Part shown: in pieces, positions 1 to 64,000 of the stretch | Numbering within the stretch: the first letter of the stretch is position 1 | Layout: the number at the start of each line of letters is the position of its first letter | Origin: Savitreella phatthalungensis | Lineage: Eukaryota | Reading direction: 5' to 3' | Length of the DNA: 64,000 nucleotides | Assembly (NCBI GenBank): GCA_051599415.1 | Contig: AP039708.1 | Coordinates: 186,001 to 250,000, forward strand | Made by a program: the position numbers and the translations under genes | The notes under the pieces: model-generated | What the model saw: only the letters and a program-made list of their open reading frames with translations | What the model was told of the DNA's origin: nothing | The model's database searches: none

Positions 1-469
1 GTTTCTGCCGCTCTGTGTTCATGGAGACCGAGAGTGCGGTCTTTTCAACTCGCTGTTCTTCTGACGCGGTTCCTCCTACAGATCCTCTTTTCGTGCAGCA
101 CGTGTTCCCACACCTGAAAATAGTAGCTCAATAGCCACCCTGACAGTGCTGAAATAATTGCAGGAAATCAAGAATATGAATTCTGTGGTACACCTGACTC
201 GAATATCCAGCATATTGTTCCGCTACTTATGGTCGGGACGACAAGATAACCAATATCTCCTCAGCTAAACTCAATATACATCCACGTCTCTTCGCTCTGG
301 CATTCTTTTCACTGAGAGATCTGAAGTCGATCGCATTTCCACATCGATAAATTACCCGTCCTGATCAAACTCGACAATCGTATTCCTGAGCAGAGAAGGA
401 CTATTGAATAACGTCAACACCAAGGAGAATACGCGGATGCGCTCGATGGGAGAATGTCTTCCGATCTAG

Positions 470-1054
470 TCAGGTCAGGTCAACCTGCTTCTCGCTGGTG
501 AATCTGCGCTGGCGTTCCTCGCACTCCTTCACGAATACCCTCTGCGCCAGGAGAGCAAGGGCTCCTGCAACTGTCATCGCAAAAATCGCGGTGTAGATGC
601 GCGCCAAGGTGTCCTCACCGAATGCTGCCAGTGGCGCGTAGCAGGTCCGCTGTGAGATCGATCTACCCATATCATTACAGAACGCCGAAGGGACGAACGG
701 CTGCCAACAACACGATAACAGGTCCTGTACCAATGGTGAACCCTCCTCTCGGAAATACAGTGATAGCGGACGCAGCGACAGGAACCAGGCGTAGCTCCCA
801 AGTCCTATCTCGCAAGCGACCGAAAGGACTGTGATGATCGACACCACTCGTGTCAGTCGGACCGATCGCGTGAAGTATGCCGGAATCGATAAAAGCGCAG
901 CCACGAGAATGATAGCACCGACCACGAAGGAAAACCGCAAGTCTAGGGGCGCAATCCCGATCTTCAACCCAGCGTCCTTCGTTCCCAGGAGCAGTATTTC
1001 CCCTGCGATGTACGCTATCCCCGTCAAGGCAAACGGCGCGTGGACAAGAATCAT
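470..1054 (-). CDS. Pls1-like fungal tetraspanin (divergent)
   Basis: Several TM segments. GLGSYAWFLSLR, Q..LSCC..PFV...C....C..P...F....L..IYT and a C-terminal K..EE..R...EK pattern resemble Pls1 as I recall it. CCG is replaced by CCW. The 5' end is uncertain. Confidence 0.6.
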   Translation of the reverse strand: MILVHAPFALTGIAYIAGEILLLGTKDAGLKIGIAPLDLRFSFVVGAIILVAALLSIPAYFTRSVRLTRVVSIITVLSVACEIGLGSYAWFLSLRPLSLYFREEGSPLVQDLLSCCWQPFVPSAFCNDMGRSISQRTCYAPLAAFGEDTLARIYTAIFAMTVAGALALLAQRVFVKECEERQRRFTSEKQVDLT

Positions 1055-1218
1055 GGATGGAGGTTCCCGATCGACATCTGTGGCGGGGTCGGTTTCGATT
1101 TATATCTTTTTGGAGGAGATGACAGACCGTGCATCAGAGTGCCAAGTCTGATACGCGGACGGTTTAAAAACGACGGCCCCACACACTACTTGGAACACAC
1201 ATCACTCTCTTCTGGATA

Positions 1219-2685
1219 ATGTCGAGAACGGTGGCCGAGCATGGGGATCTGCGCAGCTATGGTCGGATCGTCTTGTTCGGCGACAGTATCACTGAGCAGG
1301 CCTGGAATATCGAGTGGGGAGGACACGCAATCCTGCTGTCCGATCAATTCAGTCGACGTCTAGACGTGATCAACCGTGGATTTTCTGGGTACACAACCCG
1401 ACAGGCGCTTGCCCTGCACCCGCGAATCTTTGGAGATGCTTATGACGACGATGTGAAGCTGATCGTCGTCTTCTTCGGCGCGAATGATGCAGCCCTGCCT
1501 GGAGCCTACCAGCATGTCCCCCTCGAAGAATATCTCGATAACCTAGGTAAGCTCCTGGCTTCACCACAGCTCAGGGGAAAGACGATCTGCGTCACACCAC
1601 CGCCGCTCGATGAGCACGGCTGGCCTGAAGATCGGACCGCTGCCCACACTGCAAAGTATGCGCGCGCAGCCAGGGCTCTGTGTGAGGATATGGGCGTCCC
1701 TTGCGCCGATGTGTGGGGGGAAATGATGCGCGAGGCGGATTATGATGGGTCAGGCGACTTCCCAGGAGATGTCCACCTCCCCAGGAACGCAGCCCTCCAA
1801 AATTTGCTCAGGGACGGCCTTCACCCGTCACCGGACGGCTACCGTCTCATCTACAACCTGATCGCGACCGTTATCAGGGATAGTTTCCCGGACGTCAATG
1901 ACGCCCCGAGGCCGACACCGCTCTGGAGGGACGCCATCGTCAACAACGGCGCGACTCTCGCCCAAATCGATACAAGAAAGTGGACGGACGAGGAAAACGA
2001 CCGGCTCAAGGGGCTCGTGGACGAGGACACCCTCGCAAAGGTCGGCAAATTCTACTTTGACAAAGACAGGAGGATGGCTCTGGGCTCAGCTTTGCTTCAG
2101 AGATGGTACATCTCTCAAATCCTCGGTGTCGAGTGGGCAAAGGTGGTGATCACCCGAGACGACAAGGGCCGACCGTCCTGTGCCTCTTTGGGTGTCGTTC
2201 CGCACGACTACAACGTGACGCACCACGGTGGGAAGGTCGTCCTGGCTGGAATTCGAGGAGAGACTGGTAACTTTCGGATTGGTGTTGATCTGACAGAATG
2301 CACTCTGGAAGACCGCGCAAATCCGCAAAAGCTCCTGGCGGACTTTCACGAGTACTTCACGGAGAAGGAGTGGGCCTGGATTGGTGGTGACGCAGGGAGA
2401 TTTTATGCTGCTTGGGCGCTGAAGGAGGCATATGTGAAATGGTCAGGCGATGGCATCGGTGTCGATCTCAAGGCGATCGAGAGTGAGGTCTCTGAGGATG
2501 GGACAGCCATCATCACGGGTGAACACAAGCTGAAAGCAGTGCTAATCAAGGAGGATGGCGACAAAGCGCACTACACGGCCGTCGCTGGCGAGAATTGGAT
2601 CGCCCAATTCACTCCCTCACTCCAAAGGACTTTGCATGCAGGGGACTTTTTCACGGCAGCCGCTCAAGCTCAGATCATCGATTAG
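1219..2685 (+). CDS. Fusion: IAH1-like SGNH/GDSL esterase + Sfp/Lys5-type 4'-phosphopantetheinyl transferase
   Basis: N-half has FGDSIT, NRGFSGY, FFGANDA and DGLHP. C-half has KGRP, YNVTHHG, IGVD and WALKEAYVK..G.G. One uninterrupted 488-aa ORF. Confidence 0.9.
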   Translation: MSRTVAEHGDLRSYGRIVLFGDSITEQAWNIEWGGHAILLSDQFSRRLDVINRGFSGYTTRQALALHPRIFGDAYDDDVKLIVVFFGANDAALPGAYQHVPLEEYLDNLGKLLASPQLRGKTICVTPPPLDEHGWPEDRTAAHTAKYARAARALCEDMGVPCADVWGEMMREADYDGSGDFPGDVHLPRNAALQNLLRDGLHPSPDGYRLIYNLIATVIRDSFPDVNDAPRPTPLWRDAIVNNGATLAQIDTRKWTDEENDRLKGLVDEDTLAKVGKFYFDKDRRMALGSALLQRWYISQILGVEWAKVVITRDDKGRPSCASLGVVPHDYNVTHHGGKVVLAGIRGETGNFRIGVDLTECTLEDRANPQKLLADFHEYFTEKEWAWIGGDAGRFYAAWALKEAYVKWSGDGIGVDLKAIESEVSEDGTAIITGEHKLKAVLIKEDGDKAHYTAVAGENWIAQFTPSLQRTLHAGDFFTAAAQAQIID

Positions 2686-2688
2686 TCA

Positions 2689-3981
2689 TTACCGCGTATC
2701 CACATGTTCGGCCGTGCGTTGCGCCTGGGCTACTCCTCTGTGCTTGGCGGCGCCGTGTGCTTCACGTACAGTGGCGAGAACTAGAACTCCAAAAGCAACG
2801 AGGATCATCGCGCCTCCTGCGATGGCTGCCAGCGAGAGCGGCTTGCCCGTGACGATCGTGTCGGTTATTGCGACGCAGAAGATCGACAACAGGGAGGCGA
2901 CACTCGACAACACAGGTCCCGTGAGGGAGATCATGCCCAGCAGGCATGCAGAGTAGACAAAGTTTGCTGCGATGCTGGCGATCAGGGCAAGTGCCGCGTT
3001 CGCAGGAGGCAGCTCGAACCGCTCCCATCCGAGCACATGCAGGATCGGTAACGGTATCCAGACAAAGGCGAGGGTGAAGACGCCAAGCGCGGTCGACATG
3101 ACGTTGGCAAAGAGGATGCTGCGCATGTGGTCGGTCGCGTCCTCTGGGCACGCCCACTTCTTGTAGAGTACCTCGTACAGTCCGTACAGGACGGCTCCGA
3201 CGGAGATGACGATGTTGCCGAGAGCTCTGGAGGTCGTGGCCTCGTCGTCGACCCTGTCGCCATAAGCGATCACGCCAACACCGCCAATCGCCACCAGCAC
3301 AGCAGCCACCTTGTCCCACCTCAGAGCCTCACCGAGTAACGGAACGGCAAAGGCGTACGCGAAGAACGCAGAAGCATTGTAGATTGCAGAAACATCAGAA
3401 GCAGTTGTCAAATTCACAGCCAAGTACCACGTCGCAGCCGCAATCGTCAGACAGAGTCCGAGTGCAGCAGTCACGAGTATCATGTGTGCGGGAGGTGGTC
3501 TCGGCGATGCAATCTCTGTCGCGGTCTCCCTGATGTCAGCGAGCGTTCGTTTGAGCAAAGTAGCAGGAGTCGTCCGCCGGTTCGTCAGCCGGAGGTAGCA
3601 CCACATCCCTACGCCGTTCAGCCACCAGGACGAATGTGTCACGTACAACATGAAGAACGGCTTCTCGTAGTGGAGATCGCGCTGGATGTACTGCGCCAGT
3701 TCTGTCTGGATCGTGAAGCACACGAGCGATACAGGCAATGCCAGCCCGATCGACCACACCAGCGCCCTGCGAGCGTGTCTAGCGGCATCGGCCGCATATC
3801 TCGCACCGGAGATCTGGGTCGGGTCCAACCTGTCCACCCCATCTCCGTCATCATCCTCTTCATCGCTAGCAGCCTTATCAGCAGTCGCAAACGAAGAGAA
3901 CGACTGCGTCCGGCCACGAGAAGAATCCCCAAGTGACGACTCGCCCCGTTCCAGGAGTGGCGTCCTGCTCGCCGTCCTCAT
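2689..3981 (-). CDS. DMT/EamA-superfamily (SLC35F-like) membrane transporter
   Basis: About 10 hydrophobic helices, with YEKPFFMLYVTHSSW and YGLYEVLYKK motifs. First ATG at 3981. Confidence 0.8.
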   Translation of the reverse strand: MRTASRTPLLERGESSLGDSSRGRTQSFSSFATADKAASDEEDDDGDGVDRLDPTQISGARYAADAARHARRALVWSIGLALPVSLVCFTIQTELAQYIQRDLHYEKPFFMLYVTHSSWWLNGVGMWCYLRLTNRRTTPATLLKRTLADIRETATEIASPRPPPAHMILVTAALGLCLTIAAATWYLAVNLTTASDVSAIYNASAFFAYAFAVPLLGEALRWDKVAAVLVAIGGVGVIAYGDRVDDEATTSRALGNIVISVGAVLYGLYEVLYKKWACPEDATDHMRSILFANVMSTALGVFTLAFVWIPLPILHVLGWERFELPPANAALALIASIAANFVYSACLLGMISLTGPVLSSVASLLSIFCVAITDTIVTGKPLSLAAIAGGAMILVAFGVLVLATVREAHGAAKHRGVAQAQRTAEHVDTR

Positions 3982-4160
3982 TCGCGTGCGAAGGCAAGCC
4001 AAGCTTGACTCCTCGTGTGTTTGGATGGATAATTGTGTGTTTGTGCTAGGATGATGATCAAAGTGCGTCTTCAGTAGAACCGGAAGCGAAGTTCAGCGCC
4101 AAAAATAGATTTTCCATCCCTAGAACAAAAGACGCGCAAAAAAAACGTCCTATCATTGGC

Positions 4161-4700
4161 ATGTTGTCAATCGGGCAGCTCGATAGGGCTGACGGCAGTG
4201 CTAGGTGGGAGTCGTCATCGGGCGTGGTGGTCCTGTGTTCTTGCAATGGTCCGCTAACGGTCGGTGTCAGGGATGAGAAGCTCGGGGAGAGTCATCTGGA
4301 AGTGCGGATGCAGCCAGGGAAGGGTGTTGGCGGTCCTGGAGAACGTGATCTGGAGAAGCTGGTAGATGGGAGTCTGCGAGGTTCGCTCATGCTGTCACTC
4401 CACCCGCGAACACTTTTGCAGATCACAATCCAGGTGATGGCAGGAACCAACAGGCTCGAAATCTGTGCAGCTGCGATCAATGCGGCAGTCGCAGCAGTCG
4501 CGGACGCGGGATTCCCGATGCGCACACTCGTCGCGGCACACGCAGAAAAAGACTCGCTGTGCGTTTACACGTCAGATGGAGAGCTCGTGACGGTGGTGTG
4601 TGAGGGAGAGGCAAGGACAGACAAGGAAGCGTGTGAGAAAGTCATGATGGAGATTCGGGCGTGTCTGGAAGGAAAAGTACAGAATTTATGGGGTCCATAG
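4161..4700 (+). CDS. RRP46: Exosome RNase PH-like subunit Rrp46
   Basis: LDRADGSA, NGP, HPRTLLQITIQV and AAINAA...DAG.PM motifs. Confidence 0.85.
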   Translation: MLSIGQLDRADGSARWESSSGVVVLCSCNGPLTVGVRDEKLGESHLEVRMQPGKGVGGPGERDLEKLVDGSLRGSLMLSLHPRTLLQITIQVMAGTNRLEICAAAINAAVAAVADAGFPMRTLVAAHAEKDSLCVYTSDGELVTVVCEGEARTDKEACEKVMMEIRACLEGKVQNLWGP

Positions 4701-6059
4701 TTGGAGTGGTGTCTTGTTCCGGGTCTCCGGGACCTTGGAGAGGACTGCGATTAGGCAGGCAAAGCAGACACCGCTGAAGATGTAAAAGGCTGATCCACCG
4801 AAGCTCCGCTGGAGCACCGGGAAGAAGAATCCGACAACAAACGTGAGCAGCCAGTTGACGGACAGCCCGAGAGACTGGGCGTGGCCGACAGCAGCACCAG
4901 GCACAAGCTCGCCAATCAGCAAGAACGGGATCGGCCCTGCACCGAGACCAAATGCGGCAATCACCCCTGCGGCCGCAACAGCAGACAGTCCTGGCAGGTC
5001 ACCGTTCAGGCCGATGGCCAGACCTGCGTGCGCGACAACCATCCCCGTAAGCGACCAGACGAGCAGACGCCTGCGTCCCGTCGAGTCGATCAGTCTCGCG
5101 CTCACGAGGGTGACACCCAGGTTGACGACCTGGATGAGGACAGAGATCCACGCAGACAGATCCGGTAGCAGTCTCTTGAGAATACCTGTGCCGTAGAAAA
5201 TCACTGCATTCACGCCTGTGAGCTGGTTGGCAAACATGACGATGACCGTGGCGACGATGGCCCTGCGGTGATGTCGGATGGTGTCGAGGAAGGTAGGAGC
5301 ACTGTCGCGTTCACGCTCCCCGAGGAGGCCTTCCTCTTCTTCGTCCTCTCTCCAAGACCGCATCTCCGCCTCGACGCCGACACCTGTGCGGCCGCGAAGC
5401 TCTGAGAGAAGCCGTTTGGCCTCGAGAAAGCCGTCGGGCTGTGCCGCGAGCCAGCGCGGGGATTCTCCGACTCGAAGGAGAAGGACGAGCTGCAGAACTC
5501 CTAGGATGCCGCCTCCTAGAAGAATCAGCCTCCAGGCTGGTTCGTACGAGAGGTATACGCCAGCGACCATGCTTGCGAGGATGCCCAAAACGACGGAGAG
5601 CTGTGTGACGGTACCGATGGTGCCTCGTGATTCTGGAGGAGCGATCTCTCCCAGGTAGATGGGAACCACGACCATCGCACACCCGCTCGCCAACCCACAC
5701 ACGAATCTGCCGGCCGCAAGCGTCACCACATCCCCTGCACCAGCCATCACCAGCGACCCCACCACGAAAGGCACACCTGCCAGCAAGCACGCCCACCGTC
5801 GACCTTTCCTCTCCCCGATCCGACCACCGACCATAGATCCCAGGAGTCCGCCCACGGAGAACACGCTCACAACCCCACCGTACATCACGTCGTCCATGGC
5901 AATACAGCTAGGGAGACCGAGGACCGACGTCACTGGGTCATATGCTCGTGAAGCGCACGTGATGGCACCTTGTGGAGAGTTGAGCTCACCGATATGCCAA
6001 CCGAATTGTGCAGGACCGAGACCAAGGGTGAAGATGAGAGTGACGAGAGCGGAAGTCAT
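4686..6059 (-). CDS. MFS sugar porter (Vps73/YBR241C-like)
   Basis: QFGWHIGELNSP, GRR repeats, EIAPP..RG, ESPRWL, QLTGVNAV and PET motifs. ATG at 6059; an upstream exon is possible. Confidence 0.9.
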   Translation of the reverse strand: MTSALVTLIFTLGLGPAQFGWHIGELNSPQGAITCASRAYDPVTSVLGLPSCIAMDDVMYGGVVSVFSVGGLLGSMVGGRIGERKGRRWACLLAGVPFVVGSLVMAGAGDVVTLAAGRFVCGLASGCAMVVVPIYLGEIAPPESRGTIGTVTQLSVVLGILASMVAGVYLSYEPAWRLILLGGGILGVLQLVLLLRVGESPRWLAAQPDGFLEAKRLLSELRGRTGVGVEAEMRSWREDEEEEGLLGERERDSAPTFLDTIRHHRRAIVATVIVMFANQLTGVNAVIFYGTGILKRLLPDLSAWISVLIQVVNLGVTLVSARLIDSTGRRRLLVWSLTGMVVAHAGLAIGLNGDLPGLSAVAAAGVIAAFGLGAGPIPFLLIGELVPGAAVGHAQSLGLSVNWLLTFVVGFFFPVLQRSFGGSAFYIFSGVCFACLIAVLSKVPETRNKTPLQLWTP

Positions 6060-6261
6060 CCTCACCTGGAGGAGGAGAAGAGAGAGAGAGGGCTGCAGAG
6101 GGGATGTAGATTGTGAGTCAGGATATATACGGTTCTGTACAGGGTACTGTGCTTGTCGTGACGCACAATAAAATGTATTGGATTGTAACGTACAACGTCT
6201 CCACACTCACAGACACATAAGACGTACAGACGAGCATATCCTCATCCCAAGCAGGAAGTTC

Positions 6262-7464
6262 ATGACGTTCACGCTCGATGGGCTAGTGAGGCCGAACATA
6301 TTGAAGCTGCTACCGTACAGGTGTGCGAGGGATGACTACAACGGTGACGGGTACATCTTCCTGGACGCGAATGAGAACGCTTACGGTCCGTCACTTGGTG
6401 ATTACCTCGACCGGCAGTCGCTCAACCGGTATCCTGACCCACAGCAGGTAGCTGTCAAGGAGCTGGTGTGCAAGTTGCGAGGAGGGACGTTGGCGGTCGA
6501 GAATGTGTTCTGTGGGGTAGGCAGCGACGAGGCAATCGACTGTGTGATGCGAGTGTTCTGTCGACCTGGCCAGGACAAGATCTTAGTGACACCTCCAACG
6601 TACGGGATGTATGGGGTGTCTGCAACCATCAACGATGTCGGTGTCGTCAAAGTCCCACTCGAGGGTGATCGATTCCAGCCAAATCTCCACAAAGTCATGG
6701 ACGCCTTAAAGGACACGAGCATCAAGATTGTCTTCTTCTGCTCACCAGGCAACCCCACAGGCGAGCTCGTCGACAGGGATATCATCATCAGCGTACTCGA
6801 GAGTGGTTGGCACGGCATGGTGTGTGTGGATGAAGCGTACATCGATTTCTCTCCACAGGGAAGCTCACTCTCCACCCTCGTCACCAAGTATCCTAACCTG
6901 ATCGTCATGCAGACCCTCTCGAAGGCATTTGGACTTGCTGCAATCAGATTGGGAGTAGCATTCGCATCAAAGGAGGTCGCAACCATCATGAACTCCCTCA
7001 AAGCACCCTACAACATCTCCACGCCGACGTCAGACCTGGCTGCAAGGGCTCTTGGGGATGAAGGGTTGAGCACGATGAGGGAGAACGTGAGGAAGCTGAA
7101 CGCCAACAGGGAGGCACTGGTAAGAGCCTTGCTCGAGGTCGACGGAATAGGTGGAGTCATCGGAGGCACAAGCGCAAACTTCATCATGGCCAAGGTCGAA
7201 AAGGGCAACAAGGTCGCATTGGCGGTGTATGAGCAGATGGCGAAGGAGCAAGGAATAGTCGTCCGGTTCAGAGGCAATGAACACGGCTGTGAAGGTTGTC
7301 TAAGGGTGACTGTCGGTACGGAAGAAGAGAATAGTGCGCTGTTGGAGAGATTGACAAGGGCATTTGAGGTGGTTGGGTCACTGGTGAAGGAGGACGGGGC
7401 AGGGAAGCTACAGAAGGAGCTAGAAAGGGAGCTCGAGGTAGAAAAGGACAAGGTCCTGGAGTGA
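6262..7464 (+). CDS. HIS5: Histidinol-phosphate aminotransferase
   Basis: PYRCARDDY, LDANEN, GSDEAID, SPGNPTG, DEAYIDF and PLP-lysine motif TLSKAFGLA.IR. Confidence 0.97.
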   Translation: MTFTLDGLVRPNILKLLPYRCARDDYNGDGYIFLDANENAYGPSLGDYLDRQSLNRYPDPQQVAVKELVCKLRGGTLAVENVFCGVGSDEAIDCVMRVFCRPGQDKILVTPPTYGMYGVSATINDVGVVKVPLEGDRFQPNLHKVMDALKDTSIKIVFFCSPGNPTGELVDRDIIISVLESGWHGMVCVDEAYIDFSPQGSSLSTLVTKYPNLIVMQTLSKAFGLAAIRLGVAFASKEVATIMNSLKAPYNISTPTSDLAARALGDEGLSTMRENVRKLNANREALVRALLEVDGIGGVIGGTSANFIMAKVEKGNKVALAVYEQMAKEQGIVVRFRGNEHGCEGCLRVTVGTEEENSALLERLTRAFEVVGSLVKEDGAGKLQKELERELEVEKDKVLE

Positions 7465-8668
7465 GGATGGATGTATGTGAGAGAGAAAGACCTGCATAGA
7501 TCTGTAGTTGTTGATGACGGATGACTTGGACAAGACTCTGCGGACAAGACTTTGAGCTGCTACGAGAACGAGGTACTGTCGCTGAGAAAGAGTCTCCAAG
7601 CGAGTCAGACGTATCGAACAGAGTATACATTCACTGGACAATGAAGAGGGGCGAGCTGGGACTTGCGACTTGGGACGCTGATTGTGAGATACGAGGATGC
7701 GAGACGCGACAGAGAGCTCGAATCATCATCAGCAGCAGCAGCAGCAGCACCAGCAGCAGCAGCACCTCTACGCGCCAAGTCAACCTTCTGCAAACACTTT
7801 GATCATCTTATCGAGATACGCGTCACATCCAGCACGGGCGCGTCGCGTCTATCGCCCTCATTGACCCTTTGAGCGTGCAGCCCCAAGTGAATCCGATCCA
7901 GAACAACGAGCGCCAATCCTTTCACCTATTCAATCATCCAGCCAGCCAGCCGTCCTTGAACAGCAGACATCATCGTCGTCATCGATCATCATTCTTCAAA
8001 CAAGAAAATCGATATCATCGTCACTCAAAATCCATGCCCATCCATATATCCATACCCGTATCCATACTCATATGCATATATCAACTTAACAAATATACAC
8101 ACACGCACATACGCACACACACGTACACGTACACGTACACGTACATCATCCACAACCATCATCATCAATCATCCTGTACAAGTACAGCGTACTACTCCAA
8201 GAGACTCACACAGACGTCGCCTTTCTACTAGCCAAGCGGAGTCGAAAGCAGTCTGAGCGACTCTTCAGAGTGCTCTAATCGCAAACACCAAATACATACG
8301 CTATCTAGACAGTCCGCAATCAGGCGCACACCTCAGTCACTCTCTAACACACACACACACTCTCTCACACTCTCTGCTTCACTCTTCCACTTCTTCTCTC
8401 TCAATCTCGCTCTCTCACTCTCTTTCTCTGGCGCGCGCTTCCTCTCTCTTCTACCACGGCTAGATCGACTAATGTGCTAAGGACGAAACCAAGCTACATC
8501 GACCGTCAAGGGCACTAGACTACGAGCCCACAACGAGAACCTCCTCTCCCAGACCTCTCTCTGACAGAATCTTCTTTCCCGAGTCGACCGCTCCTACTTC
8601 ACTTCCACCTTTACGAATTTCCGCTCTTCTTCTCTTCTTCTTCTTCTTCTTCCTCCTCCTCCTCCTCG

Positions 8669-10246
8669 ATGGCATCGCGCGACCTGCGCACAGACTCACC
8701 ACTTGTCTCCTGGTGGGCGCGCTTCAAGTCAGGCAACAGAGCGAAGAAGGACATCCCTCAAGCTAGAGGCAATCCTACCTCTGGCATTTTCTCCAGACCA
8801 CTCGAAGAGTCCATCGCCTATGCCAACGTCGCCATCTCCCTCTACAACCAGGAAGGCAAACCATTCATCTACGGATACATCCCAATCGTCGTCGCCAAAT
8901 GCGGTCTCTACCTGAAGGAAGAAGCCACAGACACTGAGGGTATCTTCCGAGTCAGCGGCAGCGCCAAGCGTCTCAAAGAACTCCAGGACATCTTTGATGC
9001 ACCGCCAAAGTACGGCAAGGGACTAGACTGGCGCGCGTCCGGTTTCACCGTCCACGATGCCGCCAGCATCCTTCGCAGATACCTCGTCCAGCTGCCAGAG
9101 CCAATCATCCCCACAGAGTGGTACGACGACTTCAGGGAGCCACTCAAGCGGGAGTGGCCGCCGGAGAGGGCGATCGAGCGGATGCAGCATCTCGTCGCAT
9201 CACTTCCGCCGCTCAACAGGCAGCTCCTCCTCTACATTCTCGACCTGCTCGCTGTCTTTGCCTCAAAGTCAGATGTCAACCGGATGACGAGCGAGAACCT
9301 GTCTGCAATCTTCCAGCCCGGCCTGCTCACCCACCCGCGCGACGTCATGGCGCCGAGCGAGTACAGACTCTCTCAGGAAGTTCTCGTCTTCCTCATCGAC
9401 AACCAGTCACACTTCCTCTTGGACATGTGTCCACCGACAGATGATCCCGTCGCTCCCTCGCCGCCGATGTCCAGGACTGGTGCAGGCATCGCAAGGCGCA
9501 GGACCCTCGTCCCGCGCAGAGTCACACCACAACCGACGAACCAGCACGCAGCCGACGTCACCGTCTCCAGGTCCTCGTCCGCGCTCTCACGGTCCAACAC
9601 GGTTCCCTCGAAGCGTTCAGCACAATCTCCCCCACTAGGTCTGGGAATCACCACCCCGAGACACGTCTCTTCCCCGATTGTCATGAATCAGCCGCAGTCT
9701 GGCGTTGGCGCTACAGGTGCGCTTGCCGCTGCAGTAGTTGTACCGACAGCTGGTACTGGTGCTGGTGTTGGTGGTAGTAATGCTGGTTCAGGTGTCGGTC
9801 CAGGTGTAGCAGCAGTGTCAGGTGTCGACGCGCTCGGTATACACGTTCCCACAGCGATTCCAGAAGGAAAAGTGTTGAAGTCCGTGTCGAGCTCGAGTGG
9901 TCCGGGACACCAGCAACCGGTCTCGCTCTCACGCAGTCCGATGCACTCCAGGACGAGTCTGCACTCGCAGGATCCAGGACAATCGTCTATGCCCTCGCGA
10001 TCGGTCACACCGCGATCCAGGAGAGCCTCCCAGACGAGCAGCGAATTCGCCGTCGTCGGCGGCAGGAAGATCCCGTCGTCAGAAGCTCCAACAGGAGCGA
10101 CGACCTCTACAAGCACAGGCAATTCCCCGTCCAAACTGTCATCCATCTTCCGCAGGTCAAAGCCTCCATCAGACCACAAGGACCGTGACCGAGAGCGTGA
10201 AGACATTGCTCGGAAAGAGCGAGAGCGCGACCGTGATCGCTCCTAA
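8669..10246 (+). CDS. Rho GTPase-activating protein (Sac7/Rga5-like)
   Basis: YGYIPIVVAKCG, arginine finger EGIFRVSGS and NRMTSENL.AIFQPG, followed by a low-complexity tail. Confidence 0.92.
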   Translation: MASRDLRTDSPLVSWWARFKSGNRAKKDIPQARGNPTSGIFSRPLEESIAYANVAISLYNQEGKPFIYGYIPIVVAKCGLYLKEEATDTEGIFRVSGSAKRLKELQDIFDAPPKYGKGLDWRASGFTVHDAASILRRYLVQLPEPIIPTEWYDDFREPLKREWPPERAIERMQHLVASLPPLNRQLLLYILDLLAVFASKSDVNRMTSENLSAIFQPGLLTHPRDVMAPSEYRLSQEVLVFLIDNQSHFLLDMCPPTDDPVAPSPPMSRTGAGIARRRTLVPRRVTPQPTNQHAADVTVSRSSSALSRSNTVPSKRSAQSPPLGLGITTPRHVSSPIVMNQPQSGVGATGALAAAVVVPTAGTGAGVGGSNAGSGVGPGVAAVSGVDALGIHVPTAIPEGKVLKSVSSSSGPGHQQPVSLSRSPMHSRTSLHSQDPGQSSMPSRSVTPRSRRASQTSSEFAVVGGRKIPSSEAPTGATTSTSTGNSPSKLSSIFRRSKPPSDHKDRDREREDIARKERERDRDRS

Positions 10247-10541
10247 CATTTCTTTTACAACCTTCTACGTACTAATCTATCCTACTTAATGTGCCACCGG
10301 ACTCTACGTCCTCGTATCCTGATATCCACTCACTGCCAGCCGACGATCATGATCCTTCGTCATGGTCTTTTGACCCTGGTATTCGTAATACGAATTCTGA
10401 CCAAGGCAGGCAAAATGAGGCGGGACGATGCAAGGCAAGACGTGCGGTGAACATATCTCATGGTGTCTCTATGTTTCAGAAAGTCCCGAGTTGCTCAAAA
10501 ACATCATCACACGAGCTGACACCCACCTACCGGCTTCGACG

Positions 10542-11432
10542 ATGATTGTGGGCCGTGTCTCTGTGCGGCTTGCGCTCTGTGTGTGGGTGCTCACTGCCAC
10601 AGCTGTCAACCGACCTTGTCGAGTGCACGACCTGATTGCCAGGCAACTGCTCGCGCCGCAATCTTCCAACATCACAATCTCACAGGTCACCCCGACCTCT
10701 ACCCCATCCACATCAGAAACTTCACCGACCACCTCCTCCACCACCACACCCACGCCCACCCCAACCTCGACCATCACGACACCATCCACCACCACCACCA
10801 CCACCACCACCACGATCACCACGCCGCCGTCATCACCGACCCCGGTCTCAACATCAGACGCCGTACCGACGGAGATTCCTGTGATCAACACATCTCTACA
10901 ACCGACCGAGGTTGCTACGGATCCGACCTCGATGGCTACGGCGACGTTTGGTGTGAGCACTAGTGTTGGTGTGGTGCCTGTGACGGCGACGGGGTCCGAT
11001 TTGGAGACTCTAGTGACGGCGCCGGAGCCACGCTCGTCCATCACACCATCGCCTACGCCGGCACCGACGCAACAGCAGCAGCAGGCTACCTCACCGGCAT
11101 CCCTACCAACACAGGTACCGGCAGACTCACCCACCCCCGAAGAATCGATTCCGAGTACACCATCGGTATCAGCAACCGTCGCAACGACGGCAGATGTCAC
11201 GGACCCCGTGAGCGAGGTCGTCCCAGCATCGGCAAGGACGTCGACGGTGGTGGTGGTTGTGGGTGATGGTGGCGGTGGCGCTGGAGTGACGATGACTAGC
11301 GATGTGGTGGTGTGGGAGGCTGGTGCGACTGATGTTGTGAGTGGTGGTAGTGTGACTGCGTCGCTGCAGTCTGGTGGTGTCAGGGTTGGGATCGGTTGGT
11401 GGTTGTGGGTGATGGTCGGGGTGAATGGATAA
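10542..11432 (+). CDS. Secreted Ser/Thr-rich, probably cell-surface/GPI-type protein
   Basis: N-terminal hydrophobic signal, mucin-like Thr/Ser/Pro body and hydrophobic C-terminus. Confidence 0.65.
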   Translation: MIVGRVSVRLALCVWVLTATAVNRPCRVHDLIARQLLAPQSSNITISQVTPTSTPSTSETSPTTSSTTTPTPTPTSTITTPSTTTTTTTTTITTPPSSPTPVSTSDAVPTEIPVINTSLQPTEVATDPTSMATATFGVSTSVGVVPVTATGSDLETLVTAPEPRSSITPSPTPAPTQQQQQATSPASLPTQVPADSPTPEESIPSTPSVSATVATTADVTDPVSEVVPASARTSTVVVVVGDGGGGAGVTMTSDVVVWEAGATDVVSGGSVTASLQSGGVRVGIGWWLWVMVGVNG

Positions 11433-11464
11433 TATAGAGTAACTCTTTTTTTTTTCTTCTTTGT

Positions 11465-12790
11465 TTAGAGGCGAGGTTTGTCGTCAGCGATCTCTACAAA
11501 CGCTCTGAATAAGACAGCCTCATCGCTCCCGGCGTTCTCCAAGTGGAGTGTCGCTCCAGCACCGACAAAGTATACCTGACCTTCCGACACCGTGTGCGAG
11601 GAGGACTCCCGAAGGGAGAGTAACACTGTACCGCTCGTGACAATCACGATGCTAGGACCATCCACGGGCTCGTGAACGTCCTTGTCATTCTTGTTCTGGA
11701 GGGTGGTGACGGCGACTGCGAATTCGTCGATCGGTGGATCGTACAGGAGTGTCTTGACGGTGTCTGATGAGGGCGTGGATTTTGACCATGAGGTGGGCTG
11801 CATCTTTTGTGCGGCTGCAGGTGCGTAGGCGTAGGTGAGGTTCTGTGTGAGGACGTCGACGTCCTTGAATTTGGGCGTGAAGCCTGCGCGGATGACGTTG
11901 TCAGACGCAGCCATGCACTCGACAATATCGCCAGACAGGTATGCGTGCGCGTCGAGCGCCTTAAGAAACATGGCCTCCCCGGGTGCAAGCTTGACGTAGT
12001 TCAGGAAGAATGTGGAGAAGAGTCCGACATCCTTTGGAAACTGACTATCCAGCCTCACGACCAACTCACCGAGCGCCCTGCCCCCAAGCGGCTGCCCGCC
12101 AGCAAACGAGGAACCACGACCTCGCGCCTCATCCACGAGCGATACCGCGTGTCGGCCAACCTCCGCCTCGGACTTGCGCATCAGCGTCGTGTACAGCGTC
12201 TTGAGTGCAGCCCGATTCGCCTCCACGTCATTGGACCCACTCACTGCAGAGATGAATCGGTCGCACTCACTCTCGCCAATCAGCGCACGCAGCGCCCGGA
12301 CACTCCCACAGAAACCGGCAATCTCCTCCACAGGCCGGAAGCCGCAGAAGCCGTCGAAGGGCGTGAGCGCGATCGCCATCTCCGGCTTGTGGTTGTCGTC
12401 CTTGTAGTTCTTCGGGTCGTTCTTGTGCAGTTGGGCGGCTAGGGCTTTCGTCGGGTGCGCCTGGATTGAGAGAGCCTTCTCGATCGAGAGCACTTTGAGG
12501 AGGAATGGGAGGTGGCCGTCGTAGGCTTCCGAGATGGTTGGACCTGAGAGAGCGGCGTTGTCGGAGAGTGCAGACGCGAGAGTAGTGGAAGGGGCGGCAG
12601 CTAAGGTCGAAGGGCCAGAAGGGTGAGTGCCCATCCACAGCTCAGCGTAGGGAGTCTCATCCGCAGGCTGGAATGATAGTTCAGACGTCGCAGAGGCGTA
12701 CACGGCAGCCTTGGACGTTCGGCCTCGCTTACCCCATGCATACTCGTTGATGCTAGGAACAAGCTGGAAGAGCGGCTCTGGCAGGACCAT
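11465..12790 (-). CDS. PMI40: Mannose-6-phosphate isomerase
   Basis: YAWGK, YAELWMGTHP, LPFLLKVLS...LSIQAHP, DNHKPEM and ECMAASDNV.RAG.TPK. Confidence 0.97.
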   Translation of the reverse strand: MVLPEPLFQLVPSINEYAWGKRGRTSKAAVYASATSELSFQPADETPYAELWMGTHPSGPSTLAAAPSTTLASALSDNAALSGPTISEAYDGHLPFLLKVLSIEKALSIQAHPTKALAAQLHKNDPKNYKDDNHKPEMAIALTPFDGFCGFRPVEEIAGFCGSVRALRALIGESECDRFISAVSGSNDVEANRAALKTLYTTLMRKSEAEVGRHAVSLVDEARGRGSSFAGGQPLGGRALGELVVRLDSQFPKDVGLFSTFFLNYVKLAPGEAMFLKALDAHAYLSGDIVECMAASDNVIRAGFTPKFKDVDVLTQNLTYAYAPAAAQKMQPTSWSKSTPSSDTVKTLLYDPPIDEFAVAVTTLQNKNDKDVHEPVDGPSIVIVTSGTVLLSLRESSSHTVSEGQVYFVGAGATLHLENAGSDEAVLFRAFVEIADDKPRL

Positions 12791-13135
12791 CGAGATGCTT
12801 TGAGATGCTGCTGACACAAAAAGAAGGATGCGAGGAGTAGGTCACTGACCTTGTCTCGTCGTCTCTTTAGAGGCGCGTCTTTCCGTATACGTGCCGGGTA
12901 CAGTACGGATGTATGTGGGTATACGCGTGGTACAGTCTATGATTGCTGATCTGGGCTTGTGCTAATTCGATCAATTTCGATACAATAACAATTTCAAAGA
13001 GATTGATGGATGCTACTACTGCAGTATTGTACAAAAAAGAAATGATCAGATCACGTCACGTGCAATTTTACACTTAACCCTTCACCATCCACTATCCACC
13101 ACCGTACCCATACCTTTTCTGTGTGACACGGAGGT

Positions 13136-14686
13136 TCATACTCTTCCCTTGAGCATCTTTGCACTGACCTTGCGTACACCGCCGTTCGTGACTGAGCCGG
13201 TAGAGACAGTTCGAGAGGAAGGTGCTCCTGAGCCGCCATTGTTGGGAAGCTGTTCCCTGGACGATTTCCGAGTGGAGCGTGGTGAGGAGACTTTGCGGGC
13301 TGAGCCGAGGTCGCCGTACATGGACGACTTACGAGATGGGGAGACCGAGACAGAGACGAGATCATCGACGACGGAGGACGCAGCCAGCAGCTCGTCCTCG
13401 ATGTTTTCCGAATTCTCGCTCGCAGACGTGGTCGTTGTCGTGCCGGCCAGGGAAGCGATTCGTGGGGGCTTCGACGCGACCCTCCGAGGGCTGGGCGCCT
13501 TGCGAGGCTGTCCTGGGGTCGGCGCAGGCAGCGGTCCAGCAGCCTCGCCCTTCTCGTGTACCTTGGCCTCTGTGGTGTTCTCGTGCAGGTCGCCGAGGAT
13601 GGCACGCGGTGGCGTGCTGAAAGGGGATGCCTTGTGAGCGTTGCGCCGTGGGACGCCGTGGTAGCGCCAATCTGTGAAGTGGTGTTGGTTGATGTGTAGC
13701 CAGTGCTGCTGTGGGCCGACGACCATGCCTGGCCGCATGAGCCGCATGAAGCTGATGACCTCGTTCGCCGTAAACCGGTGCTTGTAGATCAGGTACGCGC
13801 CAATCAGGCAGCCGGTCCTGCCGAGACCCGCCTTGCAGTGGACGGCGACCACCTTGTCGGCCTCTGCCATCTCGTCCACCAAACCGATAAAGTCCTTGAC
13901 AATGTCGAGTTCGGGACACGTGCCGTCCTCGAAGAACATGTCGACGTGCTCGATCCCGATCTTCTCGAATTGCGCCTTATCGTACAGGTGAGAGTTGAGT
14001 CGGACGACCATGCCGACCTTGTTGCCCTTGAAGTAGTCGAGCACGTGTGTGAAGGTCGGTGTGATGATCGTGCTTTTCTTCGACGTGAACGGATTCGGCT
14101 TTGTGGTGTAGCCAGGCTGGATGGGGGATGCAAAGGCAATAAAGCGTGGGCAGATCCAGTTGAAATCTCCCTTGTCGACTCGCTCATAGTACTCGTATTC
14201 CTCCAGGTCGAAGGTCTTGATATCCACGATCCCAGCCTCCTTTGCGCGCCAGATCCCATACACAAAGTCCTGGATGGAGAGGGTGTAGTCTGCCTGGGAG
14301 TAGCCTGCGTCGCGGAAGGGCATAAATGGCGGATCTGCCTCTGCGAGCGGTGCGATTGCCAGATGAGGTGGCCAATTCTGGACAAGGACCATATAACATG
14401 CTAGAATACAGGCGGCGTTTGCCCTTGCACGTGAGTTTGTGCGGGAGTAGAAGACGATCGGCTTGCTCGACATGTCTGGGTCACTCAGGATCTCGTGAAG
14501 GATGATGGCGAAGCGATACAGGTGGCCGATGTGAAGTGGTCCAAAGTCATGGTGGAATGCGTTGTAGACGAGCAGATCGTCGACGGTGAAGAATCTGAGC
14601 TGCGGATGTCTCTCTTTTGGGGGTGGTGAATCGAATGCGCTCAGGTAGAGTCTATCCTGAAGGAACTCTATCATCTGCGACGTCAT
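13136..14686 (-). CDS. CDC14: Cdc14-family dual-specificity phosphatase
   Basis: DFGPL, PFRDA, catalytic HCKAGLGRTG and RPGMVVGPQQ. Confidence 0.97.
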   Translation of the reverse strand: MTSQMIEFLQDRLYLSAFDSPPPKERHPQLRFFTVDDLLVYNAFHHDFGPLHIGHLYRFAIILHEILSDPDMSSKPIVFYSRTNSRARANAACILACYMVLVQNWPPHLAIAPLAEADPPFMPFRDAGYSQADYTLSIQDFVYGIWRAKEAGIVDIKTFDLEEYEYYERVDKGDFNWICPRFIAFASPIQPGYTTKPNPFTSKKSTIITPTFTHVLDYFKGNKVGMVVRLNSHLYDKAQFEKIGIEHVDMFFEDGTCPELDIVKDFIGLVDEMAEADKVVAVHCKAGLGRTGCLIGAYLIYKHRFTANEVISFMRLMRPGMVVGPQQHWLHINQHHFTDWRYHGVPRRNAHKASPFSTPPRAILGDLHENTTEAKVHEKGEAAGPLPAPTPGQPRKAPSPRRVASKPPRIASLAGTTTTTSASENSENIEDELLAASSVVDDLVSVSVSPSRKSSMYGDLGSARKVSSPRSTRKSSREQLPNNGGSGAPSSRTVSTGSVTNGGVRKVSAKMLKGRV

Positions 14687-15644
14687 GACTGGTGGTCGAG
14701 GTGTCGAGCGATGGAGATGGAGGTGTCAAGAAGTGGAGGTGGAAGAGCGAGAAAGAGAGGGAGCGTGGGAGTGGAGAGAAGAGGGAGACTGGTCGGTTGG
14801 TATGGCGACAGGTGAGTGGTTGTTCTGGTCGATACAGGAGTGGGAGACCGATATGCAGGTACGGGAGGATTGAGCTGCGGTGGTGTGAGGAAGTGGATGT
14901 GCGTGTGCGCGTGAGGGAGCGTGAGGATGAGTGTGTATGTGTATGTGTGTGATGGAAGGGTTGTTGTTGTTGTATGTGTTGGTGATGGTGTTGTTGTGAT
15001 GTTCGAATGGGCATTCATGGATTAAGAAGAACCCTTAGTTAAATCCATCTTTTTCTTACTGAATTTGGTTGCCGAATTGGGTTCTGATTAGATTTCGATT
15101 TACTCTGATATGATATGATTTGATTTGATTTAATTCTGATTTGATTTGATTTGATTTTGAGTTGTCCATGTCATTTGAATTCCAGCTGAGCTCAAAGGAG
15201 GCGAATCCACGTCAGTCCAACGCATCAACTCATTCAATCACTCACTCATTCACCCATGTCAGTCACGCCACCAATCGCGCAGTCAACCACTCAATCACGA
15301 CTGTACTGATGCGCCAGTGAGTGATTCATATGGGTCGTTCTTGTGTCGCAGTCGCAGTACAGCAGCAGCAGCAATTCACTTTATGCAGATCATGCAACTG
15401 ACTTTGCACACCCGTCACTTTTCGAGAGCTTAAGATTCCGAAACCGATGTGCTGAACTTTAGCTAGCCAAGGGGAAAACCTTTGACTGAGAGAGTGCGCT
15501 TTGATCAATACACCCAATTACAAAGCGCATTAGACAATCTACTGCCAGAGTGCAGTCGAGTCTGCTGATTGAGGAAGAAAGGAAAGAGCAGGAAGCTTGG
15601 GAAGCAGAGAAGCAATGACACTTGCACCTGTTTGCGTACTATCG

Positions 15645-15845
15645 CTCACTCACTCACCCAGTCAGTCATTCAATCATTCGTTCACTCAATCATTCACTCA
15701 GTCAATCATTCGCTCAGTCAATCATTCACTCAGTCAATCATTCACTCAGTCAATCATTCACTCGGTCACTCTTTCACTCGGTCACTTGTGCATCCACTTC
15801 ATCCGCTGGCTCACACAGTCGCATCCACTTTCATTCACTCATTGC
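15645..15845. repeat. Degenerate (NTCR)n tetramer array with a 16-nt higher-order unit TCACTCAGTCAATCAT
   Basis: Directly visible: gtca gtca ttca atca ttcg ttca ctca atca ttca ctca gtca atca... Confidence 0.9.
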
Positions 15846-16569
15846 ATTTGGAGAAATGGACGAGAGTTTTGCTTCTAAGAATAGCAACACCATCATCAAT
15901 CCACAAATATCCAGAATACAGGCTGTCGCTGGCTGACTGCATCTTTTCCTTCTTCTCGTGATCATGCATCATTTCATGCATGCAATCCACAGAATGGATG
16001 GTCAGGGCTGAATATTCGAAAGATCAGAAGATGAAACTTTCGATCAATCTGAATCTGAATCTGAATTTTCAATTTTCAATTTTCAATTTTCAATTTTGAA
16101 AATATCCTGATCAGCAAATCGTTCCAGTCAGCGCTCCTGCTCGTCCTCCGTCCAGAGTCACTAGTCTCGGGTCTCCAGTCTCCAGTCTGGAGTCTGCAAT
16201 CTGGAGCCTTGGTCTCTGAGTCTCGCGCTCGGGTAAATCATCCTCCGTCATCATCTTCAGTATCATCAGCATCACCAAACACCAACACCACCACCACCAC
16301 CACTTGCATTTGTTTCGATCTGATCTCGAAGTCTCCACGCTACACGCTCTCCACCCTCCAACAGACACAGGAGTCGCCTATCTCATCCAAAAGTTTGAGA
16401 GCCCATTCGTGAGATCCGTGTGTGACACGGTACATGACACACACGTCATCCACTTGCATCACCCACTAGCTTTCGTTCCCTTCTACTTCTTCTCCTTCTT
16501 CTCCTTCTCCTCCTTTTCCGACTCCTTCCACGGCTCCGTGTCATTTCCTTCTTCATTCTCTCCTCACCA

Positions 16570-19500
16570 ATGGTCCACCTGGCAGCCTTGCCTGGCAAGC
16601 TCAAGAGCCATCTGACCAGTAAAGGAAAATCAAAGGATGATGACACCTTCCCAGACTCACCCCTCAAACTCAAGGTCAAGCTCATCCGTGCACGTAACCT
16701 AGCTGCAAAGGACAGGAGGTCAAGAAAGAGTGATCCGTACCTCCTCCTGCGCTTCAACAACTCCACAGCATCCACAAAAGTCATCTCAAACAACCTCGAT
16801 CCAGTCTGGGATGAGACAAAGACATTCCCGCTCCACAAATCACATGGTTACAGGCTCGAGATTGTGGCCTGGGACTGGGACCGCTTCTCCTCCAAGGACT
16901 ACCTCGGAGAATTCACCATCAACCTCAAGCAGCATTTCGCCCATCACCCACTCTCCGGAGGAGGCACCTCGCAGTGGCACTCCCTCAAATCGTTCAGAAG
17001 CGGTCGTAAGTCTTCTTTTGTCAGCGGCGACGTCGAGATCATGCTCTGGCTCGAGGGTGCATCGCCTGAGGACGACCTCGAGCCGCTCTGGCACGCTTTC
17101 CTCGAATCCATCGACGAATCGCCAGAAAAGGCGGTAGCCAATGCACGACCCGACATGCCTGTTGGTATGCAGAGGTCAGAGGACGTCGACAGAGTGATGA
17201 CCATGGACTCGACGGAGTGCTCGAGCGAGGAAGAGGACACGCTCGGCGCTGTCGACTCTGACCGGGATGATGAGCCTGCGAGCGACGAAGAGGAACAACC
17301 CCATACCCACACAACTCCCACGCAAGCGCCACCCAAGCGACGGAGACGTCTGAGGAAACGTCGTCATGTGGCTGCGCCGTTCCAGTTCACCTCCTCGAGT
17401 GCCAGAGACACCCTCGGCCTTGTCTTTCTCGAGATTGTCTCGGCCACAGATCTGCCACGGGAGAGGAACGTCACCAAGACCTCCTTTGACATGGACCCGT
17501 TTGTGGTGACGAGCTTCAGCAAGAAAGTCTTCCGCACCCGCGTCGTCCGGCACTCCCTCAACCCCCAGTTCAACGACAAGGTCCTCTTCCAGGTGCACAG
17601 GCACGAGGCGAACTTCTCCCTCCAGTTCAACGTCATCGACCGCGACAAGCTCAGTGGCAACGACTTTGTGGGATCCACCACACTGGACGTCGGCGAGCTG
17701 ATCTCTAACGGTCCAAAGGCCGATACCAACACAGGACTCTACAACGTCGAGTCGATCGAGGCACCGGCGGTGGCAGCTCGACCAAAAAAGCAGCCAAAGG
17801 CACCGCGCATCGGCGCTGTCAAGCGACAGGACACGGCTTCGAGCACGACGTCTCTCGAGGACGACCTTGCATCCCTCAAGATCGCAGATCCAGACATGCG
17901 ACAGTATGATCTGCCGATTACGATCGCTGCGAACGTCGGCTGGACGGACAAGGTGAGTCCACGACTGCAGATTAAGGCCAAGTATGTGCCCTACCCGGCG
18001 CTCAGACAACAATTCTGGCGGACGATGCTGCGGCACTACGATGTCGACGAGACAGGTCTCATCTCGCGTGTAGAGCTTACGACGATGCTCGACTCCCTGG
18101 GCGCGACGCTTCGTGACAGCACGGTCGATGGCTTCTACGCTCGCTTTGGCAAGCTGTCGATGGCGGACGAGGAGGCGTCATCGCCGTCTGATGGCCTCAC
18201 GATCGATGAGTGCATCATCTGCCTGGAAGACCACCTTCAAGGACTCACAACCAGGCCGCCATCGCGTACCTCAGCCACCGCCGTTCCACGACCTCAGCCG
18301 GCTCGGATGCTCAGCACGCTCGACGATGATGATGCCGCAGAGTACCTGATCAATATCTCCCAGTGCCCGATCTGCAACAAGGCTCACATGAATCGGAAGG
18401 CTGGGGTGGACATCGTCACACACCTTGCCACGTGTGCGTCCCAGGACTGGCGCAAGGTCGACCACCTCGTCATGGGTGACTTTGTGACACCATCACAGGC
18501 CTCTCGGAAGTGGTACACCAAGATCATCACAAAGGTCGGCTACGGTGGCTACAAGCTCGGGGCGAACAGTGCCAACATCCTGGTCCAGGACCGCCGGACT
18601 GGCCAGATCCAGGAGGAGCGGATGTCCGTGTACGTCCGGTTGGGCATCCGTCTGCTGTACAAGGGCATCAAGTCGAGCCGGATGGAGACGTCGAGGATCA
18701 GGAAACTACTGAAGTCGATGAGCGTCAAGCAAGGGGTCAAATACGACTCACCGAACTCGGCCAAGGACATCGCCGCCTTCATCAACTTCCACCAGCTCGA
18801 TATGTCGGAAGTGCTCGAGCCAGTCGAGAACTTCCACAGCTTCAACGAGTTCTTCTATCGCAAGCTCAAGCCAGGCGCTCGACCGTGCACCGGTACGTCG
18901 GAGATCGCAGTCTCTCCAGCAGACTGCCGATCCGTCGTCTTCAACGAGCTCACCACCGCCACCCAGATCTGGGTGAAAGGTCAGAACTTTTCGCTGTCTC
19001 GGCTGTTTGGTGACGCGTACCCGGAGGATGCGAGCCTGTTCGAGGGTGGTGCTCTCGGGATCTTCAGACTGGCACCACAGGACTACCACCGCTTCCACGT
19101 GCCCTGTGACGGGATCGTCGGCCAGCCTCGCACGATCGCAGGACAATACTACACGGTCAACCCGATGGCCATCAGATCAAGTCTAGACGTCTACGGCGAG
19201 AATGTGAGGGTGTGCGTGCCGATCGACTCGCCCGAATTCGGCAGGGTGATGGCGGTGTGCGTGGGTGCGATGATGGTCGGTAGCACAGTGATCACAGCAG
19301 AGGCAGGTCAGTCGGTCAAGCGTGGTGATGAACTCGGATTTTTCAAATTCGGTGGCAGCACCGTTCTGCTCCTCTTCCAGAAGGGCAAGTTCGTATTTGA
19401 CGAAGACTTGGTGGGGAACTCGAACTCGGCCATCGAAACCCTGCTCAGGGTCGGCTCGTCGATCGGTCATCCGCCGGGCGTGCCGGACGCTCCATCGGAA

Positions 19501-19689
19501 AAAATCACAAATCCGACGACGACCGACAAGGCAGAGGCGAATCGCCGTCTCGCAGGCAGCATGCCTCCGCGGCAGCCAGACGCAGCTCTCGGTGACTCCA
19601 CCAAGACAGGCATCTTATCAGCCCTAAAAGATCCAGCACAGGCTGCAAGCGACGCCAAAGCTTCCCTGCTACCAGGTCACATTTCCTAG
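16570..19689 (+). CDS. PSD2: Phosphatidylserine decarboxylase 2 (two C2 domains, EF-hand-like region, PSD domain)
   Basis: SDPY and DWDRFS C2 motifs, FNEFFYRKLKP, RLAPQDYHRFH and self-cleavage motif FGGST. Confidence 0.96.
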   Translation: MVHLAALPGKLKSHLTSKGKSKDDDTFPDSPLKLKVKLIRARNLAAKDRRSRKSDPYLLLRFNNSTASTKVISNNLDPVWDETKTFPLHKSHGYRLEIVAWDWDRFSSKDYLGEFTINLKQHFAHHPLSGGGTSQWHSLKSFRSGRKSSFVSGDVEIMLWLEGASPEDDLEPLWHAFLESIDESPEKAVANARPDMPVGMQRSEDVDRVMTMDSTECSSEEEDTLGAVDSDRDDEPASDEEEQPHTHTTPTQAPPKRRRRLRKRRHVAAPFQFTSSSARDTLGLVFLEIVSATDLPRERNVTKTSFDMDPFVVTSFSKKVFRTRVVRHSLNPQFNDKVLFQVHRHEANFSLQFNVIDRDKLSGNDFVGSTTLDVGELISNGPKADTNTGLYNVESIEAPAVAARPKKQPKAPRIGAVKRQDTASSTTSLEDDLASLKIADPDMRQYDLPITIAANVGWTDKVSPRLQIKAKYVPYPALRQQFWRTMLRHYDVDETGLISRVELTTMLDSLGATLRDSTVDGFYARFGKLSMADEEASSPSDGLTIDECIICLEDHLQGLTTRPPSRTSATAVPRPQPARMLSTLDDDDAAEYLINISQCPICNKAHMNRKAGVDIVTHLATCASQDWRKVDHLVMGDFVTPSQASRKWYTKIITKVGYGGYKLGANSANILVQDRRTGQIQEERMSVYVRLGIRLLYKGIKSSRMETSRIRKLLKSMSVKQGVKYDSPNSAKDIAAFINFHQLDMSEVLEPVENFHSFNEFFYRKLKPGARPCTGTSEIAVSPADCRSVVFNELTTATQIWVKGQNFSLSRLFGDAYPEDASLFEGGALGIFRLAPQDYHRFHVPCDGIVGQPRTIAGQYYTVNPMAIRSSLDVYGENVRVCVPIDSPEFGRVMAVCVGAMMVGSTVITAEAGQSVKRGDELGFFKFGGSTVLLLFQKGKFVFDEDLVGNSNSAIETLLRVGSSIGHPPGVPDAPSEKITNPTTTDKAEANRRLAGSMPPRQPDAALGDSTKTGILSALKDPAQAASDAKASLLPGHIS

Positions 19690-19720
19690 CAATAGAAATG
19701 CCGCCTTATGACATGAAAAA

Positions 19721-20845
19721 TCAGCCCCAGTCGAGCCGTCGTAACTTGGCCTCGCTCTCGCCAGCAGCGACGGCCGAGGGAACCTTGATACCACAGCAGT
19801 CTGCCCAAGTGTTGTGGATGTGCTCATTACCGTGATCGTCGAGTGCCGGTGCGGGGGAGACGCCGTCAGGGGCAGGGATGACACCCCCAAAAAGAAAGTG
19901 CTGGACAACAGGTACCTTGCCGAGGACCTCGACATCGTACATCCGCATCATCCCGTCGTTGACCTTTGCCCACGACTTTGCGGCGGAGATATCATCGAGC
20001 ATGGGCGAGTGCCAGCGCAATCCCACAGCTCCAGATTTCGTCTCGTGCAAATGTGCGATGCAGCCGAGGTACATGTACTTGTGTGAGAGTCCACGGAGGG
20101 TCTCGCTGTCGCGGATACTCGCAGGTCGGAGGTGCGGGTGAGTCCTGAGCTGGGAGGACCCAAAGACGAATGGGAGGAAATGAAAATCGTCCAACCCCCA
20201 GACACCATGCGAGCCAGCAGGCTCAAGCCAGTACTGCGCCTGCACCTTCCGCATCAACCGCAGATACCGCGTGAAGACGACGAGCACAAGCTCCTTCGCA
20301 TCATCGTCGCACGCAAGCCCAGATACGTCCGTCACACCACCACGCAACTTGTGTCCAGGCAACTCCCCAACGCCAGGTCGTCCATCCACCTTCACAACCC
20401 CAAACGCAGCCATGCAGATCAGCCAGCAGATGAAATTCAACTCGTGGCCGCTGCCGTAGTCGACCCGAGTCCGATTTCCAAAGGACTCGACAAGGTACGT
20501 GCCTGCCTCGTCTGCGTGTTCGAGGGAGAGGGAGAGCGTGGTGTGGAGATCGCGAGAGCAGGAGCGGACGGCGTCGTAGAACGATCTGAATGCAGGGTTA
20601 CCGAACCGCGAGCCAGCATTGTCGATCGGTGGGTTAGCGTCGACGAGTGCGTCCACGGCATCGAGGATCTTCAGGAGGGCGTGGATGCCAGGCCGATAGG
20701 TCTGGGTCACAGCATCGTTAGACAGTCCACAGCATGCGCTGTTGAGGTCGGAGATGAAGGAACTCACACGGCCGTAGGAAGAGGGGTGGGATCTGAAGAT
20801 GGCCAAGTCAGACTCGCTCACGATCCGTCTCCTCGGGATGACCAT
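19721..20845 (-). CDS. PP2A phosphatase activator PTPA (Rrd2/Ypa2-like)
   Basis: RFGNPAFR, SFGN.TR.DYGSGHELNF, LEPAGSHGVWGLDD, HSPMLDDIS and CCGIKVPS. Confidence 0.93.
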   Translation of the reverse strand: MVIPRRRIVSESDLAIFRSHPSSYGRVSSFISDLNSACCGLSNDAVTQTYRPGIHALLKILDAVDALVDANPPIDNAGSRFGNPAFRSFYDAVRSCSRDLHTTLSLSLEHADEAGTYLVESFGNRTRVDYGSGHELNFICWLICMAAFGVVKVDGRPGVGELPGHKLRGGVTDVSGLACDDDAKELVLVVFTRYLRLMRKVQAQYWLEPAGSHGVWGLDDFHFLPFVFGSSQLRTHPHLRPASIRDSETLRGLSHKYMYLGCIAHLHETKSGAVGLRWHSPMLDDISAAKSWAKVNDGMMRMYDVEVLGKVPVVQHFLFGGVIPAPDGVSPAPALDDHGNEHIHNTWADCCGIKVPSAVAAGESEAKLRRLDWG

Positions 20846-20899
20846 TCGAGAAGAAGCGAAGAAGGTCCCAGAACCAGCGGCTCAGATACAGACACAGAC

Positions 20900-21075
20900 A
20901 CAGTGACCAGAAGTCAGTGACCCAGATCCGGTGATCCCAGACAGTGACCCACCTTCGTCGACCAAAAGTGAGCGACTCGGACTCAGTGACCCAGACTCAG
21001 TGACGAACCAGACAGTGAGTGACCCAGACCACGGAGGGTGAGCCAGACAACCAGACAGTGACTCTAGACCAGTGA
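20900..21075 (+). repeat. Array of AGTGACCCAGA-like motifs on the 3' side of the tRNA gene
   Basis: Repeated cagtgaccca / ccagac units. Confidence 0.75.
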
Positions 21076-21118
21076 AGAGGATGTCCTCAAGAGGATCAAA
21101 AAGAATCAAAAAAGAAAT

Positions 21119-21228
21119 TGGTCATGGAGGGGCTCGAACCCTCAGCCTTGACGTGAACGGATTTTAAGAAATCCCAGCTAACAGGAAAAATATTAGCGTC
21201 ACGCGCTAACCAGTTGCGCCACACGACC
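21119..21228 (-). tRNA. tRNA-Ile(AAT) with 36-nt intron (21155-21190)
   Basis: Acceptor GGTCGTG/CATGACC-A, D-arm GCGC/GCGC, anticodon stem TGACG/CGTCA with CT-AAT-A, intron after position 37, T-arm GAGGG-TTCGAGC-CCCTC. T-rich terminator follows. Confidence 0.95.
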
Positions 21229-21307
21229 CCGAACGATTTGAAGCGGGAGTCATCTATATGAATAATGAATCCTGGGTCAGCAAATGTAATATCTTCTTCC
21301 ATCTGCT

Positions 21308-21470
21308 CGTCAGTCGAGCACTCGGTCACTCGGTCACTCGATCAGTCACTCGATCACTCGATCAGTCACTCGGTCAGTCAGTGGGTCACCTTGTGTCAGT
21401 CAGTGGGTCACTCAGTCAGTCAGTGGGTCACCTTGTGTCAATCACTGGGTCACTCGGTCACCGAGTAACT
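21308..21470 (+). repeat. (CTCGGTCA/GTCA/TGGGTCAC) degenerate array on the 5' side of the tRNA gene
   Basis: ctcg gtca ctcg gtca ctcg atca gtca..., plus repeated gtgggtcac units. Confidence 0.85.
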
Positions 21471-21485
21471 CATTCCATCTACCAT

Positions 21486-22184
21486 TCAACCCCGCCGCAC
21501 TCTCGCTACTCGCCTCGCTATATCTGACGAGGTCTGCTGCATCGGATTCAGCTTCCGATCTCTCGCAGCTCGTTTGTAGTCATCTCCGTACTTCGAAGTC
21601 AGCTTCTCCAACCACGCCCGCTCACCCTCGCTCGCCTGTCTCGGTCTCGTCGCCTCACCACGCGCCGCACGTTCCTCCAGAGCTCTGACAACCTCTGACT
21701 TTGTGGCCCCTGCATCTCCCTCAGGAGTCTCCTCACGCATGAACGAGTCATCACTCCGTGCATCCTCATCCTCGTCCTCATCCTCGCCCTCATCTCCCTG
21801 ATGGCGCACCTTCTGCTTCGCCAGCTTCGAATAGACAACCTCAACCACATTTCCATCGGCGTCCCTCCGGATGATCGCCTCGTTCGCCTTCAGTCCCTGC
21901 TCATCCTCCTCCTCCTCGTCATCTCCCCCGCCAGCCGCAAGCTCATCCTCGCTGTCGACCTTCTCGTCAGGGTAAAGCTTCTCCACACCGCCAGCGACGT
22001 GGTGATTTGGATCAGCCACAAGACCGAGCGCCTTGTAGTTCTGTCTCAAGGTCTTGTGCTTGTCCCAGTGCGCAGCCATCACAGGATTTCCAGCAATGTT
22101 CACCCGCTTCAACTTATCGGCAGTCCGGCGTGTCAGCTTGCCAGCCGAACTTCTGGCCTTGCGCCGCTGTCTAGGATTTGCCAT
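21486..22184 (-). CDS. NOP16: Ribosome biogenesis protein Nop16
   Basis: MANPRQRRK, WDK.KTLRQNY..LGL and KYGDDY..ARD.KLNPMQQT. Confidence 0.93.
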   Translation of the reverse strand: MANPRQRRKARSSAGKLTRRTADKLKRVNIAGNPVMAAHWDKHKTLRQNYKALGLVADPNHHVAGGVEKLYPDEKVDSEDELAAGGGDDEEEEDEQGLKANEAIIRRDADGNVVEVVYSKLAKQKVRHQGDEGEDEDEDEDARSDDSFMREETPEGDAGATKSEVVRALEERAARGEATRPRQASEGERAWLEKLTSKYGDDYKRAARDRKLNPMQQTSSDIARRVARVRRG

Positions 22185-22299
22185 GACGGTCTATTTGAGG
22201 TGGGAGCTCTAACCCGCTTTGTTTATTCTGACTTGGCTGAGCACAAGTGACGGCGACGTCAGTGATATCGACGACTGTAGTATTGATGATGGTGATGAC

Positions 22300-22366
22300 G
22301 CTGCTGCTGCTGCGACTACTGCTGCGACTACTGCTGCGACTACTGCTGCGACTACTGCAACTGCTC
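22300..22366. repeat. 12-nt tandem repeat (GCTGCGACTACT)x4
   Basis: Directly visible in the NOP16/trp divergent intergenic region. Confidence 0.9.
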
Positions 22367-22651
22367 CTGATGATCGAGACGTTGATGGTGGTGGTCGTTG
22401 TGCCTCGTTGATCAATCATTCATACTTCCAATTGACACGTGACCAATCAATGACTCAACCTCAGAATTCAACATGCACTGTAGCACAAGAGACTAAAAAG
22501 AGAGAGAGTACACAACGACCGAGTCACTGTCTATCCAACACTCACACAAACCAAACCGTTCTCTTCCTTCTCTCTTCTACTCTGCTCCTTCTCATCTCGT
22601 CCCTGTCCTCCAGCTATACCATACCACCGCCCTCTCTGAGTGTGACGCTCG

Positions 22652-24799
22652 ATGGCAGACATCATCGTCATTGACAACTACGACAGCTTCACCTGGAACA
22701 TCGTAGAATACATCTCAGCCCTCACGCCTAGACAGATCGACGTCTATCGCAATGACAAGATCTCAGTATCGCAGCTCCAGCAACTCGCACCCAAGCTGCT
22801 AGTCATATCTCCGGGACCCGGACACCCCGAGACAGATGCAGGCATCTCTGCAGATGTCGTCGCCAAGTTCGCTGGCAAGATCCCGATCCTCGGCGTCTGC
22901 ATGGGTCAGCAGTGCATGTTCACCGTGTTTGGAGGCAAGGTGGAGCAGACAGGCGAGATCCTTCACGGCAAGACATCTCTCGTCAGACACGACGGCAAGG
23001 GCATCTACAAGGGTCTACCACAGGACATTGCCGTCACACGGTATCACTCCCTCGCAGGTACACTCGCCAGTCTGCCCGATGTTCTCGAAGTCACCTGTCG
23101 CACAGAGGGCGGCATCATCATGGGCGTGCGGCATCGTGAGTACGCGATTGAGGGTGTCCAATTCCACCCAGAGTCCATCCTCTCAGAGGGCGGCAAGATG
23201 ATGCTCGAGAACTTCCTCAAGCTCGAAGGCGGGACGTGGGCCGAGAATCCTGAGGTTGGAATGTCGCGGCCACCGACGGGCAAGAAGACGATCCTCGAGA
23301 CCATCCACGAGCAGCGGCTCAAGGACATCGCCCATGCAAAACGTACACCCGGGACGACCCCCGCAGACCTGCAGACACTCCTGAGATTAGATCAGGCGTA
23401 TCCGCTCATCGACTTTCCAAAGAGACTGCGGCAGAACACGCCGGAGCCAGGCGTGATGGCAGAAATCAAGCGGGCTTCCCCGTCAAAGGGCGACATCGAC
23501 ATCTCCGCCAACGCAGCACAGCAGGCGCTCTTGTACGCGCGCGGCGGCGCTAGCGTCATCTCCGTCCTCACAGAGCCGACCTGGTTCAAGGGATCTCTGC
23601 TAGACATGCGCGCTGCTCGTGACGCCGTCGCTCACATGCCAAATCGGCCGGCCATCCTCCGAAAGGACTTCATCGTCGACACTTACCAGATCGACGAGGC
23701 ACGACTCTACGGCGCAGACACGATCCTCCTGATCGTCGCCATGCTTTCGGAGAAGCAGCTATTCGACCTGTACGCGTACGCACAGACTCTCGGAATGGAG
23801 CCTCTCGTCGAGGTCAACAACCCACAGGAGATGGCTGTGGCGATGCGATTGGGCGCCAAGGTTGTCGGCGTCAACAACCGCAATCTCCACGACTTTGTCG
23901 TCGATCTCGAGACCACTTCAAAACTCGCAAAGGGACTTCAGACCGGCGTCACTCTCTGTGCCCTCTCCGGCATCACCACCCGAGCAGACGTCGAGAAGTA
24001 TCTGGAGGAAGGCGTCCACGCTGTCCTCGTCGGCGAGGCCCTCATGAGATCAGCCGACAAGGGAGCCTTCATTGACGCCCTCCGCGGCAGATCTGCCCAG
24101 GAACAGCGGAGAGCTGTGCCAATCGTCAAGATCTGCGGTACGCGCACCCCAGAAGCCGCAGTGGCAGCTGCCGAAGCAGGTGCAGATCTCATTGGCATCA
24201 TCATGGTCGAGGGACGCCGGCGGACGGTGGACATTGACGGCGCCAAGCAGATCGTTGACGCAGTCCGAGGCACGCACAAACGCGCACCAGCACCATTCGA
24301 ACTGGCCAGTGATTGGTTCTCACATTCACTCCAGGTGATTCGGTCGGGACCTCGCGCACTCGTCGTCGGCGTCTTCCAGAATCAACCACTCTCATACATC
24401 CTCGAGGCACAGCGACAGGCCGGTCTGGATATGGTCCAGCTGCACGGGGAAGAGCCACTAGAGTGGGCAAATTTGATCCCTTGTCCCGTCCTGCGCGCAT
24501 TTGGTGTGGACGATCTTGCTATTGGCAAGGAAGGTCTTCACGCCCTCCCACTCCTCGACGGCACCTCGGCATCAGGCGTCAAGGGCGGTACAGGCGAGAC
24601 ACTCGATTGGTCTGCAGCCGCCACCATCCAGACGCCCTACCTTCTGGCTGGCGGTCTGACTCCGGACAACGTTGCAAAGGCACTCGCCCAGACGAACGCT
24701 TCTGGAGTCGACGTCTCCTCCGGCGTCGAAGACCCAAATGGCAACCAGGACATCGCCAAGATCACCGCATTTATCAAGGCAGCGAAGCATGTAGCATAG
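22652..24799 (+). CDS. trp1: Trifunctional tryptophan biosynthesis protein (anthranilate synthase GATase + IGP synthase + PRA isomerase)
   Basis: IDNYDSFT, GVCMG and QFHPES (TrpG); AEIKRASPSKG and LRKDF (TrpC); KICG, QLHG, LAGGL and GVDVSSGVE (TrpF). Confidence 0.97.
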   Translation: MADIIVIDNYDSFTWNIVEYISALTPRQIDVYRNDKISVSQLQQLAPKLLVISPGPGHPETDAGISADVVAKFAGKIPILGVCMGQQCMFTVFGGKVEQTGEILHGKTSLVRHDGKGIYKGLPQDIAVTRYHSLAGTLASLPDVLEVTCRTEGGIIMGVRHREYAIEGVQFHPESILSEGGKMMLENFLKLEGGTWAENPEVGMSRPPTGKKTILETIHEQRLKDIAHAKRTPGTTPADLQTLLRLDQAYPLIDFPKRLRQNTPEPGVMAEIKRASPSKGDIDISANAAQQALLYARGGASVISVLTEPTWFKGSLLDMRAARDAVAHMPNRPAILRKDFIVDTYQIDEARLYGADTILLIVAMLSEKQLFDLYAYAQTLGMEPLVEVNNPQEMAVAMRLGAKVVGVNNRNLHDFVVDLETTSKLAKGLQTGVTLCALSGITTRADVEKYLEEGVHAVLVGEALMRSADKGAFIDALRGRSAQEQRRAVPIVKICGTRTPEAAVAAAEAGADLIGIIMVEGRRRTVDIDGAKQIVDAVRGTHKRAPAPFELASDWFSHSLQVIRSGPRALVVGVFQNQPLSYILEAQRQAGLDMVQLHGEEPLEWANLIPCPVLRAFGVDDLAIGKEGLHALPLLDGTSASGVKGGTGETLDWSAAATIQTPYLLAGGLTPDNVAKALAQTNASGVDVSSGVEDPNGNQDIAKITAFIKAAKHVA

Positions 24800-24840
24800 A
24801 GTGGCACAGCATAGTCCTGCCTAATTAGACCCAGCATAGT

Positions 24841-25668
24841 CTAGACTCGCGAATCACCGATCGGGTCCCAGTCAGTCACCAAGTACTCGTCTAAGCCGTC
24901 CAACCGTGTCATCTCCTCATCGCTCAGTGTGAAGTCAAACACTGCGATATTCTCCATGATCCGGGCCGGTTTCACACTCTTTGGGATGCAGACGTACCCA
25001 TGCTGGAGCGACCATCGGATCAGGACCTGTGCTGGTGTCTTGTTGTGTGCGAGCGCAATCTGCCCGAGAACAGGATCGTCCATCCGCTCACCCCTGGCCA
25101 ACGGACCCCAAGCCTCCAGGACGATCCCGTTCTCGCGGTTGTACTTGACCTCGTCCTCGCGCGTCATCCACGGGTGCAGATCGATCTGATTGACAGCAGG
25201 AACGACCTCACTCGTCAGCGACAACTCCTCCAGGTGTCGACGTCCCCAATTACTCACGCCAATTGAGCGAACCAATCCCTTTGCCTGGGCATCCACAAGC
25301 GCTCGCCAGCACTCTGCACGAGCGCGAGCGTCCGGGTATGGGCTGTGGAGGAGGTACAGGTCCAGGTAGTCGGTCCCGAATGCTGTCAGGGATTTCTGCA
25401 GCGCCTTGAACGTCGCATCGTACCCGCGCAGACTCATCAGCTTGCTCGTGTAGAAGACGTCCTCCCTCGGCACACCCGAACCCCGTACACCCTTCCCGCA
25501 CGCCCCCTCGTTCCCATACCACTCGGCACTGTCGATCAGCCGGTACCCAGCCTCGAGCGCAGCCCGCACACTCCGCTCGCACGCGCTGTCGCTACACTCA
25601 TACACACCGAGACCGAGCTGCGGCATGAATCTCCCATCACGCAGCCTCACCTTTGGCACTTTCGACAT
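24841..25668 (-). CDS. Aldo/keto reductase
   Basis: MPQLGLGVY, GYRLIDSA..Y, DLYLLHSP, SIGVSN, PAVNQ and IPKS motifs. Confidence 0.93.
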   Translation of the reverse strand: MSKVPKVRLRDGRFMPQLGLGVYECSDSACERSVRAALEAGYRLIDSAEWYGNEGACGKGVRGSGVPREDVFYTSKLMSLRGYDATFKALQKSLTAFGTDYLDLYLLHSPYPDARARAECWRALVDAQAKGLVRSIGVSNWGRRHLEELSLTSEVVPAVNQIDLHPWMTREDEVKYNRENGIVLEAWGPLARGERMDDPVLGQIALAHNKTPAQVLIRWSLQHGYVCIPKSVKPARIMENIAVFDFTLSDEEMTRLDGLDEYLVTDWDPIGDSRV

Positions 25669-25761
25669 GACGTAGTGTGAGAGTTCCCGCTCATTAAAAT
25701 GCCGAGATGAATTTAAGTGTGGAGACACACACACACACACACATACACACGTAGCATAAGG

Positions 25762-26979
25762 ATGCCACCGCCCACAGAGGCCGTTCTCAGGTGGCTCCAC
25801 AACATTCTACAGCCAGAGTACGATGCGGTCCAACGGACATTTGACGACGTCGTCGACGTCCTGTTCGACCTTCCCCTCCGCCCTCGCACGGACATCTACA
25901 GTAAGAAGTGCGTCTGTCGTGCAGGAAGTGACTAACCAGCAGCACACGAGGATGGGAGAACGCAGTTGCTGCTGATGGTACACGGACCGCTGCCGGTGGC
26001 TGGGGTTGGGAGTGTGGGTGTAGAGGTCTGGCTGCCACAGACGTACCCGGTGGACGGGCCGATCGTGTTTGTCGGTCGGCCGCCTAGTGGGTGTGTGGTC
26101 CGTCCTGGGAACCACGTGGGCTCCGATCGGCGGTGTTACCACCCGGTGCTGGCGTACTGGAGCGGGGATGTGCGTCGGAGTACGCTGAGGGGGGCGCTGG
26201 ATGCGTTGGCGGGAGTGTTTGCGAAGGAGCCGCCGGTGGTGAGGGCGCCGGTGGAGGTCGAGGTGGTGAGGAGGACGAGGGAGCAGGATAGTTATGCACA
26301 CAAGCCACCACCGTCACTGCCGCCACGGCGCAAGATCGCAGACGAGGTCGCAGCGATGGAGTACGCACTACAGAGGCAGTCGATCGCGCAGGCGACAGGG
26401 ATGGCAGATGAGGGAGAAGATCTATTGGGCGACACGCCCGTCTACACAAACACGAGGGAGAACCACCCACCGGCAAGACCGGCCAACCCGGTCAGAGACA
26501 CACTCGTCGACGAACTCACTCACCAGGTCCAGGTGAGGGCGGAGCGTGCGCATGCGCAGTTCCTCGGTCAGCTGAAGGAGTTGGATAGGGAGCGCGAGGC
26601 GCTGGAGGAGGTGCGTGATAGGTTGTCTCGGGAGACGGCAACAGTGACGCGGTCATTGGAGACCTGTCGTGCTGGCATTTCGATTCTGGACGAGAAGATT
26701 CCTGCTGCAGAGAAGGTGATTGAGCAGGTGGATGCGCTAGGTCAGCCTGACGTCGATGGCTTGGTCGTCCCAGCGACCGTCGTCCACGCCCAGCTCTACA
26801 ACCTCGTCGCACAGGAGCTAGCACTCGACGACACGATCTTCGTCCTCGGCAAGGCACTCGAGCAAGAACAAATCGACCTCGACCTCTTCCTCAAACACAT
26901 CAGACCGCTCGCGAGAGAGCAATTTCTCAAACGCGCACTCATCCACAAGATCAGCGAACGTCTGGGTCTCGCGCTGTGA
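25762..26979 (+). CDS. VPS23: ESCRT-I subunit Vps23/Tsg101; intron 25901-25939 or 25901-25942
   Basis: Exon 1 ends RPRTDIY. Intron GTAAGA..GACTAAC..CAGCAG. UEV domain (WLP..YP, YHP.L..W, FAKEPP), coiled coil and steadiness box (FLKH.R.LAREQF). Confidence 0.9.
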
Positions 26980-27012
26980 GTGGGGCGTATAGGTGGAAGT
27001 CACACCTGCCGA

Positions 27013-27558
27013 TCACACCTGGTGGTACTCCTTGATGTGGAAGCGGGTGGTGGCGTGCTTTGCGTTGACAAAGATCCAGGATTGGAGGTTATTGGCGACC
27101 ACTTTGGTGGGTCTGCCTGTGGTATTGGTGGTGTGATCTGTCGGTTCCGGGGTGACTGCCACGAGGGCGCCGTCGTCTGCTTTCCGGAGGTGTGGGGCGA
27201 AGACGTACGGGAGGAGGAGGCAGAGGGCGCCGTTGTCGGAAGCAGACGCGGCCGTAAAGCAGAGCACGTGGACGTAGCTGTATCCCTTTTCGAAAGGATA
27301 CACCGTCTCAGGAGACACCATCACCTGGGTCACTCGCCCAAAATCCATACCACTGTCGACCTCCATTCGATTACTGATATCCCCAGCACGCAGCACATCC
27401 CGACCATCAGCACGCGTCTCAAGCACCACCCCACAGTTCTTGACTGGCAAGGGGATCGCTTTTGCTCCAGCATCGGCCAACCGACGACGTTCATTCTCTA
27501 CCTGCTGGGCAAGCCACGCCTTTGAGTCGGACTCGTGGTCAGATTTGGCTTCCGACAT
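27013..27558 (-). CDS. Hypothetical protein, 181 aa
   Basis: ATG-initiated ORF with globular composition and coding-like GC; convergent with VPS23. No family recognised. Confidence 0.65.
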   Translation of the reverse strand: MSEAKSDHESDSKAWLAQQVENERRRLADAGAKAIPLPVKNCGVVLETRADGRDVLRAGDISNRMEVDSGMDFGRVTQVMVSPETVYPFEKGYSYVHVLCFTAASASDNGALCLLLPYVFAPHLRKADDGALVAVTPEPTDHTTNTTGRPTKVVANNLQSWIFVNAKHATTRFHIKEYHQV

Positions 27559-28835
27559 GGCCAGGGTAAATCAAGCGAGCCAATCCTTGACGGAGATGCG
27601 GATTGGGGTTCTCCTAGCTGTGTCACAAGATAAAGAAGATGGTAGATTGAAGAATGCAATAAACTGGGGAATCCTTTTGGAGATTCTTTCTGGAGCAATG
27701 CAACGCGATGCTCTTTGGCGTCCAGGCCAGACCCTCAAAAGCAAGCGCGTTGATTGGGAACGAGGTTCTGGCGCGAGGAGGTGAGACTGGTGGCAGAGAC
27801 GGTTGGCTGTCTGTGCCTGTCTGCTACTTGGGGTGGATGCTAATCTGACCGGGAGAGCTTTTGTTTTGGTCCTGAAACTTTGTCCTGTCACATCCACGCG
27901 TGAGGGGGGCTTCAACGATGAGGAGAGCGTTCCTGGAAGGGAAAGAGAAGGGAAGGAAAGGGAATTGAGTTGGTTGTTGGAGCCGCTGTGTTGCCCGGTC
28001 AGGTTGAGGTAACTGTGGAAGATGGCGTGGAGGTGAACCGCCGCTTGAAATACGTACTCACCTGTTTGTTTGTTCATTCATTCATTCATTCGATGGAATC
28101 AGTCTCCCAGTAACTCACATTCATTCATTCATTCATTAATTTATTGATATATATGGCATTGATTACTTCGACTATACTGGCTGTGTAGATAGATACTAGC
28201 TGTGGATGAATCTCTGTTGATTTATTTACCCGGAGCCTCCACTCACTCAACCATGTACTTCTACACTGGTCAGATTCAATTTCAACTATAATGATATGAT
28301 CTTTGTACTCCCTCACACAAGCACAAGCACTTAAGCACAAGCAATTTAAAGGCAGAAAATGGATTTGAATACAGTGACAATATTCATTATTCATTTGGTA
28401 GCATATATATTTATGCTTGTGCAACCGTAGCACGAATCATCCATCAACCAGTCACGCAATAAAGTCCTTCTATCAATCTCTAGATCACCTTCAGTCCATT
28501 GAATGGTCAAGATCAGAAATTCATTATAAACAACTAAGTACTCAATCGATATATATACCCTTGTACCACCTCCAGGTCTCATGCATCTATAAGAAGTCAT
28601 ATTCTAGACCTTTCATATTGTGTGAGGGTCAAAATATAAATTATTCGAAATTTCCTATAAGATCTTTCTATTGGCTTTTGATCTGTGCGCATGCGTGCGT
28701 ACGTGCGTGGGTCGCTTAATTCTTTTGTTTACCAATCTGACCAAGGCCAACCTCCCAAAACATCCATAAAGGTTCATTCCTTGAGTCTAATAACCTTTTC
28801 TGGAGATGATTACCATCCTCTCCCTCCTGCTGCTA

Positions 28836-29214
28836 CTGCTGCTGCTGCTCTTTGTCGTGCCTCTAGAGCGTGCTAATCACCCGAATGTGAGTATAGCGAA
28901 GCCGTAGGAGCTCCTCTTCTTCTACGGCCCTCGGTCACTCCCAAACGGCCGCCAAATTCCCCGAAAGGGACACAACGTAGGCTTGATCCCCTAATCGAGC
29001 TCGGGGCTGGGGCTCGATCGGCGGCCGTCCGAGCGCCATGCCATGCTCATCCTCATACTCAAGCCTAAAGCCCATGCACATGCACATACTCACCCACGCT
29101 TGCAGTCCCCTTTGGGTCCACGCTCACAATCCACGCTTACCGGTGTACAAGCTCACACGTACAAGTGCAGGTGCAGGCAGAGGCGCAGACGTAGGACAAA
29201 AGCGGCAGCGGCAG
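28836..29214 (+). ncRNA. Candidate structured RNA (enclosing helix, multi-hairpin core, pseudoknot); family unknown
   Basis: Hand-read pairings: 28836-28864/29179-29214, 28866-28872/29119-29125, 28901-28910/28919-28928, 28945-28953/29020-29028, 28994-29002/29010-29018, and pseudoknot 28978-28986/29059-29067. G-U pairs favour the + strand. Expression is not shown. Confidence 0.55.
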
Positions 29215-29524
29215 GTGACTGCGTGACACTGCTCATGTGAGGATCGTTTCCATGCCTCACACACTTCCATACATAACCAAGACAGACCCCTCTACGGGAC
29301 TCATCACACCAAAAGGTCCGGCATCCGGCGCCCCGCCCAACAGCATTGCATCCTCCGACAATAGCATCATTCGCATAACCAGCATTATACCGCGCTGCAC
29401 CGGACGGTATCACATCACATCACCTCACTCCGCATTAGACGCAGCGTCGTCTAGCGTTCCTCTGTCATCCGCGCATCTCTCGACCACAGCATGAGCGTCA
29501 GCTACTCATAGATTCGGAGTCCTC

Positions 29525-30211
29525 ATGCCGCCCACAATCTCCTCGCCAACCGATTTCCGTCACGTCTCGCACAACCTGGTAGATGCCATCATGCTGGCAA
29601 GCGCCGGCACAGGAGCAGGAACAGATTCCCTGAGCCTTGCTGTAGCTCCTGCCCCCGTTCCTGCTCCTCCTCCAAACGAGCAACCAATAAAACAGTCCTC
29701 CGGCAAGCGGAATCGGAGGTCCATCTGGCGACTATTCGCTCCTGGCAGGAAGCCACGGAAACAGGAGCCAGAATCCGACGGATCGACCATCTCTGAATCT
29801 GACGCACGCGCATGCCACGACGACGGCAAGTGGGACACCTGTAGCCTGTCAACAGCCGCAAGCCGATCGACCGTGGATCTGACGACGCCGATTCGACCAC
29901 CGCTGCGTCACGGCCGGAGTGCAATGACCATCAGATCGGAGAGCGCTTCCCCGAATTGCTTGAGCCTGTCGAGTTCCAGCTCGACTTCCTCGTCCTCGTC
30001 ACCGTCTCCAGCATCCGTCAACAAACCCACATCGTTCTACCTGCAACACGGCAGGCAGGTCCACTCGACCACCGTCCTCGTGGGCCGGGAGCGTCTTGCA
30101 GGTCGCCACCTGCGGGAGACGGCAGGACGAATTTCCGCCGTGTGGCTCGGAACAGCCGGGGAGACCCGACCTGCTGGACACCTCGCGACCATGCCACTAC
30201 CCCTCCCTTGA
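29525..30211 (+). CDS. Small CRIB/PBD-motif protein (putative Cdc42/Rac effector)
   Basis: N-terminal ISSPTDFRHVSH fits the CRIB consensus I-S-x-P-x(2-4)-F-x-H-x-x-H. The rest is low-complexity. Confidence 0.65.
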   Translation: MPPTISSPTDFRHVSHNLVDAIMLASAGTGAGTDSLSLAVAPAPVPAPPPNEQPIKQSSGKRNRRSIWRLFAPGRKPRKQEPESDGSTISESDARACHDDGKWDTCSLSTAASRSTVDLTTPIRPPLRHGRSAMTIRSESASPNCLSLSSSSSTSSSSSPSPASVNKPTSFYLQHGRQVHSTTVLVGRERLAGRHLRETAGRISAVWLGTAGETRPAGHLATMPLPLP

Positions 30212-30572
30212 CGACCTGAACGCAAACCCCTTTCTCTCACATACATAACGTACATACAAACATACACCGCATACACGCAACCAATTCTCTACTTAACTTT
30301 GACTCTCCATACACACTGAGCCAAGCCACCGGAATTGACCTGCTCATCGATACACTATCTCATACATTCGTGACTTGGCTCGTGTCCATGTGTCGGCCTT
30401 TGGTCGCGTGCCATCCGACCTCATATAAGTCGGACGTTTCCGCCATCCAGCTCGCTTACGATCATCGACCTCCATAGCCAGCGTGACGCCTTTAGGTCCT
30501 TTGCCCCGTCCCATCCCTAGACCTCTCCTTTCCCAAAGATAACACGCAGACGCCACCACAGCAAAGAAGATC

Positions 30573-32023
30573 ATGGTGCCGATACTCCAGCTGCTGGCAA
30601 CGGCACTCGCAAGTCTGCTGCCGCTGTCGCTGCACGCATCCGTGTCGACGCCACTCGGGGACATCCGTGCTGATGTAGACATCTCGGGTGACAAGGTTCC
30701 AGCCGGGTTGACTCTGGAGTTTGCGACGATGGAGGTCGATCGTGGAAGTGTGCCTGTCCACTCGATCCTGCTCGAGACCGCCAGCAGGCAGACGGCCAAA
30801 AAGAACCTGACCCTGCCAATCGCCAACGACGGCAAGGATATCGTCTACTTCATCCAGTTCGGCGTCGGTACGCCACCACAGTCGATGACGGCAGTCATCG
30901 ACACGGGTTCACACATTTTCTGGCTGCCGGGAAAGGCGTGCAAGGACGCGGCATGTATGAAACACACAACGTTCGATCCCTCAAAATCATCAACCTTCGT
31001 ACCAGACAACACCACCTGGGACATCACCTACGCAGCAGGCCAATCCTCAGGCACCGTCGGTCACGACGTCCTTCAGCTAGGCTCGGGCTCGACGGGCGCC
31101 AAGAAGGCGACCTTCGGTGTGGCCGATCACGTGGATGACAGTTTTGCTGCACTCGCGTCAGACGCAGTGATTGGGTTGTCTCCAAGGCAGGACTCACAGA
31201 TCGGGCTCACCTTCCTAGAGGGACTCCGGCAAGCAGGCTCGATCGAGAAGCTCATCTTCGGACTCGACATGGAGCGCGGGGTCGACTACGGCACCCAGGG
31301 AGGCCGGATCTCGTTCGGAGGCGTAGACAAGGCGAACGACAGGCCAGACACCTGGGCACTCATGTACAACCGGGAGTTCTGGAAGGGAGACAAGGCGCTG
31401 TGGGTGGTGGCGGCAGGGATGGTGACTGTGGATGGTGGGGCGATCTTGAAGAACTCCGAGATCGCAGACGACACAGAGACATACACAGCACTCATCGATA
31501 CAGGAACCACCATGATCTACCTCCCGCAGGAAGCAGCAGTCAGGTTTCATGCTTCAATCAGGGGAGCCGTCTACGACACAGACCTACAGACCTTCATCGT
31601 ACCCTGCAACCTCTCAACACAAGTCAGAGTCTGGATCGGCCATACACCAATCGCGATCGATCCTAGGGATATCATTCTTGCACCCAGGTCGAAATCCAGG
31701 AATGAGTGCTATTCGTCCGTCGGCAGCACGAGCGGCATGGGGGTGAGTGAATCACACAGGCGATTTGAGAGTGTTGATGCACAGATGACTGACATGGGGA
31801 AAAATTTAGTTGGGAGAGTACGAGATGCTTCTAGGCGCAGCGTTCATCAAGAACGTTCACATCTTCTTCGACGTGAGTCTTCGCGTCCAGTCAATCAAAG
31901 GGGCCAAAATGATACTGACATTTGCATTAGTTGGAGGCACAGCAGGTTGGTCTGGCGAGCAAGATCGAAGTCACAGACACCAAGTGGACTGGAGGTCACG
32001 GGAACAAATTCGACGAGCGATAG
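30573..32023 (+). CDS. Secreted pepsin-like (A1) aspartic protease; introns 31743-31809 and 31873-31930
   Basis: Signal peptide and both catalytic motifs (IDTGS, IDTGT). Two GTGAGT..ACTGAC..TAG introns restore LLGAAFIKNVHIFFD-LEAQQVGLA; stop at 32023. Confidence 0.9.
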
Positions 32024-32368
32024 TCAAGGATATAGAAGGGGGTTTGTAACAGGGGGTTTAGTCAAATTGACAGATTGCCACCTCGGGTGTCGTCGTAGGG
32101 GCACATAGCTGGAGTAACCGAGTGGGACGGAGGAGTCTGGCTATATGTATGCTCTAAGAGCGAAAGTCGCTGGCCACCTGCGCAGTGACGCGGTTTTCCA
32201 GATTTGGTTCCGTGGCCCAATGGTCAAGGCGTCCGACTACGAGACTGCTTCTGAAAATTGAAGCACTCGATATCGGGAGATTGCGTGTTCGAGTCATGCC
32301 GGAATCGACCTTTCTTTTTAATATTTTTATTCTTCATCTTTATCTATCCGGCAACGTGCAGACAGAGC

Positions 32369-32529
32369 AAGACTCGCTCGGTGTCATCATGATCGTCGTC
32401 AGTCGTCAAGGTCACCTACACTTGAATGTGTTACTATTTAGAGAGAAAAAAGACTCGCTCGGTGTCATCATGATCGTCGTCAGTCGTCAAAGTCACCTCG
32501 ACTTTGCATGTGTTACTATTTTGAGAGAG
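32369..32529. repeat. Imperfect tandem duplication, 81-nt period, two copies
   Basis: aagactcgctcggtgtcatcatgatcgtcgtcagtcgtcaa(g/a)gtcacct...atgtgttactattt occurs at 32369 and 32450. Confidence 0.9.
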
Positions 32530-34493
32530 AGATTGCGGAATGAACGATATCTGTTAAGGACGATCGGTCTTTTGAAGCAAGAGTCAGTGGTGAAGTGTGG
32601 TTGATGATCCGCTGCGTCTTAATTCACCCGATTGATCTAGCCGCAGATCAACTCTGACGTGACCTGGCTCATTCTCAGTTGACGTCTAATTCGATGATGT
32701 CGCTGATGACGTGCAGGCGTGCAAGCGCGTTCATTCGATCTCCCTGTCATGTCTGGTGACTGACCCCTTGCCGGAAGACGGATGCGCAGTCTGCCCTTCT
32801 GTCTCGCCCGAATGGATCGACTAGATCTTCCATGACGGAGCGTGCGTAACTCCTGGATCGAATTTCCCTTCGATCATTCTGGGCGATGATTGAGCTTTCG
32901 AATCCATTCAGCGTTCACAAAAGGGGTTGTTACTGAGCGGGAGTTTGGGAGACGTGCGCCTCTGTTGACATATACGCCAACCTAGGTAGAAATTCAAATA
33001 GGCGCATTCGTCTCCGATAGATTGCATTCTAATGAGTTTCAAAAGTTTGACCCTTGCTAGAGCCAATTTGTATGGTTGCCATGGACGCTTCTCCTGGAAT
33101 GATTGGCAGGTTTCGGGTATTTGTGGCTCATCTATCTGGGTCAGGCTGATCTATTTCTGAACCAGCCTCCTGCATAGAGTAATCACCAGGGTCACGTCAC
33201 TTTCGAAGTAAGTATACCCTCGAATTGGCCTACGATAGAGCCAAATTTCGAACTTGCTCTTGCTTTTGCGCTTTGCTTGGCGGGAGGCGAAGCATACATT
33301 CCTCCGATGTGAGTGGAGAGGTCACGCACCTACCCACCCCGTCAAGTAATTTACCCAGCGGGCAAACCTTCAGAGATAGCTCAGCAAGCATAGGTCAAAG
33401 TGGTTTCCGAGCGGGTAACAATTGACTCCTTCACTCCTGATTGTTTCAGGTATGTGCATGGGTCGGGCATTTCAGCGATGCAGGCTCACCCACATGGAAA
33501 TTCAGGAGTAGAATGACCTGGGCCCAGTCAGAACGCGAAATGACCTGAATGGGTTCTCAATCTGGCCGAAACAGAAAGGAGTCAACGTTGATGCGCAGCT
33601 ACGTAAGACTCACACACCATATACAGAAAGGGTCAAACTCTTAAAGACTGGAGACGGTGAAGAAGAGATAAAAATAAAAGACAATGAGGGAGAAGTGAAC
33701 CCAAAGGGGAATCAAAGGAATGGACAAGCCTCTGGAGATGGGAAGATTACTTTTCTTCTTCTGCTTCTTCTTCTTCTTCCTTTCAATGACTATGGAGAAG
33801 AGAAAGGAAAGGAAAATAGTCCGAGTGCAGCAGTGAATGTAAACAGATCAACGCCTAGGCTAGCTTCGACCCGCATGACATACAGACCACGCGCTCATCC
33901 ACGCATCCATGCACGCATCCACGCAGGCAGGTAAGCAAGCGAAAGGGAAAAAATAGAAACCTTAGGCTGTAGGCACGATAGTCTGGTTCAATCTCAGGTG
34001 CAATCTATTCCATTCTATTGTAATCTCTTGCGTTGCCTTGCAGGTCATCCAAACGATTCCTCTCATTCAGTCAATCACTCACTCACTCGCTCACGAGGTC
34101 ACTTACACATACTCACGTACACACTCACTCCAAGGGTTACATCCTAGCCCTTCGTCGCATCACCTCCCCATCACCATCAACATCACCATCGATACACATC
34201 CTCACATCCTCACATCCACGCACACGCCTACACTCCCATCCAACCACAACATCCTCTCATACACACTCTCGCTCGCTCACATACATCCAGCGCAACAACA
34301 ATCACCAACTCGAAAGAACTCTCCTGATAGACACGTCACAGACTTATCACAAGCGATAGAAGCGATTTACTCTCACTTAGTCACTCTCTAATCACAAAAA
34401 AGTCGCTCTCTCGAAGCATACCACCCTCTCCTCTCCTCTCTCTCCTCTCCCGCCTTCTTTCGACGCTTCATCCTCTGCTCATACCACACCAGA

Positions 34494-35855
34494 ATGAAGA
34501 GCGCGATCCTTTCATTGATCGCTATCGCTGCGGCAGTGCCAGCAGGTGCACATGGACACGGTCATGATCACGCAAAGCGCATGCACAAGCACGTCAAGCG
34601 TGAGGCAGACTACGTCGTCGTCTACGAGACAGTCACAGTCAACTCTGACGGTGTCAGAGTCGGCACTGCAACCGGTACCTCCACCGTCTACGACCTTACC
34701 ACAGCAGTCGTCGCCGGACCAGTCGACACTCCCAAACCCAAGCAGTCCTCCTCAACAGCACCGGCTGCGATCACACCGGCAGCAGTGACAACGCCCATTG
34801 CACAGGACGCTCAAAAGGTTGCGCAGAATACCCTGCCCGCTGCTGCAGCAACCACGCCGGCAGCAGCCACAACTTCTTCAGCAAAGCCTGCCGCCGCTCC
34901 GGCAAATTCAGGAGCATCTACCGGCTCCTCTTCTTCATCATCCAACAGCGGCTCGATCATCGGATCGACATCCGGCAGCACAGGCAGCGGCATCGCTGGC
35001 AACGTCGCTCTCTCTGCCGGAACGCTCACCAACCCGCTCGGCAACTACGCTAACCCGTCCGTCAAGTTCGTCGATGGATTCTACCCCTGTGGATCTCCAC
35101 CGCTCGCCATGCAGGGTGTCCTCTCCCTCCCATACCTCGGCATGGCAGGTTTTACATCCCTCCAGATCGGCAACGCTGGCGGATCACAGTGCACTCCCGG
35201 TACATACTGCTCGTACGCCTGCCAGCCAGGTATGCTCAAGACGCAGTGGCCATCCTCACAGCCGTCCGACGGACAGTCCCGTGGTGGTTTGATGTGCAAG
35301 GACGACGGCTTCCTCTACCGCACGAACCAGAACACCGACTACCTTTGCGAGTGGGGTTACGAGGGCGCGTACGTCACGAACTCGATCTCCCAGGGCGTCG
35401 CCATCTGCCAAACCGACTACCCTGGATCTGAGAACATGGACCTGCCGACCTGGGCAGCTGCCGGTGCACAGGATGTTCCGCTCTCCGTCGTCAACCAGGC
35501 AACCTATTACCAGTGGCAGGGCAAGCCGACCTCCTCCCAGTTCTACGTCAACAAGGCCGGTGTCTCGCAGAGCCAAGGATGCCAGTGGAACTCGCCAGGC
35601 TCCAACATGGGCAACTTTGCACCGCTCATCTTTGGCGCAGGCTACGTGCCTTCCGACGGCATCTCCTACCTCTCGATCACCAAGAACCCGGAGTCCACAG
35701 ACGTTGCAAACTACTCGGTCACCTTCAAGGCGCGTCAGGGATCCCAGCTCAACGGTGACTGCGTCTACAGCAATGGCGCATTCTCAGGCTCGTCCGCCAC
35801 CGCCAACGGCTGCACCGTCGGCTGCAAGGGCGCCTGCGAGTACGTCATCTACTGA
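34494..35855 (+). CDS. SUN-family (GH132; Psu1/Sim1/Uth1-like) cell-wall protein
   Basis: Signal peptide, KR site, Ser/Thr linker, CSYACQPGM.KTQWP..QP, GGL.C and C.TDYPGSENM. Confidence 0.95.
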   Translation: MKSAILSLIAIAAAVPAGAHGHGHDHAKRMHKHVKREADYVVVYETVTVNSDGVRVGTATGTSTVYDLTTAVVAGPVDTPKPKQSSSTAPAAITPAAVTTPIAQDAQKVAQNTLPAAAATTPAAATTSSAKPAAAPANSGASTGSSSSSSNSGSIIGSTSGSTGSGIAGNVALSAGTLTNPLGNYANPSVKFVDGFYPCGSPPLAMQGVLSLPYLGMAGFTSLQIGNAGGSQCTPGTYCSYACQPGMLKTQWPSSQPSDGQSRGGLMCKDDGFLYRTNQNTDYLCEWGYEGAYVTNSISQGVAICQTDYPGSENMDLPTWAAAGAQDVPLSVVNQATYYQWQGKPTSSQFYVNKAGVSQSQGCQWNSPGSNMGNFAPLIFGAGYVPSDGISYLSITKNPESTDVANYSVTFKARQGSQLNGDCVYSNGAFSGSSATANGCTVGCKGACEYVIY

Positions 35856-36193
35856 GCGAGCCTTCTTCCCCAAATCAAAACCTCTTTGCTCTCTTCTCAA
35901 ACAAGCCTTGCAAATACTCGCTTCCCGGGGTACACCGATCGTGTCATTACAGGCGATCCTCTTCCCCTTCTTCCTCTTTCCCTTTCATCCTTTAAGACCA
36001 TTCTATTAGCGCAAGCACGAGCGCGTCCGCGTGACTATGTGACTACCTGACCTTGATCGAGCGATCGCGCGATCGGGCATGACTTCCGATCGATTGCTGT
36101 GTGTACTGTGTGTATGACCTCTACTCCTGATCAGGCTGATCAGGGTGGCAGGTATAGGACGTCAGTCCATCGTCCTCGACACATCCCCAAACG

Positions 36194-37624
36194 ATGTTTC
36201 TGGGCATCCTGGCAGTGGCAATCGCAGCCGTCGTCTCCGTCCTCGGTTCAAGCTCAGATGACTCCACCGACAGATCGCCTCCGTCGTCCTCTCCCGACAA
36301 CCTGTACCTTCGCCACTTCCACAACTGGGGCCTCTCACGCATCACAAACCGCGCACCCAACCCTCTTCCACGCAGCAACCCCTCCCACGACCTAGACACC
36401 GATGACTCAGACGACACCCACGAAAGCGACCAACTCCAACCATCCATTCCGCCATCGACCACGCCTTCCTACCCGGTCGACCAGTCACCTAGCGGCTACG
36501 ACGGCGACGCCGAGGACTCCCTCGGCTCCACCGACTCCTGGCGCGCTCGCTCTCGTTCTCGCTCTCGCTCTCGATCGTCTCCGGTGTCGGTGTTCCAGGG
36601 TGACGCTGGTCAAGGCAGGCTGAGCGGTGTGGAGCGACGTGGTGCGGCGGGCGTGTACGACGTCCGGGGGAGCTCGGTGCTGACGGGTCAGGGCGCGTAC
36701 GTGTACGTTTTCGACACGGGCGTGAGTGCGGTCGCCAGCATGAACGTGGAATCACCCGTGTGGGCTGACTTCCGTGGTCTCAAACCACGCACCGACTCGG
36801 ATACGTCCGACGACGAAGCGGTCCACACCAACGCCCCAAACGCAGCAACCATCGCAGCCACCGACTACGCAGGACACGGCACCGCCGTCGCAGCACTCGT
36901 CGCCTCCACCGCCCACGGCGTCGCCACAGGCGCAACCGTGGTGAGCGTGGGCGTGATGGGTGGGCTGACGCTCGAGGCCGGGAGGGTGAGTCGATTGGTT
37001 TGGGCTGTGGATGCGGCCGTGTACGACTTCACCCGCCGTGACGGTGGTAGCTCCCGTGGCGCAGCCCTTTTCCTCTTCTCCATCTCCTGGCTCAAGCGCG
37101 ACCACTACATCCTAGGCAACGCCATCGATGCACTAGCCAACCACCCACGCATCTACACCGTCGCAGCAGCAGGTCAGACCGCCAGAGACGCATGCTCCAG
37201 GTACCCAGCAGGCTCACCGGCCGTCATCGCAGTCGCGGGGCTCACCTACTGGACCGGGTACGACGGCGACGGCCTTAGGCAACCTGAGATGTCCTTCACC
37301 GATGTGTTCTGGGATCGCTCGGCAAGGGGCAGGTGTGTTGATATCCTGGCGCCGGCGACCGTGCTCACGAGTGTTGCGCCCCGGGCTCCAGGGGGGATGG
37401 GTGGTGGGGTGGAGGAAGAGATGGTGGTGTGCTCGGGAACGAGTTTCGCAGCGGCCCTCGTCGCAGGCGTCGTCGCAGCCTGGAGCGTTCACCCGGCACA
37501 CACATCCATCTGGTCGATCGATCACATGCGCACCTGGCTCAAGGTCAATGCGGACACGTCCGCAGTCGTCGATCGACTTCCACGAGACACCACGGGCGAC
37601 GTCGTTCAGTTGCTTCCAGGGTAA
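36194..37624 (+). CDS. Divergent secreted subtilisin-like (S8) protease
   Basis: Signal peptide, VFDTGV (Asp), GHGT.VA (His), SGTSFAA (Ser) and G.CVDILAP. Confidence 0.8.
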   Translation: MFLGILAVAIAAVVSVLGSSSDDSTDRSPPSSSPDNLYLRHFHNWGLSRITNRAPNPLPRSNPSHDLDTDDSDDTHESDQLQPSIPPSTTPSYPVDQSPSGYDGDAEDSLGSTDSWRARSRSRSRSRSSPVSVFQGDAGQGRLSGVERRGAAGVYDVRGSSVLTGQGAYVYVFDTGVSAVASMNVESPVWADFRGLKPRTDSDTSDDEAVHTNAPNAATIAATDYAGHGTAVAALVASTAHGVATGATVVSVGVMGGLTLEAGRVSRLVWAVDAAVYDFTRRDGGSSRGAALFLFSISWLKRDHYILGNAIDALANHPRIYTVAAAGQTARDACSRYPAGSPAVIAVAGLTYWTGYDGDGLRQPEMSFTDVFWDRSARGRCVDILAPATVLTSVAPRAPGGMGGGVEEEMVVCSGTSFAAALVAGVVAAWSVHPAHTSIWSIDHMRTWLKVNADTSAVVDRLPRDTTGDVVQLLPG

Positions 37625-37778
37625 CAGATCGTATCGTGTGCATGCATGGCAATGGTCATTCCTGTCAAATCTGTGAAAGGCTCTTTAGAGCTGTGTAGGG
37701 CCGTGTGAGTTGTGTGTTGGTCGTGTCAAGTGTCTTGAAGAGAGTAGAGACTGAGAGAGGGCGGTCATGAGATCTACG

Positions 37779-38813
37779 TCAGAGTGCGAGCGATAGCTTG
37801 CTCGAGAGGGTGTCAATCGGCTCGGGCGTTGAGCGACGAAGGAGGCCGAGTTCGAGCACCGAGCGAGCCTTTCTACGTCGACGAGCTGCAAAGTTGATCA
37901 GGTCATCCACGTGTGAGGACTGTGCGGCTGCAGCGACGAGCTCGTCCACAGGAGGTGGTCCACGCGGCTGTCTTTGCGGATGACCATCCTTCGGCGGCGT
38001 GCTCGTCCGGAGAGCAAATGACGAGCCAACGCTGCTAGCGACAGACGCCTGCGACCCCTGCTTCTCCATCGGTGCAAACGATATCGATGGCTTTCTCCTC
38101 CGATCCGTGGAATCTGGTGTCGCGAGACCCGTGGAACTAGCAACACGGGAGCCGTGCTTCGATGTGGACGTGGGCGTTTTGACGGACGCAGATGCGGATG
38201 CGGCGTACATCATCTGCTGCTGCAACTGCCAGTGGAGCACCTGCTCCTGCGTGGCCTGGCTGAATGTGGGGACGCCGGACGCGTCGTAGGTCGCCTGCAC
38301 GTACCTACAGGAGTTTGTGTCATAGAAGAGCTGCGTATTTTGCGTATTCACGATCGTGGTCGAGATCGGACTCGCCTCGGGAGTGTAAGGAGGTGTACCC
38401 ATTGACGCGTACATCTGAGCGCTGTGTTGCTGCTGCTGCTGCTGCTGGTGCTGCATCAACATCTGCTGCTTCGCCAACAGCATGTTCTGCATGATCAGTT
38501 GCTGCTTCTGCTGCTCGAGTGCAGCAATGTCGGCCACAGACGGCGTCCGTGCATGCGTGCGCGACGTGCTCCGCTGCTGACGTGCTCCGCCAGCGGCAGG
38601 CGCGTCCCCAGGCACAAAGTTGGATGTCCTTGGTGTGGTTCGAATCCGATCAAGCAGCTGTGAGCGTGGTGACTTGACTTCCTCGCCAGGTGCCGCTCCC
38701 GCAGCTTTCACATTCAGGTGTGCGGGGATAGCGGCGAGAGCCTCTGCAGGCTTCAGCTGGACTGATCCTCGTGAGAGACCGCGCGAATGAGTGCGCCTGC
38801 GCGTGTCTGTCAT
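37779..38813 (-). CDS. Gln/Ser-rich protein with C-terminal RQPRGPP..EL...NFA.RRR motif
   Basis: Long ORF with polyQ. The C-terminal motif resembles conserved uncharacterised fungal proteins as I recall them. Confidence 0.7.
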   Translation of the reverse strand: MTDTRRRTHSRGLSRGSVQLKPAEALAAIPAHLNVKAAGAAPGEEVKSPRSQLLDRIRTTPRTSNFVPGDAPAAGGARQQRSTSRTHARTPSVADIAALEQQKQQLIMQNMLLAKQQMLMQHQQQQQQQHSAQMYASMGTPPYTPEASPISTTIVNTQNTQLFYDTNSCRYVQATYDASGVPTFSQATQEQVLHWQLQQQMMYAASASASVKTPTSTSKHGSRVASSTGLATPDSTDRRRKPSISFAPMEKQGSQASVASSVGSSFALRTSTPPKDGHPQRQPRGPPPVDELVAAAAQSSHVDDLINFAARRRRKARSVLELGLLRRSTPEPIDTLSSKLSLAL

Positions 38814-39220
38814 GGTTCTAAAGGAAAGTGTGGATACTAGAGAGTGAAGGGAGGGCGCCTGCCGCCAAAGAGCAGGTGTCTTGCTCTCGTGTTGACCTGT
38901 GCTCTTGTTTCGTGTCACGCCTCTGTGTCTCTCCCAAGCCAGGGGGTCATTCTCGAACTCCTACGGTAGCTATAGCTACTATAAATAACACCAATCCGTC
39001 CAAACTCTGGATGCATGCACGCAATTGAAGAAATCGAAGTCCAAATTCCTCTCACCACTCACTTCTTCCCCTCACTCTCACTGTCACTCAGATATCGACC
39101 GACCCGAGCACGATACACATGCAGCCACAGTCTGGACTGACATAATAGAATCGATCGTAAATCAAATGGTCATTGTCTCTCTGGCTATTCGTCTCTCTTG
39201 CTATTCGTCTCGGCTGTATA

Positions 39221-40414
39221 TTATCCTCGTGGAGTGTTTGCGCCTGATTGGGCTGCTTGTTGTTGATGATGTTGTTGTTGTTGTTGCTGCTGCTGCTGCT
39301 GCTGCTTTTTCTTTGTAAGTTTTGCATAGTGTAGACCGCATGCGTTGCACAAGGTCCGGGCGCCGTCTGGACCACGACGCCATTCGGGTGTCTCACTGAT
39401 GTTGCAGGAGTGGCAGCGACCCGGTGCTGCTTGACGGCTGATCTTGTGGTCATTACTGCCGACACTGGGCACCTGCGACTGGTGAGGTGCGATTGAAGGT
39501 GGCGTCGCATGGGAGGGATATCCCGAGATTGAGGAAGCTCGCGGGAGTGGCGGCAGATGCGTCGGCGGAGGCGGTGCGTGGGTCGAGTAGCTCGCAGCTG
39601 GCGACCTCGCCGGTCCCGGAAATGGCGGCACCGTCACCGACGGTGTCGAGTTCGCACTTGTCCGCACGATGGGCTCGTGCGAGTAGCTGCCATAATGTGC
39701 AGGTGTTATCGACTTGAGCCTTCGCGGGTCGTCGAGATCGTACGGACGAGCCATGGGAGCGGGAGTTCGTGCCTGCACACGGTTCGGCGGTTCGTAGTCA
39801 CGCCAGCTCTCCAGCAGCCGCAACAATTGACGGGCATCCCCGATTGCAACATCAAACTCCGAGACCTCAGGGAATCGCACCGGATAAGGTCCTGTGGTAA
39901 CGGTCGCGAGGCTTTCTGTGCCGCGACCTGGCGCCGCCCGAGCTGCGAAGTGGTACAGCTTGGAGGAGATGTCTGCAGCGTTCTCCATGTCGCGCCTGAA
40001 AGCATTCGCTCTAAGAGCCTCCTGCACAGATGACGCAGAGTCGTGGTTGCTCATGCTGGTGGCCGTCGTGCTGCTGGTGCTGCCAGTGGAAGTGAGGTGC
40101 TTCAGCGGTGGAGCAGGTGGATGATGTTGTCCATGCGCATAAGGGTACGATTGATGATGCTGGGCTGCGTGGGAATGGTGATGTGCGGGTGAGTGGTTAT
40201 CTGAGAAATGGTCGAGCTTCTGTCTCGTGTTGGAAACCAGGACAGGCGACGGACTACGACGACTGAAGATCGAGGGCAAAGGCGGCAACTGTCTTCCCGT
40301 CCTTAGCCCTGTCGAGCTCGTGTCCTTGAGCTCGCCAATGGAATTGCGCTTCTGGGGCAAGTAAGACATTGCTGCGTCTGCAAGCTCGCTCAGGCCAGGA
40401 TTGACCGTCTGCAT
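39221..40414 (-). CDS. GATA zinc-finger transcription factor (NsdD/Brg1-like)
   Basis: CHSCNISETPEWRRGPDGARTLCNACGL (C-x2-C-x18-C-x2-C) and a polyQ tail. Start uncertain; an upstream exon is possible. Confidence 0.88.
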   Translation of the reverse strand: MQTVNPGLSELADAAMSYLPQKRNSIGELKDTSSTGLRTGRQLPPLPSIFSRRSPSPVLVSNTRQKLDHFSDNHSPAHHHSHAAQHHQSYPYAHGQHHPPAPPLKHLTSTGSTSSTTATSMSNHDSASSVQEALRANAFRRDMENAADISSKLYHFAARAAPGRGTESLATVTTGPYPVRFPEVSEFDVAIGDARQLLRLLESWRDYEPPNRVQARTPAPMARPYDLDDPRRLKSITPAHYGSYSHEPIVRTSANSTPSVTVPPFPGPARSPAASYSTHAPPPPTHLPPLPRASSISGYPSHATPPSIAPHQSQVPSVGSNDHKISRQAAPGRCHSCNISETPEWRRGPDGARTLCNACGLHYAKLTKKKQQQQQQQQQQQHHQQQAAQSGANTPRG

Positions 40415-42880
40415 GTGAAGCGAATGAACGGGACTTTTAGTCTCTTCTGGGGAAGCCCCTGACTGTCGCGCAGGTACACGGCGCACGACCTGATTGTACT
40501 ACTAAGCGTGTCGCAAATTGACAATGACTTGCGCGCACGGGGTAGTCGCGTTTGAGAGTAAGCCGGCCTGGCTAATTGTTTCGTAAAAGCAGGTGTCGGC
40601 ACAATTAAGAAAGAGGTATGAGAGGAAGCGCTTTACGTGCGTGTCGCAGCAAAGAGTGTTTGAAGAGTTGTCCTGATGAGATGAGATGTCTGGAATTGGT
40701 GAGGTGACAAGAGATGTGGTAACGATGGACTTTCTACAATCTTCTCTGGCTTGAGTGCATCCACCGGAAGGATGAGGCAGCGATGCTTGGTTTGACGTGC
40801 AGCAAACACAGAGCGGCGAGCAAGAAAGGGAATTGGAGGCCCAATGCAGCCTTCACTCAGTAGCGTCCAGCGGGACTCAGGGTCACAAGCAGGTCGGAAA
40901 ACTGTTGTGAGCAGCTCGGTTAGGTAACGGGAGGTCTGTGTGGAATTGAGGGAGCGCTCTTCCTCTCCTTGTCACTAATGTGCCTGCAATCTGGCTGTCA
41001 GTCGATCTGTCGCGACTGATTGACCTTTCACTGACGGAGTGACTGCTGTGTTGTCGGTCGAGTGAGCTGCAGCTGTAGCTACTCTTGCAGCACTCGCTGT
41101 AGAGCTAGCGCTAGATTAATTGCCGTTGTCTAGATTGCTGGGCTGACCGCGGACTGAAGCACAGTGCAGTACAGGATAGTATACAATACAGCAGACGGAT
41201 GACGGGCGTGTGTTGTGTGCTGTCTGAGCTTTTAGTCAATCGATCGGAAGGAGGGAAAGGAGGAAGGTGGGTTTGGATGCTGTGGGTGAATCTGATCTGA
41301 TCTATGACTCGTCCATTGACTATTTTACCCTTGATCGACGATGCTCTGACAAGGGTCAATCTGATGATTTCAGATTTCAACATTTTACAGGTTAAATTTC
41401 AGACTCCAGATTAATGAGTGCTGACTATGACCAGCACAATACACCAGATTGTCAGACTACTCCCGGCTACAGGACTGACTGTCAGACAATCTTTTTCGAA
41501 GAAGAAATTCTCCCTCGCGTCTTCACTTAGTCACTATGGATAGAGCTCTTGCCATGAGTTGTCTCGATCTCTTCGCTCTACGTCGCTGCAAGAATCCCTG
41601 TTGTCTCCTATATTCAATCGGCCTGATCTCTGTGGCTCAAGATCGAGATGAGAGTGATGAAGAGCGATTGAACGAGTACGAAGATAGTGAGCGATGATGG
41701 TACGTCAGAGGATGTATAGCCAAACACCGTGTAAATCAATTTGGCCGCAAAAGTGTTGAGCGAGAAGCTCTTGTGGAGTTCAGATCTCGATCGTCCAGAT
41801 TAACATAAGTTGCACCTTTGAGTTCAGTCTATTTGTTGGCAATCCAGCACGGGTCAAACAGTCGAAGATTCGATCGACACGCGTCTGATTCAATCTTCTC
41901 GCCAACGCATCGTGCAAAAGCCATTCTGATCAATCGCATGCCTTTGGGATGGCCAGTGATCGCCGTCGACCACCCTGAGATCCAGGTATCGCTCATCCTG
42001 AGACAACCCAACAGCTCATTCAACTCGTGCCATCTCGATCGATGGGCCAGATCCCTCCGGATCACTCAACGAGGGGCTTCCATCTAACCTATCGCAGATC
42101 TATTAAATCGATCGACGTCCTTACACCTGACGCAGATCCATCTAGCCTGGCTTTCATAATCGACAAAAATATAGTGACTTACTGAAATCTTGTATGTAAG
42201 AGATTGAAACAATTGACTTTCGTCCCAGCCCGGGCTCGGACCCAAATTCGCACCCGATTTGAAGCACCGCGGTCACGGCCAGGTCTAAATTTCCCTCGGG
42301 AGTGGGGTGTCAGCTTTTGACCCACCTCAGGTCCCTTATGCGTCATTGACAGGCGCCTCCCGCATAAGTAAGCAGAAAGGAGCTTGAATTGATTTCTATC
42401 TCCTTCAATCACGAGTGACCCGAGATAGAAGAGCGTCGTGGATCGACCCCGAATTCGACATGCAACCATTGCTGTGGTGCCTGTGGTTTCTGACCACACT
42501 AATTTCACATCAGCTTTCTCGCAAGGATATTCCACATTCGCGGACAAACACCTTAAAAAAGCCCGGAGCAATCAAAAAGGTCGAATCGAATGTCTGAGCG
42601 TCTCTGCCAGTCCTGTCTCGGTGCGGGTCTCATCTAGGGTACATTGTTTGTTGAATCGCCATGCGGGCTAGCTAGCCAAAGGTGAGAGGACGCGGCATGG
42701 ACCGCATGAACGGGTGGATCCATTGTGTGAATGGATGGCAATGCAAAGAAATATGTGAGACAGCTCGGGTGAGTCGCGTGAAATGATTCACACTGCTCAT
42801 GATGCACATACCCACCACCAGACGCAAAAGTCTGCGTAGAACGGTACAAGACTCTCGTGAAGCGGACCGGGCTGGTCCGG

Positions 42881-43729
42881 TCATCTGCGTGTGATGAGGA
42901 TTTGGCCGAGCATCACGGTGCATACGCCTTCCTCGTCCTCCATCCACTGCTCCCATGCATCACACAATCGATCGAGGTCTTGTGCGGTGTATTGGAAGTG
43001 GTCTTGCATGGAAAGGATCTTGTCGCGCATCGTCCCTGCTCGCAGCCGATCTCGGAGGACGGTACCCCACATCGCCCGTCCGTCGGGAGTCGCATAGCAC
43101 CACGTGCCGCTCGACACGGTGATGTCCTCCCGGGCGGCGCCAGCAGCGATCGCGTGGGAGACAAGCCGCATTCCTGCATCGGCATCCCCGCCAATCACGT
43201 GCATGTACTTGGCCCACAGCTCCACGGTCGCTGTCAGTGACTCATCTGGCGGATTGAACTGCCAGCCTCGGGTGGATTCGCACAACGCGACCGTGCCTCC
43301 AGGCTTGCAAACTGCCAACATGTTCCGGATCGCGTCTACGGGGTCGTCAAGGTGTGTGATGACCATGTTGGCGTGGACGATGTCGAATTGTCTGTGGAGA
43401 GCGCCGAGCTCGTAGATACTGCCTTGGACGAACGTGATCCTGTCTGCGACGTCGCGCTCCTCAGCAAGCGACCGTGCTTGAGATAACACCTCCGTGGACA
43501 GGTCCACTGCCGTGATGGATCCACCCACGGGCAGGTATTTCGCCATCGAGCTCGTGATCGACCCGGGTCCACATCCGCAGTCGAGGATCGCCAGATCCGG
43601 CACCGTCCGAGCACCTTGCTCCAGTCGCTCGATCAGGTACCCACAGCTGTTCTCCACAGACCGCCACGCATGATGTCGCACGTCCTCTCGCTTGTACCCT
43701 GTCCTGTACGCGTTGTGCTGTGTTGTCAT
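42881..43729 (-). CDS. Class I SAM-dependent methyltransferase (UbiE-like)
   Basis: ILDCGCGPGSIT, AVDLS, FDIVHA and VCKPGG. Confidence 0.9.
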   Translation of the reverse strand: MTTQHNAYRTGYKREDVRHHAWRSVENSCGYLIERLEQGARTVPDLAILDCGCGPGSITSSMAKYLPVGGSITAVDLSTEVLSQARSLAEERDVADRITFVQGSIYELGALHRQFDIVHANMVITHLDDPVDAIRNMLAVCKPGGTVALCESTRGWQFNPPDESLTATVELWAKYMHVIGGDADAGMRLVSHAIAAGAAREDITVSSGTWCYATPDGRAMWGTVLRDRLRAGTMRDKILSMQDHFQYTAQDLDRLCDAWEQWMEDEEGVCTVMLGQILITRR

Positions 43730-43872
43730 CCTGACTCACGTCATTTCGCGTGTTTGTGAAGGAGATTATTTATGGAAGCTCGAGTGGAGTGCACGATGAA
43801 TAAATGAAATTTTCCGGTTCTAAAATGCGCGGGATCACAAGGCAGGATTAGCCTAGCTAAATGCACGGTAGC

Positions 43873-45411
43873 TCAAAGCTCATCCTTGACAAAGTCCTCC
43901 TCGTCGCCGCCAACGACAGCGTCCTTGACAGCGGCGGCCACCTTTGCAGCCAGACCTTCCTTCTCTGGCTGCTGGTCTTCTTCCTCAGTCTCATCCTCGT
44001 CAACGTCAGGGTCGACGGGCTTGACCTTGTGGGTGGACTCGTTCTGGATAAACTCCTTGAATGAGTCGATTCCGCGGTTGCCCTGGTACTCCACGGGAGT
44101 GTCCTTCTTTCCTGCAGCGAACATTTTGATGGTCGGGAAGCCCTTGATGTCGTCCGGGACGTCGTTCTTGGTAGCGTCGATGGCGGCAATGATGAGCTTG
44201 TCGGAGTGCTTGGCGTACATCTGTGCAAGCTCCTCGTAGTGCGGCTTGAGTGCCTTGCAGTGTCCGCACCAGGGCGCGTAGAACTCGAGCAGGACGTCCT
44301 TCTTGTCGTCCAGCACCAGCTTGTCATACGTCGTCCTGACCACCTTCACCACGGCCTCCTCCTGCTCCTCGGGCTCTGCCTCGGACTTGTACGACGGCTC
44401 AACCTTGCCAGCGACGAAGTCCTCCACAAACTTGCCGAGCGACTTGGCGGTGATCTCGGTCGACTGGTCGAAGGGGTACTTGAGCATCTTGACCGTGTCC
44501 TGAATCGCGAATGCGGGCCACTCAGACTTTAGGTTCAGATTCTCTGCATGGGCGCCAAACATGGCGGCGTCGATCGTCGCAAAGTTGACCTTGCCCTTGA
44601 ACTTAGCAGCTAGCTCGCCTACGAATCCAGATAGCTTCTCCTTCGTCGCGTCAGAGTCGACGAACAGGTAGGCAAGAGGGATGCCCGATGCCATGTATCC
44701 CTGGTAGGTCTCTGGGCCGATCTCACCAAGAAGCGGAATGGCGGCAGTCTTTACAAACTCCTTGACATCGTCTGCCTTGAAGCTGCCCTCGAACACGTCC
44801 TTACCCCCGTCGAACTTTTTGAAGACGACGAGGCCAGGCTGCTTGACGCCGTGCTTCTTCGCCAGATCTGCGTCGTTCGTGGCACCGAAAAGGTAGTCGT
44901 CCCTGAGTGAGGATGCGACCTCTGTGAAGGTCTCATTCGAAGACTTGTCGTCCTCGCCGAAGAAGGCTACGGCGACCACCTTGTCCGAGGTCGAGAAGTC
45001 GTCGAGTGTCTCGGACGTGAGGATGGAAACCGGCGGGAGTGCCTGCTTGGTCATGTAAGAGATGATGGCGTCGGCCTTGCGTGCACCAGGGTACGGCGTG
45101 CCATTGTCCTTGTCACCGCCGCGGAAGAGCTTGAGGGTCGGGTAGCCCTGGACGCCCTGGGACGCACACAATTCCGTCTCCTCTGTACAATCCACTTTGG
45201 CAATTGCAATGTCGGGCTTGTTCTTCAGCTCCGTCGCAGCAGTCTCGTACTCCGGTGCGAGCTTCTGGCAGTGACCACACCAAGGCGCGAAGAACTCCAC
45301 CAGTGCCAACGGCTTCTCAGAAAGCGTAGACTCGAAGGTCGCCCCTGTCAATGAAAGCACATCGCTCGCAAGTGCCGAAGATGCCAGCAACAATGCCGTT
45401 GACAACTTCAT
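43873..45411 (-). CDS. PDI1: Protein disulfide isomerase
   Basis: Signal peptide MKLSTALL, two APWCGHC sites, acidic tail and C-terminal KDEL. Confidence 0.97.
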   Translation of the reverse strand: MKLSTALLLASSALASDVLSLTGATFESTLSEKPLALVEFFAPWCGHCQKLAPEYETAATELKNKPDIAIAKVDCTEETELCASQGVQGYPTLKLFRGGDKDNGTPYPGARKADAIISYMTKQALPPVSILTSETLDDFSTSDKVVAVAFFGEDDKSSNETFTEVASSLRDDYLFGATNDADLAKKHGVKQPGLVVFKKFDGGKDVFEGSFKADDVKEFVKTAAIPLLGEIGPETYQGYMASGIPLAYLFVDSDATKEKLSGFVGELAAKFKGKVNFATIDAAMFGAHAENLNLKSEWPAFAIQDTVKMLKYPFDQSTEITAKSLGKFVEDFVAGKVEPSYKSEAEPEEQEEAVVKVVRTTYDKLVLDDKKDVLLEFYAPWCGHCKALKPHYEELAQMYAKHSDKLIIAAIDATKNDVPDDIKGFPTIKMFAAGKKDTPVEYQGNRGIDSFKEFIQNESTHKVKPVDPDVDEDETEEEDQQPEKEGLAAKVAAAVKDAVVGGDEEDFVKDEL

Positions 45412-45689
45412 CTTTGTCGGTCGATTGTCTGCAAACGCGTCCGCCGATGTGTTATATCTGAAGCTTGAGGTATTGGTGATCGGCGGTGCTGTGCTTTGGT
45501 GGAAAAAAAGCGAACTTGCCACGAAAGCAGAAATATTCGACTTGGTGGTTTGCCACGCACGTGACTTTTGGCAACGAGATACGGGAATGCAGCTCTACGA
45601 GGCTCGTATCTGACAAGAAAGGGTTCGAGTCGGTCAAGTACTTTAAGAAGAGCTGCGACGGAAGATGCTTCATCACCATCATTATTGCT

Positions 45690-47177
45690 ATGGCTTTGGA
45701 CCTCGAGAAGACTACAGAGTCCTGGAGGACTGTGTCCGTGGCGTCTGGTGGGAGAGAGACCGATGGAGGTCTTCTTAAGCCGCGCCACACGGTGGCGATG
45801 GCCTTGTCTGCTTCGATCGGTACAGGTCTTTGGATCGCGTCTGCACGCTCGCTTCACTACGGCGGTCCCGTCGGACTGATTATCGGGTTCGCTGTTGTCG
45901 GGCTCGGCGTGTATCTGGTGTGCAACGACGCATGCGAGCTCATCCAAGATCAACCGCACAAGCACGGGATGTTTGGGTATGCACGTGCGTGGCTCGGGGA
46001 TGCAGCGGCGTTCGCGATGGTGTGTAATTATGGGCTAGCTTGGTTCTTCGTCTATCCTGCGGAGCTAGTCGCGGCGTCGGCACTACTCTCGAGCATCCCA
46101 AATGCACAGCACGTCCCACGAGCAGCCTGGATTGTGATCCTCATTGTCCTCACCGTCGGAAGTCCGCTTCTCCCGCCAAAATGGTATGGAGAAATGGAAT
46201 TTCTCTTCAGCATCATCAAGATCTGTGCGCTCGTGCTGGCGGCCGTATTCATTGCAGTCTGCGACGCTGGCGGCATTGCAGCTTACACGCCTGATCAACA
46301 CATCGTTTGGTCTGCCGATCGCCTGTTCGGGATCGGTGGCAGGGGTCCGCTGCTGGCGATCGTCGCTGCAGGGTTCGCGCTCGGGGGAACTGAGCTTTTC
46401 ACGCTGGCATGCAACCAGTCGCGCGATCCTCGACGAACTGCCAGGAACAATATTCGCGCCATCGCATGCCGCGTCATCTTTTGCTATCTGCTGACAGTTG
46501 CCTGCTTTGCCACAGTCGTCTCTAGCGATCTGGCCAGTCTCGCAGGCCCAACGTCGCCTGTACTGGAGGCCATCAGGCTAAGCGGTCTCCCGGCGCTTCA
46601 CACCACTGTCGTCATTCTTCTGGTGATCGCCCTGATTTCGGCAGCCGACACTGCCATCTATCTTTTTGGGCGGACGCTGGTGATTTCTGCCGAGATGGGA
46701 TTCGTCCCGGAGACCATTCGGAGGATGCTGCTGGCGCAGGAGCCGTTACTAGCGGGCGGCACGCCGGAGTATAGTGCGGCAGGATGGCCGATCGCCGTGG
46801 TGATGGGCGTAGGCGGGTGCATTGCCTTCAGCACGCTGTCTCACGGGGGGTCCCGAGCATTCGGCGTCCTGATCGACGTCGTCGCCATGGGCAACTACGT
46901 CAACTGGTTGGCCATGCTGGCCACGCACGTGCAATTCCTCAGAAGCCAGCGAGGTGCGCCGCTCTGGAAGTGGCTGGCGGACGTGTACGTCGGTCTGCTC
47001 GTGGTCCTCGTCTTTGCTGCACAGATCGTTCTCGGAATTGATCCGCTTGCGAAGGGGACGAGCCCTGGGGTGGCCCTAGTCGCAAACTTCGCGCTACCCG
47101 TGGCCGCAGTCGCAATCTTCGGAGGGCGATGGTGGATGCGTCGATCATATCCGTGCGCTTGCACGAGCGCGATCTAG
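45690..47177 (+). CDS. Amino acid permease (APC/YAT family), divergent
   Basis: LKPRH..MAL...IGTGL, GP.G, YGE.EF....IK and GGTEL, with multiple TM segments. Confidence 0.88.
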   Translation: MALDLEKTTESWRTVSVASGGRETDGGLLKPRHTVAMALSASIGTGLWIASARSLHYGGPVGLIIGFAVVGLGVYLVCNDACELIQDQPHKHGMFGYARAWLGDAAAFAMVCNYGLAWFFVYPAELVAASALLSSIPNAQHVPRAAWIVILIVLTVGSPLLPPKWYGEMEFLFSIIKICALVLAAVFIAVCDAGGIAAYTPDQHIVWSADRLFGIGGRGPLLAIVAAGFALGGTELFTLACNQSRDPRRTARNNIRAIACRVIFCYLLTVACFATVVSSDLASLAGPTSPVLEAIRLSGLPALHTTVVILLVIALISAADTAIYLFGRTLVISAEMGFVPETIRRMLLAQEPLLAGGTPEYSAAGWPIAVVMGVGGCIAFSTLSHGGSRAFGVLIDVVAMGNYVNWLAMLATHVQFLRSQRGAPLWKWLADVYVGLLVVLVFAAQIVLGIDPLAKGTSPGVALVANFALPVAAVAIFGGRWWMRRSYPCACTSAI

Positions 47178-47188
47178 CTAGGCTAGCC

Positions 47189-48208
47189 TTACCCCACAGG
47201 CTTGGCCACGAATTTGTACATACCGAGGACACTGGATGTCAGTGCGCAGATGGTGACAAAATCCCGGATCCCGTACTCTGCCGGGGTCGCCCTACTCGCG
47301 AGCTTGTCCGTAGCCTGTGCACCTAGCTCAAATACATCGCACGCTGCCTGGACCATGTCGCAGCAGATCTTGAGTCCGTCAATGTCGTGCCAGAACTCTG
47401 CCTGGACGAGGGCCTGGTCCCTGCGGGTGGCCTCCCTGTGGGACAGCAACGCATTCATCCGTCGCCTCCGCGCCATCACACGCTTCTCGCCTAGCCAGTC
47501 ATCCAGCTCCAGGACGAGCGACGCGAGCCAGCAGCGGTCAGCGTACACACCGAATCCTTTAAGCCACTCGGGCAAGTACCCTAGCTGCGCGAGCGTGTAC
47601 AGATCCTCCGACAGATCCTCTCCCACAGATAACGTCTTCTCCAGTAGCCAGCGCGCACGCTGCAGGCGTGTCGGCTTCGCGAGAAGGTGTTCCGAGTGGA
47701 CGAGATCCGGGTCCTGGTTGATTGCCCCGCGCTTTGATGACTTAGGGGAATGGTTGCTAGTCTTCTCGTCGTCAGAGTCAGCGCGCTGAGCCGCAAGCAG
47801 ATCCGGGAAAGTGTGATCGCGCGGCATGACCTTGGTCAGGCGCTCGAGGGTTGTGGACAGTCGGGATCGTGCTCGGTTGTGGCCGCCGCCGCGAGGGGAC
47901 GAGGGTCCTGCGATCCGTGATTCACGCAGAGCCAGGAGCTGATCGATCCCAGCGACGATGATCGCCTTTGCAGGCTTGTAGGCGTTTCCGAGGCTCAAGA
48001 CGCGCTTCTGAAGAGAGCATTGCAGGGCTAGCTGCGTCAACAACGCCTTCTGAGCAGCTGAGAGTGAGAGCACTTGCGAGATCACATAAAGCTCCCGCGT
48101 CACCGGCACAGTGCGAGGTGTCGCGAGCAACAGGACGAATCGCGCGGTGTACTGGATCAGCTTTAACGCCCGCCAACGGCCGATGGCCGTGGTGAGGACG
48201 CGCTCCAT
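47189..48208 (-). CDS. Pex11-family peroxisomal membrane protein (Pex11/25-like)
   Basis: N-terminal GR..LKLIQY..R, ADRCWL, K..CD and L.SS.LG.YK patterns. Confidence 0.65.
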   Translation of the reverse strand: MERVLTTAIGRWRALKLIQYTARFVLLLATPRTVPVTRELYVISQVLSLSAAQKALLTQLALQCSLQKRVLSLGNAYKPAKAIIVAGIDQLLALRESRIAGPSSPRGGGHNRARSRLSTTLERLTKVMPRDHTFPDLLAAQRADSDDEKTSNHSPKSSKRGAINQDPDLVHSEHLLAKPTRLQRARWLLEKTLSVGEDLSEDLYTLAQLGYLPEWLKGFGVYADRCWLASLVLELDDWLGEKRVMARRRRMNALLSHREATRRDQALVQAEFWHDIDGLKICCDMVQAACDVFELGAQATDKLASRATPAEYGIRDFVTICALTSSVLGMYKFVAKPVG

Positions 48209-48346
48209 TGGCAGTACAACTTTTGTCGCGTCTCGTCGATCAAGAGGAGGAATTTTTTAAATTTGCGGGGCTGGGAGGCTCTCGGCATATAAATTTAATC
48301 TATTCGGACGATCTTTTTGTGTTTTTGTTTTCTGTCTGTGGAGAGT

Positions 48347-50425
48347 CTAGGACGGAGCACGGTGGTCGTCATTTTGAGCATTGTAGAAGGCACGACGGAG
48401 GGGCGAGCGCAGAGGAGTCACGTCCTTCCAGAACGCAATGGTCTCCTTTGCCTTGACGGCAATGTTGCTCGGCGTGAGGCCGAACTTCTCGTACAGCTTC
48501 TGGTACGGTCCTGAGGCGCCGAAGCGGTTGATGCCGAACTGCTCGTGCGAGTAGCGCTCCCATCCGAAGGTCGAGTATGCCTCGACGGACAGAATCGGAA
48601 TGCCGTCAGGTAGAACCTTGACGCGCTCGTCGAACGAAAGGCTGTCGAAGACCTCAGAGCAAGGCATCGAGACGATGCGGGACTTGATGCCCTCCTTGGC
48701 GAGCTCCTTGGCAGCGTCGACGCAGATACCGACCTCCGAACCAGTCGAGACGAATGTGATCTGAGCGCCGTCCTCCTCCGCGAGCACGTAACCACCCTTG
48801 GCGGCCTTGCCGATGGTGGAGCCGTGAAGGTGTGGCAGGTTCTGGCGGGAGAGGGCGAGTAGCGAGGGCTTTGTCTGGGTGGTGAGGGCGACGTAGTAGG
48901 CTGCAGAGACCTCATTACCGTCAGCCGGACGCCAGTTGAGCATGTTCGGGGTTGCACGGAAGTGGGCGAGGGTCTCGATCGGCTGGTGGGTGGGTCCGTC
49001 CTCGCCGAGACCGATGGAGTCGTGGGTCGCGACCCAGACAAGTCGGAAGTGTGACAGAGCTGAGAGACGGACTGCACCGGCTGCGTAGGAAACGAAGTTC
49101 AGGAAAGTACCTCCGTATGGCAGAACAGTGCCGTAGGAGGCGAGACCGTTCATGATGGCGCCCATGGCGTGCTCGCGCACACCGTAACGGACGTATCTGC
49201 CCTCGTACGTGCCAAGACCGGTTGCCGGCGGCTGGAAATCCACAGCCTCCTTCCAACGAGTAAGATTGGAGCCCGTCAGGTCGGCCGATCCACCAAAGAG
49301 CTCGGGAACGACTGCCTGGATGGCGCTGAGGGCGGTCTCGGACAGCTTGCGAGTTGCGACAGCCTTGTCTTCTGGCGAGTATGTGGGAAGAGCCTTCTCC
49401 CAGCCCTCCGGCAGCTTGCCAGACAGACGGCGCTGTAGGTCCTTTGCTTCCTCAGGGAATTTTTGTGCGTACTCGTCCAGCTTCTTGTTCCACTCGGCCT
49501 CGGCCTTCTGCCCGGCCTCGATCTTCTTTGCGCACATGTCAGATACTTCCTGAGGGACGACGAAGGTCTGCTCCGGGTCAAAACCAAACTTCTTCTTGAC
49601 CTGCTTGGCGTCGTCCGCCTTGAGCGGGTTGCCGTGGACACCGTGGGTGCCCTGCTCGAGCGAACCGTATCCGATCGTGGTCTCAAGGCAGATGAGCGAA
49701 GGCTTGTCTGTGACGGCCTTGGCGTCTTCGATTGCCTTCTCCATCGCATCCAAATCCGTGTCGGCATTGGGGACGTCGATCACGTGCCAGCCGTAAGACC
49801 TGTACCGTGCACGGACGTCCTCAGTGAAGGCGCAATTGGTGTCACCGTCGATGGAGATGTGGTTGTCGTCGTAGAACGCAATGAGCTTGCCGAGCTGGAG
49901 GTGACCAGCGAGCGAGCAAGCCTCGGAGGCGATGCCCTCCATCATGCAGCCATCGCCGAGGAAGCAGTACGTGTAATTGTCAATCAGCTTGAAGCCGTCC
50001 TTGTTGTAGACTGCGGCGGTGTGTGCCTCGGCCATGGCAATACCGACCGCATTGGCGATACCTTGACCGAGCGGGCCTGTGGTGACCTCGATACCCTCCG
50101 TATCCGCACACTCCGGGTGGCCGGGCGTGTGTGAGTCGACCTGACGGAAGTTCTTCAGGTCATCCATCGACAGCGGGTAGCCGTACAAGTGGAGGAGGAT
50201 GTACTGAAGGGCACATCCATGTCCGTTTGATAGCACGAACCGGTCACGGTTGACCCACTTTGGGTTCTTTGGGTTGAAGCTCATATGACGGTTGAAAAGG
50301 ACATGGGCGATTGGGGCCATACCCATCGGTGCTCCGGGGTGACCGGAGTTGCTCTTGCCGACGACATCGACTGCGAGCGTACGAATGGTGTTGATAGCCT
50401 TATTGTCGACTTCTGTAAATGCCAT
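48347..50425 (-). CDS. TKL1: Transketolase
   Basis: SGHPGAPMG, RDRFVLSNGH, TTGPLGQG, TPP motif GDGC.MEG and THDSIGLGEDGPTHQP. Confidence 0.98.
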   Translation of the reverse strand: MAFTEVDNKAINTIRTLAVDVVGKSNSGHPGAPMGMAPIAHVLFNRHMSFNPKNPKWVNRDRFVLSNGHGCALQYILLHLYGYPLSMDDLKNFRQVDSHTPGHPECADTEGIEVTTGPLGQGIANAVGIAMAEAHTAAVYNKDGFKLIDNYTYCFLGDGCMMEGIASEACSLAGHLQLGKLIAFYDDNHISIDGDTNCAFTEDVRARYRSYGWHVIDVPNADTDLDAMEKAIEDAKAVTDKPSLICLETTIGYGSLEQGTHGVHGNPLKADDAKQVKKKFGFDPEQTFVVPQEVSDMCAKKIEAGQKAEAEWNKKLDEYAQKFPEEAKDLQRRLSGKLPEGWEKALPTYSPEDKAVATRKLSETALSAIQAVVPELFGGSADLTGSNLTRWKEAVDFQPPATGLGTYEGRYVRYGVREHAMGAIMNGLASYGTVLPYGGTFLNFVSYAAGAVRLSALSHFRLVWVATHDSIGLGEDGPTHQPIETLAHFRATPNMLNWRPADGNEVSAAYYVALTTQTKPSLLALSRQNLPHLHGSTIGKAAKGGYVLAEEDGAQITFVSTGSEVGICVDAAKELAKEGIKSRIVSMPCSEVFDSLSFDERVKVLPDGIPILSVEAYSTFGWERYSHEQFGINRFGASGPYQKLYEKFGLTPSNIAVKAKETIAFWKDVTPLRSPLRRAFYNAQNDDHRAPS

Positions 50426-51102
50426 TTCGATGAATGACTCTGGAGAGGTAACGGTCTGACTTTTTGTGATGTATGGTTGAATGATATAGGTGACGGATGC
50501 AATGTTGCAGCAACGTTGCGTATCTCGGAATCGGCCGCCACTGACGCTACTAATCGATCCAGGAAGCAATCGTACTGTGTGTGCCTACCGTGTATCCAGC
50601 TAATTGGCTAACTGGCTCTGGGCAAAGCTGTAGGGCAGTGTATGTCATGCAGCTTGGGAGCGTGCGTATGAGTGAGTGAGTGTGTATGAGTGAGTGAATG
50701 AGTGGGTGAAGTGAGTGAGGTGAGTTATCAATGCGGTATACTGCCTACTGTCGATCGATTGTTGGGATATCAATCTATCGCAGCCCGCCTGAATAGTTAT
50801 CTCGAATTTCTGATAGAAGACAATATCAATCTGTCATCCGGGAGATATTCTTATCGACTTCTGTGATCTATTACTTTTCACAAACAGTTTTCTAAAAGCA
50901 TAGATTGATTCGAGCACACACAAATTCCATAAAGTTCGATCGGAGTCACCACGTGTTTCTTGAGGAGTCCTATGCTCTCACGTGTCAGGATGCTTGAGAT
51001 GCAGGGTCATAGCGCCACCGTCTACTGAGTCTATTAAAGCGAGCTTCGGGATTTCAAGCCTTATGCGTGTGTCAAGTGCATTGTAAGTGGGAAAAAAGGC
51101 CT

Positions 51103-51762
51103 ATGGAGTCAGCACTAGGTAGAAGGGGAGATCAGAGGCCTGACCTGTCTCTTGAGCTGGTAGCGCCAGAATTGGTGACTGACTGTGGATCAGGCTCAAC
51201 TTATGTCTCTGCACCGCCTTCCACAGGTGCGTTCGATTTTGTCTGGCATTCCGTCGACCTAGTTCTACAGGAGCGGCTTATGCTCATGAGAGCGATCTCT
51301 AGAGCGACAAATAGACAGCTCAAACTCGACGTTCACTCAGTGCTCGTGCTCGGAGAGGAAATTCCGGGACTGCCATGGCAGATCGACGAGGCGTGCGACC
51401 TCGCGATAGCGGACTCGCTCCAGCAACTGTCCCTGCATTTCCCTGGAAAGGCTCCGGCGTGTGTCGTCGATCGTAATATTCTAATCGACATTGCCAATGG
51501 AAAGGCTTTCCCAGTCAAGCTCGTCCACCGTCTGGTGGTCACGAAAGACGGTACGAAGACAACTGAGTTAGGGCCTCTCATATTGACTGGCACCATCATC
51601 ACTGACAGTGGTGAGCTGCACGGTCAGGAAGTCCGCGTCAAGGCAATACACGCAGGCCTGCTTGTATGGACTGCAGATCAAGCAATCATCACAACAAGAG
51701 CATCCACAGATAACTGCATAATGTCTTCCGGTCACCCAATCCCTCTCATGTATGCAGAATAG
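51103..51762 (+). CDS. Hypothetical protein (~219 aa)
   Basis: ATG at 51103. The ORF fills the gap and ends 36 nt from the convergent HAD gene. No motif recognised. Confidence 0.45.
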   Translation: MESALGRRGDQRPDLSLELVAPELVTDCGSGSTYVSAPPSTGAFDFVWHSVDLVLQERLMLMRAISRATNRQLKLDVHSVLVLGEEIPGLPWQIDEACDLAIADSLQQLSLHFPGKAPACVVDRNILIDIANGKAFPVKLVHRLVVTKDGTKTTELGPLILTGTIITDSGELHGQEVRVKAIHAGLLVWTADQAIITTRASTDNCIMSSGHPIPLMYAE

Positions 51763-51798
51763 TTAGGAAGAGCTGAAGGAAATGTTTGAAAATGAAGT

Positions 51799-53088
51799 CT
51801 AGAATCCACCAATCTCCTCCTCGCGTGCCATTGCCCACTTGACCGCTTCCAGCACATTCTTCTGGATCGTCGAAGGCTTGTACTTCGGTGGACCGTCAGC
51901 AGGGTCGTAGATGCCGGTCTCGACGAGGATCGTCTCCCAGCCGGCCATGTTGCCACCACGGATGTCCGAGTTGGGACCGTCGCCAACCATGTAGATGTTT
52001 CGTGGAGGTGCCTCGATGCCGTGCTCGAGTGCACGCCATTCCGTCAAAACACGAGTGGCATATTCGTACGTCGCATTGTAAGGCTTTCCAAGCTGCGTGC
52101 ACTTGAAAGGCTTGCCATCTGTGGCCTCGCGGAACAAGGCTTCGATGCACATGCGAAGAGCGCCCATACCGTATCGCGGGAGCACGTTCGGCGTTGCCCA
52201 CAGCACGTCTGGGTTGCTGAAGTAGATCGGAGGTCCCTCCTCGAACGTCTTGGAGCGCGTGCCCATGTATCCGCCTTTTGAGAGGAGCAGGTCGAGAATG
52301 ATCTGCTGGTCGCCTGCCCAATCACGCGAATCTGCAAAGACGAAGATGGCGTCAATCTTGATCTTTGAAAAGTCCTGAGGCCGGCAGTGCTCGAGCTCCT
52401 CCTTTGTGAGCGTGCGGAAGGGCACTACGGACGGGTCCCAAGCGATAATGTCACCTGGAATGACGACGTTCTTGAAACCGTAAGACTCTGCGACATCGCG
52501 GCACGCGTGTCCCTCCCCGCCGACGACCAATACCGTCTCGTACTTGTCCGTCATGCCGCGGAACGGCGTGTGCGACTGAATGAACTGTGCGATGGAGCAG
52601 TCCTGCTTCAGCTTCTCCTGTAATTCGGCAACGCGGTGCTCCTCCAGCTTACCACCACCGTTCGTGATGAAGATGTACGGCACTTTGAGCTTGCGAGCGT
52701 TATTGCCGTTCAGGATGGCGAGCGCATCGATGGCCTCTGGGATTGGCGTGCCTCCACGCATCAATACACCGTCGATATCAAAGGCGAATGCATATGGTAC
52801 CTCAGGCGAATCGTCGTACTCGCCCTCATCAAACACATCCTCTTCATCAGCAGCATCCTCACCAAAATCGACGATTCGTCTGGCCTGCTCAATTTCGGCT
52901 GAGATAGACTTGCGTGATGACCTGCGGCGGTGCATTGTCGGCCTTCCTCCACCGATCGAGGCCTTGCTCATCTCACCTGTGACACCGTCGACTGCGGCAT
53001 CGTCACCATCGTATGAATGCATGGTGGTGTAATCCTCACCCTTCAGAGACTTGTTGCTCTGCGTGCGATTCAGATCTGGTCGTGACAT
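51799..53088 (-). CDS. HAD-superfamily subfamily IIA hydrolase (CECR5/HDHD5-like)
   Basis: FDIDGVL, TNGGG, QSHTP, GKP and MVGD.P.SDI.G. Confidence 0.92.
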   Translation of the reverse strand: MSRPDLNRTQSNKSLKGEDYTTMHSYDGDDAAVDGVTGEMSKASIGGGRPTMHRRRSSRKSISAEIEQARRIVDFGEDAADEEDVFDEGEYDDSPEVPYAFAFDIDGVLMRGGTPIPEAIDALAILNGNNARKLKVPYIFITNGGGKLEEHRVAELQEKLKQDCSIAQFIQSHTPFRGMTDKYETVLVVGGEGHACRDVAESYGFKNVVIPGDIIAWDPSVVPFRTLTKEELEHCRPQDFSKIKIDAIFVFADSRDWAGDQQIILDLLLSKGGYMGTRSKTFEEGPPIYFSNPDVLWATPNVLPRYGMGALRMCIEALFREATDGKPFKCTQLGKPYNATYEYATRVLTEWRALEHGIEAPPRNIYMVGDGPNSDIRGGNMAGWETILVETGIYDPADGPPKYKPSTIQKNVLEAVKWAMAREEEIGGF

Positions 53089-53894
53089 AATGTTGACCAA
53101 GGTCAAGGACGTGAATCAAGACGAGGAAGAGAAAGATGTCTCGTCTTTAGTATGCGAGTGTGTCAGATTGGTTGCGTGCACCCGAGCTGTTACTGTTGCT
53201 CAGCTGTTACTGTTGCTCAGCTGTTACTACCGGAGCTAGATGAACAGAACAGTAAATGTTCCTGAGCGGAACGATGACGTCGGATCACTGGAAAGGTTAA
53301 ATTCTTTGACCGAGACTTAGAATAGCAAGCAAGCAACCGAGCAAGCAATTGAGCAAGCAAGCAATCAAGCATTCAAGCCAGCAATCAAATTAAGCTCCCT
53401 AATTTGCTAGCTTTCATCCATTTCATCTCCTCGGGCGGATGACTTTGAAATTCATTCCTATCACAATATCGCAAGCTCAGTCCCCCAGGAGCCGTGAATT
53501 GAGAATTGTATATGGCAGGGAAGGAATTTGAATCGATAATAAAAGTGCATGATAAGTGTCAAAATATGGGAAGATCATCCATGCACCGAAATGCGAGATA
53601 TTCGAATGTACCCGTCAGAATTCAAAAATTCGGTCGAATTCAAAGAGTCGGAGTCAAATTCCTACACGTGTGCGTGGCACTGATCATCGTCCGATATTCA
53701 ATCTGTGGCTGACCATCACGTGACCACTCCAGCTGATCGCCGCTCACCCAACGTCATTGCCCTGCCTCGTAGTACGACGTCTTGTCAGTCCTGGTCTAGT
53801 CCTCCATCTCCTCCTGCAGATCCTTGACATCCCTATAGTTCTTGGACACCGCCCCGTATATCATTTGTCTCCGGAAACACTCATTCACACGGCC

Positions 53895-55106
<1,212 letters not shown>

Positions 55107-55120
55107 TGTTGACTAGCAGT

Positions 55121-56218
55121 CTATCTGATGGATTCAGCGATCACGATCGCGCCTCGCATGTCTGTTCCGCAGACGTGTCTGTTTAGTCCTTCGTTGAAAG
55201 CAAACGTCTGGCCGCCGGAGATCGTGATTGGCAACATTCGGGCGCCTCCAACCCCAGAAATGAGAGAGCTTGAGAGGCTGGGAGGGCTGGCAGCGGTTGC
55301 GCCCGGTATCAAGCTCGGGTCAATTCCTGCAGGACTGAGAGTCCCGACGAGCCCCGAGAAGGAAGTTCGGAGCACCGCTTCAACTTTTGTCCTGACCTTG
55401 TCCTCTTCATCCTTTGCGTCTGTCGTCCTCTCACGATTGGCGCTGAGCTGCGACTGAGCGATTGCAAGGGGCGAGTACCCGAACGGCAAGCCGTTGTTGA
55501 AAGTCGGCGTCACTCGGCTCTGCTGGATGGCGGCGATAGCCTGCAATCGCTGCATGTCGTCCATGACAACGCTGCAGAGCACCCTCCCATCAGCCACGCT
55601 CAGCTTGAGCGGGTCTGAAATGGGGAATACTGTACCGCCACGCACCACGGTCAGACGAGGCGAAGCAGAAAGACCCGAAGAAACGGACGACAAAAGAGAC
55701 TGTCCTGCGCCAAGAATTTGGCCCCCGAGAGCACTTGCGAGTGCAGACAATCCACGCGGCAGGAGGTCGCGAAGCGCGCTCAGCCCGCTGAAAGCGCTTT
55801 GTGACGGCAGCATGAAGCCGGTACGCGGTGCAGACGTCGTTGCTGGCTGTAAGATTGGCGTCGTACTCGCCTGTCCGACGTTCGAGCTCGGACTCGCACT
55901 CGGGCCCAGGATCGAGACCATGTTTGGACTGGAATTTGCAGGTGTACCCGAACTCGGATTCGGGGAAGTACTTGCCTGGAGGATGCTTTGTATCTGGGGA
56001 TCCGTATCCTGCCTAGCGATGGCGCTGGCAGCAGCGAGAATCGCAGGATCGCTTCCGATAGAGCCAGATTGCGCAGGGTTGGCCGGAATCTGCGAGCCAG
56101 CTGGCGCAGCGATGATCGGTACCTGCGGGCGGAACCCATTGTTGTAGCCAGACTCGATCGATGGTCCGAAGGATTGCGCCCTCGCCACCACGACGCTGAC
56201 CAGCAGCGCGAGCAACAT
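55121..56218 (-). CDS. Secreted Ser/Pro-rich hypothetical protein
   Basis: Signal peptide MLLALLVSVVVARA and a 365-aa ORF. Confidence 0.65.
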   Translation of the reverse strand: MLLALLVSVVVARAQSFGPSIESGYNNGFRPQVPIIAAPAGSQIPANPAQSGSIGSDPAILAAASAIARQDTDPQIQSILQASTSPNPSSGTPANSSPNMVSILGPSASPSSNVGQASTTPILQPATTSAPRTGFMLPSQSAFSGLSALRDLLPRGLSALASALGGQILGAGQSLLSSVSSGLSASPRLTVVRGGTVFPISDPLKLSVADGRVLCSVVMDDMQRLQAIAAIQQSRVTPTFNNGLPFGYSPLAIAQSQLSANRERTTDAKDEEDKVRTKVEAVLRTSFSGLVGTLSPAGIDPSLIPGATAASPPSLSSSLISGVGGARMLPITISGGQTFAFNEGLNRHVCGTDMRGAIVIAESIR

Positions 56219-56446
56219 GACCGCTTGCCAGCAGACTCCCGGACACTTATATTTACGATGTACAGCGGCTGCGGCTACGGGCGGAGTCTCGACATGTTCA
56301 AAACCCCTAACGTCGTGAAACCCGGCAGATCGTCTTCAATGACACACTCACGTGGGCGTCTCGATTAGACGACTATGGTTCGCAGATGAACATCCGCAGA
56401 AAGAAGTTCTCGCGACGATTCCAGTTCCCTTCCACTATCGGGCGGG

Positions 56447-56809
56447 ATGCGTATGGATGGATACAGCAGAGTAAGCATCGCCGGAGAGTTGGAAGAGGAG
56501 CCAGTGGAACGCGCTGCAACAGATTACGAAAATCCGCCTCCAGTTACATCAGCGGCCGTCGTCTCAATAGACGATCGCGCTGTCAGACAACGCACCAACA
56601 GTACCGCATCCTACTACGAGCTCCGGCCGAGCACTGTCTCAACCAGTCACGTTGATGAGGAAGATGCGATTGATAAAGCGTTCAGGGCTAGCGCATGGTT
56701 CTGGTTCAAGCTCGGGGCCTTCATCCTCTGTATGATACTGTCGATGATGGCCGTCGCAGGGGCGGTCGTCCTCTTTGCCTTTGTCATCGCCAGTCTGGCA
56801 GACAAGTAG
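56447..56809 (+). CDS. Small protein with C-terminal transmembrane segment
   Basis: 120-aa ORF with a polar N-terminus and a long hydrophobic C-terminus. Confidence 0.6.
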   Translation: MRMDGYSRVSIAGELEEEPVERAATDYENPPPVTSAAVVSIDDRAVRQRTNSTASYYELRPSTVSTSHVDEEDAIDKAFRASAWFWFKLGAFILCMILSMMAVAGAVVLFAFVIASLADK

Positions 56810-56952
56810 AGAGAATATCTCTTCCCCACCTATCACCAGCTATCGCAGAGACAGGTTAAAGATTGATCGGTTCCAATGACATAATTCAATAAGAAAGTGT
56901 GAACAAAATCCTTGTCCACGTCCTTATCCCCGCGTGTCCGGGCGAGGTTCCA

Positions 56953-58686
56953 ATGCCAGCAATCACAGCGTTCTTTAAGTCGGACGGGAAGAACACGTCG
57001 CTGACCAAGCGCAAGCGTGCTGACGATGATCGTAAGGTCAAGAAAGAGCCGAAGCTTGAAGGATCAAGTGGTTTCGACGTCCCCAATCCATTTGAGGACG
57101 ATGACGACAAGGAGGAAGCTTTCCGAGCAGCATGGCGAGAAGCGGGCTTCGAAGACGTCAAGCAGAAGCGCACGACAAGTCAGCGCCACGTCATGTGGTT
57201 CAAAAGCGATTTGAGAATCCTGGACAATCGTGCGCTGACGGCCGCGGCGGAGAGCGATGATTCTGCCGTCCTGGCAATCTACGTACTTTGTCCGGGCGAG
57301 TGGGAGAATCATCATGTATCCCATGCAAAGGCTGACTTCGTATTTCGCAACCTTTCAGACCTGGGTGACAGACTCGAGAGCGAGCTCGGCATTCCTCTTG
57401 TCGTCCTGAACGCTGCACGTCCGCGAGATATCCCGCCGACAATCGAGAAGTTCTGCAAGCAGCACGAGATCAACAGGCTTTTCTTCAATCGTGAGTACGA
57501 GGTGAATGAAAGGGCGAGGGATCGGCGAGTGACAGAGGAACTGGAGCGCGTCGGCGTGCAGGTCGACAGCTTCGAAGATCAGAATGTCATGCCGCCAGCC
57601 GAGCTCCTCTCTCCAAAAGGCAAACCCTACACTGTCTACTCTCCATATCAGCGTGCTTGGCTGGCCAAGGTGGCAGGCAATCCAGACAAATACCTGACGA
57701 TAGCGAGCTTGCCACGGCGCAATCCACCGGATACGAAGCTGCCGCTGCGCACCGTGCTCACTACGATAGAAAATCCGCGGCCCCTCAGAGACGGCGAGCA
57801 GGGTGTTCCGGCCCTCTTTCCTGCAGGAGAGGTCGAGGCGCATCACAGGTTGTATCTCTTCCGCGCGGGCGAAATGAAGAACTACGTCGAGGGACGAAAC
57901 ATCCCAAGCAACAGCGGCACGTCCAAACTATCTGCCTACCTTTCTAATGGAGTCATCTCGCTTCGGCACTGTACTCTTGCAAGTCTCAACGGCACTTCCC
58001 CAAAACGCATTGGAAGCATCCAGGCGGGCCACGCGCGTTGGTTGTCGGAGCTCATCTGGCGCGACTTCTACCGGATGATCATGTACAGCTTCCCGCAGGT
58101 GTGCAAGTACAAGCCATACAGAGCCGAGGCAGCATGCATCAAGTGGCGGGAAGGTCCCGAAGCAGACGCGGACTTTCAACGGTGGGTGGATGGCAAGACG
58201 GGTTACCCGCTCGTAGATGCAGCTATGCGCCAAATGGACAAGACATGCTACATGCACAATCGTTGCAGGATGAATGTGGCCTCGTTCCTGTGCAAGCACC
58301 TGATGATCGACTGGCGGCGCGGCGAGAAGTATTTTTCCGAGAAGCTGATCGACGCAGACCTCGCCTCGAACAACGGCGGCTGGCAATGGACCGCTTCAAG
58401 TGGCACAGACCCGCAGCCTTACTTCCGTGTCTTCGCACCGACGCTTCAGTCGGAGAAGTTCGACCCTGCTGGAGACTACATCCGCTACTGGATTCCGGAG
58501 CTCAAGCATTGTCCCCCTGCGAAGATGGCAATTCACGAGCCTTGGACTCGCTGGGGCAAGGCAGAGTGTACGAAAGCAGGATACCCGGCGCCTATGGTGG
58601 ACCACAAGGCTGCAAGGCAGCGATGTCTGACGGAGTACAAGCGTGCATTCGACGAGTATAAGTTTGGCAGTTATGAGTACGAGTAG
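56953..58686 (+). CDS. PHR1: Class I CPD DNA photolyase
   Basis: WFKSDLR..DN.AL, TSKLS.YL..G, WRDFY, G.TGYP.VDAAMRQ, MHNR.RM and D.DLASNNGGWQW. Confidence 0.95.
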   Translation: MPAITAFFKSDGKNTSLTKRKRADDDRKVKKEPKLEGSSGFDVPNPFEDDDDKEEAFRAAWREAGFEDVKQKRTTSQRHVMWFKSDLRILDNRALTAAAESDDSAVLAIYVLCPGEWENHHVSHAKADFVFRNLSDLGDRLESELGIPLVVLNAARPRDIPPTIEKFCKQHEINRLFFNREYEVNERARDRRVTEELERVGVQVDSFEDQNVMPPAELLSPKGKPYTVYSPYQRAWLAKVAGNPDKYLTIASLPRRNPPDTKLPLRTVLTTIENPRPLRDGEQGVPALFPAGEVEAHHRLYLFRAGEMKNYVEGRNIPSNSGTSKLSAYLSNGVISLRHCTLASLNGTSPKRIGSIQAGHARWLSELIWRDFYRMIMYSFPQVCKYKPYRAEAACIKWREGPEADADFQRWVDGKTGYPLVDAAMRQMDKTCYMHNRCRMNVASFLCKHLMIDWRRGEKYFSEKLIDADLASNNGGWQWTASSGTDPQPYFRVFAPTLQSEKFDPAGDYIRYWIPELKHCPPAKMAIHEPWTRWGKAECTKAGYPAPMVDHKAARQRCLTEYKRAFDEYKFGSYEYE

Positions 58687-58719
58687 CGTGTCATTAAGAG
58701 TAAATAATGACGACACCGG

Positions 58720-59893
58720 ATGTCCGAGGACGACGACTACTTTGGCGAGGACGATGAGGAAGGTTGGCTCGCCCTCGAAGGTAGGTACACTCCCGTGGGC
58801 AAGGCAGCGGCTGACGACAGACCTGCTGCGCAGGCATAGAGGAACGTTGTCACGCGATGATGTCCAACAACTCGATCAAACACGCGCGTCCCTCGGCAAG
58901 GCTCCCTTTGAGCGATTCCGGCGGCAAGATAGACTCAGCGTGACAGATGTCGTGTCCCCGCTCTGGTGTGAGGCGCAATTCCAGTACGCGCTTGAGGCCA
59001 CCGGCCGTAGACGACGCACCGAGGCCATGAAAGTCGGCTCAAGGATCCACGACGAGCTCGAGCGCGAAATCCACCTGCCAGTCGTCATCGAGCGGAGCGA
59101 GGAGATCGAGGAGGAAAGATGGGGACTGATCCTCTTGAATGGTATCATCCGCTGCGACGAGCTCCTAAGGACGGGCGTGACGCGCGAACTTTCCGTCTGG
59201 GGACGCGTACGCGGCACGCGCGTCACAGGCAAGATTGATGAGCTCCGCATCGTGGCAGACGAGTCGCAGGAGCGCAACGCAATGCAGGCCTTCCTTGGAC
59301 TACCACGCGGACTTCTTGTCCTGAGTGACACGAAAACGCGGGGCAGCTCAAGACCACCCACGGAGTCTGCACACTTGCAGGCGAAGCTGCAGCTCATGCT
59401 GTATCGCAGCCTGCTGGCCGGCATGCGGGATGAAGGCGTGACTCGGGCCAAAGAGGAAGGCCTCGATGTCGGCAGACCATTCACTGACGCATTCATTGCA
59501 CAGGCCATGGCGCTGCTGTCACCGGATGATGCAGACAAGGTGCCTTCCCACAACAGTATCGAGGGATTCTGGCAGCTATTCGAAGTGCATCTGCGACCGT
59601 TATGCGAGATGCTACGGCGTCAGGACGGGCAGGAAGACCTGTCCGTGACGTACCTTCAGCAGTTGACGCGGGAGACTCTCTTCCAGCATAGTTTCTCATT
59701 TGATCGCGCGTGGATGGATGAGCGCGCGGACAGCGTCATGGCATGGTGGCACGGCACACGGCAGGCTCAGGGCGTTCGTCAAGAGGAGGCCTATAAGTGT
59801 TCAATGTGTGACTTTGAGGCAGGCTGCTCATGGCGGTTACACAAGGTGGAAGAGGCCGCCCAACGTTATCGTACTCGTAGATCAGCATCATAA
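58720..59893 (+). CDS. EXO5: Exonuclease V (Exo5/Dem1); intron 58781-58820
   Basis: Exon 1 MSEDDDYFGEDDEEGWLALE, then a 40-nt GTAGGT..GCTGAC..CAG intron. LSVTD....WCE.Q, G..IH..LE, RE..V.G, G.IDEL, DTKTR, QLMLY and C..C.F...C.W (Fe-S cysteines). Confidence 0.88.
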
Positions 59894-60015
59894 TGTACTG
59901 TATACTGTATGGGGAAATATATACCAACGTGTACACACACACGCTAAGCAACCGCATTGACGTAGACGCATATGTACTCGTGAAAGCGCACGTCAATCCA
60001 GCACGTCATAGAAGC

Positions 60016-60669
60016 ATGGTGGCCCAGGCCTACACAAGTGACCTGCAGCGCGTCTGGCGCCTGGTTCAGGACCTGTCCATTCAGCTGGAGACGAACCAAG
60101 AAGAGACTGAGCGGCTGCGCCGTCTTGTCGAGGCACTAGATACTCCTTCAGGGAGCGATGACAAAGACCTGAAGACCGACCACGATCGCCTATTGAAGGA
60201 CAATTTGATCCTGCTGGAGGCAGAGGCAGAGCTCTCGAGCCTGTGTGCGGATCAGGAGCGCGCACTCGAGCGAATTACCGCCCAGATCAGAGAGTACCGG
60301 CACAAGCAGGTCCAGGATGAGCTGCAGCTTCGCAAGGAGCACGCATCACAGATCGCAGAGATGCAGCAACGCGTGACTGCTGCAGAAAATGACAAACTGC
60401 AGATGCAGGCGAGCGTACATCATCTCGGTGAGATGCTACGCCAGTGCTACGCGACAATGGCCGATGACATGGAGGCGACCGAGATCGAGAACGTTCGGCT
60501 GACGAACGAGGTAGCAGCGCTCAAGCAGGAGCTTGGTCTGTCGTCCGATGCAGAGTTGACGGGGCCAGACGAGGACGAACAGGACAGGATCATAGCCGAG
60601 GCAGAGGGCAGGACGATCCAGGTGATGCCGAAGCTGCCAGCCAGAAGAGCAGCACGAAGGCAGGGCTGA
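60016..60669 (+). CDS. Coiled-coil protein, possibly a Far3/SIKE-like STRIPAK subunit
   Basis: N-terminal L.R.W.LV.DLS.QL..N and heptad-rich body. Confidence 0.55.
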   Translation: MVAQAYTSDLQRVWRLVQDLSIQLETNQEETERLRRLVEALDTPSGSDDKDLKTDHDRLLKDNLILLEAEAELSSLCADQERALERITAQIREYRHKQVQDELQLRKEHASQIAEMQQRVTAAENDKLQMQASVHHLGEMLRQCYATMADDMEATEIENVRLTNEVAALKQELGLSSDAELTGPDEDEQDRIIAEAEGRTIQVMPKLPARRAARRQG

Positions 60670-60781
60670 AGTGGGTCATTGTGAGAAATTATTTACATGT
60701 CTACACCGAGTCTAGGGTAAGTGCTCAGAATCCAAGCGCTACTAGAGCCTAGGCATGGTCTCGGAGGCTGAGACTATCGGA

Positions 60782-63367
60782 TCAGGACGCGAGGGAGCCA
60801 GAGCCCAGTTTGCGGACAATTTTGCGCGAGCCTTCTCCGGCGACGCGGACACCGCCCTCGGCTTCGAGCATCCGCAATACCTCAGTCAGCTCTTGCGGGT
60901 CGACCGTTCGGGATGACTGCTCCTGCATGAGCCTGGCGAGGTCGATGACGCGTAGTCCTTGTGGGGAGGAAGCTGCCGCGGAAGACTCGACGATGCGGGC
61001 GATCTCGCGCCGGAGATCTTGGCGTGCACGCCGCTGTGCGGCCGATGCGCCGACTTGTATCAGATCGAGGTCGATTTTACCCGTCCGCTTGTCAGTAGCG
61101 TACTCCTTGACGGCCGCCTTGACGAGTCGGACGGCCTCGAGCACGTCGTCGAGCTCGACCTCGTCAGCGAGACGCATTTTGGCGTGTGCTTCCGATAGTC
61201 GGATGAGCGACTCGAGCTGACGAGTCGTCGCGGTGATGCGACGCTCGCTCGCTCGAGGGTCCTCACCGAGCTTACGCATTGCCACGTATGCCGCAACGAG
61301 CTCCTTGCCAGCCTCCTCCCCGATCACCGGCCGGCACTCTGTACGCGCATAAGAAATGTAGCTCGTAAGCATGTCCACAGGAAGAGTTTCACCGGCGTTC
61401 GCGGCAGAATGCGACCGGTCCTCCAGATACATGCCAACAAGGTGACGAGCGAGCCGACGATCCGCGTTCTCGTCCACCCTGTCGAGCACGAGATAGACGA
61501 GGTCGAAACGGGAGAGCAGGGTTGGTGGCAAATCGATGTTTTGAGGTACAGGCAGCTCCGGATCGTACCTTGATCCGATCGGGTTGGCGGATGCGAGGAT
61601 GGACGTCCTGGCATTCAAGGTGGTAATAATGCCGGCCTTTGCGACCGACACGGTCTGCTGCTCCATGACTTCGTGCAAGACCGACCGCGTCGCCTCGGAC
61701 ATCTTGTCGAATTCGTCGATGCAGCAGACGCCACCGTCCGAGAGCACGAGCGCGCCAGATTCGAGCACCAGCTGCTTTGTGTCGACGTCCCGAGTCACGT
61801 AGGCCGTCAGTCCGACAGCGGAAGAACCCTTGCCGGACGTGTAGACTCCGCGCGGAGCAATCTTGTTGACATACTGAAGGATTTGTGATTTCGCTGTGGA
61901 GGGGTCGCCGCAAAGGAGAACGTTGATGTCACCGCGGTAACGTGGTGCGGCGCCGCTCGTGAAGGTCTTGTTCGTGCCGCCGAAGAGCTGAAGGAGGACG
62001 CCCTTCTTGACATCGTCAGACTCGAAAATTGAAGGGGCGAGCGACCGGGCCAGGAGCTCGTAGCAGTCAGGCCGGGCGCCAATCGCCCGTACTCGTGCGA
62101 CCTCGTCCTCCGAAAGCTTGCGCACCTCCTCCGTCGTGTCACTCTGCATGATCTCGTCTGCCAGCGTGGTAACGTCCTGGCCGAGACGCCGGCGGTCGAC
62201 CTTGGCGACGTGGACGACGTCGACGTAGGTTTTGAACAGGGTCTTGACGGCACGCATTCGCGGATTCAGCCGGACGGGCACGCTTCGGAAGATACCGGTG
62301 ACCTCGACGCGGTCACCTGCTTTGCAAACGTCGACAATCTCATCGTACGCGCACAGCGAGACAGAGTGCGGAGTCTGACCATCCGGAATTGCGTCGGGCG
62401 TCTCCTGCAGCTTGACAATCTGCTTGTCGCTGAACTCCGAGCGGTTGTGAATGAGAGTCATGGACTCTCTCTGCTCGCACGCTCGTCGCGGGCACTTCGT
62501 TGGCTCCATGATGCGTCCGCGGTCGATCTCGACCGTGATGCTGTGATTACAGACGGAGCAGGTGAAGAAGGCAATTTTCATGTCCGGGATGATCGGTGTC
62601 GTACGAATGACGAGGCCCTTGACGCAGACGAGCTTGTCGATGTCTCCAGGATTCAGATCGCGCATGTTCAAGGAAGTGCCGAGGTTGAAGGGACGAATTT
62701 TGTAGATTGCTCGCTCGACCTCGCCGACCTCCTCGGCTGTTCCATTCGCGTCTACGGCCATATCGATGAGCACGTCTTTCAAGGTCTGATCGAAGATAGG
62801 GATGATCTCCTGAGGGTAGCGTAGCAATTGACCATGCAGCTTCCGTGTAAGAGGGTAGGCCTGCATGTCTCGTACATCCAGATTCATGTTGGTCAGGCCA
62901 AGTATACGCATTGCCTCGAGCTTCTGCACGTACGGCGTTTCCTCGCCGGTGGTTCCGACAGGCTGACCGTCCATCAGCGACCGGTACTTGCGCTTGAATG
63001 ATGTGAGGAAAGTGCGGAAAGAAGCCATGCTCTCTGCGATCGAGACGTTTGTGCCCCAGATGACCCTCACACCGTCCTCGGGCTCAGTCCTGTCGCTCGG
63101 CACATTCTGGGAGAGGGGCAAATCTGATGGCACAGTACGCCTCGGGGTCGATGCGTTCACATCGCCACGTCTGCCTGAAGGAGTGCCCGTATTGCGCAGG
63201 GACAAATCACTTTTCAATGAGCTTGAATTGTAGCGAAGCGGACTGGATGAACGAATCCCTCGCGTGCCAGAAGCCCTTGGCGTTGCATCCAGATCTCTTG
63301 TTATACGTTCTGACCGTTCTGATGAAGGAAAGAACAGCGGTGAAGCTGGTCTTGCTGGTGAAGACAT
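60782..63367 (-). CDS. MCM4: DNA replication licensing factor Mcm4 (Cdc21)
   Basis: IWGTNVS, YPQEII, Zn finger, KLQETPD..P.GQTPH, Walker A GDPSTAKSQ, IDEFDKM and SRFD arginine finger. Confidence 0.97.
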   Translation of the reverse strand: MSSPARPASPLFFPSSERSERITRDLDATPRASGTRGIRSSSPLRYNSSSLKSDLSLRNTGTPSGRRGDVNASTPRRTVPSDLPLSQNVPSDRTEPEDGVRVIWGTNVSIAESMASFRTFLTSFKRKYRSLMDGQPVGTTGEETPYVQKLEAMRILGLTNMNLDVRDMQAYPLTRKLHGQLLRYPQEIIPIFDQTLKDVLIDMAVDANGTAEEVGEVERAIYKIRPFNLGTSLNMRDLNPGDIDKLVCVKGLVIRTTPIIPDMKIAFFTCSVCNHSITVEIDRGRIMEPTKCPRRACEQRESMTLIHNRSEFSDKQIVKLQETPDAIPDGQTPHSVSLCAYDEIVDVCKAGDRVEVTGIFRSVPVRLNPRMRAVKTLFKTYVDVVHVAKVDRRRLGQDVTTLADEIMQSDTTEEVRKLSEDEVARVRAIGARPDCYELLARSLAPSIFESDDVKKGVLLQLFGGTNKTFTSGAAPRYRGDINVLLCGDPSTAKSQILQYVNKIAPRGVYTSGKGSSAVGLTAYVTRDVDTKQLVLESGALVLSDGGVCCIDEFDKMSEATRSVLHEVMEQQTVSVAKAGIITTLNARTSILASANPIGSRYDPELPVPQNIDLPPTLLSRFDLVYLVLDRVDENADRRLARHLVGMYLEDRSHSAANAGETLPVDMLTSYISYARTECRPVIGEEAGKELVAAYVAMRKLGEDPRASERRITATTRQLESLIRLSEAHAKMRLADEVELDDVLEAVRLVKAAVKEYATDKRTGKIDLDLIQVGASAAQRRARQDLRREIARIVESSAAASSPQGLRVIDLARLMQEQSSRTVDPQELTEVLRMLEAEGGVRVAGEGSRKIVRKLGSGSLAS

Positions 63368-63435
63368 TCTTCTCGATCGAGTAGATCGGAATGAGTGCCT
63401 TGGATGATGTGATGTGAAGAATGGGTCGTCAGTTG

Positions 63436-63508
63436 CGCGTCTTTGGATGGATGTACGAATTAGCAGGCGCGTACTGACACTAAATTCGTGCAACGATTAA
63501 ATTCGCGT
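63436..63508 (-). promoter_or_regulatory. Three MCB-like ACGCG cores upstream of MCM4
   Basis: CGCGT at 63436, 63468 and 63504, upstream of a replication gene. Confidence 0.4.
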
Positions 63509-63630
63509 CACTCAAGATTGATCGATCGATCGATTGATTGATTGATTGATTGATCAGGGCAGAACACACTGGTGACAGTCTATAGTATGTCAGAGTGACA
63601 GGGTCGGCGGTCTTAGTCAAAGGACATGGC

Positions 63631-64000
63631 ATGGTGCTCCGAATAGCGGCTCAAGAGCTCGAACAGTTGAAGGAGTGTGTACGTAACAGACGTCCATGTG
63701 TCCTGACGAATCTGCCAGAGGATTTTGACGGACTACGGAGTCTTTTGTCTCTGGGAGATCTCTCGGCTAGGGCAGGCAATGTGGAAGTTGACGTTGAACC
63801 AATTTCCTCCAAGGGAACATTCGGCACCTCGGAAACGAAGCGACGGATGACCATCTCGTCGCTGGTGCAGGCACTAGAGCGTGGAGAGAGACTCTATCTG
63901 ACGACACAGTACGAAGATGCAGAAGATGATCAGGTCCTGCACGAACCACTCCGATCCATGTGGGACGATCTCCAGGTCCCCGTGAGTCCGCGCATAGTCA
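63631..64000 (+). CDS. JmjC/cupin-like protein, 5' part (runs off the window)
   Basis: Own translation: MVLRIAAQ..RRPCVL..AGNVEVDVEP..FG...R.MT...YLTTQY, open to the window end. The pattern is typical of cupin-8/JmjC N-termini. Confidence 0.65.
   Translation, partial: MVLRIAAQELEQLKECVRNRRPCVLTNLPEDFDGLRSLLSLGDLSARAGNVEVDVEPISSKGTFGTSETKRRMTISSLVQALERGERLYLTTQYEDAEDDQVLHEPLRSMWDDLQVPVSPRIV

What the first reader, a model, noticed from the sequence alone, without database searches (positions are those of the whole stretch)
1219..2685. IAH1-type SGNH esterase fused in frame to a Lys5/Sfp-type PPTase
Seen: a complete esterase (GDS, G, GAND, DGLH; ending P.W.D near 1930) runs without a stop into a complete PPTase. 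There is no Met between the esterase interior and a position already inside the PPTase fold, so independent initiation is unlikely. Established: IAH1 and LYS5 are separate genes in model yeasts, and Sfp-type PPTases can mis-prime carrier domains using acyl-CoA, which type II thioesterases repair. Inference: the acetyl-esterase domain may be a built-in editor for Lys2/NRPS/PKS priming, or the fusion may be a by-product of genome compaction.
Basis: partly seen in the sequence, partly recalled or inferred. Interest (0 to 1): 0.72.

Follow-up and report, generated by a model that had tools for sequence, protein, structure and literature searches.

The report
Taphrinales esterase–phosphopantetheinyl transferase chimeric gene
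In a group of plant-dwelling yeasts (Taphrina and relatives), the enzyme that switches on lysine and peptide synthetases is joined end to end with an acetate-ester-splitting enzyme in one conserved gene, most likely one of several unrelated enzyme pairs fused in these compact genomes rather than a built-in proofreader.

Summary
The fusion is real. Window 1219-2685 (+) is one 488-aa frame: an IAH1-type SGNH esterase joined, with almost no spacer, to a Lys5/AASDHPPT-type PPTase. It is the genome's only IAH1-type and only Sfp-type gene found. Ten other protein clusters share the architecture at 41-50% identity, including Taphrina deformans. They form one clade, and the catalytic residues of both halves are invariant in 11 of 11. 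So it is an old Taphrinales trait, not an assembly error or a quirk of one genome. I found no paper on it. The editor idea has no direct support: there is one origin only, no second fusion elsewhere, and an ordinary IAH1 active site. The same genome holds three other fusions of unrelated enzymes: SGNH–His6 (conserved in 10 clusters), Ade8 inserted inside Lys2, and GT8–glutaredoxin. Best reading (0.6): a fixed chimera of two independently working single-copy enzymes, like Spe3–Lys9 in basidiomycetes. Editing or acyl-CoA clearing stays possible (0.2). No RNA or protein evidence was available. Novelty: new variant of a known kind; interest 0.45.

The parts
1219..2685 (+). Single ORF, 488 aa: IAH1-type SGNH esterase fused to the genome's only Lys5/Sfp-type PPTase
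   Evidence: 10 homologous fused clusters
1258..1935 (+). SGNH esterase domain (aa 14-239), IAH1 family
   Evidence: PF13472 aa 19-210; 3MIL aa 14-246; Foldseek 3mil E 5.7e-16
1285..1287 (+). Catalytic Ser23 (GDS, block I); G54 (1378-1380) and N89 (1483-1485) complete the oxyanion-hole positions (role from SGNH family knowledge)
   Evidence: invariant in 11 of 11 fused sequences
1813..1824 (+). D199-G-L-H202, catalytic Asp/His of the esterase
   Evidence: invariant in 11 of 11; D199 in 180 of 180 and H202 in 169 of 180 unfused relatives
1924..1974 (+). Junction W236-T252: from the conserved IAH1 C-terminal Trp to the first conserved PPTase residue; 17 aa here, 19 aa in the other 10; no stop, ATG, intron motif or poly(A) hexamer
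   Evidence: pLDDT below 50 at aa 232-243
1954..2682 (+). Sfp/Lys5 (AASDHPPT)-type 4'-phosphopantetheinyl transferase (aa 246-488)
   Evidence: PF22624 + PF01648; 2cg5/2byd; Atlas neighbours of the T. deformans half are PPTase clusters
2281..2289 (+). G355-V-D357 motif (Mg-binding Asp by homology to AASDHPPT; role recalled)
   Evidence: G355 and D357 invariant in 11 of 11; aligned to the human GxD motif
2413..2439 (+). W399-A-L-K402-E403-A-Y-V-K407 PPTase catalytic motif
   Evidence: W399, A400, K402, E403, K407 invariant in 11 of 11; aligned to human WALKESFIK
470..1054 (-). Divergent upstream ORF (194 aa, weak tetraspanin-like membrane protein); 164 bp between the two ATGs
   Evidence: (E 0.02, under cut-off)
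2689..3981 (-). Convergent EamA-type transporter ORF whose stop lies 3 bp from the fusion's stop (shows genome compaction)

Best explanation
One gene makes one cytosolic two-enzyme polypeptide. The C-terminal half is the cell's Lys5: it transfers 4'-phosphopantetheine from CoA to the carrier Ser of Lys2 and of the other A-T-R and NRPS proteins. The N-terminal half is the cell's Iah1, a short-chain (acetate) ester hydrolase. The two sites most likely work independently. The chimera arose once, in an ancestor of Savitreella, Taphrina and probably Protomyces, when two small co-oriented genes in a compact, intron-poor genome were joined by loss of the stop, the spacer and the second start. It persists because each half is single-copy and useful, and splitting them again would need a new promoter and start. 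Shown: the frame, single-copy status, conserved catalytic residues, one clade, other unrelated fusions in the same genome. Inferred: both activities, a full-length protein, independence of the sites, and the deletion route.
For: Single copy of each half: 1 of 3 ACPS matches is Sfp-type, the others being AcpS-type and the FAS2 C-terminus; 1 of 3 SGNH matches is IAH1-type. One origin: the 11 fused esterase domains plus the Protomyces partial form one clade, FastTree support 1.0, 35 sequences. No second origin: a PPTase profile hit 14 of 268 fetched proteins, all in this clade, and 0 of 80 metagenome IAH1 loci. The esterase keeps the generic IAH1 site: S23, G54, N89, D199, H202 are shared with 96-100% of 180 unfused relatives that have a residue at the position. 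The same genome has other fusions of unrelated enzymes: SGNH-His6, intact in 10 clusters; Ade8/PurN inserted in Lys2; GT8-glutaredoxin, 1 of 122 blind-sampled ORFs. His6 carries yet other partners elsewhere: GST in 16, phosphatase/6PF2K in 7 and JAB in 3 of 120 listed rows. Intergenic gaps near the gene are 164, 3, 179, -15 and 202 bp. AF2 folds two confident domains with a low-confidence junction (pTM 0.51; Atlas model of the T. deformans protein pTM 0.53). Precedents: SpdsSr (PMC10051792, abstract) and Aco2-L21 (bioRxiv 10.1101/2019.12.16.879015, whole text).
Against: The junction length is almost fixed (19 aa in 10 of 11, 17 in the query) across proteins only 40-57% alike, which suggests a structural constraint rather than a loose tether. 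The esterase half is more conserved than the PPTase core in 55 of 55 pairs (57% vs 49%), which is notable for a gene of minor known role in yeast aroma metabolism. A few esterase residues are clade-specific: P203 beside the catalytic His is in 11 of 11 fused vs 3% of unfused, C155 11 of 11 vs 1%, T233 10 of 11 vs 1%. No relative with the two genes adjacent but separate was found, so the deletion route is not shown. Both cited precedents argue for some link between their partners (co-expression; contact with the mitoribosome). Low pTM from an 11-sequence alignment is weak evidence on domain packing.
Confidence: 0.6

Rival explanations
1. Coupled editor. The PPTase sometimes loads acetyl- or acyl-pantetheine from acyl-CoA and blocks the carrier. 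The tethered SGNH domain hydrolyses the acyl-S-Ppant thioester, or clears acetyl-CoA to CoA beside the PPTase site, standing in for a type II thioesterase.
For: Mispriming by acyl-CoA and repair by TEII are established (PMC4147253, passages). No PF00975 thioesterase reaches the cut-off in the genome (best 24.4 bits vs 26.4, an alpha/beta hydrolase), although 5 cytosolic carrier-bearing proteins exist. Fixed short junction, strong conservation of the esterase and clade-specific residues near the His. Some SGNH enzymes, such as E. coli TesA, hydrolyse acyl-CoA thioesters (recalled, no call).
Against: Known editors have the alpha/beta-hydrolase fold, not SGNH. The Iah1 activities in the passages I read are on oxygen esters (PMC6524682). 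There is one origin, and no SGNH-PPTase fusion or neighbourhood was seen in 80 metagenome loci, in 57 prokaryote loci (no bacterial positive control) or in 16 long IAH1-like proteins. The other cytosolic SGNH of this genome is fused to His6, where editing makes no sense. Fungi with far more NRPS/PKS keep the two genes apart (recalled; unfused IAH1 rows from Pezizomycotina).
Confidence: 0.2
2. Fused gene, separate products: internal polyadenylation, splicing, a non-ATG start or proteolysis yields a free esterase and/or a free PPTase, as in S. pombe Aco2-L21.
For: Precedent in the same subphylum. Three homologues have a Met at the start of the PPTase half (P0005, P0008, P0011). The junction is low-confidence in the model. 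The Protomyces lactucae-debilis record ends exactly at the junction Trp, though it is flagged 'partial'.
Against: No AATAAA-type hexamer except one AAGAAA at 1974, no TAY codon at aa 222-261, and a GC-rich junction. No intron candidate in the ORF under a permissive pattern that gave 120 hits across the window. 8 of 11 homologues have no Met there. The closest relative of the Protomyces partial (P0004, 69% identical) reads through into a full PPTase.
Confidence: 0.1
3. Non-catalytic partnership: the esterase acts as a folding, dimerisation or expression carrier for a low-abundance PPTase, so the fusion is selected without any shared chemistry.
For: Butt-joined domains with a fixed junction. The yeast Iah1 entry holds two chains and is recalled to be a dimer. 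Both cytosolic SGNH domains of the genome sit N-terminal to an amino-acid biosynthesis enzyme.
Against: The catalytic residues of the esterase are invariant, which a pure carrier would not need. Stand-alone Lys5 proteins fold without a partner (PDB 2byd).
Confidence: 0.1

Closest known systems
S. cerevisiae Iah1 (isoamyl acetate-hydrolysing esterase, PDB 3MIL)
   Same: Best solved match by sequence (E 8.3e-22, aa 14-246) and among the top fold matches; full S-G-N-D-H set; ends at the W-x-D motif.
   Different: Carries a PPTase where Iah1 ends; DGLHP rather than DGLH[L/F]; substrate untested.
Lys5 / human AASDHPPT (Sfp-type PPTase, PDB 2BYD, 2CG5)
   Same: PF22624 + PF01648; GxD and WxxKExxxK motifs; only Sfp-type gene in a genome that has Lys2.
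   Different: No start of its own; preceded by a 240-aa esterase. The T. deformans record is named only 'GDSL Lipase/Acylhydrolase family protein'.
Spermidine synthase-saccharopine reductase chimera (SpdsSr; Spe3-Lys9 is the recalled name) of basidiomycetes
   Same: Lineage-wide fusion of two single-copy enzymes from different pathways, one of them in lysine synthesis; one transcript (PMC10051792, abstract).
   Different: Different partners and lineage; its transcript is shown, which is not so here.
Aco2-L21 of Schizosaccharomyces
   Same: Fusion of 'curious partners' in Taphrinomycotina.
   Different: It has a variable linker with a conserved AATAAA and a TAY cleavage site that yields a short form; this gene has a fixed short junction and no such signal.
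Type II (editing) thioesterases of NRPS/PKS clusters
   Same: Proposed role in the rival reading: removing acyl groups from misprimed carriers.
   Different: Alpha/beta-hydrolase fold, not SGNH. No PPTase-fused editor appeared in my search; one search listed one paper, on a TEII domain inside a PKS (listing only).

Membership tests
IAH1-type SGNH hydrolase | SGNH blocks: GDS Ser, block II Gly, block III Asn, DxxH | tested here: met
   S23, G54, N89, D199, H202 invariant in 11 of 11; PF13472 90 bits vs cut-off 32.9
IAH1-type SGNH hydrolase | Closest to Iah1 by sequence and fold, nested among fungal IAH1-like proteins | tested here: met
   3MIL best PDB sequence hit and best esterase fold hit; tree (deep nodes weakly supported)
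IAH1-type SGNH hydrolase | Hydrolyses acetate esters | not testable with these tools
   needs an assay
Sfp/Lys5 (AASDHPPT)-type PPTase | AASDHPPT_N + ACPS in one chain, with GxD and WxxKExxxK motifs | tested here: met
Sfp/Lys5 (AASDHPPT)-type PPTase | A Lys2 client is present and no other Sfp-type enzyme is | tested here: met
   Lys2 (TIGR03443, 1851 bits vs 1030); only 1 of 2 PF22624 matches over cut-off; searches score best candidates only
Sfp/Lys5 (AASDHPPT)-type PPTase | Transfers Ppant to a carrier Ser; complements lys5 | not testable with these tools
   needs an assay
Type II editing thioesterase (TE18) | Alpha/beta-hydrolase fold / PF00975 | tested here: not met
   No PF00975 hit on the protein; fold matches are SGNH; definition from PMC4147253. 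This rules out membership, not an editor-like role.
Type II editing thioesterase (TE18) | Hydrolyses acyl-S-Ppant on carrier domains | not testable with these tools
   needs an assay
Type II editing thioesterase (TE18) | Encoded in an NRPS/PKS cluster | tested here: not met
   No carrier-domain gene in the window; clients lie on contigs C4, C6, C8, C21, C24
Lineage-fixed chimera of unrelated housekeeping enzymes (SpdsSr / Aco2-L21 kind) | Same fusion across a clade, unfused outside it, both active sites intact | tested here: met
   other Taphrinomycotina (Saitoella, Neolecta, Schizosaccharomyces, Pneumocystis) did not appear by name, so the clade's edge is not fixed
Lineage-fixed chimera of unrelated housekeeping enzymes (SpdsSr / Aco2-L21 kind) | One transcript and a full-length protein | not testable with these tools
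   no RNA run was available to lay

The most novel reading that the evidence does not exclude
The IAH1 half is a proofreading or acyl-CoA-clearing module hard-wired to the PPTase: the first SGNH-fold carrier-protein editor, and a clue to the obscure cellular role of IAH1 in eukaryotes. It would be part of a Taphrinales-specific rewiring of amino-acid and purine synthesis into chimeras (Iah1-Lys5, Lys2 with Ade8 inside its adenylation domain, SGNH-His6), with both the lysine reductase and its activator now fused enzymes.
Probability: 0.2. Interest if true: 0.8.

Novelty: new variant of a known kind. Interest (0 to 1): 0.45.

Why it matters
(1) It finds the hidden Lys5/Ppt1 of Taphrinales. The T. 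deformans protein is named only as a GDSL lipase and the Protomyces model stops at the junction, so the enzyme that activates lysine and NRPS synthesis in these plant-associated fungi is mis-annotated. (2) It is a shared derived character for Taphrinales phylogeny. (3) It gives a clean test of whether an IAH1 esterase acts on CoA or pantetheine thioesters; a positive result would be a new editing chemistry and would bear on IAH1 function generally. (4) With SGNH-His6, Lys2::Ade8 and GT8-glutaredoxin, it points to an undescribed set of chimeras of unrelated enzymes in this order, a natural system for asking whether such fusions are selected or merely locked in.

Tried and rejected
Assembly or frameshift artefact: rejected, because 10 other clusters from four source collections share the frame. 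Hidden intron or two merged genes: no intron candidate in the ORF, and no insertion in the query relative to homologues. Pseudogenised esterase: rejected; 9 of 11 listed strain differences in the ORF are synonymous and 2 conservative, though from contigs of depth 2-3. Expression: no RNA holder listed; no evidence either way. The runs with small shares (X4-X6) were not used for habitat. Complex prediction of esterase vs PPTase half: no verdict, score 0.00, alignments not used; not evidence. Search for stand-alone relatives of the PPTase half: none of 2101 candidates scored, so no PPTase tree was made. Metagenome scan: 80 loci, none fused, none with a PPTase nearby; the best, L007, is an unfused IAH1 among unrelated genes. 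Prokaryote scan: 0 of 57 loci had a PPTase hit (profile built from the fused clade, no bacterial positive control). Atlas: no cluster with both families among the rows shown; only clusters of 50 or more members are searched. My recollection that formyltransferase-containing Lys2 had been described by Bushley and Turgeon was wrong: 'formyl' has 0 hits and the paper says all AARs are A-T-R. Earlier scan notes: nothing in 3 look-ups. Conservation of Lys2::Ade8 and GT8-glutaredoxin in relatives was not tested.

Full report
OBSERVATION. Window 1219-2685 (+) is one 488-aa frame from ATG to TAG. Pfam gives Lipase_GDSL_2 at aa 19-210 (E 3.4e-25), AASDHPPT_N at 264-344 (4.1e-15) and ACPS at 353-439 (2e-11), all over cut-off. 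The best solved relatives are yeast Iah1 (3MIL, aa 14-246, E 8.3e-22) and human AASDHPPT (aa 271-426, E 4e-15), then Sfp. Foldseek on the AlphaFold model returns the same two families at ranks 1-7. Iah1 aligns to aa 246 and the model's first PPTase strand starts at 246, so the domains are butt-joined with almost no spacer. In-frame ATGs are at aa 1, 158, 169, 170 and 286 only; a permissive splice pattern found no candidate in the ORF against 120 in the whole window. No canonical poly(A) hexamer or TAY codon lies at the junction. A contig of run X1 spans the stretch with no difference but may be the source; contigs of X3-X5 do not bridge the junction. Of 11 listed differences in the ORF from X3 and X5, 9 are synonymous and 2 conservative; these contigs have depth 2-3, and two further differing letters were not listed by the tool.

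ORGANISM AND COPY NUMBER. G000 is 12.7 Mb in 27 contigs. Two of its proteins are identical to NCBI records named Savitreella phatthalungensis, order Taphrinales. Genes near the fusion are 164, 3, 179, -15 and 202 bp apart. Of 3 ACPS matches, one is a 156-aa AcpS-type protein, one ends the 1833-aa FAS2 frame, and one is this gene; only this gene passes the PF22624 cut-off (1 of 2). Of 3 SGNH matches, one is this gene, one looks like a secreted acetylesterase (my reading of its N-terminus) and one is fused to His6. These searches score best candidates only, so the counts are lower bounds. Carrier clients: 11 PP-binding domains in 6 frames. They are Lys2, three other A-T-R proteins, a 5366-aa frame with six T domains (siderophore-type NRPS by inference, not scanned) and a short frame taken as mitochondrial ACP. 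No PKS-type ketosynthase was found among 4 matches.

CONSERVATION. Of 120 listed hits (187 passed among 7999 candidates scored), 11 carry both domain sets: the query and 10 other 90% clusters of 484-540 aa, 41-50% identical to the query. One is Taphrina deformans CCG82439.1, named only 'GDSL Lipase/Acylhydrolase family protein'; one JGI record is named with both activities. The next hit in the unfiltered search (best 150 of 5004 listed) is a Protomyces lactucae-debilis protein flagged 'partial' that stops at the junction Trp; its closest relative P0004 (69% identical) is fused. That Protomyces has the fusion is therefore likely but inferred. All catalytic positions of both halves are invariant in 11 of 11: S23, G54, N89, D199, H202; N332, H335, H336, G355, D357, W399, K402, E403, K407. 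Mean pairwise identity is 57% in the esterase and 49% in the PPTase core, the esterase higher in 55 of 55 pairs; the W236-T252 junction is 19 aa in 10 sequences and 17 in the query; 3 of 11 have a Met at the PPTase start. A tree of 35 esterase domains (233 columns; 4 chosen rows dropped for short domain coverage) puts the 11 fused domains and the Protomyces partial in one clade with support 1.0, sister to an unfused gene (L007, 0.87); deeper nodes are weak. A PPTase profile hit 14 of 268 fetched proteins, all in this clade, and 0 of 80 metagenome IAH1 loci. None of 16 other long IAH1-like proteins has a PPTase; 0 of 57 prokaryote SGNH loci has one nearby (no bacterial positive control). Weakly similar bacterial SGNH-Sfp fusions would fall below these lists and are not excluded.

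CONTEXT: OTHER CHIMERAS. (a) SGNH-His6 on contig C10 has both halves intact in 10 clusters. (b) Lys2 on C8 (1553 aa, TIGR03443 1851 bits) has a complete PurN/Ade8 formyltransferase (TIGR00639, 189 bits vs cut-off 150; aa 734-935) inserted late in its adenylation domain, before the T domain. The other two PF00551 matches read as PurU and Fmt1 (names from recall), so this appears to be the only Ade8. Bushley and Turgeon state that all AARs are A-T-R (PMC2823734, passages); PMC8779187 has 0 hits for 'formyl'. (c) In a blind sample of 122 ORFs of 330 aa or more from 400 kb, 1 was a clear odd pair, GT8 + glutaredoxin. This was judged by eye at E 1e-10, with 16 rescanned at 1e-3, so it is a lower bound; 0 of 34 other window ORFs showed one. 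So odd chimeras are uncommon (about 1%) but recurrent here. His6 is also joined to GST (16 rows), a phosphatase/6PF2K (7) or JAB (3) among 120 listed rows from other fungi (automatic gene calls).

HOW IT MOST LIKELY WORKS (0.6). One polypeptide serves as both Lys5 and Iah1. The PPTase half primes Lys2 and the other carriers from CoA; the esterase half hydrolyses short acetate esters, as yeast Iah1 does (PMC6524682, passages); the sites act independently. The fusion arose once by deletion between co-oriented neighbours in a compact ancestor and is locked in because both halves are single-copy. The model has two confident domains and a low-confidence junction (pLDDT below 50 at 232-243, pTM 0.51; pTM 0.53 for the T. 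deformans model), which is weak support from a shallow alignment. Against this reading stand the near-fixed junction, the strong conservation of the esterase, and clade-specific residues near its catalytic His (P203 11 of 11 vs 3% of 180 unfused; C155; T233). Rival 1 (0.2), the editor: mispriming and TEII repair are established (PMC4147253, passages), the genome has no PF00975 protein over cut-off, and some SGNH enzymes are thioesterases (recalled). But editors are alpha/beta hydrolases, there is no second origin, and the sister case SGNH-His6 has no such logic. Rival 2 (0.1): separate products from one gene, as in Aco2-L21; no signal for it was found. Rival 3 (0.1): the esterase as a folding, dimerisation or expression carrier.

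COMPARISON AND NOVELTY. Each half passes the sequence tests for its family; the protein fails membership of type II thioesterases on fold, which does not rule out editor-like action. As a type of object it matches lineage-fixed chimeras of unrelated enzymes: SpdsSr of basidiomycetes (PMC10051792, abstract and outline only) and Aco2-L21 of Schizosaccharomyces (bioRxiv 10.1101/2019.12.16.879015, whole text). Not in print as far as searched: 0 papers for 'phosphopantetheinyl transferase' + 'IAH1'; 0 for 'gene fusion' + 'fungi' + 'GDSL' + 'phosphopantetheinyl'; none of the 20 listed of 53 papers contains 'phosphopantetheinyl'; three Taphrina genome papers (PMC3648899, PMC4007546, PMC7036362; term searches of the main text) do not mention such a fusion. 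Their supplements, and most subscription journals, were not seen; a genome-scale fungal fusion catalogue (Leonard and Richards 2012, recalled) was not checked. The architecture does stand in public annotation.

VERDICT. A real, intact, order-wide chimera that appears undescribed; mechanism most likely uncoupled; editor role open and cheap to test. New variant of a known kind; interest 0.45, or 0.8 if the editor reading (probability 0.2) holds. The Ade8 insertion in Lys2 deserves its own follow-up.

Noticed in passing
G000:C8, L100:1957-6615 (-), P0389: Lys2 (alpha-aminoadipate reductase, 1553 aa) with a complete Ade8/PurN GAR formyltransferase (aa 734-935, over the TIGR00639 cut-off) inserted in frame inside the adenylation domain, before the T domain; apparently the genome's only Ade8. 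Not seen in two papers checked. Conservation in relatives untested. Possibly more surprising than the main finding.
   Followed up: partly
G000:C10, L005:1387-2916 (+), P0269-P0278: A second, unrelated SGNH hydrolase fused N-terminally to His6; catalytic motifs of both intact in 10 clusters.
   Followed up: partly
G000:C2, L114:4782-6029 (+), P0390: GT8 glycosyltransferase with an N-terminal membrane anchor, fused to a C-terminal CPYC glutaredoxin.
   Followed up: partly
rows P0288/P0306/P0319, P0296/P0314, P0324/P0343/P0348, P0342: His6 is fused to different unrelated partners in other fungi: GST in smut fungi, 6PF2K/His-phosphatase, JAB in Mortierellaceae, Rft1 in Bifiguratus (automatic annotations).
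   Followed up: no
P0121 (Protomyces lactucae-debilis ORY87675.1) and P0003 (T. deformans CCG82439.1): Public models miss the PPTase: one is truncated at the junction, the other is named only as a GDSL lipase.
   Followed up: partly
window 2685-2689 and 4686-4700: Extreme compaction: convergent stops 3 bp apart; the RNase PH (exosome-type) ORF and the sugar transporter ORF overlap by 15 bp.
   Followed up: no
G000:C4 ~549-562 kb; C6 L099:2449-6285; C21 L101:2309-5152; C24 L102:2376-6173: PPTase clients: a 5366-aa frame with six T domains, an A-T-R-R protein and two A-T-R reductases; no PKS found.
   Followed up: partly
window 10428-11429, 29525-30208, 37782-38813, 47192-48208, 51103-51759, 55124-56218, 59893-60666: Seven ORFs of 200 aa or more with no Pfam family at E 1e-5.
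   Followed up: no
L141:4387-6150 (G000:C9): DDE_1 endonuclease (pogo/CENP-B-like) ORF in the sampled region.
   Followed up: no

Follow-up and report, generated by a model that had tools for sequence, protein, structure and literature searches.

A strongly folding non-coding stretch upstream of a lineage-restricted gene in Savitreella phatthalungensis: dedicated RNA or incidental pairing?

A stretch of 379 nt between two diverging genes of Savitreella phatthalungensis can be drawn as a closed, multi-helix fold with a pseudoknot, and an earlier note had proposed that it is either a novel non-coding RNA or a structured leader of the gene downstream. Does the fold of this locus mark a functional RNA, or is it what non-coding DNA of this genome happens to be able to form? 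We addressed the question within the window (the whole 64-kb stretch of DNA that was analysed), and the answer that we favour, a little likelier right than wrong in our estimation, is non-coding upstream or leader DNA whose structure is incidental; a functional role as a structured leader or a new ncRNA, the two taken jointly, appears possible but doubtful.

The candidate fold and its ensemble

The structure drawn in the earlier note is accurate on paper. Its motif strings were recovered at their positions in 22 of 22 cases by a string check, and a pair-by-pair check returned standard pairs throughout; the enclosing helix, put at about 28 bp, counts 14+6+8 = 28 bp including 3 G-U pairs (Table 1). 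Inside it lie the GAGCGTG/CACGCTC helix, a TCAC/GTGA hairpin of 4 bp, the 10-bp hairpin and a junction closed by 5+9 bp, namely the CTCGG/CCGAG helix (5 bp) and the perfect, GC-rich 9-bp helix ACGGCCGCC/GGCGGCCGT (28945-28953/29020-29028). The junction in turn holds a TCCC/GGGA hairpin of 4 bp and, at 28994-29018, a hairpin of 9 bp with 1 G-U pair. The two strands put forward as a pseudoknot do form a perfect 9-bp pair (28978-28986/29059-29067) that crosses the junction helix.

Table 1. Coordinates of the candidate fold and of neighbouring features in the window.
Feature	Position	Strand	Evidence or remark
Candidate fold, whole (379 nt)	28836..29214	+	MFE -151.4 kcal/mol, z -4.83/-5.07
Enclosing helix, 5' arm	28836..28864	+	pairs checked
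Enclosing helix, 3' arm	29179..29214	+	ends in GCGGCA-type short repeat
GAGCGTG/CACGCTC helix, 7 bp	28866..28872 with 29119-29125	+	mean pair probability 0.56
10-bp hairpin (1 G-U), best-defined local element	28901..28928	+	mean pair probability 0.996
Junction region	28945..29028	+	contains hairpins 28958-28970 and 28994-29018
Crossing helix, 5' strand	28978..28986	+	pair probability 0.93 in nested ensemble
Crossing helix, 3' partner	29059..29067	+	pair check
AT-rich island, 33-41% GC, TATA-like runs near 28551 and 28635	28100..28799	.	composition
GC-rich (53-67%), C-skewed continuous block	28800..30199	+	composition
Downstream ORF, 228 aa, lineage-restricted, disordered-looking, CRIB-like N-terminal motif	29525..30211	+	one distant homologue
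tRNA gene, 110 nt, with intron	21119-21228	-	Rfam
tRNA gene, 102 nt, with intron	32206-32307	+	Rfam

Whether the 28978/29067 pair amounts to a pseudoknot depends on the junction helix: it is a pseudoknot where that helix is formed and an ordinary nested helix where it is not, and the nested minimum uses the latter arrangement. In the nested ensemble the junction helix has a pair probability of only 0.03, owing to its competition with the 28978/29067 helix, and enforcing it costs 0.4 kcal/mol (-151.0 against the minimum of -151.4 kcal/mol), the two 9-bp helices being mutually exclusive when nested. A rough pseudoknot-aware sum that admits both gives -153 to -159 kcal/mol, no worse than the nested -151.4, and on this model a pseudoknot joining the two helices would be energetically feasible. 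As the ensemble is split between two exclusive, isoenergetic helices and the MFE structure has a frequency of 0.0001, the fold is poorly defined.

The sequence from which these helices are built is partly repetitive. A (CTG)n microsatellite at 28827-28849 (period 3, 7.7 copies) supplies the first 14 nt of the 5' arm, while the 14 bp of the outer helix beyond the CTG repeat are non-repeat sequence and the inner 9-10-bp stems all lie in non-repetitive sequence. Short direct repeats are also present within the element. Elsewhere in the window, CTG/CAG runs occur at ~7730-7764, 38425-38452 and 39279-39316.

Fold strength against shuffled sequence and against the window

Measured against shuffled sequence, the element on the + strand is as stable as the earlier proposal implied: -151.4 against -125.6 +/- 5.3 kcal/mol (z -4.83, with 0 of 100 shuffles as good), and z -5.07 with a second shuffle set. 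RNALfold places a local optimum on the + strand at 28836-29215 with z -4.89. Removal of the outer helix (leaving 28865-29178) lets z fall to -2.31, and the 260-nt core (28866-29125) gives -3.76 by shuffles and -4.55 in the local-fold scan; the occurrence of two perfect stems of at least 9 bp has a shuffle P of 0.018 for the full element and 0.009 for its inner part. Real structured RNAs have z-scores in the same range, and fold statistics therefore cannot exclude function.

The direction of a putative transcript is a separate matter. That the wobble pairs favour the + strand is true of the outer duplex alone (-44.6 vs -33.2 kcal/mol) and does not extend to the whole element, for which the MFE is -151.4 on the + and -154.6 kcal/mol on the - strand; the proposed structure has five G-U pairs in total. 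The z-scores do differ between strands (-4.8 on +, -1.2 on -), because shuffles of the G-rich minus strand fold ~22 kcal/mol better (shuffled means about -125 vs -147 kcal/mol). As this asymmetry comes from the shuffled baseline, it is weak evidence for a + strand RNA.

A different picture emerges when the window itself serves as the reference, and the statement that nothing elsewhere is so densely paired has to be withdrawn. In an RNALfold z-scan (span 400, both strands, 64 kb) six other loci surpass the element's z of -4.89, so that it stands 7th among the clustered loci, and 17 loci reach z of -4.5 or lower. For 12 of the 24 best loci at least 98% of the locus lies within probable coding ORFs (e.g., 25062-25140 and 26012-26302), and among the long non-coding loci the best two (8035-8360 and 63307-63566) are both microsatellite-rich. 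The former is, on the - strand, the best long non-coding fold of the window (326 nt, z -5.86); short repeats of the units GT, GTGTAC and GATGAT make up most of it, and its Rfam matches are weak and below threshold. The latter (+ strand, z -5.83) includes a (GATC)n/(GATT)n run and lies for ~73% inside a probable coding ORF.

An exhaustive search for long-range duplexes, seeded on at least 10 pairs and with 100-650 nt between the two arms, ranks the enclosing duplex (-45.9 kcal/mol by the common measure) 16th among the clustered duplexes, and at least eight other regions hold stronger ones, up to -66.1 kcal/mol. Random arm pairs attained the -44.6 kcal/mol of the outer duplex in 0 of 60,000 draws (best -42.6), a sample of only about a thousandth of all arm pairs that could be drawn. 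As for the inner stems, 5.0% of 637 genomic windows of 379 nt contain two or more perfect 9-bp stems, and 14-19% of them match the element in their number of stems of at least 7-8 bp. With MFE regressed on dinucleotide content, the composition-corrected energy of the element (-2.93 SD) is the most negative of 996 fixed-frame window-strands, a rank on which we do not rely, since the element's window alone was framed on its own helix. The element is thus more than chance when held against shuffles, and not clearly more than chance when held against its own genome; because its fold statistics fall within the tail that coding and microsatellite-rich sequences reach, the functional claim of the earlier note is lowered.

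Genomic setting and the downstream gene

The surroundings of the element are sharply partitioned by composition. The AT-rich island, 700 nt long and sharply bounded in a genome of ~58% GC, separates two genes that diverge from it and is likely to act as their shared promoter region; a promoter, an origin-like island and the remnant of a decayed mobile element are all conceivable identities for it. The GC-rich block opens at the element and continues unbroken to the stop of ORF 29525-30211, and would on that account form one transcription unit. Between 28836 and 29524 there are 8 ATGs where 7.2 +/- 2.5 are expected by chance, and hence no depletion of the kind expected in a scanned leader. By eye, a TATA-like run is seen near 29385, ~140 nt before the ATG of ORF 29525-30211, a spacing that resembles (again by eye) the one upstream of the protease gene at 30573; accordingly, the transcription start may lie downstream of the element.

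Further afield, the 3 kb of 27571-30542 contain no ORF whose codon usage resembles that of coding sequence, and they form one of four such gaps of at least 1.5 kb in the window (the others being 14726-16437, 32109-34391 and 38290-42880), and a 168-aa ORF at 27571-28077 on the - strand has no coding signal. The window is fungal nuclear DNA, and its genes, besides the two intron-bearing tRNA genes, include those for an aldo-keto reductase (24841-25668), a Vps23/UEV protein and a eukaryotic aspartyl protease. The product of the upstream gene (27013-27558, - strand) shares 36% identity with a protein of Saitoella coloradoensis, and the aldo-keto reductase has its nearest named relatives in Protomyces and Taphrina at 56-57% identity, its best relative being the protein P0003 at 65%.

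ORF 29525-30211 has a codon score of -0.008, against ~+0.25 for sure genes, and a word-indexed protein search with it returned only itself. A full HMMER scan, however, found one relative, P0125 (E 1.6e-5), with the N-termini aligning 4 to 5 and conserved blocks at both ends, and this alignment argues that the ORF is a real gene with its start at 29525. A scan of metagenome contigs with a protein pattern derived from the alignment of the ORF with P0125 matched 80 stretches, of which tblastn confirmed 0. Both P0125 and P0003 are reported with a longest contig of 14,237 nt, which suggests that they are probably on one contig and that gene order would be conserved in that relative.

The designation of this ORF as a "CRIB-protein gene" stands in so far as it is a real gene with a CRIB-like N-terminal motif; the profile score and the homologue do not bear out the rest. 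The CRIB core has the consensus I-S-x-P-x-x-F-x-H-x-x-H, and both of its histidines are in the ORF, whereas P0125 has C and N at these positions. The Pfam profile PF00786 (PBD) scores 13.9 bits (E 0.07) and 15.8 bits (E 0.018) on the ORF, below the cut-off of 21.3, and its match covers 12 residues, profile positions 2-13 of 59. Judged from sequence, the name "CRIB protein" is not secured.

Known families and competing explanations

Membership of a known RNA family had been doubted from the beginning, and rightly so: with Rfam 15 at gathering score only the two tRNAs were found in the whole window, and nothing in the element. At E<=10, on 28300-29700 and 28780-29330, the element gave no match except noise on the - strand to the snoRNA-like Afu_513 (11.3 bits against a cut-off of 48). 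The absence of an Rfam match and a fold better than shuffled sequence are two points on which the earlier note could have been refuted and was upheld. On the Rfam results, which also cover self-cleaving ribozymes and group I/II introns, we rejected SRP, snRNA, snoRNA, riboswitch and ribozyme readings. RNase P/MRP RNA is similar in outline: at ~300-400 nt it too has hairpins and a multi-helix junction within terminal and inner helices, together with a long-range helix that crosses them. Its P4 pseudoknot forms between two conserved strands, CR-I and CR-V, on either side of the specificity domain; the element differs from this topology in that the 5' strand of its crossing helix sits inside the junction and not before it. 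RNase P/MRP was rejected since no covariance model matched even at E<=10 and a CR-I-type motif is absent: a degenerate 12-nt consensus was not found in 28241-30148 even when 1 mismatch was allowed.

Other identities were set aside in the same way. No snoRNA model exceeds 11.3 bits, and a box C/D or H/ACA snoRNA, which would show C and D boxes beside a terminal stem or H and ACA boxes behind hairpins, was rejected; inspection by eye finds a C-box-like run with one mismatch near 28804 and no CUGA ahead of the 3' arm at 29296-29317. Telomerase RNA was rejected by eye (a single CCCTAA-like unit near 28988, no 1.5-repeat template), as was a tRNA-derived SINE (a B-box-like run with three mismatches to the consensus). 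A repeat family or solo LTR was rejected because no second copy beyond CTG runs exists within the 64-kb window. The exact 24-nt junction core had 0 matches in metagenome contigs, and no publication on such an element was among the matches listed for Saitoella RNA-seq and Taphrinomycotina ncRNA, although one may still be in print. Conserved structured RNAs have been described in the UTRs, introns and intergenic regions of fungi (Gao, Jones and Rivas 2021; PMC8216456). In the available portion of that article, 17 fungal structures are defined by covariation over 61-922 sequences, with tabulated sizes of 48-170, and it is on covariation that the accepted UTR and intergenic structures rest; none is assigned there to Taphrinomycotina relatives. 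The element resembles the structures presented in that portion in being non-coding, beside a fungal protein gene, folded around a multi-stem junction and without an Rfam family, and differs from them in its 379 nt and in being known from a single sequence.

How, then, should the stretch be read? Were it functional, the most plausible form would be a structured cis-acting 5' leader of the mRNA of ORF 29525-30211, transcribed from ~28800 at the edge of the island, in which the multi-helix domain and the upstream AUGs set or regulate the translation of a small Cdc42/Rac-motif-like protein. The unbroken, C-skewed GC-rich block from 28800 to the ORF stop, the TATA-like runs 170-280 nt upstream, the reality of the ORF with its start fixed at 29525 by the homologue and the fold z of about -4.9 all speak for it. 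Long, structured, uAUG-rich 5' leaders can repress translation, and the 690-nt GC-rich stretch here, with its 8 AUGs and very stable fold, would be alike in these respects. Such a leader of 690 nt would nevertheless carry its 8 AUGs at chance density, unlike a leader selected for scanning, the TATA-like run near 29385 may put the start site downstream of the element, and the fold statistics lie within the background tail, so that we consider this role unlikely. A stand-alone, lineage-specific ncRNA of ~380 nt with closing helix, three-way junction and pseudoknot, made by RNA polymerase II from the AT-rich island, is more doubtful again, to the point of being improbable. The local-fold scan closes the structure exactly at 28836-29215, the pseudoknot is feasible, no frame has coding signal and no confident gene occupies the 3-kb gap around the locus, which is among the four of at least 1.5 kb; against this stand the lack of any kind of Rfam match, of a second copy in the window, of a run of at least 4 T after the element (the polymerase III terminator) and of an obvious 3'-end signal, besides a poorly defined ensemble and statistics that are common to coding and repeat sequences. 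A broader proposal would see in the stretch a pseudoknotted RNA domain of ~380 nt, peculiar to the lineage of a deep-branching fungus near Saitoella, Taphrina and Protomyces, and serving either as ncRNA or as a regulatory leader that controls the small Cdc42/Rac-motif-like protein. Such a domain would combine a closing helix with a three-way junction and a crossing helix of 9 bp and would have no Rfam relative; we regard this as quite unlikely.

Two explanations dispense with RNA structure altogether. The inverted repeats could act, or have arisen, at the level of DNA, as a foldback or MITE-like element or as a cluster of palindromic binding sites: both 9-bp stems are perfect Watson-Crick, GC-rich and have CGGCCG cores, CGG/CCG triplets are bound by zinc-cluster factors, the ends form an imperfect 28-bp inverted repeat and the position is promoter-proximal. 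Yet by eye there is no target-site duplication at the ends, no other copy is found within 64 kb, and five of the pairs are G-U and would be mismatches in DNA, all of which leaves this explanation very improbable. Finally, part of the stretch might be coding. ORF 28806-28907 opens with MITILS, after which the CTG repeat encodes a run of leucines, and GTGAGT stands at 28887, right after codon 27; the ORF may be due to chance, or may serve as a uORF or as a signal-peptide-like exon. That it is the signal-peptide-like first exon of an unannotated gene draws on the frame, the CTG-coded leucines and this canonical-looking 5' splice site, and seems to us hardly credible: coding signal is absent from every frame of the element and stops occur in all of them, the downstream frames are equally without coding signal (ORFs at 29038-29240 score -0.09 to -0.19), and joining to the acceptor-like CAG at 29489 would, by eye, be out of frame with ORF 29525.

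On the reading that we prefer, the 379-nt stretch would be non-coding DNA that opens the GC-rich block leading into ORF 29525-30211, either at the distal 5' end of a long leader or as promoter-proximal DNA. Its pairing, real on paper, is most likely incidental: a (CTG)n microsatellite opposite a GC(N)GCA-type repeat would have seeded the outer helix, stems of 9-10 bp like the inner ones would appear at the rate that the genome's own sequences reach, and there would be no need to assume a dedicated RNA gene. If transcribed together with the ORF, a fold of -150 kcal/mol and eight upstream AUGs would be expected to hinder scanning ribosomes. The likeness to microsatellite-derived or foldback intergenic DNA lies in the outer helix, which begins in (CTG)n facing a GC-rich short repeat, and in the internal short direct repeats, and other top-ranking folds of the window share this character; the difference is that half of this helix and all inner 9-10-bp stems are non-repetitive. 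The pairs, their z-scores and background rates, the lack of a family match and the composition block are observed; both the transcription in this preferred reading and the absence of selection on the structure are what we infer.

If functional, the element would add a new, large structured RNA from a lineage of fungi that has been sampled poorly, and would also count among the few eukaryotic leaders with a pseudoknotted domain. As matters stand it offers a calibration point, as this GC-rich, microsatellite-rich genome gives a z of about -5, a closing helix of 28 bp and a pair of perfect 9-bp stems at background rates; features of the fold alone cannot carry the claim of an RNA gene, for which transcription or covariation is needed.

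Other strongly paired loci in the window are of separate interest. The segment 10740-11420 contains a cluster of strong long-range complementarities, up to -66.1 kcal/mol between ~10786 and 11275, which suggests inverted or internally repeated sequence. A fold of 398 nt (z -4.58) surrounds the tRNA gene at 21119-21228. Within ORF 29525-30211 itself, at 29603-29675, a hairpin built on AGGAGCAGGAAC/GTTCCTGCTCCT, a perfect inverted repeat of 12 bp, reaches z -5.36 on the - strand, better than the candidate element, with miRNA-like noise matches of 19-21 bits in Rfam.
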